Shown here piece by piece: positions 1 to 64,000 of a stretch of DNA of 64,000 nt. The notes under the pieces are model-generated. The model worked only from the letters and a program-made list of their open reading frames with translations. It was not told the origin of the DNA and searched no databases. Position 1 is the first letter of the stretch. Every line of letters begins with the position of its first letter. The translations under genes and the position numbers were made by a program. This DNA comes from Tricharina praecox. Its lineage: Eukaryota. The stretch is from the NCBI RefSeq assembly GCF_024521635.1, contig NW_026250410.1, positions 868,001-932,000 of the forward strand, read 5' to 3'.

Positions 1-1088
1 ATAATTGGAGCACCTATCTACTTCACCGGGTCGATTTCCCATGCCCTGTCCGTGTAACCCGCCGGTAAGATCAGCTCCCAAGGATATCGAGCGCGCATGA
101 GTCCCAACGATGCTTCTTCACCGCGCTGGTTTATACCGTACAGAAGGATAATTCCGACCCCAGCCCCGGTCCCGAGTCCACACGGCAGCTCCAGTATCTA
201 GTCCGATGCAGAACTCCATTGAAGCCGAGCTCCTTCCCAACAGACCCAAATAGTAATACTACGGATGTCCAGACCTAATTACATACCAGCAGTGCTGACC
301 GGTTTGAAAATCTGTCCAAACTGCATGCAACCGACTATGATGAAGGGAATATGAACCGAGCTGTATAAATAAGGAGCTAACAAGGTAGTTTGGTTTGCCG
401 GTGAGAAGCAGCCAAACAGTTTGACCGGCAAAGTGGGATCAAATGGCGCACACGAGCGAGGCCTCGATGGTATGAGTCGAAGTGAAGCGAGTGTATGTAG
501 GCCACCAATAATCGTGCATCGCAGCTGAGCGCAAGCGAGGTCGTTGAGAAAAGTTGGAATAGCCGCCATTCCTGAATCTCTAAAGCTATCCAGAATGACA
601 CCTTGAACCAGATTTCCGATTCGCATGATCAACCGGATAAGCAGAATCCACGATGCCAACTAGGTACAATGCCCAAATCTACTTGGTCAACGATTCATTT
701 GAACTAGAAAACCAATTCAAATTGAAGTTGCCCCATCGGCGGGCCAGTGCCTTCGGTGACTGGGGGAGAAGGAAAACCCAGAAAGTGCGTATATTGCCAT
801 CATCTGGATAGTTCGCATGCAACTGAATGTTGTGATAAAAAATACTCTGCTGGCAAAAATCCCTAGAAGCACTTACAAATTGAAGCAAGCATGACAGAAG
901 AACAAGAGAAGCGGAGAATCATTGTAAGAAAACAGACCAAAACAAGAAAGATTATCGTCGATCATTAAATTCCCAAATAACACGCACGCAGTAGTTAAAA
1001 TCTGATGAGAAATCGTCGGATATATATTTAGAATCACTGAGTCAAACCTATCCTTCGGTATGCGTCTACAGCACTGCAGGCAGATCCA

Positions 1089-2616
1089 TTAGTACGAATA
1101 ATCATGGGGTAGTAGCCAGAAGGAGACGGAAGGAGAGGAGGTGTAGAGCAACTGACATAGGTAATTTTTTATTATATACTCTGTCGTCACAGTCGAGGGT
1201 GTGTCTGCTCCGTCTGTCACTGAGCTCGCGGAACTTGGAGGAGCCGCCTCTATTTCGGGCCACAGAACGTTTTGGGTCGTACAGACAGCAGAAGCGCAGT
1301 GTGCTCGTTCGGGTCCGGAGATGTCAGTTCGAAAAGAGCGCATCTCGAAATATCGTCGCCACGATAGCAACTCAGTTTCGAGTTTGGCCTGGCGAGCCTG
1401 CGCAGCTGAAGCGCGAGCCAACGCGGCTGAAGCCCGTGTGTTGCCGCTGGTCAATGTCTCCGTAAGGCAATCGTTCCTCGTTTGCAATTGAAATACTGCT
1501 CTGGCCCAGGATTCACACCCTAGTTCCCGTTCCAGTGCGGTCTCATTATCGCGTTCCCGTAGTGCGGTCTTCAATTCGCTGAGCTCGGCCTGAACGACTT
1601 GGTGCTGTGCACATTGTTCTGTGGCATTCCGTTTCAGAGACTCGATCTCGGCCATGAGCGCGCTGCGCTCGACACAGAACTCTGAATTCTCAGCCCTCAG
1701 CTTCTTGATCACTTCAATCCCTCTTAGGAGCTTTGCGGCGTAAAGCCCTACAGCCGCAGACACCAGCACCTCTTCGGGAGTGGTAAGAGTGGTAAGCTGT
1801 TGCTGCTCGGAAGCCGATCCGTTGTCTGGGGGATGCTGTAGCGAGCCCGTGATGTTCTCCGTTTCCGTAGCCGCTTCAGATATCAACATGCCTCCTCGAG
1901 GAATCCTTTCCTCTCCATCCGCGCGCAGGGCACTATAGTCAGAAAGAGCGGTTTGATGGCCGGGAGCCGTCTCGATTGCCTGCGCAGTACTATCCTCGGT
2001 AGAGGCTTCCTCTGCGCCCGACGACTCGTCACCATCGGCAGAAATGACGATTTCGTGGTCGGGAGCCGTCTCGGTTGCCTGCGCAGTACTCTCCTTGCCT
2101 TCCAAAATCTGCGTAATCGCTTTTGCCTTGTCTTGGATCATCTTCTTGCGTTCTGCTCTCTCCTTCAACACTCTTGCTTCTTCACGTTTCCGTAACTGCG
2201 CATGCACTTCGGCCTTCACGTCTTCGTCATCGATCCCATCCGTAAGCTTCTCGTATTCTCCAGCGATCTCCTCATCGATCTTCCGTTCAATCTGTAGATC
2301 CTCGTCAATCTTATCGGCAAGTAGTGTTTCGGTCTGACCCATCAAACCTGAGAGAGAATTGATTGTAAAACGGGTGTGCAGCCCAACCGATACTGGAGAA
2401 TCGTTCCAGAACATGGACCTTGTTCCCGTCTCCCTGATAAATGACGTCATTGTGCCGGTGCGCCCATACGTCGTGGCAATAATAAACTCCTTGCCTGGGT
2501 AGAGGAGCTTGCAGTTCGCTGTCGGGCTTAATTTAGGCGCCTATAACCGCGTATCTTGGTGGGATGCATGTGCACGCACCCATGATTTGCTCTCGGTATC
2601 CCATAATATCGGCCAT
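1089..2616 (-). CDS. Hypothetical acidic coiled-coil protein (at least 2 exons)
   Basis: Exon 1 MADIMGYREQIMG ends at a GTGCGT donor (~2577). A CTAAAT...CAG acceptor (~2520) splices in frame (ANCKLLYPGKEFII...) into the 453-aa ORF 1089..2450. E/K/R-rich heptad-like segments and an internal duplication STAQA(T/I)ETAP. The 3' end may contain another intron. Confidence 0.6.
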
Positions 2617-3561
2617 AGTAGTTTTGTGGGCGGGATGTCTTCGGTGAGTGGTTGTAGAGAGGTATATGAGATAGTTGAGGGGTGATGGTTCGATCCTAAT
2701 GTGGAGAGGAGATCGGATCACGTTGGGCTCGGGTATGTAGAGTAGGTACAGAAAGGTTGACTGACCAGCCCTGAGTCGAGCCATGAGAGCTGGAGGCTGC
2801 AGCATAAGCCCCTCATGCTGTGTCACCGTGGGATATGACGCTGTGGCCGTCCCGCAGCCGTTGCATCGGCCAATGAAGTACTTGGTAACCGGTGCATAAT
2901 CATTTCTTTCACCCGGGTTGGGTGTGTTTCTCAAAAGACCGTGGGATTTCCGGTAAGATGAACCATAAAGCACGGTGGAAATCTCTAAGGCCTCAAGATT
3001 ACAAAAACTCGCAGTTACTAGAACCTTGATTATTCACCGCTCATCCCCCATAAAATGGATGGGTTCGTCGGCCCTTTCGAGATGGAATGTTCGGTATGAT
3101 GATGTTGACGCCTGCGTAGACATGTCCGCGGGATAGGAGAAATGGGTTGGACCGTTGCCTTCGATTCCTTGTAAGGATCACTTGTTCGTCGGGTCGTAAC
3201 TGACCGATTATCCACTGGTTAGGTTTCGTGGTATTTTTCGGGGCCCTAGGTACTTCTATCGGGCGCTTTTTGGGCGCATTGGACTTACCCAGTCGATGTA
3301 CTCTACTCTAAAGGGTCTCCCGGCGAAGAACCTTTAAAGTCTGTCGACAGGCAGAGCTATTCAACAGATATCACTCATGCACTTAGTTAGTCAGCGGAGA
3401 GCTGTCGCAGGATTCTGCTATCACGTGGCGCTGCCAAGCCTATCTATAATCCAAACTAGCTTTGCAGTTACTACCTCAATTGTTCTTCAACCCTTGTGTT
3501 TCCACCTCGCGACCTCGCCTGTTACCTGCACCGAAACTTATCACCAATCACCACGCGCACC

Positions 3562-5438
3562 ATGGCCGAATCGTCGTTAGCCGCCGACTTACTTGCCGAT
3601 TTCAACGACTCTGATGAGGAGGAGGTTGACGAGAATGGTACTCCCGAGATTTCCAACGACCTTATCGACCAGCCTAATGGCCGTCACTCCAGATCGCGCG
3701 ACTTGATGGAACTCGATGGCGACCAAGGGCCCGGCAATGACGAAGACGAAGAGATGACAGGGATGGAGCGGCTGGGACAAACGAAAGGGAAGGGAGAGTT
3801 GTCGATAGACGACGACGAGGAGACGACAAAGGCGAAGGTCGAGAGCATGCACCTAGTTGATGTAGACGATGTCCGGAGCGTCGCGGGACTGATGAAAGTC
3901 CTTGAACCGGTTTTGGAGGTGATCATCCCCCCTTTCCGGCTGTGGCACTGCTGAGGTGATTACTGACGTGAAAGTAGAGAATCAATCACTACAAGTCGCT
4001 GCCTCCAACACAAACTTCCCTAGGAAATGTCGAAGATAACCCCGAATACAAGCTGCTGGTGGAATCAAACGCCCACGCAGTATCAATCGATAATGAAATC
4101 ATCTTGGTTCACAAGTTCATTCGCGACCATTACGCGATCCGCTTCCCGGAGCTCGAAACTCTTGTGCAAAACCCTCTTGACTACGCCAAATGCGTTTCGA
4201 TAATCGGAAACAATCTCGATATTAAAGCTTTGGAGGAACAAAATGGACACAAGCTGCGATCTGTTCTTGACGGACCGACACTCATGATTGTTACTGTTGA
4301 AGCTACGACCAACGCTGGACGGCCGTTGACAGAAAAAGAGCTCGCGACTATTATGCGAGCCGCAGATATGTCATTGGCGCTGGATAGCGCAAAGCGAACC
4401 ATCACGGCATACGTTGAGTCACGCATGTCCATCTTCGCGCCCAACACCTCAGCTATCATTGGCTCCCAAACTGCCGCACAGCTCATTAACTTTGCAGGTG
4501 GTCTCCGCGGCTTAGCCGCCACCCCCTCGTGCAACATTGCTGCGTTGGGCTCAAAACGCAACACCCAGGCTGGTCTCGCTACGAACATCGGTATCCGACA
4601 GCAGGGCTATCTCTACCACTCTCCCGTAATCCGACAAATCCCGAATGACTTGAAGAGGCAGGCCATGCGGATCGTCGCCGCCAAAGTCGTTCTGGCAAGT
4701 CGGATCGACTTCTCACATTCGTCCCCCGACGGCTCACAGGGAGAGGAGCTGAAGGAACAGGTTCTCGAAAAATTGGAGAAGCTCACAATCCCACCGCCCA
4801 ATAAAGGAACCCGGGCACTTCCGGCACCGGATGACAAGCCGTCTCGGAAACGTGGTGGACGGAGAGCTAGAAAGGCAAAGGAAGCAACCGCCATGACGGA
4901 TCTCCGGAAGGCGCAGAACCGGATGGCATTCGGCCGGCAGGAGGAGGAGACCAGCTACGGCATCGGCGACTCCACTAAGGGCATGGGGATGATCGGCCAG
5001 CAACAGAACGGCCGAGTCAGGGCATTGCAAGTCGATCAACGCACGCGTGCCAAGCTTGGAAAGAACAATCCTGGTTGGGCTGGAGTCGGCAGTGTTGCTG
5101 GTGGCGCACAGAGTCTCCTGCGCGGTTCTTCGTCTTCCAACCACGCACCCGGATTGGCAGCACTGGGCGGAAGAGGCATCATGGCGGGTACGAGTGGTTC
5201 CGCGAGTGGAACCGCGTCTTCGCTTGCGTTCACCCCGTTCCAGGGCATCGAACTTATTGATCCCAAGAAGCAGGAGGAGCGTAAGAGGAAGGCGGCAGCA
5301 GAGGAGGAAAGGTATTTCAGTGGAGGAACGTTCACGCAGGTGGGATCTGGGAGCATGTTGCCGCCTGCGAAGAAGCAGGATTCGGGTAAAGGCAAAGGAG
5401 GCCTGATGTTGCCGCCACCTTTGCCGAGGAAGTCATAA
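3562..5438 (+). CDS. PRP31: Pre-mRNA splicing factor Prp31 (U4/U6.U5 tri-snRNP; NOSIC/Nop domain)
   Basis: ATG at 3562, intron 3919-3977 (GTGATC...CTGAC...TAG), then in frame with ORF 4059..5438. Recognisable motifs: HKFIRDHYAIRFPELETLV, KRGGRRARKAKE...KAQNRMAFG, GTASSLAFTPFQGIEL. Confidence 0.96.
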
Positions 5439-7913
5439 AGCTGGTTTCGCCCGGAAGAAGCATATCTGTGTATGGCCAGAAAAGTGGTAGAAGTCGTGAT
5501 TGAGTTTTTTTTTTGCAGCCTCGCTATGTGTGGGTTGGCGTTGTGATCTGCTTGATTTGATTGCGTTATGTGTGTCTGCTTTGTTTGCGTTTGTTTCTCG
5601 TATCATATGGTTATCCAATAGTTATCTTGCAAGTCGCACGATCTATCGTGTCTGGGGGCAAGGGGGGTTCAGCAAGGTTCATTTTTAATGCGAAGGAGGC
5701 GACAGGAAGCGGTTATTGTCGTTGCTATGATTCATGAAGTTAACTGAGCATGCCCCGTTCAAAATGAGTCCCTGGGATCTCGTCCGTTCTGCCCTGTGCC
5801 ATACCTCCAGTCCCTATCCAACTACCTAAGGTACTTACGTTATACTCGACCGGATGGTGGTGTGCAGACTCCATGGGTTAGGCAAGCTGTACCTCGCTCA
5901 CTTTCTTCTCCGGCGACTTTCCTCTCAGGTATGTTCCCTATGTCCTACATCCACCGAACGAGCTGAAAATCCCCAGGACTCGTCCCGGACTGGGAATGGC
6001 GACGGTAATAAATGGCAATGGCGGAGGCAAGGTTAAGGTAGTTCTTATTAGTAGTGTGTGGATGTTCGCATGCTCCAAGACTAGCTAAGTGAAGGCCGGG
6101 GTCGCCTTAGTGAATTCCGCCGTCGGATGACGGTGTTCATCATCTACTATACCACAGGCTGGCAGAACAGTTACTCGTGGGGATCATTTACGGGAAGGGT
6201 ACCGGTAGGTGCCTATCGGGCAGAAGAGAACAATTCGTTCGGCGAACCGGAGGCTTCAGCAGACGAGGTGGATTGGACGTTGAAACTACGGTATGCAGTA
6301 GGTATGTAGTAGGTATGCAGATCTGGTGATCGGATGATCATAGTGTGTCACTCGCGATAGTTTTCGCTTTGGTCTGTTCTGGTTACCGGATAACGTCGCT
6401 GTGAATGCTATCTGTTTACCTGGCGCTCGGCATGCTGCGCCGCCCAAAGTTTCATAACTACGGGTCAGATTCATTGGTAATCGATTAGGTTGGAATGAGA
6501 AGCCGGGGAAGCCGGGGAAGCCCCCATCACTGTTCCCAACCACAAACAAGCAGAACGGGACTTCTCGCTCATTTTCCCGAGGCACGAACTTGGGGTAAAG
6601 GAGATCAGTCACGGCCAGTGGCTGTCGCTGTGGCTGTGGCTGTGGCGATGGGTGATGGTTGAAAAGTCATTCAGTGCCGATAAGTCTTCACCAAGGTTGA
6701 AGCCTGGCCTTGTCGTAGCTGTCGCATCGCGCACATAGTGGCCATCGTGACGGCGACACAGCGGTTGCCGCGCTCTCTGTGAGCGGGGATATTGTCATAT
6801 TCCTGGCTCTGGGCGAGGATGGCGTTTGTGTCGTTGAAAATAGACGCGGATGGCGCCATGTCGCACTACTGGGCGTAGATGGCATCGCGGTAGCGAGTTC
6901 GGGCAGCTCGGCGTAGCTACAACGTCGGACGCATCGTAGCTATCGCGACGGCGATACAGTGGTTATGGTGCCGTCTCCATGCGGGAATATCTCCGTGTTC
7001 CTGACTCTAGACGAGTGTTTCCGACATTGGGCTCAGATGGCGTCGTATCGTTAGAACTAAGCGCAGGTGGAGCGGCGACGGCGAGTTTAGGCGGCAAGGA
7101 CGTGCGACACGCAGATGCTAGTGCCGGACGGAGGTGACGTCGTCCAGACCCCACGTTTTTTTTCATGATTAGAAGGGGCTTTTAGTATGACAGTCGCGGA
7201 GGACAACCCTTGACTGTCACCAGGACTTAGGCGAAGGTTCCCCATGTAATTGAACGCACTCCTGATCCCTATTTGGAGTCCGTAGCCACCCCCCAAGGTG
7301 TTCTATTATGGCTAGGTACCTCGTAGTAATGAGTTGAAATCACTATATATCACCGGGTAACATTTGCACTTAGCGGACGTTGATTGCGGAGCACGCAGGC
7401 CACGAGCAGTAGCTAACACGGTCAGCGAGTCGAATTGGCTTACTCCGTTGTGCGTCTGAGGTGGCAAGTATGCACTTGGATTAGTTGCTTATCCTCTTGC
7501 TCTGTTTTTGTGATACTCGTCGACGGTTCGGCGATCGCCAACAAAACGATCTGGAGATGAGGAATAGAGAAAGTGTAGTGGAGTTTTATGATCGGAGTCA
7601 TCCAAGATCGCCTGGCTAGCTCCTCAGGAAGAAGCGAGCGATGGCAACCGACACAACCCATCACGGCTTTTTCGTCCTATCCTCTACATAGAAGGTCCTC
7701 AGCCCGTTGCTGTGGTTATACCCGCCGTTTCGTTCCGTTCACGTTCACAAAAGGCCAACAGAACCTCCCTATTGGACAAGCGATTGCAAAACTTGAGGCT
7801 TCATGCTCTTTATGACTAATTGGTGTCTTGAGTCCTGTCGTGAATCAAGTATTGAGGAATCTATCTATTATTCACATCTCTAGATCCCCGCAGCTGCATT
7901 TTCCGCTTGGTCC

Positions 7914-9744
7914 TTACCCAGAAAACTCTACCATACACCCTCTAAGTTCACACTCAACCTTTTCATAAAATGCCCTCTGTAGTCTCGCAGGCGTCAGATC
8001 CTCCTCATCGATCGCAAAGTTGCAATAAAAGCACCTCCTAACAACGAGGCCGTACCGCCGGCCCATAACGCGGTCGATAGTCTTAGCGAGTCCCTGGGCG
8101 CCGGCATACTCCCTGGCGTGATTCCACTCCTTCTCCGCAGCCTCCCCCTTCTCCCCCTCCATACACAGATTCTTCAAGGTATCTCCATACCCAATTTCTA
8201 TAAGCGCGATTGCGAGTGAATACAGTTGTTCGTTCTTTGCCAGACAGGTGCCGGTATTGTAAGCGGGTTTCGAGGTGGATGGGTTGAAGTGCACAGAGAT
8301 GTGCGGAAAGTCCAAGGCGGCGGAAGAGTCGCCGTCTTGCATGAAGTATATGTCGCCAGTCCGCCAGTTCTCGCGGAACCAGTTGGTTGTGTAGAAGCCG
8401 AAGCGGAGGAGGGAGGCAGAGAGGATCCATGCCAGCCGGTAGCGTCGTGTGGGAGGTAGGATGGACCGCGTCCGTGATAATGGCGCGCGCTCAAATACTC
8501 GTGGGAGGGATATTCGCGATACGGAAGGTTTTTGGAACTCGGTGTAGATGTGTCGATGGGCGTCTGTACTCGGAAGAGCGCCGAGGTAAGAGGGGGTGTT
8601 TATGGGAGAAGTGAGTGAGCTTATGGAAGAGCAAAGGTCCGTGAGGGTTTCGCTGAGCGAGGCAGCGGAGCCATCCGTTTCGTATACAAACTGGAGCTTC
8701 TTCTTAGGTTTCATAACTGTTGCTGCTTCCTTTGGGGGAAGTTTGGTGTATGGAGGTGGTGCCGGTGTGCTGGTGGGTGTTGGGGCACCCGGGTCTGTTC
8801 GAACGGAAAGACAGGTGCAGGATACTTTCTCTTCCACCCCGGATGGTGTTAGGAAGAGTTTAAAGCTGGTGTTCTGAACCTCCATTCGTTTTCCATTTTC
8901 CAGCCTTTCTATCTCGGCCTCCTTCTCCGACTCGCATTGCAGCTGGAAGTAGAAGCGGTGGCAAGTGCAGTTGACCACCGACGCCATCGCGGCAAACACC
9001 CGCTTCGCCGTTTTTTGCACCTCCGTCACTTGAGGCATGCGGTCTATAGCCACGGGCGCTTTTGAGGCCAAGACAGGCTTGGGTTCTGTGGCGCGGTAAC
9101 GGCGCTTTTGCGAGGCCTCTCTTTGCCGTCCTACGCGAGTTAGCCGGAAAGCCGACGGGATACACAGAGACACATACGCAAGTTTAGCAGATCACCTAGT
9201 TGGGCTCGCAGTAAAGTCAAGAGCGCATCAAGATTTGGAGTCTCGGATGGCCGATGCAGTTTCTTGTACATGTTCTTGATCGATCCCGCCTGTTCCGACC
9301 TCGTTAATAACTTTTCCCCAGAGAAAATTCCCGGCCAATTCAACCCACCAGCTTCTGATCTTTGTCGGCGGTAACTGTAACCTTGGTGATCTCCTTCTCC
9401 AGCTCCTCGATGGTCCCTCTAATTATCGCGAAGGGTAGTACGCTCTCGTCGAAGAAAGCGCCGAGATGTGCCTTGAACTTCTCCTGGAAATCGCGATCTT
9501 CCCACATCGGATGGCCTTCGTTCGACAGCATCTCGCGTATCAGGGCCTCGTCGAAATCTGACGAGAAGAGGAGGATGCATTCATTGTCGAAGAGTTTCTT
9601 CTGCAGGGAGATTTGCGCATTGAGGGTACGCAGTTTCCGGGGAAAATTCTTGGTGGCGGCGATCCGGTTCGTGAGTGACTGTACCGCCTGATATGTTGGG
9701 ACTATGAGGCCCACGGCACCCAAGAGAAGGCCCGTTACTTCCAT
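7914..9744 (-). CDS. Protein with HeLo-like (prion-inhibition-type) N-terminal helical domain and C-terminal degenerate kinase-like (DUF7580-type) domain; 3 exons
   Basis: N-terminus MEVTGLLLGAVGLIVPTYQAV...QKKLFDNECILL...HPMWED. Introns at ~9348-9291 and ~9176-9131 join three ORFs in frame. C-terminus RYRLAWILSASLL..WFRENWRTGDIYF..LYSLAIALIEIGYG..YGLVVRRCFYCNF..FYEKV. Family assignment is from motif recall. Confidence 0.7.
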
Positions 9745-10198
9745 ACTGGCGGCGACGGAAGCGCGAAGTGAGGTGGAGGTCGAAGCGGGGTTATATCAGA
9801 ACGATTTCCGGCAATGTATTTCGTCAGAGCTTCGCCACACTAGAATGAGGTCGGGCACGCTGTCGCCGATCAATCGATCAATTGCGAATCAGGAAGTTCT
9901 AGGCAGCAGGGTGCTGCGCCTTTTTTGCAAGCATCCTGATGCGATGCGGGGGCGGCGCATGGCGGGGCGCTTGTGACTGTGCCCATGGAAGGGCTCGTAA
10001 ATTGCCGAAGGATTATGATCGTACCCTGCTTGTCATCCTTGCACAAAGCTGCCTGCCATATCCCGCACGCTTCGCCCCACCACTAACAACCAAACACAAC
10101 CGACTAGATGTCTTTACAGAGAGCGGGGGGAGTGAAGATTTTCGAGAAAGCAGAGCAGGCGCCGCAGCTACGACTTCCACTTCCAACTTCCACCTCCA

Positions 10199-13100
10199 AT
10201 GGTGTCCTACGATCGCGACCATCACCATAGCAACGGCAACAACTCCAGTGGTCCTTCGAAGGAGAGTGAGCCCTCCGCCGGCTTTTGCAGGGAGCTTTTC
10301 GATCTCATACGTGACCTCTTCAACGCCCTTAACCTGTCTGGAAGAGTCAGTGACGATGATTCCGAGGAAGCATTTCTGGCCCAAAACGAGGCGGGGCGAT
10401 TTCGCATCTGGGGGTCTGGCTTCGACGTTGCAGATGGCGGGCTGGACGAGCTGTTGGATGGATCGGTGTTGCAGGGTGCGGTCGTGGTGCAGTTCGTTGG
10501 GATCGCTCGAAAACTGAGTCGATGTATGGCCGTTATTCCGGTGTGATGGACGGATGAGTTGACGCGAATTGCTCAGATGTCGAACGCGATTCCGACCTCT
10601 TTCGCTACCTCACATCCACACTCGAAAAGGCAGAATATCTCTTCCCCGAAGCTGTCGAAGACGGAGATGAGGATGAGTTGGATCTCCTGGAAACCCTCGA
10701 GGATGTCTCGATCCTCAATGACGGGCTATATCAGCTCACTCCCTTCCTCGAATCGATCCCGATCGAATATGAGGAGAATGGAGAGCATCAACATCCTGGC
10801 CTTATCACCACGGGCACGGCGGAGATCAAAGCGCTGTATGTCAACATCCTCGACAAATGGCCCTCAGCAGAGGTCAACATTGCGCTGGTAGACCGTCTGG
10901 CAACGTTGAACGGGCGACGCAAAAAGCGAATATGGGAATTGAAGGAAAAGCACGAAAGAGCTCCACCGGAACCACCCAGCGCAGGAGGAGGGGGGCTAGG
11001 GTATTCCCCTAGCTCATATGCCCCATCAACCAGGTACACTATGGGCTCTAGTATTGCTTCGATACCGTCGAGTCTTCAGACATTACAGGATGATCGCAAC
11101 TACGCCAGGAGCGAGGCAAGCATGAGTTCACTTAACAGCATGGACCTGGCAGTTGTTGGAGTCACCACGATACCACCACCGCCCGTGAGATTGGGTCCTG
11201 GTGTTAGCTTCCAGTGCAATCTGTGCTTTGAGACATTGCACGGAGTCGAAACGAAGTATCGATGGAAGTAAGCTTGCCCCTTGCCTATGAGAGCTAATCC
11301 TATCATGTTAAACCATGTTCGAAGCATACTGATAGTGTCGAAGAAAGCACGTATTCAAAGACCTACAGCCCTACAGTTGCTCGTTCTTACAATGCCCACT
11401 ACCCGTAACTCATCTCTTCAACTCTCGCACTGAATGGGTAAACCACGAATTCGACGTGCACCGATCTCTCCCTTGCTGGATTTGCATAACCGACTGCGGC
11501 CTTGAGTTCGACGACCAACACACCTTCCGCGACCACCTTACAGCCCATCTCGGTACCGAAATTCCGGATAACGAGCTCACCGAAATAGTGAGGAAATGCG
11601 GGCAGAGAAAACCTATGCCTGCAACGCAGACAACCGTGTGCCCCTTATGCCGCGAAACGATCCCGGAGACGAAACGGAGCATAAGCAAGCATCTTGGGAG
11701 GCATATGGAAGAGATTTCGCTTGCAGTCGTGCCGACGGAGAACTACAACCTCGAATGGGAAGAAAGCTCCGAAGAGGGCGAAGCGAGCTCCACAGATGAG
11801 GAAGGCGATGGGGGGATCGGTCATCATCTCACCATGGAAGCCCGGAGGAGGAGTACAGAAATCGTCGCCAGCGTGCTGACAACATGTTTCAATCGTATAC
11901 ATGAAAGGTATTCAAAGCTGTTAACGTCTGTTGATAATCCGGATTGGAAGAAGGGGGTATTTTCGCTCGTGAAGACCTATGATGCGAGTGGCAAGTGCCT
12001 AGATGTTATGAGGGAGGATCTTTTAGCAGAGATATCGATAATGTTAGGAGACGAGCCGGAAATCGTGGGCATCAGAAGCGCAGCTAGTTCGACCGAGGAC
12101 TACGACTTGTTTCTCGATCAGAAAATATACGATCAGGTTTATTACCATCTACACACCAGACAGGCAGCCCCTGCATTTCAACAGTAGTTACCCCCGATCA
12201 TTCGAGTGTGCCGTTTGTGAATGTCGCTCACATAGATGCAGATGCCACAACTGCGAAGATGTCTTCACATCGAGCAGGCGGGATTGCCCTAATTGCGGCC
12301 ATAATTTCTGTACCCACTGTGGAAGTGCTATTCTTGCAGCAAGCATGCATTCTGCGGTTGAGGGTCAGCTCGTGGGATCCGTATTGCCAAAGCTCGCGAA
12401 CAGGCCGCCAGTACCCAACGACCATATTGGGCCAAGCTCATATACTCCGGATAATCTTTCACACCTTTCTAGTCCTCTCCAAACCAAACAGTCCGAACCT
12501 GACGCCCCTGACGTCGTCTTGTACCCTCCGGGCCCTCCAGACCCTCCAGAAATTACCATCACACCAAGCCCAGAGCTTCAAGCTAAGCGGCCTGAACCGA
12601 AACCAACCGCCGTAGCCGGCTCTGCCACTGGAACCGATGCTGGAACCAGTGCTGATGTGGTCACTCGATCCATCGTCGTTGATAAGAAGCACTACCCCCG
12701 GTTGATTGGGGCAGGCGGTGGGTCATTCGATAAAAACCCCTGATAGGACTCCAGCTGATTCTGTTTCCGATCCCTTTCCAGGTGCAACACTGGCCACGAT
12801 CATTTTAGAATCAGGAGGCCCAGTCACTAAATCAGCGCAATCTCGAGTGGTGCGATTTCCTCGATCTGACTCGCCGTCGAAACGGGTGGTCGTAACGGCA
12901 AGTCTACCCGTGGCCGAGGCCATCGTGGAACGCATCAAACTCATGGTCGCCGAGTTTGATGGGAAAGGCCCGAAGCCGAACGACCCCATTACCCCGAAGG
13001 ATCAAGTTAGGGAACGTTACGAGAGGGTAGAGCAGATGGCTACTCAGGGTCGCAGCCCTGCCATATCGGAGGCGGATAGTCGGAACGCCAGTCCTAGTCG

Positions 13101-13381
13101 ACCAACCATTTCCGTGGGGAGGGCCGCCTCTCAGACTGCAGTACCACCCCCCTCTTTTTATTTGATGTTTCCTCCATGAAAGGTTACTAACGAACCGAAT
13201 GTAGGAGATCCGCGGGAAAGGAAAAGCACCGGTTATACGGCCATCGCCAGAAGTAAAACCGTGGGACGATGAAAATATAGACGGCCAATACCATCAGGAG
13301 CCAGCACCGAGGACTAAGGGTTCGCGCAGAAGAGACAGGAAGAAAAAGGGGGATTCTGCTCGTCGGGAAGCTGAGCCATAG
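10199..13381 (+). CDS. Multidomain protein: N-terminal helical domain, C2H2 zinc-finger array, CxxC zinc ribbon and KH domain; ~6 exons
   Basis: Introns at ~10524-10576, ~11268-11343, 12184-12235, 12718-12781 and 13141-13204 join the ORFs in frame. Motifs: FQCNLC..WKKHVFKDLQPYSCSFLQC, WVNHEFDVH, CWIC..FRDHLTAH, CPLC..KHLGRHMEEISL; CHNC..CPNCGHNFCTHC; KH-like HYPRLIGAGGATLATI...VRFP...VVVTAS...EAIVERIKLMV. Stop TAG at 13379-13381. Confidence 0.72.
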
Positions 13382-13559
13382 GGAGCCTGCTCATGAAGGA
13401 AATGAGATGGTTGTGGACTGTACATTATAATGGACGGGGATGAAGTCTAGAGACAATTATAGAGGTTGTATTACAATATTTGGTATACATCTTGAGTGTA
13501 ATTGGTGGGAGCTGGCACCTCAAGATCTTTCGAGTTCATCAGTCGCATGGAAATCATTC

Positions 13560-14790
13560 CTTCACACTGCTGTGTCGGATACGGCATCTACGGCAACGAT
13601 TCACAACCCGTCCAAGACCCCGCAGGTCTACAGTACCAACCCCCGCAGGGGCAAGATCCGAGAGGCCCGGGGCCAATGAGGGCATATTCACCAGACGGAG
13701 GACGTATGGGTCCTCCGCAGTGAGGAATTCCACCGAGGACTTACGGGCAGGGGCGACGGGCAGCCACCTGCTATAACTGTGCCCGTCCGGGCCACTACGA
13801 ATCTCAGTGCCAGGAGCCGAGGGCATCCGACGAATTCAGACAGTCTATCATCAGTCAGGTCCTGTATCAGAGAGCATACCCCAGTGACGAACCACCACGG
13901 AATACGTATCAACCTCATCCACCAGCCACTCCACCGAGCCTCCAGGCGTCGAGCCAGGGCAGACTCTACAGAAGGAGAATCAAATCCAGGTTCGAGCTGG
14001 CCCAATGGCCTCAGGAGTCGAAGGAATTCGGTGTACCAATTTCGATCCAATCTCTGCACTCCGAGATACGGAGGTGACAGGGTTGACCTGGGGAAGTCTC
14101 CTGGAGGTGGCCCCGAGTATACGTACTAAAGTTAAACGGGCACTAGTACAGGAGCGTCTCCCCCACAATCGATCACGAAAGGAGAAGGAGGTGGCCACGG
14201 GAGAGGCGGTAATCCAGTATAGAGAGGACGACGATATTGACATCGCACCTCCGGAACCACGCGGCATGATTACGAACTTTTATATCGTAGCCAAGGTAAC
14301 TCAAAGTATGACTCCAAGTTCGAAGATCCAGCCGACGAGCCTCTTCCGGGTCACCAAGGTCATGATTGGGGGGTCCGGTCTCAACATGATGCTACTGGAT
14401 CTGGCGGAGCACATGCATCTCAAGCTCATACCCCAGGATGAAGTCGTTATTATGATAACCGCCTCCACGTTTCGTGCCATCGAATACTATGTCAATATCG
14501 ACGTGCAAACTGCAGGTGTAGTGGTAAAACTGCGATGCTACTGTCTCCCTGCAGGTATCCGACCTTCATTCACCATCCTCCTTGGCCGTAGCTGGATGAA
14601 ACAAGTACGAGCTAAGGTGGATTACTCAGATGATACGTACTCCATTCGCGGCGCAGCCGGCAATAGATATGTACTGCAGTCTACATCCGTGACACCGACG
14701 AATATCTACGAAGAGATTCCAGTACGACGCCGTCGAGACGGCCTCAAGTACCAATACCGTGGATATCGAGACCTGCGAGGAAGTTGATTT
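13560..14790 (+). mobile_element. Decayed LTR-retrotransposon (Ty3/gypsy-like) gag zinc knuckle plus aspartic protease relic
   Basis: CCHC knuckle CYNCARPGHYESQC at 13769-13810, preceded in the same frame by a premature TGA at 13721-13723. A frame change leads to ORF 14005..14787 with retropepsin-like KVMIGGSGLNMM (no catalytic Asp) and ILLGRSWMKQV. No reverse transcriptase or integrase seen. Confidence 0.75.
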
Positions 14791-17700
14791 GAGCCTAGAG
14801 GAAGGAGACGAAGGTTTGACTGGTGGATTTAATTGTTTGAAGCGGGAAGAAGTCGGTATATGGAAATCGGCAACGTTGCGATCGAAAGTACTAGTCAGAT
14901 TAGAGGGTGTTAGTGACGATCAGCATGGAGGAAGGACTCGAATTAGGATCGTACGTGCGGAGAATTGTTGAAGAAAGCTTGCGTAGATTTCATCATTAGC
15001 AACTACATGTGCGGCGGAGATTTCGGTGAATTGTTTTGACTTTGAGATCAGTGAGAGAGCCTATTGGCGCGAAGAAGATTGTTAGCTAGCGAGAGAGGGC
15101 AAGGGTTAGATTTAAGAGATTCGGGGGTTTGGTAGAGAGAGGGGGTCTGTTTCTGTTCTGTTCTGTCTGTTCGTCCGGTCGTCTCATGTTCATCATAGAT
15201 CATAGACCACCCGAATAATTCATCAACTTTCTTGTCTCATCCCGTTTTTGGGTCTCTCACTAGCGAAGTAAGTGCAGCCATAAGGACGGCCCGCACAGGG
15301 GAATGGACAGCGTAAAAGCAAGCACCCGGGAACGCAAAGCCGGCGGTAATTATTCACGATTGCAACTTTCCTGGTATTTCAAGGCCGCAATGATATCGAA
15401 GCGGGGTAAGTACCGATTATCGGCAATGCTGCGTTCGCAGCACTCTGAGAACATGCACTCTGGCTCCGCGGGTATGATCACGAGCTTGTCACTCGACCTG
15501 TAACCTCCGTCTCGGGAACCAACACCATGCAGGGTGGTGAATCGTCCGTCAAGACGCCAGTCGAATAGGCGACTGCGGTCTGTAGGGCGGGGCGGTTCCG
15601 GGCAGGTTTTCTAGCGGACTGGGTAGTCCGTCCAGTCCAAAGAATGAAGGCCCGGATACCCTACTGGTACCTATAGGTACCTGATAACCTTAGCGTGCTG
15701 TGCATCGGGGTTTATACCGGGAGAGCTTGGTTGGAGTACTTTTGGCACTGTCGCAGGCGGCAGAAATCAGCCATGGTCGATCATGGTTATCTTGCTTGGT
15801 CTTACGTACTATACACCACCGTGGAATCTATGCAGTATACAGGACACAGCCACGCAGCCACGCAGCCCTACAGAAATACAGTTGCACAGGTGCACAGCGG
15901 CGCCGCCAGCAGTGTCCTACTAGTGTCCCATTCCATTCCGGGCCCTGTAGGGTATCCGTCCTCATTTCTCGGGCCCGAAATTTTGTAGGTTATAATGGTC
16001 CTTGTTCTCTTCAGCCAGACTCATTCCGTCCCGTCTTGGGCAACCCCAAAGACGGACTGAAGGCCCTATTCACACCTTTGCCATCCGCGCCATCCCAACT
16101 ATCCGGGTACCTAGGCAAAGTCCCAGATACCAGCAGGATAGCTGGGAAGACAGTTCCACTGGTTGAAAGCTGGTGAGATTGCGCAACTACATACCGGCAG
16201 CCTGCAAGGCTGGCAGTACCTACGGAACGGGACGAGACGGGAAGTAAGCCCGGGCAGGAGCGGCATATACTGGCCCTACCTAATACCTATTACCGGCCCC
16301 TCCGCTCTGCCCACCTATGTAAATATAAGCACTACCGCCACCACCTAGGTAAGTAAACCCTCTTTCGTCCGCCCCGGACTTCCCCCGGCAGCCAATAGGA
16401 GGCGCTCGAGAGTCGGGAGTCGAGACTCAACTTCCGTGGCGCCAGTACAGCATGCACTGCCATGAGCCCGCCCCCACATTGCCTTGCCTTGCCTTGCCTT
16501 CCGAAACTCTGACGATGAAACCGCCACTGCGTGCCAACGCCTCATCCATCCCATCCACAGGCTCTCGACAACAGAATCTCGCGGAAATGAGCACTCCCAC
16601 CTACCTACCTACCTACCGACGTATGTATGTGCAAACCCGCGATGACCGGCATTATGGGGAGTCCGGATGTGCAACTCCTGCGTGCGTGCGTGCATATTCA
16701 TCCTCCTGAGTTCTAAACCAGCAAACACAGGTGCCTACCTAATTTAAGCCCCAGCGGCAAATGCAGGATTATATGCCCAGACAAGGAGTTTATTGTTGAC
16801 GATCATCAACCGTTAGATTGCGACACATCGTGCAGTGCAGTACAGTGGGCAACTCCCATTCCACATGGGCTGACTCCTGAGAGCTGAAGCAGGAACAACC
16901 GTCAACGTCCACTGCTGTTGGTATGTACTGCTACATACTCAATTCGAGGGAACTCCTGTCTTGCCATCTCGCCCCGTAGTTCGCAGGCACGGCACAATTC
17001 GCAGGCAGCGCCTCTCGAGGTTCCCATAGGTCTGGTGAACATGGCGGAGACCGAGACCGTTGTACTTCAGGATGAGTTCAACTAAGTTATGAGTCGGGTC
17101 GGGAAGGAGCTTGGAGATACTAGAACAGGTGCTGGCGGAACAATTGTTGGTCGCGCAGTGTGTGAGCTCAATTGTGGACTTGAGGACATGCCGAATGTTG
17201 CGTGCTCCGGCAACCAGCTCGTATGTACCTGCCAGCGGCCCGCATGCAGGTGCTACATAGCGGGGGAGATGGCAAGTCGGTTACTCATTCCCTCCGGAGA
17301 GGTTTCTGAAAATATTGTAGTGATGTAGAAACGTGGAATAAATTTGCATTCCACACAATAGGTTCTCATGAGCGGATTGAGGAACAGAAGTCATTTTTAC
17401 TTTTTTTTGGTTAATCATTGCACAAGTGAGTGATGCATGATGACGTTGCGAAAGCCACCAAGATTTACCGAGTGACCGCCCATGCCATTCCGTGAATTTC
17501 ACTGCTACACTTGAAGCATGCATGCCTCCAGATATGGTAGAGATGCATGAAGTACGGGGGGGAAATTCTGCATCACTCCAACTGTTAGGCTCAAGCTCGC
17601 GCGGTTGCTGCATGTTTCCGACGTTTGGATACAGTAACATATTGTACCTTTGGCAGAGCGTGATTCGTTCGCAGCGACAGGTGCGCCAACTGTCGAGAGT

Positions 17701-17847
17701 CTAGACTCGGGTATGACTAAGCGAGGGGAGGGAGCGAGAGGAGGGAGCGAGAGGAGGGTGTGTCGGCGGAGGGAGATGAATGTGGCTAGTAAGTGGGAAT
17801 CAACGTTGGCGGCCATGGCGGGGGTCGACCGAGTCAGTCCGGCGGGG

Positions 17848-17969
17848 GTTTCTTCTGTTTCTTCTGTTTCTTCTGTTTCTTCTGTTTCTTCTGTTTCTTC
17901 TGTTTCTTCTGTTTCTTCTGTTTCTTCTGTTTCTTCTGTTTCTTCTGTTTCTTCTTCTTCTTCTTCCTC
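17848..17969. repeat. Tandem 9-mer (GTTTCTTCT)x12 followed by (TCT)n
   Basis: Read directly from the sequence; explains the spurious poly-ETE, SVS and FLL ORFs. Confidence 0.95.
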
Positions 17970-18282
17970 TAACAGCATCTACAGAATAGAAGATCAATCG
18001 CTATCTCCTCTTTCTCCTCGTGTGCTCTCCTTCTCTCGACCCGCCGCTTTCCGGCCTGGAGAGGCATTGGCAAAGAGCCCTCGCAAAACTCGACTCTTGG
18101 AAAACTACAAACCGAACGGACGCTTGAATTCCAAGAGATTTGTGCGCCATCACGACTCGCACTCAGGCTTCCGCTGTTAACGTCCACAGCATCAGCCTTC
18201 ACTCTCTCCTACCAACCCACGACAACAACAACAACATACTCCCCTCACCACACTCCATCAATTCATTCTCCGCACCACCGAA

Positions 18283-19110
18283 ATGATGCGCATCACCCTC
18301 CTTTTCCTCTCCGTGCTGATCCAGCAGGTCTTCTCAGAGCCGGCTACCGACGTCCGAGACGCTCCTGGTATCGTCGAACTCGGTGACTTCGAGATCCTGC
18401 AACTCCCCTCCGACTTCGACCCGAACCACGCCGCACTCGACATCGCCTCACAGTCCGAGGCGCTGCGACGTAACCCGCACGCGGCACTCCCGCACCTCCC
18501 CGCGCACATCCTCGCATCAGCGATCAAGATCCAAGGCTCGACGCTCACCCGGCGCAGCGCCGAGCACACGGACTCGGAAGATCACGACGGGCAGCACCAC
18601 CACATCGACGCGATCGGGCCGACGAACACAGGCGTGCAGATCAATCCGAGCGCGATCCTGAAGCGGCTGACGTTCCACTGCCACCGCGACGGCGGCCGCG
18701 AGGGTGCCGACCGGCCGCATTGGTGGGACGTGGACGATCTCGGAATGAAGCTCGAGAGCGACCAGGGCCTCGGAAATCAGTTCTGCTGCCACTTCAATTA
18801 TAGGGACTTTCGTACGACTATCATGACGCATAATACTGCCGCCGTAGAGTGGGCGGGCATCGTTGGCCGATGCATGAGCTGTCGCGTCATTGGGTATATC
18901 ATTAGGGTCCATACAGAGCTGTGCGGCGTCGAGAACTCGTACTTCGCGGGCGGAATGGTCGTGTATGTAATCCCGATCCTACCTCTGCTCAGGCCGTTGC
19001 GGTTAGCGAGATACTCTGAGCTCATACTGATGCTGGTTTGCGGGGTTTCTAGCTTCCATGGATGGGCCGAGTACAACATCTTCAGGCCCAAAGAAGTGAT
19101 TCACGAATGA
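18283..19110 (+). CDS. Secreted Cys-containing preproprotein (effector/KP4-Ecp2-like candidate); probable intron 18963-19052
   Basis: Hydrophobic signal peptide MMRITLLFLSVLIQQVFS, a His-rich pro-region, and dibasic RR/KR sites (LKR|LTFHC). The mature part has 6 Cys. Intron signals GTATGT...CTGAT...TAG. Confidence 0.75.
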   Translation: MMRITLLFLSVLIQQVFSEPATDVRDAPGIVELGDFEILQLPSDFDPNHAALDIASQSEALRRNPHAALPHLPAHILASAIKIQGSTLTRRSAEHTDSEDHDGQHHHIDAIGPTNTGVQINPSAILKRLTFHCHRDGGREGADRPHWWDVDDLGMKLESDQGLGNQFCCHFNYRDFRTTIMTHNTAAVEWAGIVGRCMSCRVIGYIIRVHTELCGVENSYFAGGMVVYVIPILPLLRPLRLARYSELILMLVCGVSSFHGWAEYNIFRPKEVIHE

Positions 19111-20218
19111 TTTCATCGTGATAGTAGACGTTGGAGGTTTGGCATACAGATTGGAGGATACAGTTTCGAAATCCGACTTTGCATCAATCACATCGGTGGC
19201 GGTCAGTAGTGCTGTTTCAATTCGCATAGATATCGATATCGGGGAACATGAAACAGTGCACAACAAAGCCCTCTGAGAGTCACGGACCTGGCCGCGGCGG
19301 AGCCTCATGATGACCCCAGACCTCTTCGATTGTTCCATCCATCCGTCTACTCTAGAGTCCATGTATGATAGCATCCTGCAGCCATGTGGATATATTTAAC
19401 CACCAGCTCCCTGGAAACTCCACACGCACGCACATCATACGGGCCGAAGCGAGACGTGCGTGCGTGCTGTGGCTTGCATTAGTAGACCTGTACCTAAAGT
19501 ATGTATGATATTCCCTGCAGAGAAATGTTCCCGAAATCTGGGCGCGGCCGGAGAGCAAGTATGTAGCACATAAGTAAAGCCACGGCTAGGCCTCGCCCGT
19601 AGTTAGAGTACAGTTGCCCCTGCGGCAGGCAGGCTGTGGGGCAGACAGACAGCCGTGGAGCCGAGTATACCTACGAATAGAATAGAATACTGCGATCCTC
19701 GGGAAGCGGGGTGTGTGTACCTTGCTGCCACAATCGCCGCTGCCCCGCCGTCGCACGTACGATACGAGAGGTACGATAGGTACGAGAGGTACGATAGGTT
19801 CGAGAGGTACCGTTATGTAAACTCAGACATAAGCACGTTTGGTGGCTGCCGCTGTACATACCTTCAAGACATACCTTCAATTATACCCACCTACAGACTA
19901 CAGTTGAAAACTCTAAAATAAACGTGCTGCTCAGCCGGCGAGCTACTTTTAGGTATCGGTATCGATCAACTCAGACGCTGCGGCAGGTACGTGGGTTTGT
20001 GTGAGCGCGGGACTGCCAGACTAGACCGGACAAGAACAGAGGAGTCATGGCTTTTAGGTTTTCTGTGTTTCTCGTCTGTCAGATCTCAAAATACCCGCCG
20101 ACTACGACTCTTTTTGTGGACGTTTAAGCGATCCCGGACTCTGCAGAGCTCATGGTGGGAGTGCGGGAGTGTCTGTGTGCCAATGGCTTTTGTTTGTGGC
20201 GCCGTTTGTTATCCCGCC

Positions 20219-20249
<31 letters not shown>

Positions 20250-20753
20250 AGAAGCAGAGAAGATGCTCAATTCCCGAGAGCTCGAAAGAGCTGGCAGGTT
20301 TCGCGGGTCGGGATTCGGTAACTTCCCTACATTACTATGATAGTAGCGACCACCTCGACAATATCTACGAGCAACGAGCAACGAGCAACTTGCCGGAATT
20401 AGAAGTGGCGTGGAGTGCAATGGAGTGTCGGAGGCATCCCATCCCATCCTCAAGGCTCAAGGGGGAGGGGATGATCCTCCACAGTCCACATCCCACTCGG
20501 TACCGTTGCCAAGCAAGCACAGTCGACGTACTCCATGTACTCGAGTACTCTATTCCGAGCGAGCATATGCCCCCACTCGCTTGCCGTTGCTAAATGTGGA
20601 CCGAACCGTACCATCGAAACGTGGCGGAGCCCTTCGTGTCTACTAGTACATGTTAAGTACGGTATTTGGGGGCCGGTCATGGGACAGCACTCGGTGCGGA
20701 AACTTTTTTCTCTTTCATTTACTTGATACCGTACCTACGGTACCTGTTGCTAG

Positions 20754-20784
<31 letters not shown>

Positions 20785-22030
20785 GCAGCGGCAAGGGCAG
20801 TCACGTTAAATCGCAGATCGCACATCGATGTAGAGTAGAGTAGAGTGTCTGTACTCCGGATCCGAGTCCTGAATACTACTTACAGACTACTAGTACTGAC
20901 CTGGAGTAGCGGGGCAGTTCCCCTCCGCCGCCGGAAGAGCGTGCTTTAAACGGACGGCTTCGAGATGTTCGAAGTTCGAAGGTCGGACCCTTACGAGCCA
21001 CAGTGGCAGTGCATACATCATACAGTGTGCATGCATATTTACTACGGTAGTGGTGTATGTACTATATGGGTGTACATATGGGTGGGTGTGTGTGTGCCGG
21101 ATACATATGATGAACCACCTTTCGGATACTTTCTCGGAGAGATCGTGGAAATATCTAACTATACTGCATGCATAGTGCACTAGGTCACTAGTAGTTAACA
21201 CCATATTACTGTCACCGCCGGACCACGGTCGCTTGTGCGTATGATGTACCTACATAGCGCGGTTGTGTAGAACTTATGTGGTGGTGGGGTGCGGAATGGA
21301 AGTGTACTACTACTGCTAACTGGTACTAGTACATACTCTATTCACCGGAGTCCGGAGCTCACTGCACGCCACACAGCACAGAGGACGTTTTGGCGCTACG
21401 GGTATGTAGCCAACGAACCAGGTAGGTAGCCCACGGAGTTGGAGGTGATGTGTGGATAGCCCACGGAGTTGGCGGTGATGTGTAGGCTAGGTATGTATCT
21501 GGCCACCTACCTTGCTTGCAGCTATTACCGGTACATAATTAGGTAGCCGATGCTTCGAGTATGATGCACGTACCTCGCTACATCCACGGACTCCCGTGGC
21601 AGCGGTTGCAGACTCACAGTCTACCTAGCAGCGTTATCTCCTATATATGTACGGACAGCGGAACCCCGTGGCACCGGGGTCCCTCCCTGGACTCTTCGAC
21701 TCCTCGAGTACGATGCGTGGGTGATGCGTGCGTGGTGATGTGTGATACCCGCCTTGCGCTAGAGTTACATATACCTGGTAGTAGTATGGAGAGTATATAC
21801 TCCCACACGGAATCCGGTGGTACTGGCAGAGTACTACCCAGCAGGTATGCATGTATGGGTGTAGATGTAGAGTATGGAGAGCATGTATGATGAACCGCAG
21901 GTCCGCAACTGCGTGTGTGTGTGTGTGTGTGTGTGTACCCGTGTATGTAGCATACCTAACCTACACACTCTAATTTGCGCAAATCGTTGGCGCGATCATG
22001 GGTGGTGCGACCCGCCGACCCCACGGGCCA

Positions 22031-22086
22031 CTTTGATCTTTGAACGTTGAACTCTGATCGTTGAACTTTGATCTTTGAACTTTGAG
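22031..22086. repeat. Degenerate 7-mer tandem array C(T/G)(T/C)TGA(A/T/G) x8
   Basis: ctttgat ctttgaa cgttgaa ctctgat cgttgaa ctttgat ctttgaa ctttgag read directly. Confidence 0.9.
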
Positions 22087-24148
22087 CACCCACACGCCCA
22101 CACGCCCACACGCCCACACCCCGCAGAGCCCCCAGCGGCTGTCAGTCAGCACGAGCTTCGCCCCAATCCCGCCTTGCTCGATAGAGTCGATGGAGTCGAT
22201 AAATACTCTACTCTAAAGAATATTCCCCCTCCCTCGGTTGCATCCTCCTCTGCAGCGTACATACACCCTCCAACCGAAAACGAAAGACGAAACCGAAGAA
22301 ACCGGCCCCCAAAATCGAAACCGGCTCATCTCTAAAAGTAAGTAAGGCTGGCCAATGAGACGAGAGAGAAGCAACGCTAGCGGACTAGCCAATCGCACTC
22401 GGAAGGAAGCCGCTAACTACATAGTAGGTAAGTTAGTTGGATGGATTGCACGGATGGGATGGATGGATGGAGGGGATCTTTCACAGGCGAGCTTCTTTCC
22501 CATGTATGGAACCTACTGACCGAGCCGCGCGAAATAATTGTCGACGCTGGTTCTGAGGGGCGGCAGGGAGTCAGGGACAGCAAAAGCCGGCGACGGACTG
22601 GACAGGACCACCTACTAGTAGAGAGTAGTAGACGGATCTGCGGCTCCGTGTACTACATATAGTACCAACATACCAATTTGGTTAGACTACAGTCCAATGC
22701 GGCGATATTTTCCCTACCTAGAACCTACTCTATGTAGAATCTAGATATCCCACCTACCCACAATCCTAGATATCCCCAACGTCCGTGCGTGCGTGAGTAG
22801 ACGACCAACTGTCGCCGCATATACTACTGGTACCGATACCACCGAGACTATAGTATAGGTAGGTAGTCTGGAGTCGTGGGTAGGAGTTCCGAGTTGGACC
22901 CCCCTTAAGAGTCAAGATGATTATGGGGCGAAACTGTAGATGGAAGCTACATACACAGACACACACGTGCAAATATAGTTAGCGGGTGGCCGCCGTTGAG
23001 ACCCGTTGGCCGTCGTGAGGATGTAGTTAGCACTTAGCACTCGGCGGAAGTCCGAAGGATCGATACATGCGCTCCCCTTAGTTACTAGTACTGTAGTCTT
23101 GGAAGATCAGAGTCCACTCCTCACGATTAAACTCCAATGATTAAACAAACGAACAAACCAACAAACAAAATAAGGAAGAATCGATTCCAGCAGCAAGAGT
23201 TACTCAGTATTCAAGACGGGGGGCTCTGCGACTCTGCGACTCTGCGACGTGTGAGACCAACTTCCCTGCACCGTGACGTGCTGCGTCCACTGATTACGGC
23301 ATATGTATGATAGAGTATCCAGTGGGTAAGGCGGGACTCGAGAGCCTCATGCGGCTCCTCTCCTGACGTCCCTTCCGTTCACCGGAGGGGCAACCCTATG
23401 TGGTTAATCAGTGCACAGCCAAAAAAAAAAAAAAAAGAGGCTCATACTTCTCACACCTACATTACTTAACTTAGCGTCCAACTGTGCAGACTCCAGATCA
23501 GATCAGATCCTGAGCCGCTAGCGTGATTCGCTGTGAGAATCGTCCAACGTGCGAGGAAAAGCTAGAGAACTGGGTGGTTGACTGACTACCGTTTAGTTAT
23601 TTCGGTACTTGCGTGAGTGTGTGCGTGAGCAAACCGGAATCGCGACCAGTGGCCCGCTCCCGCCCGCACACCCGCTCACACGTCGCAGGCTTCTCCGATG
23701 CTCGGCGGTTGATGTTCGCTGGATCCCCCAGACACCATCTGGAGTAGGTTACAGTGGCGGCCGCTGCTGTGCTGACTGTGGATGGCACCGAAAGAGCCTC
23801 CCCCGCGATTGGCCTGCGCATGTGGCTGCATCGGGCCGTCAGCCAATTGCGACGATTTTAGTCGGTACTGTCATGTACTGTACTGTGCTGTCCTTGTCCT
23901 GTCCTGTCCTTGTCCTGTCCTGTCCACCGCCACACTTCGCATTGGCGAGTCGAATCGAGTGCCAGCTGCCTCACCCTTCAGAACGCCTCGTCTGAAGTAG
24001 GTATCCTACGTGGATCGATGGAGGGACCGCCCCGACAACCGTGTCTGTCGACCAAAAAACGTTGGCGAAGGAAGCAGAGGCACCTCCTGCTTTGAGAGTA
24101 GACTGGGCCGCAAGGCTTAGTATTATTACTTGGAAGAGAATGAAGATG

Positions 24149-24220
24149 ACCACCACCACCGCCGCTACCACCACCACCACCACCACCGCCGCTACCACCA
24201 CCACCACCACCACCACCACC
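24149..24220. repeat. Interrupted (ACC)n trinucleotide microsatellite
   Basis: Read directly from the sequence. Confidence 0.9.
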
Positions 24221-25392
24221 ATCCATCACCAAGATGGGCCCATGGCTGCTCGAGCCCATCTCCCTGTGCGCGGCGTACCATGGCCCAGAGAGAGACCCTG
24301 GCTATAGTAACCACTGTGTGGGAAAGGAAATGTACAGGCAGCCCGGAGATCCGCTACCAGCCCTAGATGTTACTGAGCCCCTTCCCTCCCCCCTTCAAAC
24401 GCTAGCTACTGGGGACTGAGCCCCAATCGGCATGCAAACAAGAATACATACTTTCCATTTTTGCAATCGGGCAAGACACCGAACGGGTGGCCCTGGGAAA
24501 TGCTTTCTGCTTTTTGCAGTCTGCTTTCCGCTCCAGCCATCTGCGGACGGCCGAATGATGGCTTCGGTGATGGTCAGAGCTCCCCAAGTTCGGCTTCATC
24601 CTGCCTTCCCCCACAAACCCGTTGCTTGTTCCACCATTGCTTTCGCGGGGGAGGGGAGGGGATTAATCGATCCCCCGCCCCACCCTGCCCCGAAAAAGCG
24701 AACTTGATGTGGTCTGCATGCCCGAGAACACAATTACCAAACAGCTGGAATCCCATTCAGCGTCGAGTCCGGGTCTGCAACTCGAAGAACCTTCAATGAT
24801 GTGTGCATCTGTACATATCAGATGTACAATACATACAAACCACATACGCTGGGCGGCGTTGGCTGCACCCACCCCTCAAGATGATGACGACCCAACCAGG
24901 GCGGTAATTCGGGTTTTGCTTTCTTTTTTCTTTTTTTCCGCAACTCACGCTTCTCTGTTGGGCTAAGTAAGCAGTACCGTACGTACCTGGTTAATTCGCG
25001 AAGACCTGCACGCGCTTGCCTTGCATACGTTGGGAGCTCGTCAGAACAGTGAGAGGAGAGGGGCCGGGTCACTAGATACATCGAGCTTGTATCACCCTAC
25101 CAACCAGTTGGTCCGCCTACCTACATATAACGTATGGCTCACCTGCTGTTGCCGTGAGCTTGATCCTTCACTTTTGCAGATTCTACATACAGACTTCAGC
25201 TTCGGACTTCTCTCTCTAACTATCTCTCTATATATCTCCCTGTCTCTCGGATAATTCCCCACAACACTTGATCTGCTACCAACACCACTTCACCTGCTCC
25301 CTACACCACTTTACCTACTACCTCCAAATCCCTAGTCCGGCAGCTTCAAACAACTTCAAACAACAGGATTCACAGTCTGTAAATATCAGACA

Positions 25393-26722
25393 ATGGACCG
25401 AGAGCCTACAGAGCAGCCCTCAGAAGGCTACTGGCCCGGAACACCGCTTTTCGGCACTCCTCAACCGCCCAGCGAAAAATTCCAAGACGACTCATACACA
25501 TCATCGTCGTCCCAGCAGCAGCATGGCGGGCACCACCACAGCCAGCAGCAACGGTACCCGCCGTGGTTCCCGCCATCGGGAGTATCCCAGTGGATGCCGG
25601 AGCCATCCGACACACTGTACCCGATGGCGCCGCAGCCACCAGTAATCTGTGGCGGCGGCAACGGCAGCGGCAGCAGCCGCTCGAGCTCGTCCCGCCGCCG
25701 CGTTCCAAGCCCCATTGGTAGTCCCAGCCTCATCGCTTCGGAACAGGACGAGTACGGCCGGTTCGTCTGCAAATACGCCGAGTGCGACGCAAAGCCCCAG
25801 GACCGCATCTTCACCCGCAAGAGCGATTGGCGGTATGTTTCCCCCCACCCCCGTGTCATAGATGACATGAGATCTTCCGTTCCCAGTGCTGATGTCGTAT
25901 TGGCTACCTAGCCGGCATTCCGATAAGCACACTCGGCCGTATAGGTGCACGTACTCCACGTGCAAGGACCTAGCCGGCTTCGGCTGGGTAGGCGGCCTGA
26001 ACCGTCATCTCGAGGAGCTCCACAACAGCAAAGCCCAGCACAAGTGCCCGTACACCGAGTGCAAGCGCCATGTCAATGGCTTCTCGCGCTCAGCAAACCT
26101 CAAGAACCACATGCGGAAAGTGCACAATGTTGGCAGCGAGAGCTGCGGCGGCGGCGGCGGGGGATCCGCCGCTCCCTCGGAATTGGCCGACAACAGCTGC
26201 GGCGAGATCGACTCGCCTCCTCCTCCTCCTCCTCACAGGGAGGCGAAGCGGCTTCGCCGCTCGGATCGGACAGAGGACGAGCTCGTCAGGGCGATTGGCG
26301 AGGCTGAGATGGCAGTCAATAGGGCCAACGACGGCATGAGGACCGCGAGACAGACGCAACTGGATTGTATGGTGCATCTGGAGACGCTCAGGGCCGAGCT
26401 CGAGGATGGTCGGTCTAACTCTTCCGCTTCTGTTTCTGATTCATTTCCTTATTCTTCGGCGTACTACGGTGGTGGCGGAGGTGGTGGCGGGTGTTTCAGT
26501 GGTGGTGGTGGTGGTGGTGGTGGTGGTGGTGGTGGTGGTGGTGGTGGTGGTAGTGGTGGATACTTTCAGTCGTCTCCTACGCCGTCGGTGGCGAGCTACT
26601 ACGGCACTGCGGCTGTTACCGCCTCGCCGCTCTTCTACCCAGCGTCCCTTTCTCCGCCCACTCCCCCAGCAGAGTCCATAGCCTTCTATTCTCCGGGTCC
26701 TCCCTCGTGGCCAAATCACTAA
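25393..26722 (+). CDS. C2H2 zinc-finger transcription factor (3 fingers) with C-terminal coiled coil and poly-Gly tract; intron ~25833-25910
   Basis: CKYAEC..FTRKSDW|RHSDKHTRPYRCTYSTC..GGLNRHLEELH..CPYTECKR..GFSRSANLKNHMRKVH. GTATGT donor and CTGAT...TAG acceptor. (GGT)17 at 26501-26551. Confidence 0.85.
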
Positions 26723-27952
26723 TTCGGTGGCCGTCTTGTCTTGTGGGAATAGTCTATCTAGAGAAGCAAGCGAAGGCACTGGTCTACGACAGTTGATGGG
26801 CAGGACAGGAGTCTGCTGAACAACGGAGATGACCGGGGACCGTCCTCCCCACTTCCCTCCCTCCCTCCCTTTCCGATCCCTCCTCCCTCCTCCACACCTT
26901 TCCATCCGTCCACCACGTTTCTTTTGTCCACCACATTTCTTTTGTCCACAGCATAGTTAACCGGCGAATCTTTGTTTTCTGTTTTCTGTTTCTGTGTTTA
27001 TTTTTACCTTACTATTCTGTTTTCTGTTTTCTATTTTCTGTTTTTCTTTGGTGCGGGGATTGGGGTTGGGGATTTTCCTTTGTGGTCTGGCTGGCTGTTT
27101 GGCTTATTTGGCTATGGGTGAGTATGTAGGGGGGGAAGGCAGGGATGGAAACGGTACCTGTTAGACTGTGCGGTTGTTTGTTACGATGCAGGGGAAATGG
27201 GGGCAGCGGGGAGTGGGGGAATAAGGGGATGGTGGAATGGTGGAATAGGGGAATAGGGGAATGGAATGGTGGAGTTGGATATTGGATATCGGGTGGATGG
27301 ATGGATGGATGGATGGATGGATGGATGGAGGAACTCCTGTATGGTGGTTTGATATAGGGATGGATGGAAGTTGGATATGATATGCGGATGGGAATTATGG
27401 GTATCACTCTGGGTTTTATACAGGTACTACGGATAGAATTATGGGTATCACTCTGAACTTTGAAGTATGTACGGTTACCGGTACGGATTGTAGAAATTTG
27501 GCCCCTCCGGTTTTGGGTGTGCATATATGATATGTACCTAGGTGCCGTAGATGATTCTTGCGATATACGGAAAGGAAATCCCTTCCCTGGCAGGCAGTCA
27601 GTCAGTCCAGTCAGTCAGCATGCCTTTTTCTAGGGTTTTCTGCATGGGCTCAAAACACACCTCGCAGACAAACATCCCCTACGCATACCCACCTACTTAG
27701 TCATGCAGCTGCTGTTTCCAGTCAGTCGGCCAGTCAGTGACCAGCCAGTCAGTCTCGATAGTTAGCCGCCGCAAGGGGGAGGGGATGAAATGGCCAACAG
27801 CACAGCACAAACACAACACCTACTCTAGACGTGGAGGGGTACAGGGGATATGGAAGAGAAGGGGGAAGGATCTGTCGACCTCACCGGATCGAAATATCCA
27901 TTCGAATTTCCTTCACAGAGGGCCGGAGGACCAGAGTCGCAGACGATCACCC

Positions 27953-28030
27953 TACCATATCCACCATACCATATCCACCATACCATACCCACCATACCAT
28001 ACCCACCATACCATACCCACCATACCATAC
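27953..28030. repeat. 14-mer tandem repeat CCACCATACCATA(T/C), ~5 copies
   Basis: Read directly from the sequence. Confidence 0.85.
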
Positions 28031-28084
28031 GTATGGATGAATAGATAGATGTAGGTAGTATGTACTCCAATCCGACCAGATGGT

Positions 28085-28139
28085 CGGTCACTGGACGGTC
28101 ACTGGATAGTCACGGGATAATCACGGGGTAGTCACGTGA
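28085..28139. repeat. Five diverging 11-bp units with a TCAC core, ending in an E-box (TCACGTGA)
   Basis: cggtcactgga cggtcactgga tagtcacggga taatcacgggg tagtcacgtga. Confidence 0.8.
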
Positions 28140-29915
28140 TCTAGCAGGAGCCGGCCGGGGTAGGCATGGGCGGACTCGGCTAATCCCCAGGTCGGGGCCA
28201 CGGCAGGTGCACGGTGCGGCAAGTCAATGGCACGGGCACGGGGGGGATTTAGTTCTGATCCCACTCTATCCACCTTACTCTATTCTCTGAGGGAGGGGAC
28301 ACGGACGGCAGAGTACAGCACTGAGCACCGCTTTGTGGTTGATAATTGGTGGATTGGTGGTGGTGGTGGTGCTGGCTTACCACTGACCACTGACCATCGA
28401 ATACCGTACTGTGCCGTCCTTTCTTCTTCTTTTTTCTTGTTCTTTTTTTTGTTTTCTGTTCGACACAGAATTTCTTGATGGAATTTCTTGCATATGATTT
28501 CTTGCCTTGCTGCAGGTTGCTGCGAATTGCTGCGAGTTGCTAAACGGCCCCCAGGATGTTTGGTTGTTTAGCCAGATGTCGTGCATGCGAGACTCGAGAG
28601 ATCCCGGCCCCCGGGTACTACGGTGGTTTCGGTGATTTGGGTACTGGTAGGTCAGTAGGAGGCAAGTAAGAGGTAGGTAGGAGGTAGGTACACACTCCCC
28701 GCTGCCCTGAGTTGATACTACCCATTCCTCCCCGAGTCCTCCGTGCGTCGGGCTTACCGAAGGGTTAAACATCGTACCCGTGGTCCCGTGGCCGGAGGTT
28801 GGGGGTCGGCGGGTCGGGAGGTGGTGGGGAGTGGTGGGGAGTGAGTGTTGGGGGTGGTGAGGTGGGGGAGAGGGGGAGGGGGATATGAACCCCTGCCTCG
28901 TCAGTCATGGATGATGGAACAGGGTTCCCACACACCCGTACTGTGGAATTCTATGTACTCTATGTAGGGTGTGCATAGTAGAGTACTGTAACCAGATGTA
29001 ACTAGTGGTATGCACAGGATATATATCTCCGAAATCCCGCCGTGCCTGGGACCAACCGTGCTAGGCCGGGAAAGGCCTGTGAGTCGTAAGGCCAGGACAC
29101 AGTAGTTACTAGTACTAGATAGTTGTAGAATAGAGTACACAGCACACGGAACACAGTGCCTTGTCGGTCTGTCGGGCTGTGTGGCTGTCTGTCCAGAGTA
29201 TCCGTCCAATTATTGCGAGGGGGGTGCTGGATACTGGTTTAGGGCTGAAACATCACGGATGGTGGTGGTGGAAGTGATGGATGTGGTGGTGGTGTGGACA
29301 CTCCACCTTCCACTCCTCCAGAGTCCACCAAAAGTAGAGTAGTTATTACCCACCCATCACCCAGCAAGAACATACGATACGATAGTCAACCGTGACCAGG
29401 AAATCGTAAGTCCCCCGGCCAGTCGGAATGTATATACGCACACACGCAGGCCCGGTATCCGGTCTGATATGTATGTACAATGTACAATGTACGGTACGGT
29501 ACGATGGTTGCATGTGTTCCCATGTACGAACGGACGGGTCACGGGGCGCAAACCTCGACATTCTGGAAGGATCAAGCCTGTTATTCGGGTTCGGCGAGCA
29601 TCACCGGCGGGCGACACCTACTTGTAGTGCTCAGGCCGGATGTTGCTGGCGAAAAAGAAATAATTGCATCCAGAAGATGGTCTTCCGGAATCCGGAAGAT
29701 GTCGGCCTTCCGCTGCCGTTCGTCGGCCGTGGAGGAGCGTGATGTTTGTAGGGCTGGGGCCTGGGCTAATCGAAGGGATGTGCGCGCAACGGTCAGTAAG
29801 CTTATCAACGATCATATCCTGGCCGACAAGCTGGTGTGGGGGAAAGAAAAGGAAAGCTGGGCGGTGGGTGAGATTAGATGTCGTCGTTTCGGCGGTGTGT
29901 AGTGGGAACGAGAGT

Positions 29916-30013
29916 GAGAATGAGAGGGTGAGAATGAGAGGGTGAGAATGAGAGGGTGAGAATGAGAGGGTGAGAATGAGAGGGTGAGAATGAGAGGGTG
30001 AGAATGAGAGGGT
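29916..30013. repeat. Perfect 14-mer tandem repeat (GAGAATGAGAGGGT)x7
   Basis: Read directly from the sequence. Confidence 0.95.
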
Positions 30014-31037
30014 GAGAATGAGAATGGGATTGGGACTGGGCGTGGGCAATGGGAATAAAAAGGAAGGTGAGACTGAGAAAGGAAATGGGCGTGGGCAATG
30101 AGAGTGAGAATGAGAGTCAGAGTGAGAATAATAATTCACCGGCGTCACATACCTAGCTCAACTCGACGGGACGGCCGCTACACTCGAAGCGTCTGACGAG
30201 AGTGCTAGGTTAATGAAAGCGATTGATGCTGCCTCGTTTTCTGTACTCCAGAGCACTCTGCTCGGAGTCGACCGACGATACTACTAGGCACTAGACACGA
30301 ACAGATCTCCTCGATTCATGCGGTAATTCCGCCAAGCAGAGTAGAATAGAGTGCTTACTCATGACTACCGGGTTTGTGCTGGCTGGCTGGCTGGCCGGTC
30401 CTTGAGATTGTTGTTTTATCGATATACGGTATGGTAATTTGATCTGTATAAACCAGCCACAATCCGGAGGACACCCCGCAGTCGTTGATCCATAAATACG
30501 GATAGCTGTCAGAGTCCAGACGAGATTTTGAGTGTATGATATCCCGACAAGTGCCAAGTACACCGGTATCACCAAAACGCCGAGCACCAAGTAGCTGGCT
30601 ACACTTGAGGAGCGAACGGTTGCACACGGTAATGCGATCATTGATGATTGCACTGTTCAGCGGCCACTGGACCAGTAGTCTTTCCCCAAGGCTAAACTTA
30701 TCATTCGATCTTCCACCTTAGTTATCGAGTACATGCCAGTAACAAAGTAGGCATGAAATCACCGGTGGTCACTGGTGTGGTGGGTTCGGTCCAAGTGTGC
30801 TCATCCTCTCGTTGCTAGAGAGTCGTGTGGTTTTTGGATGAGAGTTGTGTTAGGACGGTTCTCAAATCCAGACATGTAGGTGGCGAGGTGATTAAGGAGC
30901 TGTCGGTGAGAGGAAGCGAATGTGATTTTACTTAGTAGTGGGAATCAACGTTGACGGGCATGGTGGGGTTGACTACTTAGTCACATATCACTTCATAGTA
31001 GGCTATATGAAGCCATTGAGGCAGGTGCTTATCCAAA

Positions 31038-31120
31038 GTCGGTATAGTATAGTGGTTAGTACGAAGCTTTGTGGTTCCAACAGATCAGCTTAGACCCATG
31101 TTCGATTCATGGTACCGACA
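31038..31120 (+). tRNA. tRNA-His(GUG) with an 11-nt intron (31075-31085)
   Basis: Acceptor stem GTCGGTA/TACCGAC plus discriminator A. D-arm TAGTATAGTGGTTAGTAC. Anticodon stem AAGCT/AGCTT with GTG at 31071-31073. T-arm CCATG-TTCGATT-CATGG. Intron sits at the canonical 37/38 position. Confidence 0.93.
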
Positions 31121-31129
31121 ATCTGAAAA

Positions 31130-31145
31130 TTTTTTGCCCTTTTTT
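31130..31145 (+). terminator. RNA polymerase III terminator (T runs) of tRNA-His
   Basis: TTTTTT at 31130-31135 and a second T run at ~31140-31145, immediately downstream of the tRNA. Confidence 0.75.
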
Positions 31146-31182
31146 CTGCTGCCATCACTCGCACACTTCAAGAGACGGATAA

Positions 31183-31370
31183 GTGACGAAAAATAGAAAA
31201 AATTTAGGTAGAGAATGGTCAGCAGCGCGCATCACACATGGGAGGTTCAAACCACCGAGGAAGATCAAGACAGTCGACCCAATTCCCGGGAAATCCCCGA
31301 AGCAGCTGGCCGCCCGGTACTACCAACCGAAGTCGGGACATGCCCTCACGGCGACCCACAGTCATGGGCG
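31183..31370 (+). mobile_element. Fragment of a fungal non-LTR (Tad-like LINE) ORF2, post-RNase H region
   Basis: Translation WSAARITHGRFKPPRK...KSPKQLAARYYQPKSGHALT resembles the recalled fungal LINE motif KRLASRFYQLKTGH that precedes the C-terminal zinc finger. Short and truncated. Confidence 0.6.
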
Positions 31371-31764
31371 GCTGGGTACTGTTTCTTGTCGGTTGCGATC
31401 CCAGTTGTCCCAAAAGAATAGTACATCACTCGCTCTTTGACTCCCGTTGTGGTATGCTGACTGTTGGTCCGGAAGGAATCAGGGGAAGCAAACGTCACAC
31501 CAGCCAGCAGAGTCCTATTGAGATTTCCGTGGCCTGGAGAAGTGGTCTTGTGCTTGAAGTTCCACCGGTTGTCAACGAGCCCTTCACGTCTCGACGAGCA
31601 AAGCCCCGATTCGCAGTGCAGCTTCTGACACTCTATTAACCAAGTTTATGTAGTAATTCCGCGAATACCGCCACCCTGAAAGATACATACCATGACCCAG
31701 CCTCAAGCCCAAGAACGCATGCACACGAAACTCAAATCCCTAGCAAGCCTGACTAGCCAAATTT

Positions 31765-32720
31765 CTAAGTGATCCGTAGCTCCTGTTTGCCACTAGGCTT
31801 TCCACCCGCCTGTTCATAATACGCCTCGATCACGTAGTGCTTACCGCCCATATCCATATATTCCGGATCCGAATGCTTGATGACCTATGCACGCACACAC
31901 ACCCCGCCCACAACGTTAGCGCATCCATTTCCCTTGCCCATCACCCGTCGCCAGGACTCAGAACTTACATCGCCGACTGTAGATCTATCGTACTGCATGA
32001 CCTGTCCAAAGCTCGCATAGTAGAAGCGGATCGTGCTGGGCGCGATCGCGTTCTGCGCCATGTACGACATGAGAACTTTCGAGACGCGCGTTGACAACTT
32101 CGGCTTCATGAAAGTTACGGCTGTGGTGGGCGGGGGGGCGGGGGGGCGGGTTAGTTAGTGCAGTGATGGAGAGCCGGTGCGGGTGCGAAGGGGGACGTAC
32201 GCCATTGGCTGCCGTTGGGAATGATAACGATATTCACTCGTTCGTCGGCCAGTTCTTCGATTCTAGGCTCGGGTTTGACGGTAACGGAGGTAGTGCGCTT
32301 CCGGGGTTTTTGGCCAACGCGAGTAATGGCCTGTGGGGGTGCCACCGGGGGAGCGTAGTACTGGGGCCTTTCAGGGGCCACTGGGGGACTGAGATACTGG
32401 GTCGTTCCAGGTGCCACCGCGGGGGTGACGTCCATAGCCTGTGAGGGAGTCACCGCAGGAGTGACGTCCATGGCCTGTGAGGGAGCCGCTGCGGGAGTGA
32501 CGTTCATGGCCTGTGAGGGAGTCGCCGCGGGAGTGAGGGCCATAGGCTCCGTCTGGCCGCGGCTGGCAGCCGAGCCGGGGGCGGTGGACTTTGCAGAGCC
32601 TGCGGCGGGGGCGGGGTCTTTGGGCTCACCAGAGACTGTGGTGGTGGTGGGGGCATTCTCTACGGGATCGTTCGTATTCACGGCGGGCGTATCCGTGAGG
32701 TTGCGGACGGGGAAATGCAT
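31765..32720 (-). CDS. Divergent SUMO-like (Smt3-like) ubiquitin-fold protein with a long repetitive N-terminal extension; 3 exons, ~263 aa
   Basis: Exons 32720-32201, 32120-31969 and 31884-31765. Introns GTACGT..CTAAC..CAG and GTAAGT..CTAAC..TAG, with phases consistent. Spliced C-terminus: RVNIVIIPNGSQWPVTFMKPKLSTRVSKVLMSYMAQNAIAPSTIRFYYASFGQVMQYDRSTVGDVIKHSDPEYMDMGGKHYVIEAYYEQAGG-KPSGKQELRIT. Confidence 0.75.
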
Positions 32721-33836
32721 TTGTTTAATTGTTGATGCGGTGCGGTGTGGGACAAGAGATTGTGGTTGTGAGTTGCAAGAGAAAACCCGGCGTTGTGAAG
32801 GAGTGCATACGTGACCCAGGTTTATATCTTCACCCCTCCCCGGCCGGTCCTGTGATAGGACCGTACAATCGTAATGGCTTCAGCAGAATCTGCTATGGCC
32901 CACATCTGTGCTCGCACATTCCACAGTTCCGCGACACCGGCTTGCGGACAAAGGGCGACGAGTCGTTAACAAAGGGCCGGCCGCGTATGGTCCTGTAGGG
33001 TCTATGGTCTGGAAGTATCGACCATAGAATACCGTTCTTACGTACAATCCATTTTCATCCGCCGGGGATGCCTGTAACGGCATGTTTGCTACCAGTATAT
33101 CGTGTGTTGGAGAACGTGAATCTCCTACTTCTCGAGCTCCAGGGCACAAAATGGCCGATACCTAGTTCGTTCTTTGTCTGTATCCGGAACTTTCTTTTCA
33201 GTCTCTGATGCATTTGATCTATCTAGGAATCCGTATGCTAGGTGCTCGGAGATTGTGGAGCAAGTTGAAATGAGTGCAGAACTGAAAGGAATCAACTTTA
33301 GATTGTCGACATCGGTTTTCAAGATCAAGAACTCGGCCTCAATACCCGCAACTTCCCAATATTTACATACCATGTATGGTGTACATTACTTCGACGGAAC
33401 ATTACCGCTCCTACAACCACAGTAGCCTATGGTAAGAGCAGCCTCTAGAACAATAAAAAAACGGACGGCTCCTCTTTCTAGAATAGACATGCTTCTCGTT
33501 TTCCCCTTCAACGACCTTCTGCTAGTATCGGCCCCCTGCTAACAAAGGACTGTATGTGTGGTGGGGAGCAGCAGGGGAACGCTATATCCACGGCGAGGCC
33601 AGCGGGATAGCCCTATGGCAAAGCCGGATGGGTGGTTGAGCAGTACTAGAATAGAAATCGGACAGTACCTGGAATGCACTGCGCAGGAGCGGAGCAGTAG
33701 AACAATTGCCATGTCTAAGTTACCTAGGTCCACACAGAACGAGTGATACCATGGGATTCTAGCAAGCTGGCTAAAATACAGACCAAATGTCAACGGTATC
33801 TCAAAATAGTACAAGAATAAGTCCCCTATGCCCCCT

Positions 33837-35126
33837 CTAGAAATTTGCCGTGCACACACTGGCCTTAACGAGGAAAGCTGCCCTCCCGCCCTCTTTCAGC
33901 TCCACGATGGCTGGCGACACAAACAACGCCACTCTCTCACCCCTCGGCTCCCCCGAGAGCTCGCGCATATACTGGTCTCTCCTCGCTGCATCCATCTCAC
34001 GGATCCACGAGGGGGTCTCATCCGCCTCATCCGCCTCTACCGTGCCTTCCGCCTCCCTCCCCAACGCACACCAGAAAGTCTCCTCCTCCTTCTCCGCGCT
34101 CCTCCTCCTCGTCTCCTCCTCCATCGAACGGCGATCCCGGATGGCCACCTGCTCTCTAACAGCGCGCTGCATCTCAATCGCCTCCGATGCACCCTCCCCC
34201 GCGTCCAGGATATCCATCGTCCCCAGCGTCTCCATCGCCCACAGATGGAAGCGGTCACTCCCCGGGCACCAGAACTTCTCCATGAACACCACGTCGAAGC
34301 GGGACAGAGCGCCGCGCATCGAGAGATGGACTTTGACCGCTATGTCCACGATTTGGTGGAGCTCGGCAGCGCGGTCGGCGGATGATGGTGCCTCGAGGAG
34401 GTGTGGGAGCATCTCGGTCTCGAATTCGACAGCGAGGGACCGGATCCGCTCGCTGCGAGCGGTGACGTGATCTTGGTGGTTGACGAGGCGAGAGATAACG
34501 TCTTTGCGCCAGAGGTTGGCAAAGGCTTCGGACTCTGTCTGGTTATTAGCACTTACTTACTTCTCATTACAGAAGTACTGTAATAGTGAAGGGGGATAAA
34601 AAGATACGCCTTTTACCGTATCATGACGGTCAAAATACGTATTTTGACCGTACTAATGCGATACTTGACCGTACTGATACGGAAAAAAGCGTATTTTTTT
34701 ACTCCCCCCTTCACTATACAGTAAGTATTTGAGGCAAAAGAATGCGGGATAGATACCCTGCGTCGCCAACTTCACCTCCCACTTCTGCAGCTCCTCGTCC
34801 TCCGCCTCCTCCAGCCCGAAGCAGTACTTGCCAAAGATGTGGTGGTTCAGCCAGGTGAAGATGAGCTTTTCGATCACCCACGCGGCTGGCTGCTGTTGAT
34901 CCAACCATATGTGGCCGTAGTAGCCCACATAATTATGCAGGCGCTGAGGAAGGCTCTCGGGATCGAGCTTGATGTCGTCGAAGTACGCCGTGGTGTAGTG
35001 ACTAATGCGAGATTTGAGAGCGGTCCATTGGATGATGATGTTCTCGATATCGGAGGAGGAGGAGGGGGAGGAGGGGGAGGAGGAATAGGAGGAGGTTGCC
35101 ATGCTCATGATGGTGTCACTCGACAT
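33837..35126 (-). CDS. Hypothetical fungal protein, 2 exons (intron 34756-34535)
   Basis: Exon 1 MSSDTIMS...WTALKSRISHY...IFGKYCFGL...LATQ. GTATCT donor and CTAAT...CAG acceptor splice in frame (ESEAFANLWRKDV...) to ORF 33837..34412, ending LFVSPAIV...LVKASVC. Confidence 0.7.
34578..34721. mobile_element. 144-bp MITE with long imperfect terminal inverted repeats and TA target-site duplication, inside an intron
   Basis: Left arm CTGTAATAGTGAAGGGGGATAAAAAGATACGCCTTTTACCGTATCATGACGGTCAA versus reverse complement of the right arm CTGTATAGTGAAGGGGGGAGTAAAAAAATACGCTTTTTTCCGTATCAGTACGGTCAA. Flanked by TA at 34576-34577 and 34722-34723. Confidence 0.8.
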
Positions 35127-36172
35127 AGCTGACAGTGGTTGTGTGGTCTTGTGGTATTGTGGCTTTGTGGTTTTGGGTTGAGGGGTCGAGGTCGTGGTAG
35201 CTGTGGGATTTTGAGAGAACTGTTGTGAAATCGAGGCTGTCTCTGGATGTGACGAAGGCCAGACACCCGCTGAAGGTGGTGCTGCTACAAGAGCCAGACC
35301 CGGGAGCATCTTTTCAAAAATTTCCCGGAATGGAAAAGGGCACTGGTCCGGAAGCAGACGGAGAGTCTAAGGAGCTGTCTGGGTCTAAAATAGGTAACCG
35401 TAGTAGTGAAACCATAGCTGTCTCTGGATGTGATGAAGGAACTAAAGGAAGGAAAGAACGTTGAAGTAGAGGAGTCAAAGCTACCGAGCTTGCGGTATTC
35501 AAGTCTCATGACAATCGGTCAAAACATTTGAATTTCGAACAGTGATTCATTCCATCTGCACCGACCAAACAACCCAAGCATTTTCTATCACTCGCCGTTT
35601 AGTCTCACCACACCTCCCTCTCAACTAGAACTTTCCTCACGCACTAGACCCTCTGCGGGTTAATCAAAGTGCTGTGGCTTGCTAGCTCTGTAGCTTTTTA
35701 ATGTGCTGATTTTGACCAATGAGAAAGAAGACACTTTCATTCCCCCAGTTGGGTTTTTCTGTGGGAGTGACCGTTGGCGGTCGCGGTCAGGTCGAATGCA
35801 ATGATTAAACAGAAACAAAACACACTGGACCCACCGGGCCAATAACTTTCACTTTATCGCAATTCAGCCATCCTCTCCTTCGCTTTAGCCTTTCACGCCT
35901 TTCCCAGATACCGGTAACTACACTCGAACGAATCACCGTCACCATCACATCACTCGCTCATTCTCTCCCAATGCTGCTCACGGATACGCACTCGCCCCCT
36001 CTGCCCCCTGTCAACTAATGAGATACCCCATCGGCAGGCCAGTTGACACGGTCGACAGTACCGTATAGTACCTACTATTATTATGATCCAGACAGAATAC
36101 CATGAGTGATATCTCATGAGTGTCCGCCCTGGTGCTAGGTACTGATATGTACAATACAAAGAAAACTCGCTA

Positions 36173-37327
36173 CTAAGCAGTCTTCCCCCCCTTCCCGCGG
36201 TCCTTTGCGAAATAGCCATGGCCCTCCTCCTCCTCGCCCTCTTCAGGCTCGTCCATCTGCTCGCCCTCACTAAAGCTCTCCCAAACCCACTCATCCACCT
36301 CCACCTCCACCTCTTCCACCTCCCCAGCCTGCTCCCCAGCCTGCTCCCCAGCCTGCTCCCCAGCCTGCTCCCCAGCCTGCTCCTCGCCACCCTCCTCCCG
36401 CACCTTATTCTTCTTCACCATCATGACCTTCCTCCTCCTGCGGCCCCCCTGATGTTCGGCCTCGCCCTCCCTAATCTGCCCCTTCTCGATCTGCACCCTT
36501 TCCAGCCTGCGTAGAAAATCGCTCTTCCCGGCCAACTGCTCAGCAAACGGCCACTCCTTCGCTTTGACCACCGCAGGCGAGCACTGGACCCTATGTACGC
36601 CGACGGCAACAACCTTCCCGCATGCCGGATCCTGCATCGCCTTGCGCCAGTGTTCATTCTCCTCTAGCAGCGGGGGTCTCGGCACAGCCGCCGGCTTCCT
36701 CCGCCTGCCGCCGACATACGCCGCCGCCGCCGAAAAGTCGCGCTCCGAGTAGTAATAGCCTCCGCCGGAGATGCGCGGGGGCTCCCTGTAGGCCGCACCT
36801 GCCACCCCCACCTCCCCCTCCCCATCCTCCCCATCCTCCCCCTCCCCCACCACCCCTTCAGGCGTACCAACATAAACCTCACTCCCCACGGTCCCCGCCC
36901 AGCGCCCCGCCCAAATCCTATTCTGGTACCCGACGAGCACCTCGTCCCCCTCGAGCCCCAAGAGCTGCAGTCGATCGCGGCGGGCAGTAGCGCCGCGCGC
37001 CCACTTCGGTAGCTGCCGGGGCGCCTGCAGCCGTGAGGCGCCGAGCATGTGTGTCGACTTTTGCGGGTGGCTCGTGGCGGTCGGCGCGGCGGCCTTTTTG
37101 AGGGATGCGTTGGTGAATGGGTTCGTGCTGGGACCGGCTTGGACTGGTGCTGGGATCGTGAGGTCGATTGTTATGTAGTACTCCTCTGGGTCGGCTGACG
37201 AGTCGGTTTCGTATTCGGAGTCATCGTCGGGGGTGGGAACGGCGGAAGCGTGGGGTGGTGGGGGGTTGGCGGTGGCGGATGCGCGCGGTGGTGGGGCGGT
37301 GGACAATGGCGCGGGGTGGGTCGACAT
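36173..37327 (-). CDS. Transcription factor TFIIIC triple-barrel-domain subunit (TFIIIC sub6 family)
   Basis: Acidic EEYYITIDLT segment and RLQLLGLEGDEVLVGYQNRIWAGRWAGTVGSEVYV match the recalled family motif (LQILxL...P.V.Y....F...W...IGTEL.F). Likely start is MSTHPAP rather than the track's upstream start. 12-bp repeat encoding EQAG x5. Confidence 0.6.
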   Translation of the reverse strand: MSTHPAPLSTAPPPRASATANPPPPHASAVPTPDDDSEYETDSSADPEEYYITIDLTIPAPVQAGPSTNPFTNASLKKAAAPTATSHPQKSTHMLGASRLQAPRQLPKWARGATARRDRLQLLGLEGDEVLVGYQNRIWAGRWAGTVGSEVYVGTPEGVVGEGEDGEDGEGEVGVAGAAYREPPRISGGGYYYSERDFSAAAAYVGGRRRKPAAVPRPPLLEENEHWRKAMQDPACGKVVAVGVHRVQCSPAVVKAKEWPFAEQLAGKSDFLRRLERVQIEKGQIREGEAEHQGGRRRRKVMMVKKNKVREEGGEEQAGEQAGEQAGEQAGEQAGEVEEVEVEVDEWVWESFSEGEQMDEPEEGEEEEGHGYFAKDRGKGGKTA

Positions 37328-38017
37328 CGCGGCTATGTGTGAGGTTTGAGATGGTGGGGATGAGGTGGTGGTGGGGTGAGTCGCGCCTGGCGAGGAGACT
37401 CGAGAGTGAAGCAGTATATGGAAAAGAGTCGCGTTGCGTTGCGAGCTAGTCAATGGTGGGGCAACCCTGAACACTCACCAGCAGATCCAGCAGATCCATC
37501 TCCAGATCCAGACATTTCATTCGTAAGATAAGCGCACCACCAAATGACTAGTTAGAATAGGTAGAACAGCAGGACGACTATTAAACCACTAAACCAATAC
37601 CGAATCTCCTAGTTCCAAGTTCCCCACGGATTTTTCTTTCCCCCTCCCCTCCCCTCCTCTTCCTTTCCTTCCCTTCCGCTATGCCGCACACGCAAAAACG
37701 CCGTCCCCCCCGCAGAGTGAGTTCCTACACGCAAACAGACAGACAGACCGACAGACCACAAGCAAAACAAAAACAAAAAACGACGACGACGGGTAGGTAG
37801 ATACATTCCCCAAGTCAAGAGAATAGTAGAGTAAGTAGACACCAGACCAGGCTTCAGATGAAAGAAAAAAGGACGAATGACAAAAGACAAAAGACAAAAG
37901 GACGAAAGACAAGACAAAAGACTGTAATTGCGCTCGCTCGGGTATGCCATGTCTGCTCTAACCCAACACCCAATAGCCCTACTCCCCGATGTCTGCAGTA
38001 GGTACGAGTACGAGTCC

Positions 38018-39697
38018 TCACAATCCGTTCTGGAGCCTTTCGATCTGCATCTGCATCACATCATTCCTGAGCAGCAGATCTCTCTGTTCCTGCGTCATCA
38101 GCGGGCTCCTCCTATCGATCGACTCGATGGGAGGGGTGAGGGTAGTAGTAGAATCGGACTGCTCCGAGCCGGAGCCATGCTCCTGCGCATTCGCATTGGC
38201 ATTGGCGGCAGTAGTAGTCGCAGTCGTAGTCGTAGGATCGATATCGAAAGCGCCCCGCAGGCGCGCAACGACCGCGGCCGTAGCGAGCGCCGCAAGCGAG
38301 CCAGGTCCACTGCCAGGGATGAATTCAGCCTGCTGCTGCAGCAGCGCGCGGCGGACGACCCTGCGCTCCGACGGGCCCACGGAGCCGAGTCTGGCCAGCG
38401 GTCCGGACTCGTCTTCGGCCAGCCCGAACGCGCCGCGGACTTCGCGCCGAGCATCGTCAATCTCCAGGGCCTGTTGTTCGACCTAGTCAGTCGTTGATCA
38501 GATCAGCAAGTCACGCATAACGCGCCGAGTAGGAATGGAGCGACGCACCCTGCGCAGTTCCCGCCTGGTGCTCCTCAGCAGCGCAAACTCGCTAGCCAGC
38601 AGGTCGATCCGCGTTTGCATGGCGCGGAGTCTCGCCTCGCGAATACGCAGACTGTCGACGGCGCGATTCCGGTCCCGGCGGTTCGGTCCCGTTGAAGGCT
38701 CCGGCTCCGGCTCGTGCGTCATCGCCTCGCGAAGAGCAACCTCGGACACGGCATCTTCCAGCGTCGAGGTGGTATTATCGACATTGTTCAGCATTACATC
38801 CTGCAGCGCGCCGATGCGGCGGATCTGGTTGACCAGCGTGTCGAAGGAGTCGAGTCCAGCAGCAGCAGCAGCAGCGGTACGTTCAGTAGCCGTCGAGGAA
38901 GTAGTAGTAGTAATTCCCGCGGCGGGGCGGGGTGTCGGCGCTCCGGTTCCCGCAGTCGCCGCAGGTGGCAGCATCCCCGGCGCGGGCGGCAAGGGCGTAT
39001 AGCTCGCCGTAGTAGTAGCCGTAGTCGCAGCCGCTGCCCCACCGGAGCCAGGGACAATGCCGAACCGCAGCCTCCCCACCGGCGTATGATCAAACAACGA
39101 CCTCCTCCACTGCGCCTCCGTCATGGGCACCAGATCCCGCTCACGATCACGGTCTCTATCGCGATCACCGCGACGATCACGCTCCCGCTCGCGCTCACTG
39201 CGCCGGTGCACCAGCAGCAGCTGCAGATGTCGTTCCGCCTCGTTGCTCGCGGCAGACGCCTGACTCGTCTCCCTTAGGAACTCATCGAGGGTCAACATGC
39301 TTCCCGCGCCGTCCCTGCCGTCCCTGCCGTCCCTGCCGTCCCTGCCATCCCTGCCATCCCTCCTCCTTGCACTAGCCGTCGTCGCAGGCGGCGCAGGACC
39401 CGAAGCCTCTTCGTCGCCCGTGAGGTCGATAACGATCCTCCTTCCGGACTGTGCCGCCGGTGTCGGTGTTTCTGCGCCCGCCGCGGGATCGATCGGGTCG
39501 AACCAGGTTCCGGTCGGCAGCCTGTTGCAGCGCGCAGACGCGGAAGACTTGTCGGCTGACCGCGATGGCGGACTCTCCCATACTGCGGGCGTCAGTCACC
39601 GTGGAAACACAGCAACACGGCATAAACAGACAAGCATGGCTAGATGGATAGATAGATGAATAGATGAGGAGCGCATGCACTCACATGGTATTCCCAT
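38018..39697 (-). CDS. Hypothetical low-complexity/coiled-coil protein with a SIM-like motif; 3 exons
   Basis: 13-nt exon 1 (39697-39685, MGIP|L). Intron 39684-39583 (GTGAGT..CTGAC..CAG). Exon 2 runs through ORF 38498..39298. A second intron (~38548-38483; GTGCGT..TAG) joins ORF 38018..38380 in frame. Contains IVIDLTGDEE and (RDG)n/(RD)n repeats. Confidence 0.7.
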
Positions 39698-40663
39698 AGT
39701 TCACCGCTAATAGCTACCCCGAGTTGCGTTGCGTGATAGCCCCGAAGGATTCCGAAGGATTTTCGAAGGTCCTCGAGTGTTCTCCGAAGGCCCGAAAGGA
39801 AATGGTAACTTAAAGAGATGTTAGGTCTCGATGCTCGCGGAGATGAGCAGCGGCAGCGACGCGGTTTACGCTTTGTGGGTGACGGTGGGGGGAGGGGCGA
39901 GGTGATGGTCAAGCGTTCAAGGTTGAATACTCGAGCGGGAAGGGAAGGTAGCCGGCGTGGTGGGCGGTGGGTGTTGTGGTTGTGATTGCGTAAGAACCCG
40001 GACCTTACTTAGGGGGTCAAGTCCCTCTACGTCGATCGACCTATCCGGTTCCTCTCTAGTGCGTTCCGTAGGGCTGGCTGGCTTCTCGCGCGCTTTCTCT
40101 CGCCGCCGTGACGTGACGTGCGAAGTTGATTTAGAACGAAGGGAAAGGGAAAGGGCAGGGCGGGCGGATGTGGGATGGGAATGCGATGGAGTGTGCGATG
40201 GAGGGATGGATCGGCTACGTCCAGCCTACCTATGCAAAACACTCTCTATGAAACCCTACTTGCTAAATCGCTGATGCGATGCGACTGCGGCCCTGCGGGC
40301 GGGTGCTATATCGCAGCACCCCAGCTCACATGAGTACTTTACATAGCACCTGCTCCACGTAAAATAGTTCACGAACAAGCCACGATCTTCAGGCGTCGTA
40401 TCCGCAACTTCACGAAAAATGATTCACACTTTATGTATATCAGTATCCGGCATTTATATTCAACAAATCTACAGCAAGAAAGGCACATTCCTTATATTGT
40501 ACCCATCCAAAGCGCCACCCATTCCTGAAAACTTCAAACTAAAGGTATCGTGCAAGCCCCAAAAACAAACCATCCGAAAACTAAATCATCAAAGTATTGC
40601 CAACATGTACGGGAAAAAATTAAAAAAAAACTCCGGTAAAAAAATAAGCAAAAACACCCGTCT

Positions 40664-43553
40664 TTAGTCGTCGACCGCCTGGGACGGTATAGGACGGCTG
40701 AACGAGTTGGGGAACGGGTGGGCGGTGCTTATGGTCGAGCCGCGCCTGCGTATCGACGACAACTCGGCATCGCGCTGTTCCTTAGGCAAAAGGACCTAGC
40801 AGACTTGTGAGCTGTGATGGATTGAAACGTGAAGGGACTGGAACTTACAGCACGGTCAAGCTCATATGGCAGACCACGATGACGACCACGAAGCTGCATG
40901 GCAATGATAACCAACTTGCTCACAACGCTGAACTTGCCGGAGAACGAAGGGTTGAATCCGGGGTAACCCAGACTGAGTCCAACAGTACCATAAGCCGAAA
41001 CAACTTCGAAAAGTACCGAAAAAACCGTGAAGGCCTGCAAAACTGATTAGTACGGATAAAGCACCCCCAAACTAGGATGAACTTACATAGTCGTTGATAT
41101 TCTCGATATGCCTTCCCTCGGCAATCGAGATGACAAAGAGCCCTAGGAAGATATACCACAGATCGAAGGAGAGCTGTTTCCTCAGATGGAATCCCACGTA
41201 CGACGCACCGGATGGTCCCGCCTCCATATCATCGTCTCCACCGTAAAGACCAAGGGATTTCTCCTCGTAGACGTTGGTGCGACGAACACTGATGGCAATG
41301 GGGAAGACCGAGATGTACATCATGAGCATGTAGCTAACCTGTACCGCAGGATGCAAAGCCGAGATATTCACAACCGCCAGACCCGCAGTTCTCGTAGAAG
41401 CCGCCTGGAATATCGCCCCCATGATCCGGTGGCCGACCGCTATGCTCGTAACATCCGGGTCTTTGATATCCAATACGATGAAGAGGATCACGTCCGCAAT
41501 ATTGAGGGCAAGAAGCACCCACAACAGAACCCAGGTTTCTCTGCTGGGGAACAACAGAGTAAAACAGCGGCGCGGGTGATCAAGAAGAAAGTTGAGAGCT
41601 TCCTTGATGGAGGAACCTGCGGGTACTATCTTGAAGAGAAGCCAGATCAGGAACCTCAAGAGGCACGGGAATCCGGTATTTCCAATGACGATCAGGAATG
41701 TCATCACCACGAGAATCCAGGTGCACTTCTGGAAAGACAGCATGGAATCCGGCGTCAAAGTGAACCCAAGATCATTGAGAGACGTCTGCGATGTGAATAT
41801 GGCCCTGTTTCAGGCAATTAGACACAGATAAGCTTTCACATAGATATTCAGACTTACCACCACGTAGGACTGACACCCAACGACTGAATGTACTCTTTGT
41901 ACTGGGGTGCGTTATGGATCCAGGGAAGGATACATATGATTCCGAAAGCATGGAAACAAACGTAGTATGCTATTGGGTCTGTTAGCTGGAGCACTACGTC
42001 TCGGAAGAGTACTACTTGCCAACCAGAACCCGGAATAGCAACTTCAAGCTCCGGTATTCGATTCCACCCAGCTCATCGCGCTGCTCGTCAGTCAAGTCCA
42101 CAAATTGCGAGTTCCTTCCGAGCGTGGGCTGGTACGACAGATAAGGCATATCTGGTACCGGTACGGGTTTGCGAGGCGTGTTTGAAAATACACTGAACGA
42201 CCTAACGCGCTTTGCGGGGCCCATGGAGAATGCCGACGTCATGGCCGCCGTTGCGTGGGGAAGGATTCTATCCGCCGTGGGAAGTTTTCGCAAGCGCATC
42301 GAAGCATTCGTTGCAGCAGCCGAAAAACTGTAAGATCTAGACGGTGTGTGTCCGACACGCGTCTCTTCTCCGGTTCTAGCGGGCGCCAATGTGTACGTAT
42401 CATCGTCGTCCACTTCCGTTGCGCGATCGCCTGCGACAGGTGTGAGATGTATTCAGCAACGGGGAGTGCTCCGGGAACGTACCTTTCTCAAACTCTCGTG
42501 GGCCGGGTATCCGCAGAGCCTTTCCGTTCTGGGGAGCCCTTTGGCTCTCGACGAAAGCGATGTGGTTGTTATTGGCGGCATTCCATCCATAGTCCTCCGT
42601 ACCATCACGGGTGCGGGGGGAAGGCAAATCGCTGAACTGAATGTTGCTACTAGCAGTTCCGGGGGGATTGCGGCTAGCCGTGGCTGTGTTCCTGTAGATT
42701 TTATCCGCGTTCAGCATTCCGGTTCGGACGGTTCGGAACGAATGCATCCCCTACCCATTAGCCGATGGCAACTCGGCCATCGTCGACGAGGATGCCCCTC
42801 CATGGCTCGAGTTGTCTTCTTCTTCTCTCATGGGCGCCTTGGGGTCAATTGCGGTATTTGCGGTGCTAGAGCGTTGCATGATCATTCCCTCGGGACCCTC
42901 AACAACCTCGAATTTTCCACTGTTCATGGTATCCTGGTGCAATACACGGATATCACGGCCCTGGATTCCATCCTCGAGCGCCGTGGCTTCTTTTCTACCC
43001 TGCGTGATGGTCCGCGCTCTCGATGGCTGGCGAGACATTGAGACTGTACACGAGTCCGTGAGCACTCCATGACACCCGATTGCCGAGTCCCCGATGACGA
43101 AACTCACCAATGTTCTCGAACCGTTTCTCGAACCAGTGCAGCCGGATTCGCACGACGCAAGTGTTGATAAAAATAGGAGTCGTAAGCATGGTTGCTATAT
43201 AGATCAAGCTTTGCTGGTACGTTTTGATAGAGTTCGTGTCTATACTGCACATGAAACTCAGCCCAGCTCCAACGGAAGATGGCGACAGCAGTCAAACTCA
43301 CGTGTTCAATCCCGATTGTGTACATGCGCCGCTGGCGAAGAAGAGAGCGTCGATATAGGGCATGTTGCTGCCGGCGAATATTATGACGGACAGAACAAGG
43401 CTCATTCCAATTAGGTAACAATCTAGAGTACGGGTCAGCGTCTCCTCTAGCGATAAGAAAAGTAACGGTTTCCGGCCTGCACTCACAGTGTAGAGTGATG
43501 AAGTTAAAATGGACCTTGAACCGTTCCCGGCGGCTTTTCTCCGTTGGCTCCAT
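40664..43553 (-). CDS. TRK1: Trk-family high-affinity potassium transporter (multi-exon)
   Basis: YIDALFFASGACTQSGLNT, LGGIEYRSLKLL, DLGFTLTPDSM, LDHPRRCFTLLFP, STRTAG, FEVVSAYGTVGLSLG, RGRHRGLPYELDRA. Stop TAA at 40664-40666 after the final intron. Confidence 0.95.
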
Positions 43554-43941
43554 GGGCGCGAAATTTGTTGTTGACCTCAGCAAAGTTTAGTTTTGGTGGG
43601 TTCGGTGGTAGTGGTTGGTCGTGGTGGGGGGATGGAGACGGTCTTTATTGGTGCAGGTGGCGGGCCAATTACGTTCCGACAAAGGAGCGTGTCCGGAGGA
43701 GGAGGGAGGACGAGGACGAGGACGAAGAGGAGAGGGAGGAGAGGCCTCAAGACTAGGGGTTGACACGACTCGAATAATGGGTTCAAGTAGCTCACGCGGG
43801 ACGATAAGAGCGGTGGCGGACCACGGGATTGTCGCAGTTGGAAGGTGACGAGGCGGCGACACGGTAATTATATCAAAGAGTGTAGACGGAACAAGCCATG
43901 GTGTATTGTGTCAATTGAGCTGGCAGTAATATTTGGGGACT

Positions 43942-44016
43942 GTTGGTGGTGGTGGTGGTGGCGGAGGTGGTGGTGGTGGAGGTGGTGGAGGTGGTGGTGG
44001 TGGAGGTGGTGGTGGA
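43942..44016. repeat. (GGT/GGA)n trinucleotide microsatellite upstream of the Trk gene
   Basis: Read directly from the sequence. Confidence 0.85.
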
Positions 44017-47000
44017 GGTCGCGGATTGGAGGAGTTGGTGGATGGAGGATATGCTCGCAAGCAAGCAAGCAGCAAGCAGGGTGAGGTGAGGTGAGAACTG
44101 ACCAGAAGAACGGATTTCTCTTGTGTCTTTCCTTCTTCCTTTTTTTCGTGCCGGGGGTAGCGCGCCGAGACGCACTCAGCAGCTTGCTTACTTCGACGCC
44201 GTGGAATGTTTGGGATGGGTTTGGCTGGCTGGTGGCTGTTCCTTCCCTCGTCCTGCACCCTTAAACTCTGGAGGGGGGGAGGGGGGGGGGGGGGGGGGGG
44301 GCTGGCCCATTGCCCACCAGCTCTGGAACCCTCCCACCCACGACCCACGACCCATCACCCCCCCCGAATTCATCACAGCCATGACAACCAACATCTGCTC
44401 CAGGACCCCTTGACAACACGCAACAGTCCCTGGCGATCGCACAGCTCGCGCACTGCACAGGGTGGAACTCGACATCCGCATCGCGTCAAGCGCCCGTGGC
44501 GGAACAGTAGTTTCCCATGGTAGAAGCTGCGATTGCACGGCAAACAAAGGACAGGAAAGAAGTTGCAGCTGTTCCAGGCTTCCAGCCCGCTAAGCGAGTA
44601 CATTCCCAAGATCTCGCTACCCAAGAGGTTTCGCCGATCCGCATGAATCCGCCGGGTGGGTGCAGCAGCGCAAAGAAAGCCGAGTCGCGATGTGTTACGT
44701 ACTCAGACACTCATGCTGATGCTTGGCCTCTCTGCCGACTTTCTCTTGAGATGTCGCGATGGCGAGGCAAACGGAACATCCGGGGGAACCCTCTGCAAGC
44801 TACCTAGACGACGCTTTGAGCTCTGAGCTCGTGCGAAGACGTCACGGAACATCACGTCACTTCTTCCTCTAGGTACATATGATAGGTAGATACGGTACTC
44901 CTCCTCAGTGCTCGCCACGCCCGCCAGACCAGAAGCGCACGAACAACACGGAATGCCCAGTCAATGAGACGTGTCGCCGTCCCTTCCATTCGCACGGTGT
45001 TTCCCTCTCTTTCTCCTTCGGAAGGAAGAAACTCCCAATCAATCATCTCACCCGACAAGTCTGGATCCCTCCTCCCCGAAGAACCATGGAAGCCGGGTTA
45101 GTTACTCGAGGTGTGTGTCTCTCGAAGTCTCAGATCTCTCGCCGACCGCCTGCGCCCCTATAGCGAGTCGTCATTGTGGTTATGCAAGCAAAATGACGGG
45201 CGGGACCCGGGAACGCGAGTAGTGCAACTGCGCAAGGCGTGTCTAGTTAGTGTGGTTACACACGGAGTAACGATTTTGCGGAGAGCCAAAGCAGAAGGAG
45301 GACGCGGCGCGAAGAAGGGATGGCGAGGGATCGTTAGGAATCGTGGAGGGTCCAGCTGCCAGCATTCCATTCAACACTAACTAGCAGCCATTCCCCTTCA
45401 TCGTCCATCGATCGGACGTGAAATGAGAAGACGACAACTCCACAGAATCAATTCAATCCATACGGCGCGCAATGCACTTCATCGGTCGTTTATATCTGCT
45501 CTATATACTCTATTCATCTATCGGAGAACTCCAGCTGTCTAACAGCAGCATCCTCCACACACACAGACCCCCAGAGTACATGCCGTACTTTATGCCGTAC
45601 CTTATCTACCGATTGCAGAGATACCGCCCAGCATGAGACAACTCATCCACAATATCACCACGGCCATCCGGAAGTCCAGTGTACTGTACCGGCGAGCTGG
45701 TCGGTCTGCACTATGAAATACCCAATCGCCATGGCGGCGTCCTTCCTCACTCGGCAGCATGTATGTGTACGCACAATGCTTCTTACCAATCATACGGATG
45801 TTTCCCTACACGTTGATGGCACACGTCCGCACTCTACATATGATACATACATTACGGTACTCCCCATCGCGAGATCCCACTCCCCCCACTCGACCCCCAA
45901 CCCCCAAATATCTGCAGCCGAGCATGGCTGCGTGGGTGGGTCTCCGGGATGCGAAACTGGAAACGCAAAACTGGAAACTGGTAACCTCCTATTCATTCCC
46001 GGGAACAGCGGCGGCGGCGGCGGTGGGTGGATCTGTGGCTCTACATACAGCCATAGCCGACCTTGTCCTTGTCCATGTCCATGTCCACTTCACTGTGTCC
46101 GTGGCTGTGGCTGTACACGGGTGCCACCCGGAATCCAATCTCTCAGGAGTCAGGATTAATGTACTCGGTACGTACTACTATAGGTACATACAGTGCTTTG
46201 CACAATCATTCATCCATCCGGCTATACTAGGTAACAGCTATACCTCCACGTGTTTGTGTTTATGTTTGCTTTTGCTTTTACCATCGCGAACAAAACAACA
46301 AATGTACATATGTGGCATAGAGTGCTCGTTTGTTCATCGTAGCGTTCCACGCGCGCTGAGCTAGAGGATATATCTATAGGGTATCGTAGTTGCGATGATC
46401 AGGCGCCACGCGAAGTGTGTATGTGTGTAGGACGGTAGTTTGGATCGGAATGCGGGGTGATGATGATGATAGATATCGACGTTTGTTTACCTATTACCGC
46501 CGCCGCTGTTGTCGTTGTCGTCTGGCGCTCGCTGCTGTGATCATTGTGATCACTACCGATGTTGGAACGGAAAAGCGAGTGTGATTGGCACCAGTGACGA
46601 TGACGGACCTGCTCCGTTGGCTTGCAGGAGGAGGCGCAGCAGCAGCGCAGAATCGCGGGGTGAGACAGCGGGTACCAGTACAATCATACATAAGACCGAT
46701 GAGCGCAGGCGCGGGGATGGGGGATGGGGGTGGGGTTGGGATTGACGGAAGACTGCCGCTGTTGGATCAAGTCCTACATCCTACATCCTACATACATCCG
46801 TGTGTGCCGGCGAAATCGCGCAAGTCTGCAGACTCCTGAGCCAGAGGAGAGGAAAACCCAAGCCCGCCCGCCCTGTGCTGGTGCCGACACGCGAGCAGTG
46901 AGCACCGGAATACTTCCTACACACATACACACGTTAACCGGGAATCCCGGATTGATCGGCTTCCTCGCGGCCAGCCAGCCAAGCTTTACTCTAGGTACTC

Positions 47001-47168
47001 TACTCTAGTTAGCCATGCAGGCATGTCCACAGTGTAACCTGCTAGTTAGTTAGACTGTGATACAGCGGCTCCAAAAAAAAAACCTCAAGCCTCAACCCCA
47101 CCACTCGCGAGTCCCCACCACCCCACCACTCCGCACTGCATCCCACTGCATCCCACTGCACGCACGCA

Positions 47169-49739
47169 ATGCACTCACGAACGGCGGCACGACTAACACA
47201 GCAGCTGCGGCCTGCGATACGGGTGACGCAGACGCAGACGCCGACGCCGCGATGCGCATCGACCGTGACGTACACGCCCTCGTCGTTCACATCTCGGGGA
47301 GGAGGAGGTCGCGAGCGGGAAGGGACTGAAGGTGCTCCACGGGAAAGGTCGTTTCGGGATCGGGATGCGCTGCCGGACGGGGGGAGGGAGAGGGAGAGGG
47401 AGCACCGGCCGCGGCGAGAGCAGTCCGGCGGAGACCGGAGGGAATACAAGCCGCGCGACACGCAGGCCGGGGACCGGGGGACGTACTCGCTGCGGCGGGA
47501 GTGGTCCGGGAAGCAGGAGGGGCGTGAGAGGCCCGTTGGGCGCGAAGGGTCCGTTAGGCGCGAGGGAGGACAATCGCAATCCGGGGGAGGTGGTGACCGG
47601 CCACGCATCAGTCGAGACGGGCCGTCGCACGGAAGATCAACGCGCGAGCGGGAACGGGAACGGGAGCGGCCAGCGACGACGGCCTCGACGAACCGGAAGC
47701 CTCGGTTGCAGACGGTGACCGATACCATCGTACCACAGCTGTCGCAGGACGAGGTCTCCAGCATCTTCTCGCAGGAGCTGTTCGTGTTCCGCTGCGATGT
47801 CACTGCCACACATATCCCCGCCGCCATGAGCTCGTATGCTCAGCTCTCCGAAAGAGAGGTGCTCACCGAAAACGATATCTCGAATTTGGCGCGCCAGCTG
47901 CATGCGCGCTTCCGTATGGACCGCGAGAAGAAGGATATCCTGCCGCATGTCATCACGCTCATCGAGGACTTCAAGAAGAAGGCGATCCCTGGACACCCGC
48001 TGGCTAGTGTGCATCTGCTCAGTTGTCTGAAGGATATGGAGGAGTTCACGCTCAGCAATGAGTTCTGGGAATGGTTGACGACCCAGGACGAGAACTTTTG
48101 CGATGCGCGAACGTATGGTGCCGCAATAGAGTGCTTTTCCTACCAGGGAGTCAGCCTCAGCGAGCTCGAGGCGATGTGGAGTGAGGCGCTGGAGAGGTTC
48201 TCGGGCACCACTGTAACCTCCGTCGCGAAGAATACGGGCAGGGGAGTTCCGGTCATGTTGCTGCAGGGCATCATCACCGCGCGGCTGTTCCATGGCGACT
48301 GGAGGGCGGCATACGAAGCGTTTGATATCTGCACACGGCTGTACCCATCCCTGACGCCCGCGCGCATCTACGAACTGTTCATCTACGAGCGTCCGGTGCG
48401 CGAGGCGTACATCGTCTTCCTGATGGCCTGCCGTGCAGGAACCCCGCCGAAGCCAGGAGTGCTGACGCCGCTCCTTAAAGAAACCTGGATGGAGACCCAC
48501 GATGTGCGGGCTATGATCCGCCTCGTGTACGCGTTTGTCGGTGCCGGCGGAACACCAAATGCCATCCACCTCAACTCGCTCATCGGCGGGATCCTCGGCT
48601 CGTTCCCACCGGAGCTCAAACCCACCGACGCAGAGTACGAGCCGTTGTACCATGGCATGCTCGGCCTGGTGCGCGCGCTCATCACCGTGTTCAACCGCAT
48701 GGGCGTCCCGCTGTCCACCGGCTCGTTCAACACCATCATCTCTTTGGGCGGCAAGCTTCGGCGGCAGGAACTGATCCACTCGGGGCTGAAAGAACTGATT
48801 GATGCGGGGCTTTCACCCACAATGGTAACCTACCGCACGCTCCTCAACGCCGTCGGCGACATGGCAGACGTCATGCTCCTCGAGGAGTCCTGGTCGATGC
48901 TCAAGACCGGGCGCGAGCAGCTGCGGGTCCCGTGGGACTTCAACGACTGGAAAGCGCTGATCCGCGCGTGCGTCGCCACCGGCCGCGTCGACTTCTTCGA
49001 GGGCCAGCTAGCCGTGCACTCGCACGAGCTGTCCGAGATCTTCGTGCGCAACATCATCGCCGTGCTCCAGCGCGCGATCATCACCTCTACCGCCACTCCC
49101 ACACCGACCCCCGAAACCGCGCCCAGCACCACACCCCTCGACAAGCAAGCGCTCATCGCCGAGGTAAAAACACTCACGGAGATCTTCTCCTCTCGGCGGA
49201 TCGCAGACTTCACCCGCGCCAGCGGCAGCAGTAGCTCCGACGGCTCCAGCCTCTCGAACGACGACCTATTCTCGCTGCTACCAAGCGACACGACGCCATC
49301 AGGCGTCACGTTGACCGCGGCGCAAGAAGCGGAGCTGCACGAGATCTACGTATCGATCGCGCCGCCGCCATCAGTGCTCGACACGGAGACGGCGGGCACC
49401 AAGACGTCGACCGGCTACGACATCGACAAGCTTCGCTTTGAGAACTGGAAGGCCGTTAACCGTCTGCTGTTCGAGGCGGAGTGGTGGGAGCGCGAGCAGG
49501 AGCGGCGGAAGGTCGAGGCTACGAGGGCGGCGTCCGGGGATTCGATCGTGCAAGAGAAGAAGGGGAAGAAGGAGGAGAATGTCGGTTATGAGTTCGTCTT
49601 TTGGAATGAGGAGCGCGCGAAGAAGAGGATCTTTATGGATATGCAGACGGTCGTCGAGGGCATGCGGAAGGGAGAACCGGACTGGAGGAGTAGGGAGATG
49701 GAGGTGAGGGGCAGGTTGGGGGTCGGGATTAGGGCGTAG
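47169..49739 (+). CDS. Pentatricopeptide-repeat (PPR) protein, probably mitochondrial
   Basis: 856-aa intronless ORF. Arg/Thr-rich presequence-like N-terminus. PPR-like units DARTYGAAIECF, PNAIHLNSLIGG, STGSFNTIISLGGKL, PTMVTYRTLLNA, DFNDWKALIRAC. Confidence 0.85.
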   Translation: MHSRTAARLTQQLRPAIRVTQTQTPTPRCASTVTYTPSSFTSRGGGGREREGTEGAPRERSFRDRDALPDGGREREREHRPRREQSGGDRREYKPRDTQAGDRGTYSLRREWSGKQEGRERPVGREGSVRREGGQSQSGGGGDRPRISRDGPSHGRSTRERERERERPATTASTNRKPRLQTVTDTIVPQLSQDEVSSIFSQELFVFRCDVTATHIPAAMSSYAQLSEREVLTENDISNLARQLHARFRMDREKKDILPHVITLIEDFKKKAIPGHPLASVHLLSCLKDMEEFTLSNEFWEWLTTQDENFCDARTYGAAIECFSYQGVSLSELEAMWSEALERFSGTTVTSVAKNTGRGVPVMLLQGIITARLFHGDWRAAYEAFDICTRLYPSLTPARIYELFIYERPVREAYIVFLMACRAGTPPKPGVLTPLLKETWMETHDVRAMIRLVYAFVGAGGTPNAIHLNSLIGGILGSFPPELKPTDAEYEPLYHGMLGLVRALITVFNRMGVPLSTGSFNTIISLGGKLRRQELIHSGLKELIDAGLSPTMVTYRTLLNAVGDMADVMLLEESWSMLKTGREQLRVPWDFNDWKALIRACVATGRVDFFEGQLAVHSHELSEIFVRNIIAVLQRAIITSTATPTPTPETAPSTTPLDKQALIAEVKTLTEIFSSRRIADFTRASGSSSSDGSSLSNDDLFSLLPSDTTPSGVTLTAAQEAELHEIYVSIAPPPSVLDTETAGTKTSTGYDIDKLRFENWKAVNRLLFEAEWWEREQERRKVEATRAASGDSIVQEKKGKKEENVGYEFVFWNEERAKKRIFMDMQTVVEGMRKGEPDWRSREMEVRGRLGVGIRA

Positions 49740-50102
49740 TTGGGGATTGTGTGTATGCTATCTAGAAGACAGTGACAGTGACAGAGGAATTTCTCGCTGC
49801 ATCGAGGTTCACGTTGTACTATCCAGTTCATGGACCGTGACTACTTCAGTACCTAGAGTAATCTCCATGTTAGGACGTATTACTCACAGCCTCGCACTCG
49901 CTAGCACACTTCAGCAGGTGGAAAATACAGGTACTGGCGGCGGCCGGCGTTGGCTGGCACAGGAAACACATTCGACGGAACCAGAAGATTACAACCACTC
50001 GTTCGCATAGCACATATCTAGATTTACAAGAGCTCTGCTCGCAATCAACCAAACGGCCAGTCGAGAAGCAGAGCCCATTCCCAGCACACCATCCTTCATC
50101 CA

Positions 50103-53100
50103 TCAAATATCCCAAATCCACCAACCCTCCCACGCCCTGCCCGTCACTCCCACCTTCATCTCAGCAGCCCTCCACTCCCAAACCCCCCACCCCTCTTCGC
50201 CCTTGGGCCTCTCACGCTTCTTCTCCTCGAGAAACTCCACCAGCGCGCACGTATACCTCGGCCGCAGCTCGTCGACGAGAATGATCGACCCGTATGCTGG
50301 GACCACCGGCGCGGCGGGTCGGAACTCGTCGATCACTGAGACGCCGTGAAGGTGTAGCCGGCTGACTAGTGACGGTGTGCAGAGGTGTGGAAGTAGGCAC
50401 ACCGTTGAGCTGGGGAAGGGTGAGGTGAGTTTTGCGGGGGGGATATGGGGTTTGCTAGTTAAGGGGGAGGAGGGGGTGACTGGTGGGGTAGTGGTGGGGG
50501 TAAGAGTGGGGGTAGTGGTGGGGGTGTCGACGGGTGGGGCTCTGGTTGTGGGGGATGGGAGTGGGGGAGGGGAGGGTGGTAAGGGCACGGGGGTCGGTTG
50601 GCCTTGGGGAGTAGGTGGGGAAATGGCGGTTTGACTGGGCGAGGCGCAGACGTCTGGCTGGCTTGGTGGATTAGTGGCCGCAGGTTCGGCCTTGGTGACA
50701 AACGTTGGTTGACTATCCGGCACAGAAGACCGTTGCGACTGTGAGTGATCATTCGCCGCTGGCGGTTGACTATCAGGCACAGAAGAGCGTTGCGACAGCG
50801 AGGTATCATTCGCAGTGTACTCGATAAAGCTCTTCGCGAACAGGCCGGTGAGGTTCGTGCAGCCACTGACCGAATCCCGGCGATGCTGCTTCTTCCTCAG
50901 GGGGGAAGCATCCTGCGTCCCCTCATCCCTCTTGACCCCACTGCCGGTCTTCCGCTTCCTAGCCCCATCCTCGGGCGTCAACGAGAAAACATGTCTCGCC
51001 CTCTTCGGGGTTCCGGGGGCGAGTGATCCCGTCACAGACGGAGTAACCTCGTCCCCCCTCCTCGTTGAATTCTGCGGGGTTTCTTCGATCTGCTCTCCCA
51101 CATCGCCTCGTTCAAGCTTTGCAATCCATAGTCGCTCCTGCTGGCTGCCTCCGTGAGCACCGTGCAGCGCATCGTGTGCGAGAAGCTGCAGCTCGTCGAA
51201 TGACAATGCATCGCTGAATTCGCGGTCCCAGTGCACTTTGGAAACGCGTGGGTGGCGTGGAGTGAAGAAGCCACAGTTTGTCTGCCGATCGAAACTGCCG
51301 CCGCAGATCTCGAAGACGAGCGGGTGGCTGAAGATGTGTGTGGGCTTGGTGAGCGATAGCTCGCTGGGGAAGAGGAGGTCGAATTGTTCCAGTGGTGCGC
51401 CCGGCTAGGAATGGAGCGTCAACACTCGTTCGCTGAAGGATGGCAGGCGGGGGTACCTTGTACGGAATAGCATCGAAGTAGGCACATTTCTGGATCCAGC
51501 TCAGGTCGGCTTGGGTGATGCTATAGGTAACTTCGAAGACCACCTTGAGCTGTGGCTTTGCGCCGTACATCTTGACGTCCTGCTTATTCAACAGCACCGC
51601 TGCATGGAACGAGTTCAGGCTTCCAGCGGCCTGCTTTACCGTGGCCGCCCGTTTATGGTCGGAAACTCCGCCAACGATCGCAAAATCCGCAGTGTCTCCG
51701 AGTCCCACGATATAATCCTTCTTCAGCTTGACCCAGGCGTTCTCGGTTCCATAGAATCCATATCCTCGCGAAGACTTGTCTGGTCTGGTTCCTAAAAAGT
51801 TAAAATACGGAGCGTCGCATGGTTTCAACACGCATCCTTCCCAGCGGTTCAGAATTGCCCGGGCAAAGTATCGGCGCAGACGCTGACCAGCGGCCTCTTT
51901 ATTGATCGAAAAGTCGATCTTGGTGCGTTCTATCTGCTGGCAGTAACCCTCCTGTGGCTCGACAAGGACTCTTTCCAAGCGTTCGAGACGTGAAGTCAAC
52001 GAGTGGTTCAGTAGAGAAGTGCCATCCATCAACAGAATATCGAACAGTAGTATCATGACGTGGGAGGAGGCCGATCTTGGGATCCCATCGTTGGCACTCC
52101 CAATGTACACTCCGGATCGCGACACATGGCTCCGTATGTAATGGAACGGCATGATTTTCTTCTCACGGTCGCAGTAGACCACCATTTCCCCCTCCAGAAT
52201 ACATTTCTCCTTGAACTCGCGTTCATCGTCCATGTCGATCTTCAAAGCTCGATATATAGCTTCATGAAGTCCCACTCTATCCTGCGTTGAATCTTTCCCG
52301 CTCTTGGAGAATATTTTGATCCAGTTGTTCGGGCTCTTTGTGAGGTCAATGTGGATCTGACAGTACTCTCCATCATACTTGCGCTCCATCATCATCTTTC
52401 TGTTCCCAGCAAGCTGGATGGCATGTGCAGTCGAAGTAGCCTTCACGAACTCACCACGACCCACTTTGACGCCTGCTACCGGCTTGACGAAGCTGATGGA
52501 TTTCTCCAGCCAGTCCTGATACTTATTCGGGTCCGGCTGGGCTATCGGACAGGCCTTGGTCAACCTCTCGTCGCAGATTTGCTGGCAAGCCTTCTCCAGA
52601 TTGTCCTGGACCATATAAAGCTTGGGAAGGAGGAAGTGGTATGCCTGGAGGGTGATGGTTTCTGGCCATGTCGTCAGTCCAAGAGATTGACAGCGACCCA
52701 GCCGTTGTCAGCACTCACCAGGCATCCGAACCGGTGCAAGACTCTTGAGTATGCACCTCGTCAACCACTTCCCCTCCACCGAACTGAGCTGATTGAACAG
52801 CTCCAAAAGCTCCGCCGGCGGTGCCAGCTGGTCGGTCCTAACCCTCCGCGCCAGCTCCTTATTCGAAAAATGGCTTCTCGCAGCAAGCTTATCCAACAAC
52901 TCATCAACCTGACCCACCGTAACCTTGCCTCCCTCGCAATCTACCCCACGCATAACCCTCCTCACCGCCTCGCCCAGATCCCCACACGTTCGCCACTGCG
53001 CAAGATCATTTCCCCTCCCCGTACCCGCAATGCACAGCGCCTTGGTCACTGCCTTTGCCAGGCCCTCCTCACGTAGCATATACACCCTATCGGGCCTCAG

Positions 53101-53295
53101 CGCGGGCTGCAGCGTCGACTGTATCGCCAGAACAGTCTTTGGGTCGCCGTCGATGTCACAGCGGTTGGAGGAGAACCACCTATAGATCAGGGCTTTGACG
53201 AGCGTCTTGACCTTTGTTGGCGGGAGGCTGTGGTTGGACTGGAGCGCTTCGATCGCCTCGAGAAGCTCGACCACACGCAGGAACGGGACGGGCAT
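50103..53295 (-). CDS. ATP-dependent DNA ligase family protein (Lig4-like core, atypical); 3 exons
   Basis: DNA-binding domain exon 53295-~52719. Adenylation motif I ERKYDGEYCQIH; III ILEGEMV; IIIa LFDILL; IV WEGCVLK; V WVKLKKDY; VI PRHPRVSKVHWDR after the intron at ~51456-51405. Low-complexity tail. Confidence 0.9.
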
Positions 53296-54400
53296 GGTGT
53301 TGCGGTTGTGTGTGCAATGTAGATGACTCGAGACCTTGCGATTTGGCGGTTATGGCTGTCGCATCGTTGTGCGAAAAACTTCAATTCTCGAAAGTCGAAA
53401 AGGAAATGCGCTACCCGCCTTACTCTTATAGTTAGGGAGCGGTTGCTGTCAGGAGATAACGGACTGGGCTGCAGAGTGTGTCCGTTTCACCGACAAGGTT
53501 GTCGGATTCTCTAAACTAGAAACGCGAACGTGAAGCGTAGACATGTGACCGTACTCGTGATCGGCGATAAGGCGGGGAGAGTGGGAGGTGATAAATGAGG
53601 AGTCGGACAGGCGACCGCCGAGGTGGGTGTGCAGTCATGGTGGCCACCGTGGATGAAGGAGAATGCATCATCAGCCAGAACACTTGAGCACTTCCAGTCC
53701 TGCCAATTCGATTGACCTCGCTCAGCCCTCATTTGGTCCATCATATGATTTCTACTCTGCTTTCTGCCCTTACTTGGCAGGATACTATCTGCGTACTCAG
53801 CACCTGCACTCCATGTTTTGTGGGGCCGCGGCCTGAGAGCAGGTGCATACATACATCCTACCGGTACTCTATTCGCTATCGACTCAGCTGCAGAGATCCT
53901 GCCTCGCAGGTCTTCCGAAATCTTCATTTCCTCGTCTTGCGATTTCAATATCCGAACAATATTCTTGGCAACCAATAATAACAATCACAATTGCTCGTAT
54001 TCACCGCAAAAATGCTCGCTCGCGTTTCGTGTCGTGGGCGCGTTACTGAGACAACGCTAACTTTATTCGCTTGTCAACAACAGCGCATCACTCAGAAGGA
54101 AGAAAGAGAGAGTGAGAGAGCAGGTTAGCCGAAGGAGAGCAACCACACCCACCCCCGACGACCAACTCGACGTCAACGTCCCAACTACCAACCTCTACCA
54201 CTGCTATCCGCCTCGGCAGCATTGTCCCCCGCGCGTCTCCAGCTATTGGCACGTCGTCGGCGATAGCGAGTCTAGCGCTTCAATCCCGCCCGAACAGCCA
54301 GCCGACTGCACCTCCCTCCAGCGCCACCGACCCAGTCCTCCCGCATCTTCGTGTCGCAGCGATACCCACCTGTCACTGCATATCATCGCCCCGCCCCATC

Positions 54401-56755
54401 ATGTCGGGCGAGTCATTAGCATCCAAGTTCCAGGTTTTGGAGCTGCTCGGAAGTGAGTCAGCTGCCAGCTGCTACCCCCGCCCGCTGGGCGAGCGAGGCA
54501 ACATGCTGACGCTTATCATATTAGGCGGCAGCTTCGGATCAGTCTACAAAGCCTACGAAAAGGAATCCGGAACGATCGTGGCGATAAAACAGGTGCTCAC
54601 CCACCTCCTTGCCCGCGCGCAACGGACTGCGCCTAACTTGTCGGTGCGCCCATTAGATCGACCTCGAGTCCAGCGAAGATGATATACATGAGATCCAGCA
54701 GGAGATACAGGTCCTGGCGACTTGCTCTAGCTCGTTCGTCACCCAGTATTACGGTAGTTTCGTGAAGGGGTTCAAGCTTTGGATTGGTGAGTACGGACGG
54801 ATTGGGAAGGAATGGGATAGGATGGGAAGCGAGGCTAACCTGGGGTAGTGATGGAGTATCTCGGGGGTGGTTCGTGCCATGATCTGGTACGTATAGCTGC
54901 GGGACGGAACGGGAGTGGTATGCAAGTTGATCTGACCTTCGCCGCAGTTGAAAGCTGGTCCATTCGAGGAGGAACATATCGCCGTGATGATGAGGGAGCT
55001 GCTGCTCGGACTGAATTACCTACACAGCGAAGGCAAGATCCATCGGGATATCAAAGGTGCGAATGATCAACTGTGCATGGGATGGAGGGGAACTGCTGCT
55101 GATGTCATCGCTCCCAGCTGCCAATGTTCTCCTTTCGGATCAGGGCAAAGTCAAGCTTGCGGATTTCGGTGTCGCCGCACAACTCACCGGCTTGAAGTCG
55201 CAGCGGAATACGTTCGTCGGAACTCCATACTGGATGGCGCCGGAAGTGATATCACAGCAGACCGGTTACGACTACAAAGCGGATGTCTGGTCGCTCGGCA
55301 TCACCGCCATCGAGATGTCATGCGGTGCCCCGCCACATGCTGATGTACATCCGATGAAAGTATTGTTTCAAATCCCGAGGGACCCGCCGCCGACTCTTCC
55401 CGGGAGTGGTTGGAGCAAGGAATTCAAAGACTTTGTGGCTCGGTGCTTGCACAAAGACCCGTCCAAGCGGGCTACCGCAAAAGATCTGCTACGACACAAG
55501 TTCATCCGGGGTGCTGGCCCGGTGGAAATTCTGACTGAGTTGATAGAGCGGAAGCAGGAATGGGAAGAGGCACAGGAGAAAATAGGACACTCTCCGTACC
55601 CAAAGATGTATGAGGAGTCAATGTGCGTCGCCCCCTCCTCCGTGTCCCCGTAAGGTGGTTACTAACTACCTAACCAGGAGAACGATGGACTCGTCCGGTT
55701 CAGGATCCGATGAGGCGTGGGACTTCGACACCATCCGCAGCACAATGGACACTGTTCGAACGAATCCTTTCGGGCTGGCTGCGATGGCGAATCCGGGTAC
55801 GTATCGGAGGAAATCCGCTGTAAATCCGGGCGCCCTTAGCACAGCACTTCACCAACTCTCCTTAAACGCGCCACCAAATAGTGAGAACATATCGGCCCGT
55901 GGCAGAAACGCTGGGGGAACAATCAGAGGCAGTGGCACCACTCGCAGGCGGACGATGAAAATGACTACGGAGGCGGACCAATTCATGCTCGACCGGGAGA
56001 TGCGAGAGCGGGACCAGGCACTTCCCATGGGCGCGCCAGAGACAGATTATGGCAAGATGGGATCGACGGTTAGGCTTTTCAAGAGGGTGCCAGATGCTTT
56101 CGCTGCACCGCCATCCTACAGTCCCATCTACGACCACGAGCGACCAGACCTGAACGAGCACAGAGCGCCGGTAATAATCCCATCGACCGAAGCAGGCCTC
56201 TTGGGTCGACAAGTGCACTCGGACATCGTCCAGCCGGCAATCGAACAGATTCAACCGCAGACCATCTCCTCTGCCGAAAGCGATGCCCTCGCCCGTCTCG
56301 ACGGCGCCTGGAAAGACCTGGATGCGATCAACCCAGAAATGGGCTTCCTCCTCGTCCGAAACCTCCTCGAGCGCCTCCAGCATCAACCCCAGATGCAATC
56401 CCTGCTTACCCCTCCGCCCACCGCCCTCCCTACCCCCCCTCCCTCCCTCCCCACCAAAGTCGGCTTCCAACCCCGCCTAAACCTCTCGGGACAGACCCTC
56501 CTCAACCCGGTCCCGCTTGCACCCATCCCGACCCCGAAAAAGGACATCACTCGGCGCAAACGTACTTCCAGCAACGCGACCACTAGAACCTCGAGCTCGG
56601 GCGGCGGTGGCAGTGGCGGCTACTCGGATGTTGACGAGGAGCCACACCTCAAGACCCAGGGTGAGAAGTTGGCCGATGTGCTGTATTCCCGCTGGCTGCA
56701 GGGACTGCAATCGAGGTGGCAGCATGATAGGAGCTTTTCTGGTACTTCGCATTGA
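54401..56755 (+). CDS. sid1: STE20/GCK-family Ser/Thr kinase, Sid1/SepL-like (septation initiation network); multi-exon
   Basis: Spliced [68 protein letters not shown]. The C-terminal [15 protein letters not shown] is recalled as typical of filamentous-fungal Sid1 orthologs. Confidence 0.85.
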
Positions 56756-57418
56756 GACTACCTTACATTACCTTTCTTCACCTTTACCGCACGTTACTGC
56801 ACATTACCAACTTTACTTCTATGTAATGAGTTTCTCATACCTTTTTCTTTCTTGCTTCGTGCTTCTTGTTACCTTAGTTTCTTCTTCTACTACAGAGCGG
56901 GGCGTTACAGCATTTTTTAGCCTGCATTGAGCGCGGTTTTAGATTCGTTTCTTTCTGTCCTTTCTTTTTTCTCTTTTGGGTCTGGTTTTATTGCTTTTGG
57001 TTTTGGATCATGAGCGTTTTGAGCGAGCGAGCGAGTGACTAGGTTGGTAGGTTATGTAGGTAAGGGACCGGGGGACGACGAGTGAAGGTGAGGGGTGAAT
57101 ACATATGCCTTCGATGTACGTGTATTCATCGAACAGTTGGTTGGAGTGATATCGTTATACCTACACACACATGGCACAGAAACAAGAACTTCAATTGCAT
57201 TCATTCATCGAATTCCAGAAACGGGACCTACCTACTACCTATGATAGCCTCGGTCTGAATTCTCTCTCGCTCTCATGGTATAAGCCCATAGTAACAACCA
57301 CCCCGAGATTTTCCACGCTCAAAGCACACGCAAGAAAAAACAAAAAAGATGCCAGCCCAAACGCCATCTACACCCGTACCTTTTCAGCAGACACACCGAG
57401 CGCACACCGCACACCGCA

Positions 57419-59256
57419 CTACCTCGCCTCCCTCGCCTCCCTAGCTCTCAGATCTCTAATCAGAGCCTTCGCCTCCTCGACCTCCTGGCCGTCCTGTGCA
57501 AGTTCCTCAGCAAGCTGCATGGCGCGGTTCCACTCGCTGCTGACGAACGCCCATCTAGCAAGCCACAGCCTCGCCTGTCCGGTGACGCCCGTGACGCCCG
57601 AGTTCTCCTCCTCGGCCATGCACGCCTCCATCCACTTGGCGGCCTCCTTGCTGTTGCGCAGCTTCTCGTACATAGTCGCGATGAGGTACAGGATCTGCGG
57701 GTCGTGGCCGCCGGCCGCCGACGGCGACAGCGAGATGAGCGCCCGCTTGAATGACTTGATAGCCTCTGTCGGCCGGTTCATGCGGTCGAAGCACTGGCCC
57801 ATTGCCTGCCACATCTGCGAGTCGTAGGGGCGGAGGGCGGCTGCGCGCTGGAAGTAGAAGAGGGCGTAGTAGTGCATTTCCAGGACTTCGTAGGACAGCC
57901 CCAGCCCGTACCAGGCGCGGTAGTCGCGGCGGTTCACGTCCACTGCCCGTCGGTACGCTTCGATCGCTGCGTGGGTGTTTTTCATTTCTACGTATTCGTG
58001 TCCCATCAGGGTCCAGGCGGAGAGGAAGGTCCGGTCGAGGGTGAGCGCCCGCCGGAAGTACATCACGGCTTTTTCGTGCTCAGATTTTAGTGAGTAGTAG
58101 TTGCCGATCACGCAGCAGGTTTCGGGGCGGAATTTGTCGGTCGAGCTGGCGAGCTGGGCAATGAAGCCGAGTTTTGGGCGCCGCTCCATCACGTATAGGA
58201 TATTGGAGTAATGGTCGAGGGCGTCGATCCGGTGCGGATCGATTTTGATCAGGCTGTCGAAGATTGACTCGGCTTCTTCAAAATCGCGTGCGTGGTAGTA
58301 AAGTAGTGCGCGCTGCGTTTTGAGCCACGATGAGCCGGGGAAGAGGTTGAGGAGATCGGACAGCTGCGAGTGGATTGGATCGGCGGTCTGGTAGAGCTCC
58401 TGGTTGGTGGACAGGACGAAGAGATTGGTCATGATGTTCGCTGGGAGCGACGGGAGGATGGTGTTGAGCTATTCCTGTGGATTAGCATCGCGATACGTAA
58501 GGAGGGAGAGAGAGAGGGGGGGGGGAGCGTACATCGGTCAAAGTCCCTATCGTTGCGCCCAACTCCTGCCAGGCCGACCAATTGTACGGATATAGATTGA
58601 CACTCTTTAACAGTGCGCCTCTAGCCTCTTCCTCATTCTTTTGTTTCTGCAATACAATGCCATACAAGAACAACAACCAGCTATCATCCTCGCCCCACAT
58701 CGTATCGCCATCCTTCTCCGCGAAAATTTCCTCCAGCGCAGTGAGAATCCCCGCAACCTCCTTATTCCTCGTCTCGGCACCATCTAGCGGGCCCAGCACC
58801 ATCTCCGAATCCTCATCCCGCCGCTTCTCGCCAGCTATGTATCGTGCGTATAGGTGTAAAAACCGCGCCTTGGACGACTTGCAATTCTGGAGTACGAACG
58901 ACGCGCGGTCATATTCGTGCACGTCAAAGTACGACTTGGCAAGGAGGTATTGGTTGAATTCGACGGTTTCGAGCGCGAGTTCGGCGGTGTCTGCGGACAT
59001 GGGGTGGAGGTAGGCCTGCGGGAGGGCGACGGAGGTCTCGGCGGACGGAGGAGGTACGTCCATCGATGTGAGGAGTTCGGCGGCCCTAGGACGCGTCAAT
59101 AACTGTATCGCCCGGTAACGGGGGAGCTTGAACACGAGTAATGGTGCCGTGAGCTCACCATTTTGCTGATTGGTAGAGACACCGCTCGCTGCATTTAAGC
59201 ATCGCGGTTTGCAGGAGGCTCTGCAGCTGGTGGGGTTCGGGAATTTCGGTCGCCAT
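57419..59256 (-). CDS. CDC23: Anaphase-promoting complex subunit 8 (TPR protein); 3 exons
   Basis: CSERCLYQSAKW|AAELL, YLLAKSYFDVHEYDRA, RPETCCVIGNYYSL, AWTLMGHEYVEMKNTHAAIEAYRRAVD, DYRAWYGLG. Confidence 0.96.
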
Positions 59257-60766
59257 GGGAGCGGGGCGGTCGTCTTGGAGGGAGGTGAGTACGAGTTCCG
59301 GAAGAGGAGGCGGAGAAGGTGGAGGTAGAGGAGGTAGAGGAGGTAGAGGAGGAGGTGGTGGGGAAGTTGATTTGGGGGGTGGTAGTTAGTGAGTTGAACA
59401 CCGGTACTACCAGCGTTGTTCTTGTGCAACGTTCTCGTCGGTAGATAGAAGCGGGCCGGGGACCGGGAAGGGGGTTCGTATGTGTCTGCAGGGGTGTTTG
59501 CCGAGACGGCCGTCGCAATTGAGGGCCGCCGACACTACTGAGCCGAACCGCCCTAGAGTACCCACAGCCCGAGTACTAGTTATATTCTAACCGGAAGCCC
59601 AACCAAGTACCTACATTAGGATGTAAGTTCTTGCCTACTATTCGGTTACTGGTATGTACTGATGTTGCAGAGTATTCTATTCCTTTGACGCCGGAGATTC
59701 AATGCTTCGCCCACTCGGAGATCCAGCTCGGAAGAGAAGGCCAAAAAACGGGAAACCCCCCTCGATTCTCCAGAGACTTCCTCTCGCCAGTTCGTGGAGC
59801 CCATGAAGCCCTACCAGCTGATCGGGAGATATTCTTGCCCTCCCGTGCCGAGAGATATCCAGGCTCTCTTAGCGCCAGGCAACACTGCGGGCAAAGAGTG
59901 TCTTATTATGGTGCGCGAGAGATCGGGCTTTGACATCGAGAGTATGTGCATATCAGGCACTCTGTAGGAGAGTATATTGCAGCTTAGGCACACGTACCCA
60001 GAAGACTTTTCAGGAGATCAGAGAGATATCTAGAAGAGCTTGCGTTTGCTGTCCGCGTGCACGCAAGCGGGCGTGACCATATCCACTGGCTTTGTTGGAC
60101 CGTTTGGTGTTTGGCGTTCGGTGTTCGGCGTCCGGCTTTGGACCTCCAACGGAGACAGACACGAGACCTCGATGGTTGAAAGAAGGGTGTCTCCCGCTCA
60201 TGAAGATACCTACCGGAAGAAGGCCGCACATCCGCAATCGAACGGCTTGTATGTCTGACTACTCTAGTGATCTTGGCCTTTTTCGAACGCCGTACTAATA
60301 GTTAACCGTCCATTGTAGATGTGTGCTGATGGTAACTTTCTGTGGCCCAGGTTGGTTTGATTGTGTTCTGCACTGCACCCGCTCGCTCGCAGCAGCCACC
60401 CGCACGTGCAAACGGTGTCACCAGTGCTATCGTTGTGAATGGCGAAGCCGTGTGGTGATATCCCCACATCTCTCGTTGCCGCATATTTGCACGTCAGCAA
60501 GAAGCGGAACGTTATCAGATCCTTCTAACCTCAATTAGGGCTGGCAGCTCACACATCCATGTTCCGAAAACGAACCCCTGCAGCCCCCGCCCCCGGCGGT
60601 CCTCGCCCGCTCGCTGCTATTACAATACCCCCCCTACAACCCATCTCTTGCTCTCTCTCTTCTACCCATCTCTTCACACCTCTCTCTTCTACTCTTCTCT
60701 TCATACCTCTCTCTTCTAGCCATCGCCTCCTATCTTCATCAATCGACACCCGCATAGCTCGACACA

Positions 60767-61979
60767 ATGGCCAACACCCGTCAGACCTTCGAGGCCGTCT
60801 TCAGGGATGTTATTGTCCCCAAGATCATGGAGGAAGTGCAAAAGACTGGCATTGCCCCGAATGCCTGTGACTGGGCGCAGAACGTGCGATTCTCTTCCTC
60901 TCCGCCGATTGACGTTTCGGCTCGCTGACTGCATGCATGTAGAGCATCCTCCACAACACCATCGGAGGAAAGTACAACCGCGGAATGACCGTCCCCGACA
61001 CCTACCGCATCCTTAAGGGTGTGGACGAGCTCACTCAGGATGAGTATAATATGTCCTCCATCTTGGGATGGTGCACCGAGCTTGTGGGCCTCCGTACCTG
61101 GATTTTGTGGTTGCCACAATGGCTGACCCCTTCAGTTGCAAGCAATGTTCTTGGTGGCCGATGACATTATGGACTCGTCCATCACTCGCCGTGGCTCCCC
61201 CTGCTGGTATCGAATGGTATGCTCGGTTCGCTCAGAAATGTGAGGCAAAGCTCTCCTACTCACACTGCCTGCAGGACGGTGTTGGCATGATCGCCATCAA
61301 CGACTCGTTCATCCTCGAATCGGCGATTTACCTTCTCCTTAAAAAGTTCTTCCGTCAGGAGTCCTACTACATTGACGTCGTTGAGCTTTTCCATGACATC
61401 ACGTTCAAGACCGAGCTCGGACAGCTTCTCGATCTGATCACGGCCCCCGAGGACAAGGTCAACCTCGACAACTTTGGTTTCTCAAAGTACTACTTCATCG
61501 TCCGCTACAAGACCGCGTTCTACTCCTTCTACCTGCCAGTTGCCCTCGCAATGTACCAGGCTGGCGTGGCCACCGAGAAGAACCTCCAGCAGGCCAAGGA
61601 CGTCCTGATCCCGCTCGGCGAGTACTTCCAAGTCCAAGACGATTACCTCGACTGCTACGGCGACCCAGAGCACATCGGCAAGATCGGCACCGACATCCAG
61701 GACAACAAGTGTGGATGGCTGGTCAACAAGGCTCTCGAAATCGTCACGCCCGAGCAGCGCGCTCTCCTCGACGAGCACTACGGCCGCAAGAACGCCGATT
61801 CGGAGGCGAAGATCAAGAAGCTCTACCTCGACCTCAACATCGAGACCCACTACAAGGAGTACGAGGCCCAGTCCGTCAAGGAGATCGCCGCTCTCGTCGA
61901 GAAGGTCGACGAGTCCGAGGGGCTCAAGCGTGCTGTCCTTACCGGCTTCTTGAACAAGATCGCTGGCCGCTCGCGCTAG
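60767..61979 (+). CDS. ERG20: Farnesyl pyrophosphate synthase; 4 exons
   Basis: [73 protein letters not shown]. Confidence 0.96.
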
Positions 61980-62819
61980 ATCGCTTGGGGGGATTGATCA
62001 GGGGATGATGTGGCGTGTGGTTGTAATGTCCTGTGTGGGTGACCGCATCACCCGGACAATGGAAGCGGGCTGCGTAAACTATACCATTAATGATTTGACT
62101 ATTGCGGCTTGATTTATTTGCTGTCGTTTCGTTCGTTCGGAGCGGAGAGCTTGGTATTATCATTTCCCGGCAGTTCTATGGGAGCACGATTGCATGTAAC
62201 AGAGCGTTGATTGATGAGCGGTAACTAGAGAGGAAATGATACCATACACGGCTAACTACATCATAAGTATCGATGTGAATGCCAGGGGATGGAGATGCGC
62301 CCTCATACTCCATCGAGACAAATCTGTAAGGCCGGCTTCCTTTAGAGCCAACACTAGGCAAACCATCCGGAACACTAACTAACACTGCGTCGCCATGTGC
62401 CCCTGGGGAAGGGGGTTCCGGAAGTTTATGCTCGCGTGGCCAGCTTGGTTGTGTGGGTTCCCGGTTTTGCATTGAGGCCCTGGATATGGTTTGCTTTTGT
62501 GACGAATCACGCCATGTAATGCTCTCGTACTGGTACGAGGCATACGGTAGTTGACTACTCTCCCGGAGAGAGAACGTAAATTTGTTCTACATACAGTCTT
62601 GCTGGACTGTGGCAACCGGAGCGAAGGAAACCTTTCCCACCGGGCACTCCTGTTCGGCCCTAGAGAACCCACTTCTTGTCTACGGGGACTTTTTCACCCA
62701 CGTCCATTGTCCCCAAGAATTCCAGCCTTGCCTCGCTGCGGCGCTTGACTGCAGAAGGTCTGGCCATACTCTATCACCGCCGTTCTCGTCCCCACCCGCT
62801 CCGAGTACCGAGTGCCGAG

Positions 62820-62980
62820 TGACTCCCCATGCACCAGCCCATGGCCGAGTGAGCGGGATTCCCCATTAGTTAGCGCGGGGGTTTTCAGCCCCACCCCACC
62901 AACATCAAGTCAATGGGCGTGCAGATCCCCCTCCCCCTGCCCCGCCGACCAAAACTCTGACTCCGACCTCGATTGACTCA
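62820..62980 (+). promoter_or_regulatory. Cluster of Gcn4/CpcA (cross-pathway control) sites upstream of LYS1
   Basis: TGACTC at 62820-62825 and 62958-62963, and TGACTCA at 62974-62980, all within ~270 bp of the ATG of an amino-acid biosynthesis gene. Confidence 0.7.
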
Positions 62981-63082
62981 GAGCTTCCATTTCCCTTCTT
63001 AAACAGCTGTGCACCGACACATCACATCACAACACGCACCCTAAACCACCACCCACAAAAAAAAGTCCAATTCCTACACACA

Positions 63083-64000
<918 letters not shown>

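Follow-up and report, generated by a model that had tools for sequence, protein, structure and literature searches.

Few eukaryotic proteins are as conserved as SUMO, and a locus on the minus strand of the Tricharina praecox window (the whole stretch of DNA that was analysed, 64,000 nucleotides) raises the question of what a gene encodes when its C-terminal part resembles SUMO at a divergence extreme for this family. The gene is composed of three exons separated by two short introns, laid out as follows.

32821..32826, minus strand: TATAAA, which may be a TATA box, ~100 nt upstream of the ATG, read from the sequence
32720..32201, minus strand: exon 1, with the ATG at 32720; codons 1-173 and the first base of codon 174, identical to P0001 residues 1-173
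32200..32121, minus strand: intron 1, 80 nt, GTACGT...CAG with a CTAAC branch motif, splitting codon 174
32120..31969, minus strand: exon 2, from the last two bases of codon 174 to codon 224
31968..31885, minus strand: intron 2, 84 nt, GTAAGT...TAG with a GCTAAC branch motif
31884..31765, minus strand: exon 3, codons 225-263, then a TAG stop at 31767-31765

Splicing of these exons yields a 792-nt coding sequence for 263 aa and a stop, and the product matches letter for letter the protein P0001, listed at NCBI as 'hypothetical protein BZA05DRAFT_443866 [Tricharina praecox]'. The three-exon gene of the initial annotation is thereby borne out at the predicted coordinates, with canonical GT..AG introns and a splice product equal to the annotated protein. 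Its description of the gene as hidden holds for a bacterial-style ORF track only, as the model was already annotated as a hypothetical protein. All motifs that it had named (VNIVII, FMKPKLST, KVLMSY, IRFYY and IEAYYEQAGG with the tail KPSGKQELRIT) are present in the 263-aa product, exon 2 encoding FMKPKLST, the helix RVSKVLMSYMAQ and IRFYY. Codon-position composition in the SUMO-like part, with a GC3 of 0.66-0.69 against a GC2 of 0.39, is similar to that of neighbouring ORFs. The gene model exceeds chance.

Transcript evidence comes from one 368-nt contig of the public run X1, whose RNA type is a guess made by the tool. The contig maps to 31698-31882, 31967-32120 and 32201-32229 with no other letters, crossing both junctions (32201/32120 and 31969/31884) at the predicted sites. 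For the 84-nt skip a joint is reported (depth 4.7, side of 154 letters) with CT..AC ends, equivalent to GT..AG on the minus strand, and its cut is ambiguous by 2, which makes it equal to 31884/31969. The 80-nt skip from 32120 to 32201 appears in the table of X1 pieces only; its far side of 29 letters (32201-32229) falls just below the bar of 31 letters. Exon 2 is fully covered, as is exon 3 together with 67 nt of 3' UTR down to 31698. Coverage of exon 1 within the contig is confined to its last 29 nt, leaving the 5' 490 nt uncovered. The contig joins the exons of the SUMO-like part and does not reach the long N-terminal arm, which we counted against a single product comprising both. The soil metatranscriptome runs X2-X4 gave no match on the stretch.

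The SUMO-like region, present once in the protein, spans residues ~147-252 (~105 aa) and is delimited by the following features.

32268..32279, minus strand: VKPE, codons 148-151, the sole psi-K-x-E (sumoylation consensus) in the protein by motif scan
31801..31830, minus strand: IEAYYEQAGG, codons 243-252, a SUMO-type C-terminal tail with the Gly-Gly at 31806-31801
31768..31800, minus strand: KPSGKQELRIT, codons 253-263, 11 aa after the Gly-Gly, a putative propeptide

A search with residues 141-263 against 177,635 PDB sequences, listed to E<=10, returned 17 sequences. SUMO accounts for 15 of the 17, comprising 14 named SUMO-1 or SUMO-2 and 9i08_A, which matches through a segment taken as Smt3 since, with an offset of 21, it agrees with each residue that PMC5319795 names in Smt3. 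The SUMO matches lie at E-values of 0.1-0.8, below significance (0.1 for 9i08_A, 0.19 for SUMO-1 and 0.57 for SUMO-2), and the top match, at E=0.059, is not SUMO. The SUMO alignments extend from the N-terminal arm through the Gly-Gly, placing VKPE on the AKPE/VKPE repeats of the Smt3 arm in 9i08_A and Gly-Gly on Gly-Gly. In the query this end reads E248-Q249-A250-G251-G252 followed by 11 residues, and its GG falls on the GG of both SUMO-1 and the Smt3 segment. Identity to the Smt3 segment amounts to 27 of 89 aligned positions (~30%) and is concentrated at the C terminus, with 7/10 identical residues between IEAYYEQAGG and Smt3 I89-G98 and 20/79 at the other aligned positions.

Profile searches point to the same family. 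Rad60-SLD (PF11976) is the best Pfam family for residues 141-263 (13.4 bits, E=0.069), falling short of the gathering cut-off of 23.8; the whole protein scores 11.3 bits against the same cut-off, and exon 2 alone gives E=0.13. The match is limited to profile positions 12-46 of 72, and the ubiquitin family PF00240 is unlisted even at E<=10 for either the whole protein or residues 141-263. A score of 13.4 bits where the Pfam SUMO model asks for 23.8 agrees with the initial annotation that the protein is too diverged for a standard SUMO.

Structure prediction divided by method. In the ESM Atlas model (whole-protein pLDDT 0.53), residues 152-252 superimpose on a SUMO cluster with a TM score of 0.67 by query and 0.81 by target, and on an ascomycete pmt3/smt3 cluster with 0.64/0.75. 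Every named family among the Atlas structure rows is ubiquitin-like, and the feature scores of 0.82-0.87 lie in a range rated as a lead only. AlphaFold2 run without relatives gave a mean pLDDT of 41.4 for the whole protein and 35.7 for residues 141-263, both unusable. With the poor AlphaFold2 model, Foldseek found nothing in the PDB at E<=0.001 (best E 0.68, TM <=0.43); going by title, some 33 of the 47 rows listed name ubiquitin-like chains or beta-grasp chains of another type, a tally that we did not count as evidence, matches to a low-confidence model being meaningless. No test taken singly lifts the SUMO likeness above threshold, yet four kinds of test point in the same direction, and a very diverged SUMO that closes with EQxGG and a short tail is the best explanation for the C-terminal ~105 aa.

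The positions at which Smt3 mutation is lethal, taken from PMC5319795 Table 1, were mapped through one sub-significant alignment, that with 9i08_A. On this alignment, the 15 lethal-mutation positions comprise 6 identical residues (T43, F65, Y67, I89, G97 and G98), 4 conservative changes (I24>V, V28>I, F37>M and R47>K) and 5 changed residues (H23>R, D30>P, I39>P, R55>Q and R71>V), all in Smt3 numbering. According to the same paper, Smt3 D30 and R71 are E2 and E1/Ulp contacts, D68, which is Ala here, is a conditional position, and the Smt3 tail after GG is ATY (PMC5319795).

Upstream of the SUMO-like region lies an N-terminal arm of 146 residues, the main features of which are listed below.

32283..32720, minus strand: N-terminal arm, residues 1-146, defined by composition and repeat scan
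32415..32545, no strand assigned: 36-nt tandem repeat encoding 12-aa units, 3.6 copies, 85% matches
32341-32424: second 36-nt array, 2.3 copies
32295..32309, minus strand: basic patch KPRKR, codons 138-142, directly before the SUMO-like part

The arm contains 26 proline, 25 alanine and 20 threonine residues and four 12-aa units of the form TPA(A/V)xPSQAM(N/D)V, starting at residues 63, 75, 87 and 99. It is probably disordered; the AlphaFold2 whole-protein model (mean pLDDT 41.4, unusable) contains no secondary structure in the arm. The KPRKR patch may act as a nuclear localisation signal, judging by the NLS consensus. No in-frame Met occurs between residues 97 and 177, so that translation from M96, the shortest alternative, would still place ~50 aa of arm ahead of the SUMO-like part.

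Relatives were sought in proteins, metagenomes and the window itself. An exhaustive phmmer search with the whole protein against 1.84 billion cluster representatives found no relative of the SUMO-like domain at E<=0.001, nor any SUMO or RENi member at this threshold. It returned 8 matches: P0001, whose cluster consists of one sequence, and 7 others, all of which match best within the N-terminal arm. These arm matches are to repeat or low-complexity sequence, as determined for P0007 by BLASTP and for P0004 and P0005 by reading, with P0002, P0003, P0006 and P0008 judged by their matched ranges; low-complexity repeat proteins are the arm's sole other database matches. Word-index protein searches recovered only P0001, among 5 candidates for exon 2 against longer proteins and among 31 candidates for residues 140-263 against proteins of near length, and residues 141-263 against shorter proteins gave 1 candidate and nothing at E<=10. 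A scan of metagenome contigs produced 88 pattern matches, 0 of which were confirmed by tblastn. Within the 64-kb window, tblastn detected no paralogue, a faint hit at 34814-34629 (E=3.6) falling in an unrelated ORF with no Pfam family, and Pfam found no Ulp, Ubc9 or E1 gene among 32 ORF translations. No orthologue that could speak for purifying selection on the GG emerged from these searches, and we counted this against the reading favoured below.

We favour, at a probability of roughly 0.45, a lineage-restricted and highly diverged SUMO paralogue that carries a 146-aa disordered N-terminal extension and is still built as a precursor, its residues ~147-252 forming a complete SUMO copy with a putative beta-grasp core. 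We infer its SUMO fold, its SUMO descent and a nuclear location from the features above, and its processing and conjugation are plausible, the retained motif being the one basis for the 'probably processable' of the initial annotation. In the mechanism that we consider most likely, a Ulp1-type protease would cut after Gly252, and the exposed Gly-Gly would be activated by Aos1/Uba2 and handed to Ubc9. Attachment of the 252-aa product to target lysines would then place a SUMO surface and a long disordered arm on the target, and Lys149 within VKPE could accept further units. More doubtful, and put forward tentatively, is the full proposal of a second conjugatable SUMO-type modifier, a 252-aa 'giant SUMO' matured by Ulp at EQAGG|KPSGKQELRIT and then attached to targets with its arm built in. 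Counting against a paralogue, PMC11986368 and PMC11436951 state that fungi possess just one SUMO. If true, a giant SUMO would be an exception to this stated rule and a ubiquitin-like modifier of recent origin in a single lineage, and its 146-aa arm would provide a new surface for interaction or condensate formation. Four properties of the protein are unusual: a spliced form present in run X1, ~30% identity combined with an exact maturation and activation motif, the long disordered arm, and the absence of relatives in the searches above. They make it a natural test of which SUMO residues E1, E2 and Ulp really need. The protein may also shed light on the origin of new ubiquitin-like modifiers or of SUMO mimics; were it an inert relic, it would be an ordinary orphan gene.

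The alternatives differ in what they make of the conserved tail. A protein that is never conjugated could use its SUMO-like domain as a mimic, binding SIM proteins or SUMO-pathway enzymes non-covalently, with a separate role for the arm and the GG and tail left as an unused relic. We regard this as possible but doubtful. In its favour are the RENi-like architecture, in which a low-complexity N-terminus precedes a SUMO-like domain (PMC549199), the loss of conservation at the Smt3 E1/E2/Ulp contact positions R71, D30 and D68, and the partial retention of SIM-groove features (FxKxK, T184 and K188). Known SUMO-like-domain proteins, as described there, are without a double glycine, whereas here conservation peaks at EQxGG with its short tail (7/10); furthermore, a single SUMO-like domain is present and no RENi member was matched in the exhaustive whole-protein search. 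Lower in our estimation, and unlikely, stands a young or decaying SUMO gene duplicate joined to an upstream ORF rich in repeats, weakly transcribed and drifting with no selected function. In its favour are a domain without relatives among 1.84 billion representatives in a cluster of one sequence, extreme divergence within a normally highly conserved family, an X1 contig depth of only 4.7, and an exon 1 repeat expansion that looks recent (36-nt units 85% matching). Against decay, the reading frame runs unbroken through the three exons, the splice and branch sites are canonical, GC by codon position is what coding sequence typically shows, and the SUMO hydrophobic core positions and C-terminal tail are preferentially kept.

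Two further explanations were weighed. That the resemblance to SUMO is a chance one and the domain not a beta-grasp is very improbable: although every sequence score lies below significance, the AlphaFold2 models are unusable and Foldseek on the poor model returned nothing below E=0.68, the alignments to SUMO-1, SUMO-2 and the Smt3 segment, Pfam's model for SUMO and the structure search in the Atlas agree on family and register, with GG on GG. We give the least credence, next to none, to the gene being the sole SUMO of Tricharina praecox, an aberrant canonical SMT3, given its ~30% identity to the Smt3 segment and its altered essential contact residues. It also falls short of the Pfam model PF11976, which a fungal Smt3, the 98-aa MrSmt3, is reported to match (PMC11436951).

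Compared with SUMO/Smt3/Pmt3, the favoured paralogue retains in collinear order the arm VKPE, FxKxKx(S/T)T, a helix ending in SY, (I/L)RF.Y, (V/I)IEA and EQxGG, and it shares with SUMO precursors a short extension after GG. It differs from them in its identity of only ~30% to the Smt3 segment, in a Pfam score below the cut-off, in its length of 263 aa instead of ~100, owing to the extra repeat-bearing arm of 146 aa, and in having no detected orthologues. Relative to SUMO and Smt3, insertions of 2 and 10 residues fall exactly at the two exon junctions, and the equivalents of Smt3 R71, D30, D68 and R55 are changed. The RENi family (Rad60/Esc2/NIP45) is described in PMC549199 as having a low-complexity N-terminus, two SUMO-like domains in its fungal and animal members and no double glycine. 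The present protein likewise carries SUMO-like sequence C-terminal to a low-complexity region, but has one such domain and retains EQAGG and a tail; on that description, membership of Rad60/Esc2 is rejected, and with it the suggestion of the initial annotation that this could be a Rad60/Esc2-like protein. Extra diverged SUMO copies of uncertain conjugation competence offer a further parallel in Arabidopsis SUM4/6/7/8 and SUM5 and in vertebrate paralogues, SUM4/6/7/8 being unexpressed and without a di-glycine according to PMC11986368. Those plant and vertebrate paralogues stem from lineages rich in SUMO genes, whereas the present one is fungal, and, in contrast to SUM4/6/7/8 as that text portrays them, it is found in spliced form in run X1, keeps its GG and bears a long arm.

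The candidate, a three-exon gene on the minus strand, and its product are laid out as follows:

32720-32201, minus strand: exon 1, with an ATG at 32720 and a frame open up to the GTACGT donor at 32200
32200-32121, minus strand: intron 1, 80 nt, with a GTACGT donor, CTAAC branch motif and CAG acceptor
32120-31969, minus strand: exon 2, as read from the sequence
31968-31885, minus strand: intron 2, 84 nt, GTAAGT...GCTAAC...TAG
31884-31765, minus strand: exon 3, with a TAG stop at its end
32415-32545: 36-nt tandem repeat, 3.6 copies with 85% matches, coding for 12-aa units
residues ~147-252: SUMO-like part
residues 253-263: C-terminal tail

Splicing the three exons in silico yields 792 nt (263 codons plus stop), and the product contains every SUMO-pattern string quoted in the initial annotation (VNIVII, FMKPKLST, KVLMSY, IRFYY and IEAYYEQAGG), together with the 11-aa tail KPSGKQELRIT. 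Querying the protein database with exon 2 alone returned a single match, P0001, a 263-aa protein listed in NCBI as 'hypothetical protein BZA05DRAFT_443866 [Tricharina praecox]'. The spliced product is identical to P0001 letter for letter, so the gene model is right, yet it was annotated beforehand; the gene, initially described as hidden, had been missed only by an intron-blind ORF list. Codon-position GC in the SUMO-like part (GC1 0.52, GC2 0.39, GC3 0.66) resembles that of coding DNA and the neighbouring ORFs.

Transcript evidence comes from X1, one public sequencing run containing part of the candidate stretch, whose RNA kind is the tool's guess. A single 368-nt X1 contig covers 31698-31882, 31967-32120 and 32201-32229 with zero mismatches, joining both predicted junctions in one molecule, 32201/32120 less firmly. 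The 84-nt skip has a CT..AC joint with 2-nt ambiguity and at least 154 letters on each side; this reads as GT..AG on the minus strand and thus matches 31969/31884. The 80-nt skip (between 32120 and 32201) is recorded in the pieces table alone, its far side of 29 letters being slightly short of the tool's 31-letter bar; 32122-32160 was masked as repeat in read placement, owing to a perfect (GGGCGGGG)x2.9 tract in intron 1 (32128-32150), C-rich as read along the transcript strand. The 5'-most 490 nt of exon 1 lie beyond the contig's reach, and the transcript evidence thus covers the 3' part of the gene, exclusive of the long N-terminal arm.

The arm (residues 1-146) is rich in Pro (26), Ala (25) and Thr (20), with four 12-aa units, TPA(A/V)xPSQAM(N/D)V, beginning at residues 63, 75, 87 and 99. 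It has no secondary structure in the AlphaFold2 model, and its database matches are solely other repeat or low-complexity proteins. The arm closes with a KPRKR patch (residues 138-142), a possible nuclear localisation signal by comparison with the consensus.

For the remainder of the protein, Rad60-SLD, the Pfam SUMO model (PF11976), is the top family for residues 141-263, yet its score of 13.4 bits (E=0.069; 11.3 bits for the whole protein) lies below the gathering score of 23.8; the PF00240 ubiquitin model is unlisted among the Pfam matches. The domain is therefore outside Pfam-level membership by the curated threshold. Against PDB sequences, residues 141-263 give 17 matches at E<=10, 14 of them named SUMO-1 or SUMO-2 (E 0.19-0.81); two others are a nanobody and, with the best E of all (0.059), a surface-anchored protein. 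The last, chain 9i08_A (E=0.1), is matched via one segment that agrees with all the Smt3 residue names given in PMC5319795 once the numbering is shifted by 21, and this segment is hence taken as an Smt3 tag. SUMO alignments span end to end, from candidate VKPE over the Smt3 AKPE/VKPE arm through FMKPKLST/FFKIKKTT and IRFYY/LRFLY to IEAYYEQAGG/IEAHREQIGG. A count by eye gives 27 identities to the Smt3 segment over 89 aligned positions, 7/10 at the last positions versus 20/79 elsewhere. The sequence tests agree with one another, each below significance.

Structure comparison gives a mixed picture. The ESM Atlas includes a model of the candidate (pLDDT 0.53 over the whole protein), whose residues 152-252 align with a SUMO cluster from chordates, at TM 0.67 (query) and 0.81 (target), and with a pmt3/smt3 cluster from ascomycetes, at 0.64 and 0.75; named families in the structure rows are all ubiquitin-like (ubiquitin, Rad60-SLD or ATG12), with feature scores of 0.82-0.87, values that the tool grades as leads only. 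Two AlphaFold2 attempts without relatives gave no usable model, and Foldseek with such a model returned no significant match. The domain very probably descends from SUMO; a chance resemblance is improbable.

Aligned with the Smt3 segment, the candidate shows only two insertions: W173-P174 (2 aa), exactly on the exon 1/2 junction 32120/32201 inside codon 174, and S220-S229 (10 aa), straddling the exon 2/3 junction 31884/31969 at D224|V225. Such placement may stem from a sliding of ancestral intron boundaries in a SUMO-derived gene. Lethal Smt3 mutations, as given in PMC5319795, were mapped through one alignment, itself sub-significant. Six positions are identical (T43=T184, F65=F206, Y67=Y208, I89=I243, G97=G251, G98=G252), four conservatively replaced (I24>V162, V28>I166, F37>M178, R47>K188) and five altered (H23>R161, D30>P168, I39>P180, R55>Q196, R71>V214); R64, E90, E94 and Q95 are also retained, and D68 becomes Ala209. 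The same paper describes R71 as an E1 and Ulp contact (R71E lethal, R71A merely conditional) and D30 and D68 as Ubc9 contacts. By this alignment, the tail and the predicted Ulp-facing F65/Y67/I89 surface are kept and several charged enzyme contacts are lost, a combination that would fit a modifier whose affinities for the enzymes have changed or, alternatively, a domain turning into a non-covalent SUMO mimic.

The search for relatives came up empty. Word-index protein searches found nothing besides the candidate protein itself, none of 88 pattern matches from a metagenome scan was confirmed, and no paralogue lies within the window. Exhaustive phmmer with the whole protein against 1.84 billion cluster representatives gave eight matches at E<=0.001, the candidate plus seven matching best in the N-terminal arm (three inspected), and no relative of the SUMO-like domain at that cut-off. 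It matched no Rad60/Esc2/NIP45 member either; fungal members of that family have two SUMO-like domains and no double glycine, according to PMC549199, and the Rad60/Esc2-like reading offered initially is rejected.

Elsewhere in the window the genes are of ordinary housekeeping kinds (Prp31/Nop, TrkH, ATP-dependent DNA ligase, protein kinase, APC8/Cdc23, polyprenyl synthetase). There is no sign of a transposon or gene cluster, and none of the 32 ORF translations scanned is a SUMO-pathway enzyme. Features include:

36176-37474, minus strand: TFIIIC subunit-6-like ORF, 433 aa, triple-barrel domain PF10419 (E=1.6e-06), 3.5 kb upstream of the candidate; repeated (GEQA)n tract in its C-terminal part
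25871-26719, plus strand: C2H2 zinc-finger ORF, zf-C2H2_aberr at E=2.7e-04 (weak, below cut-off), 5 kb downstream; long poly-glycine runs after the zinc-finger match
57422-59534, minus strand: APC8/Cdc23, ANAPC8 plus TPR repeats in two adjacent ORFs, presumably split by an intron
51115-53349, minus strand: DNA ligase, split likewise
27000-30200: ~3 kb with no convincing gene, strongly positive GC skew (0.18-0.24) and many short peptide-like repeats in open frames, including PSHSHPLILTLSFS units at 29618-30157 and SIHP units at 27012-27614

APC8/Cdc23 and the DNA ligase are ordinary intron-containing housekeeping genes.

The initial observation of a SUMO-like product stands, and its interpretation as a processable modifier is supported in part. 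Our leading reading, tentative at a probability of roughly 0.45, takes the candidate for a SUMO paralogue, highly diverged and restricted to its lineage, that retains the layout of a precursor and may be processed and conjugated; the retained di-glycine and tail fit it. The loss of charged contacts would suit a protein acting as a non-covalent SUMO mimic, a less likely alternative. A young duplicate adrift, compatible with the lack of relatives and set beside coding-like composition and an intact three-exon frame, is rather unlikely. That this is the organism's only SUMO is very improbable, the candidate being highly diverged.

In the literature searched, we found no SUMO-like protein from a fungus that combines a long N-terminal arm with a retained GG, and a precedent in print may still exist. 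The closest analogy to the SUMO paralogue proposed here is found in plants, with their additional, diverged SUMO paralogues; some of these are, according to a review (PMC11986368), unexpressed and devoid of the di-glycine. For fungi, that review and PMC11436951 both give the number of SUMOs as one. Compared with SUMO proper, the candidate is predicted to work alike and is probably descended from it, but misses the family's curated sequence threshold and size criterion. It is an unusual form of a thoroughly familiar type of protein, recorded in a single species.
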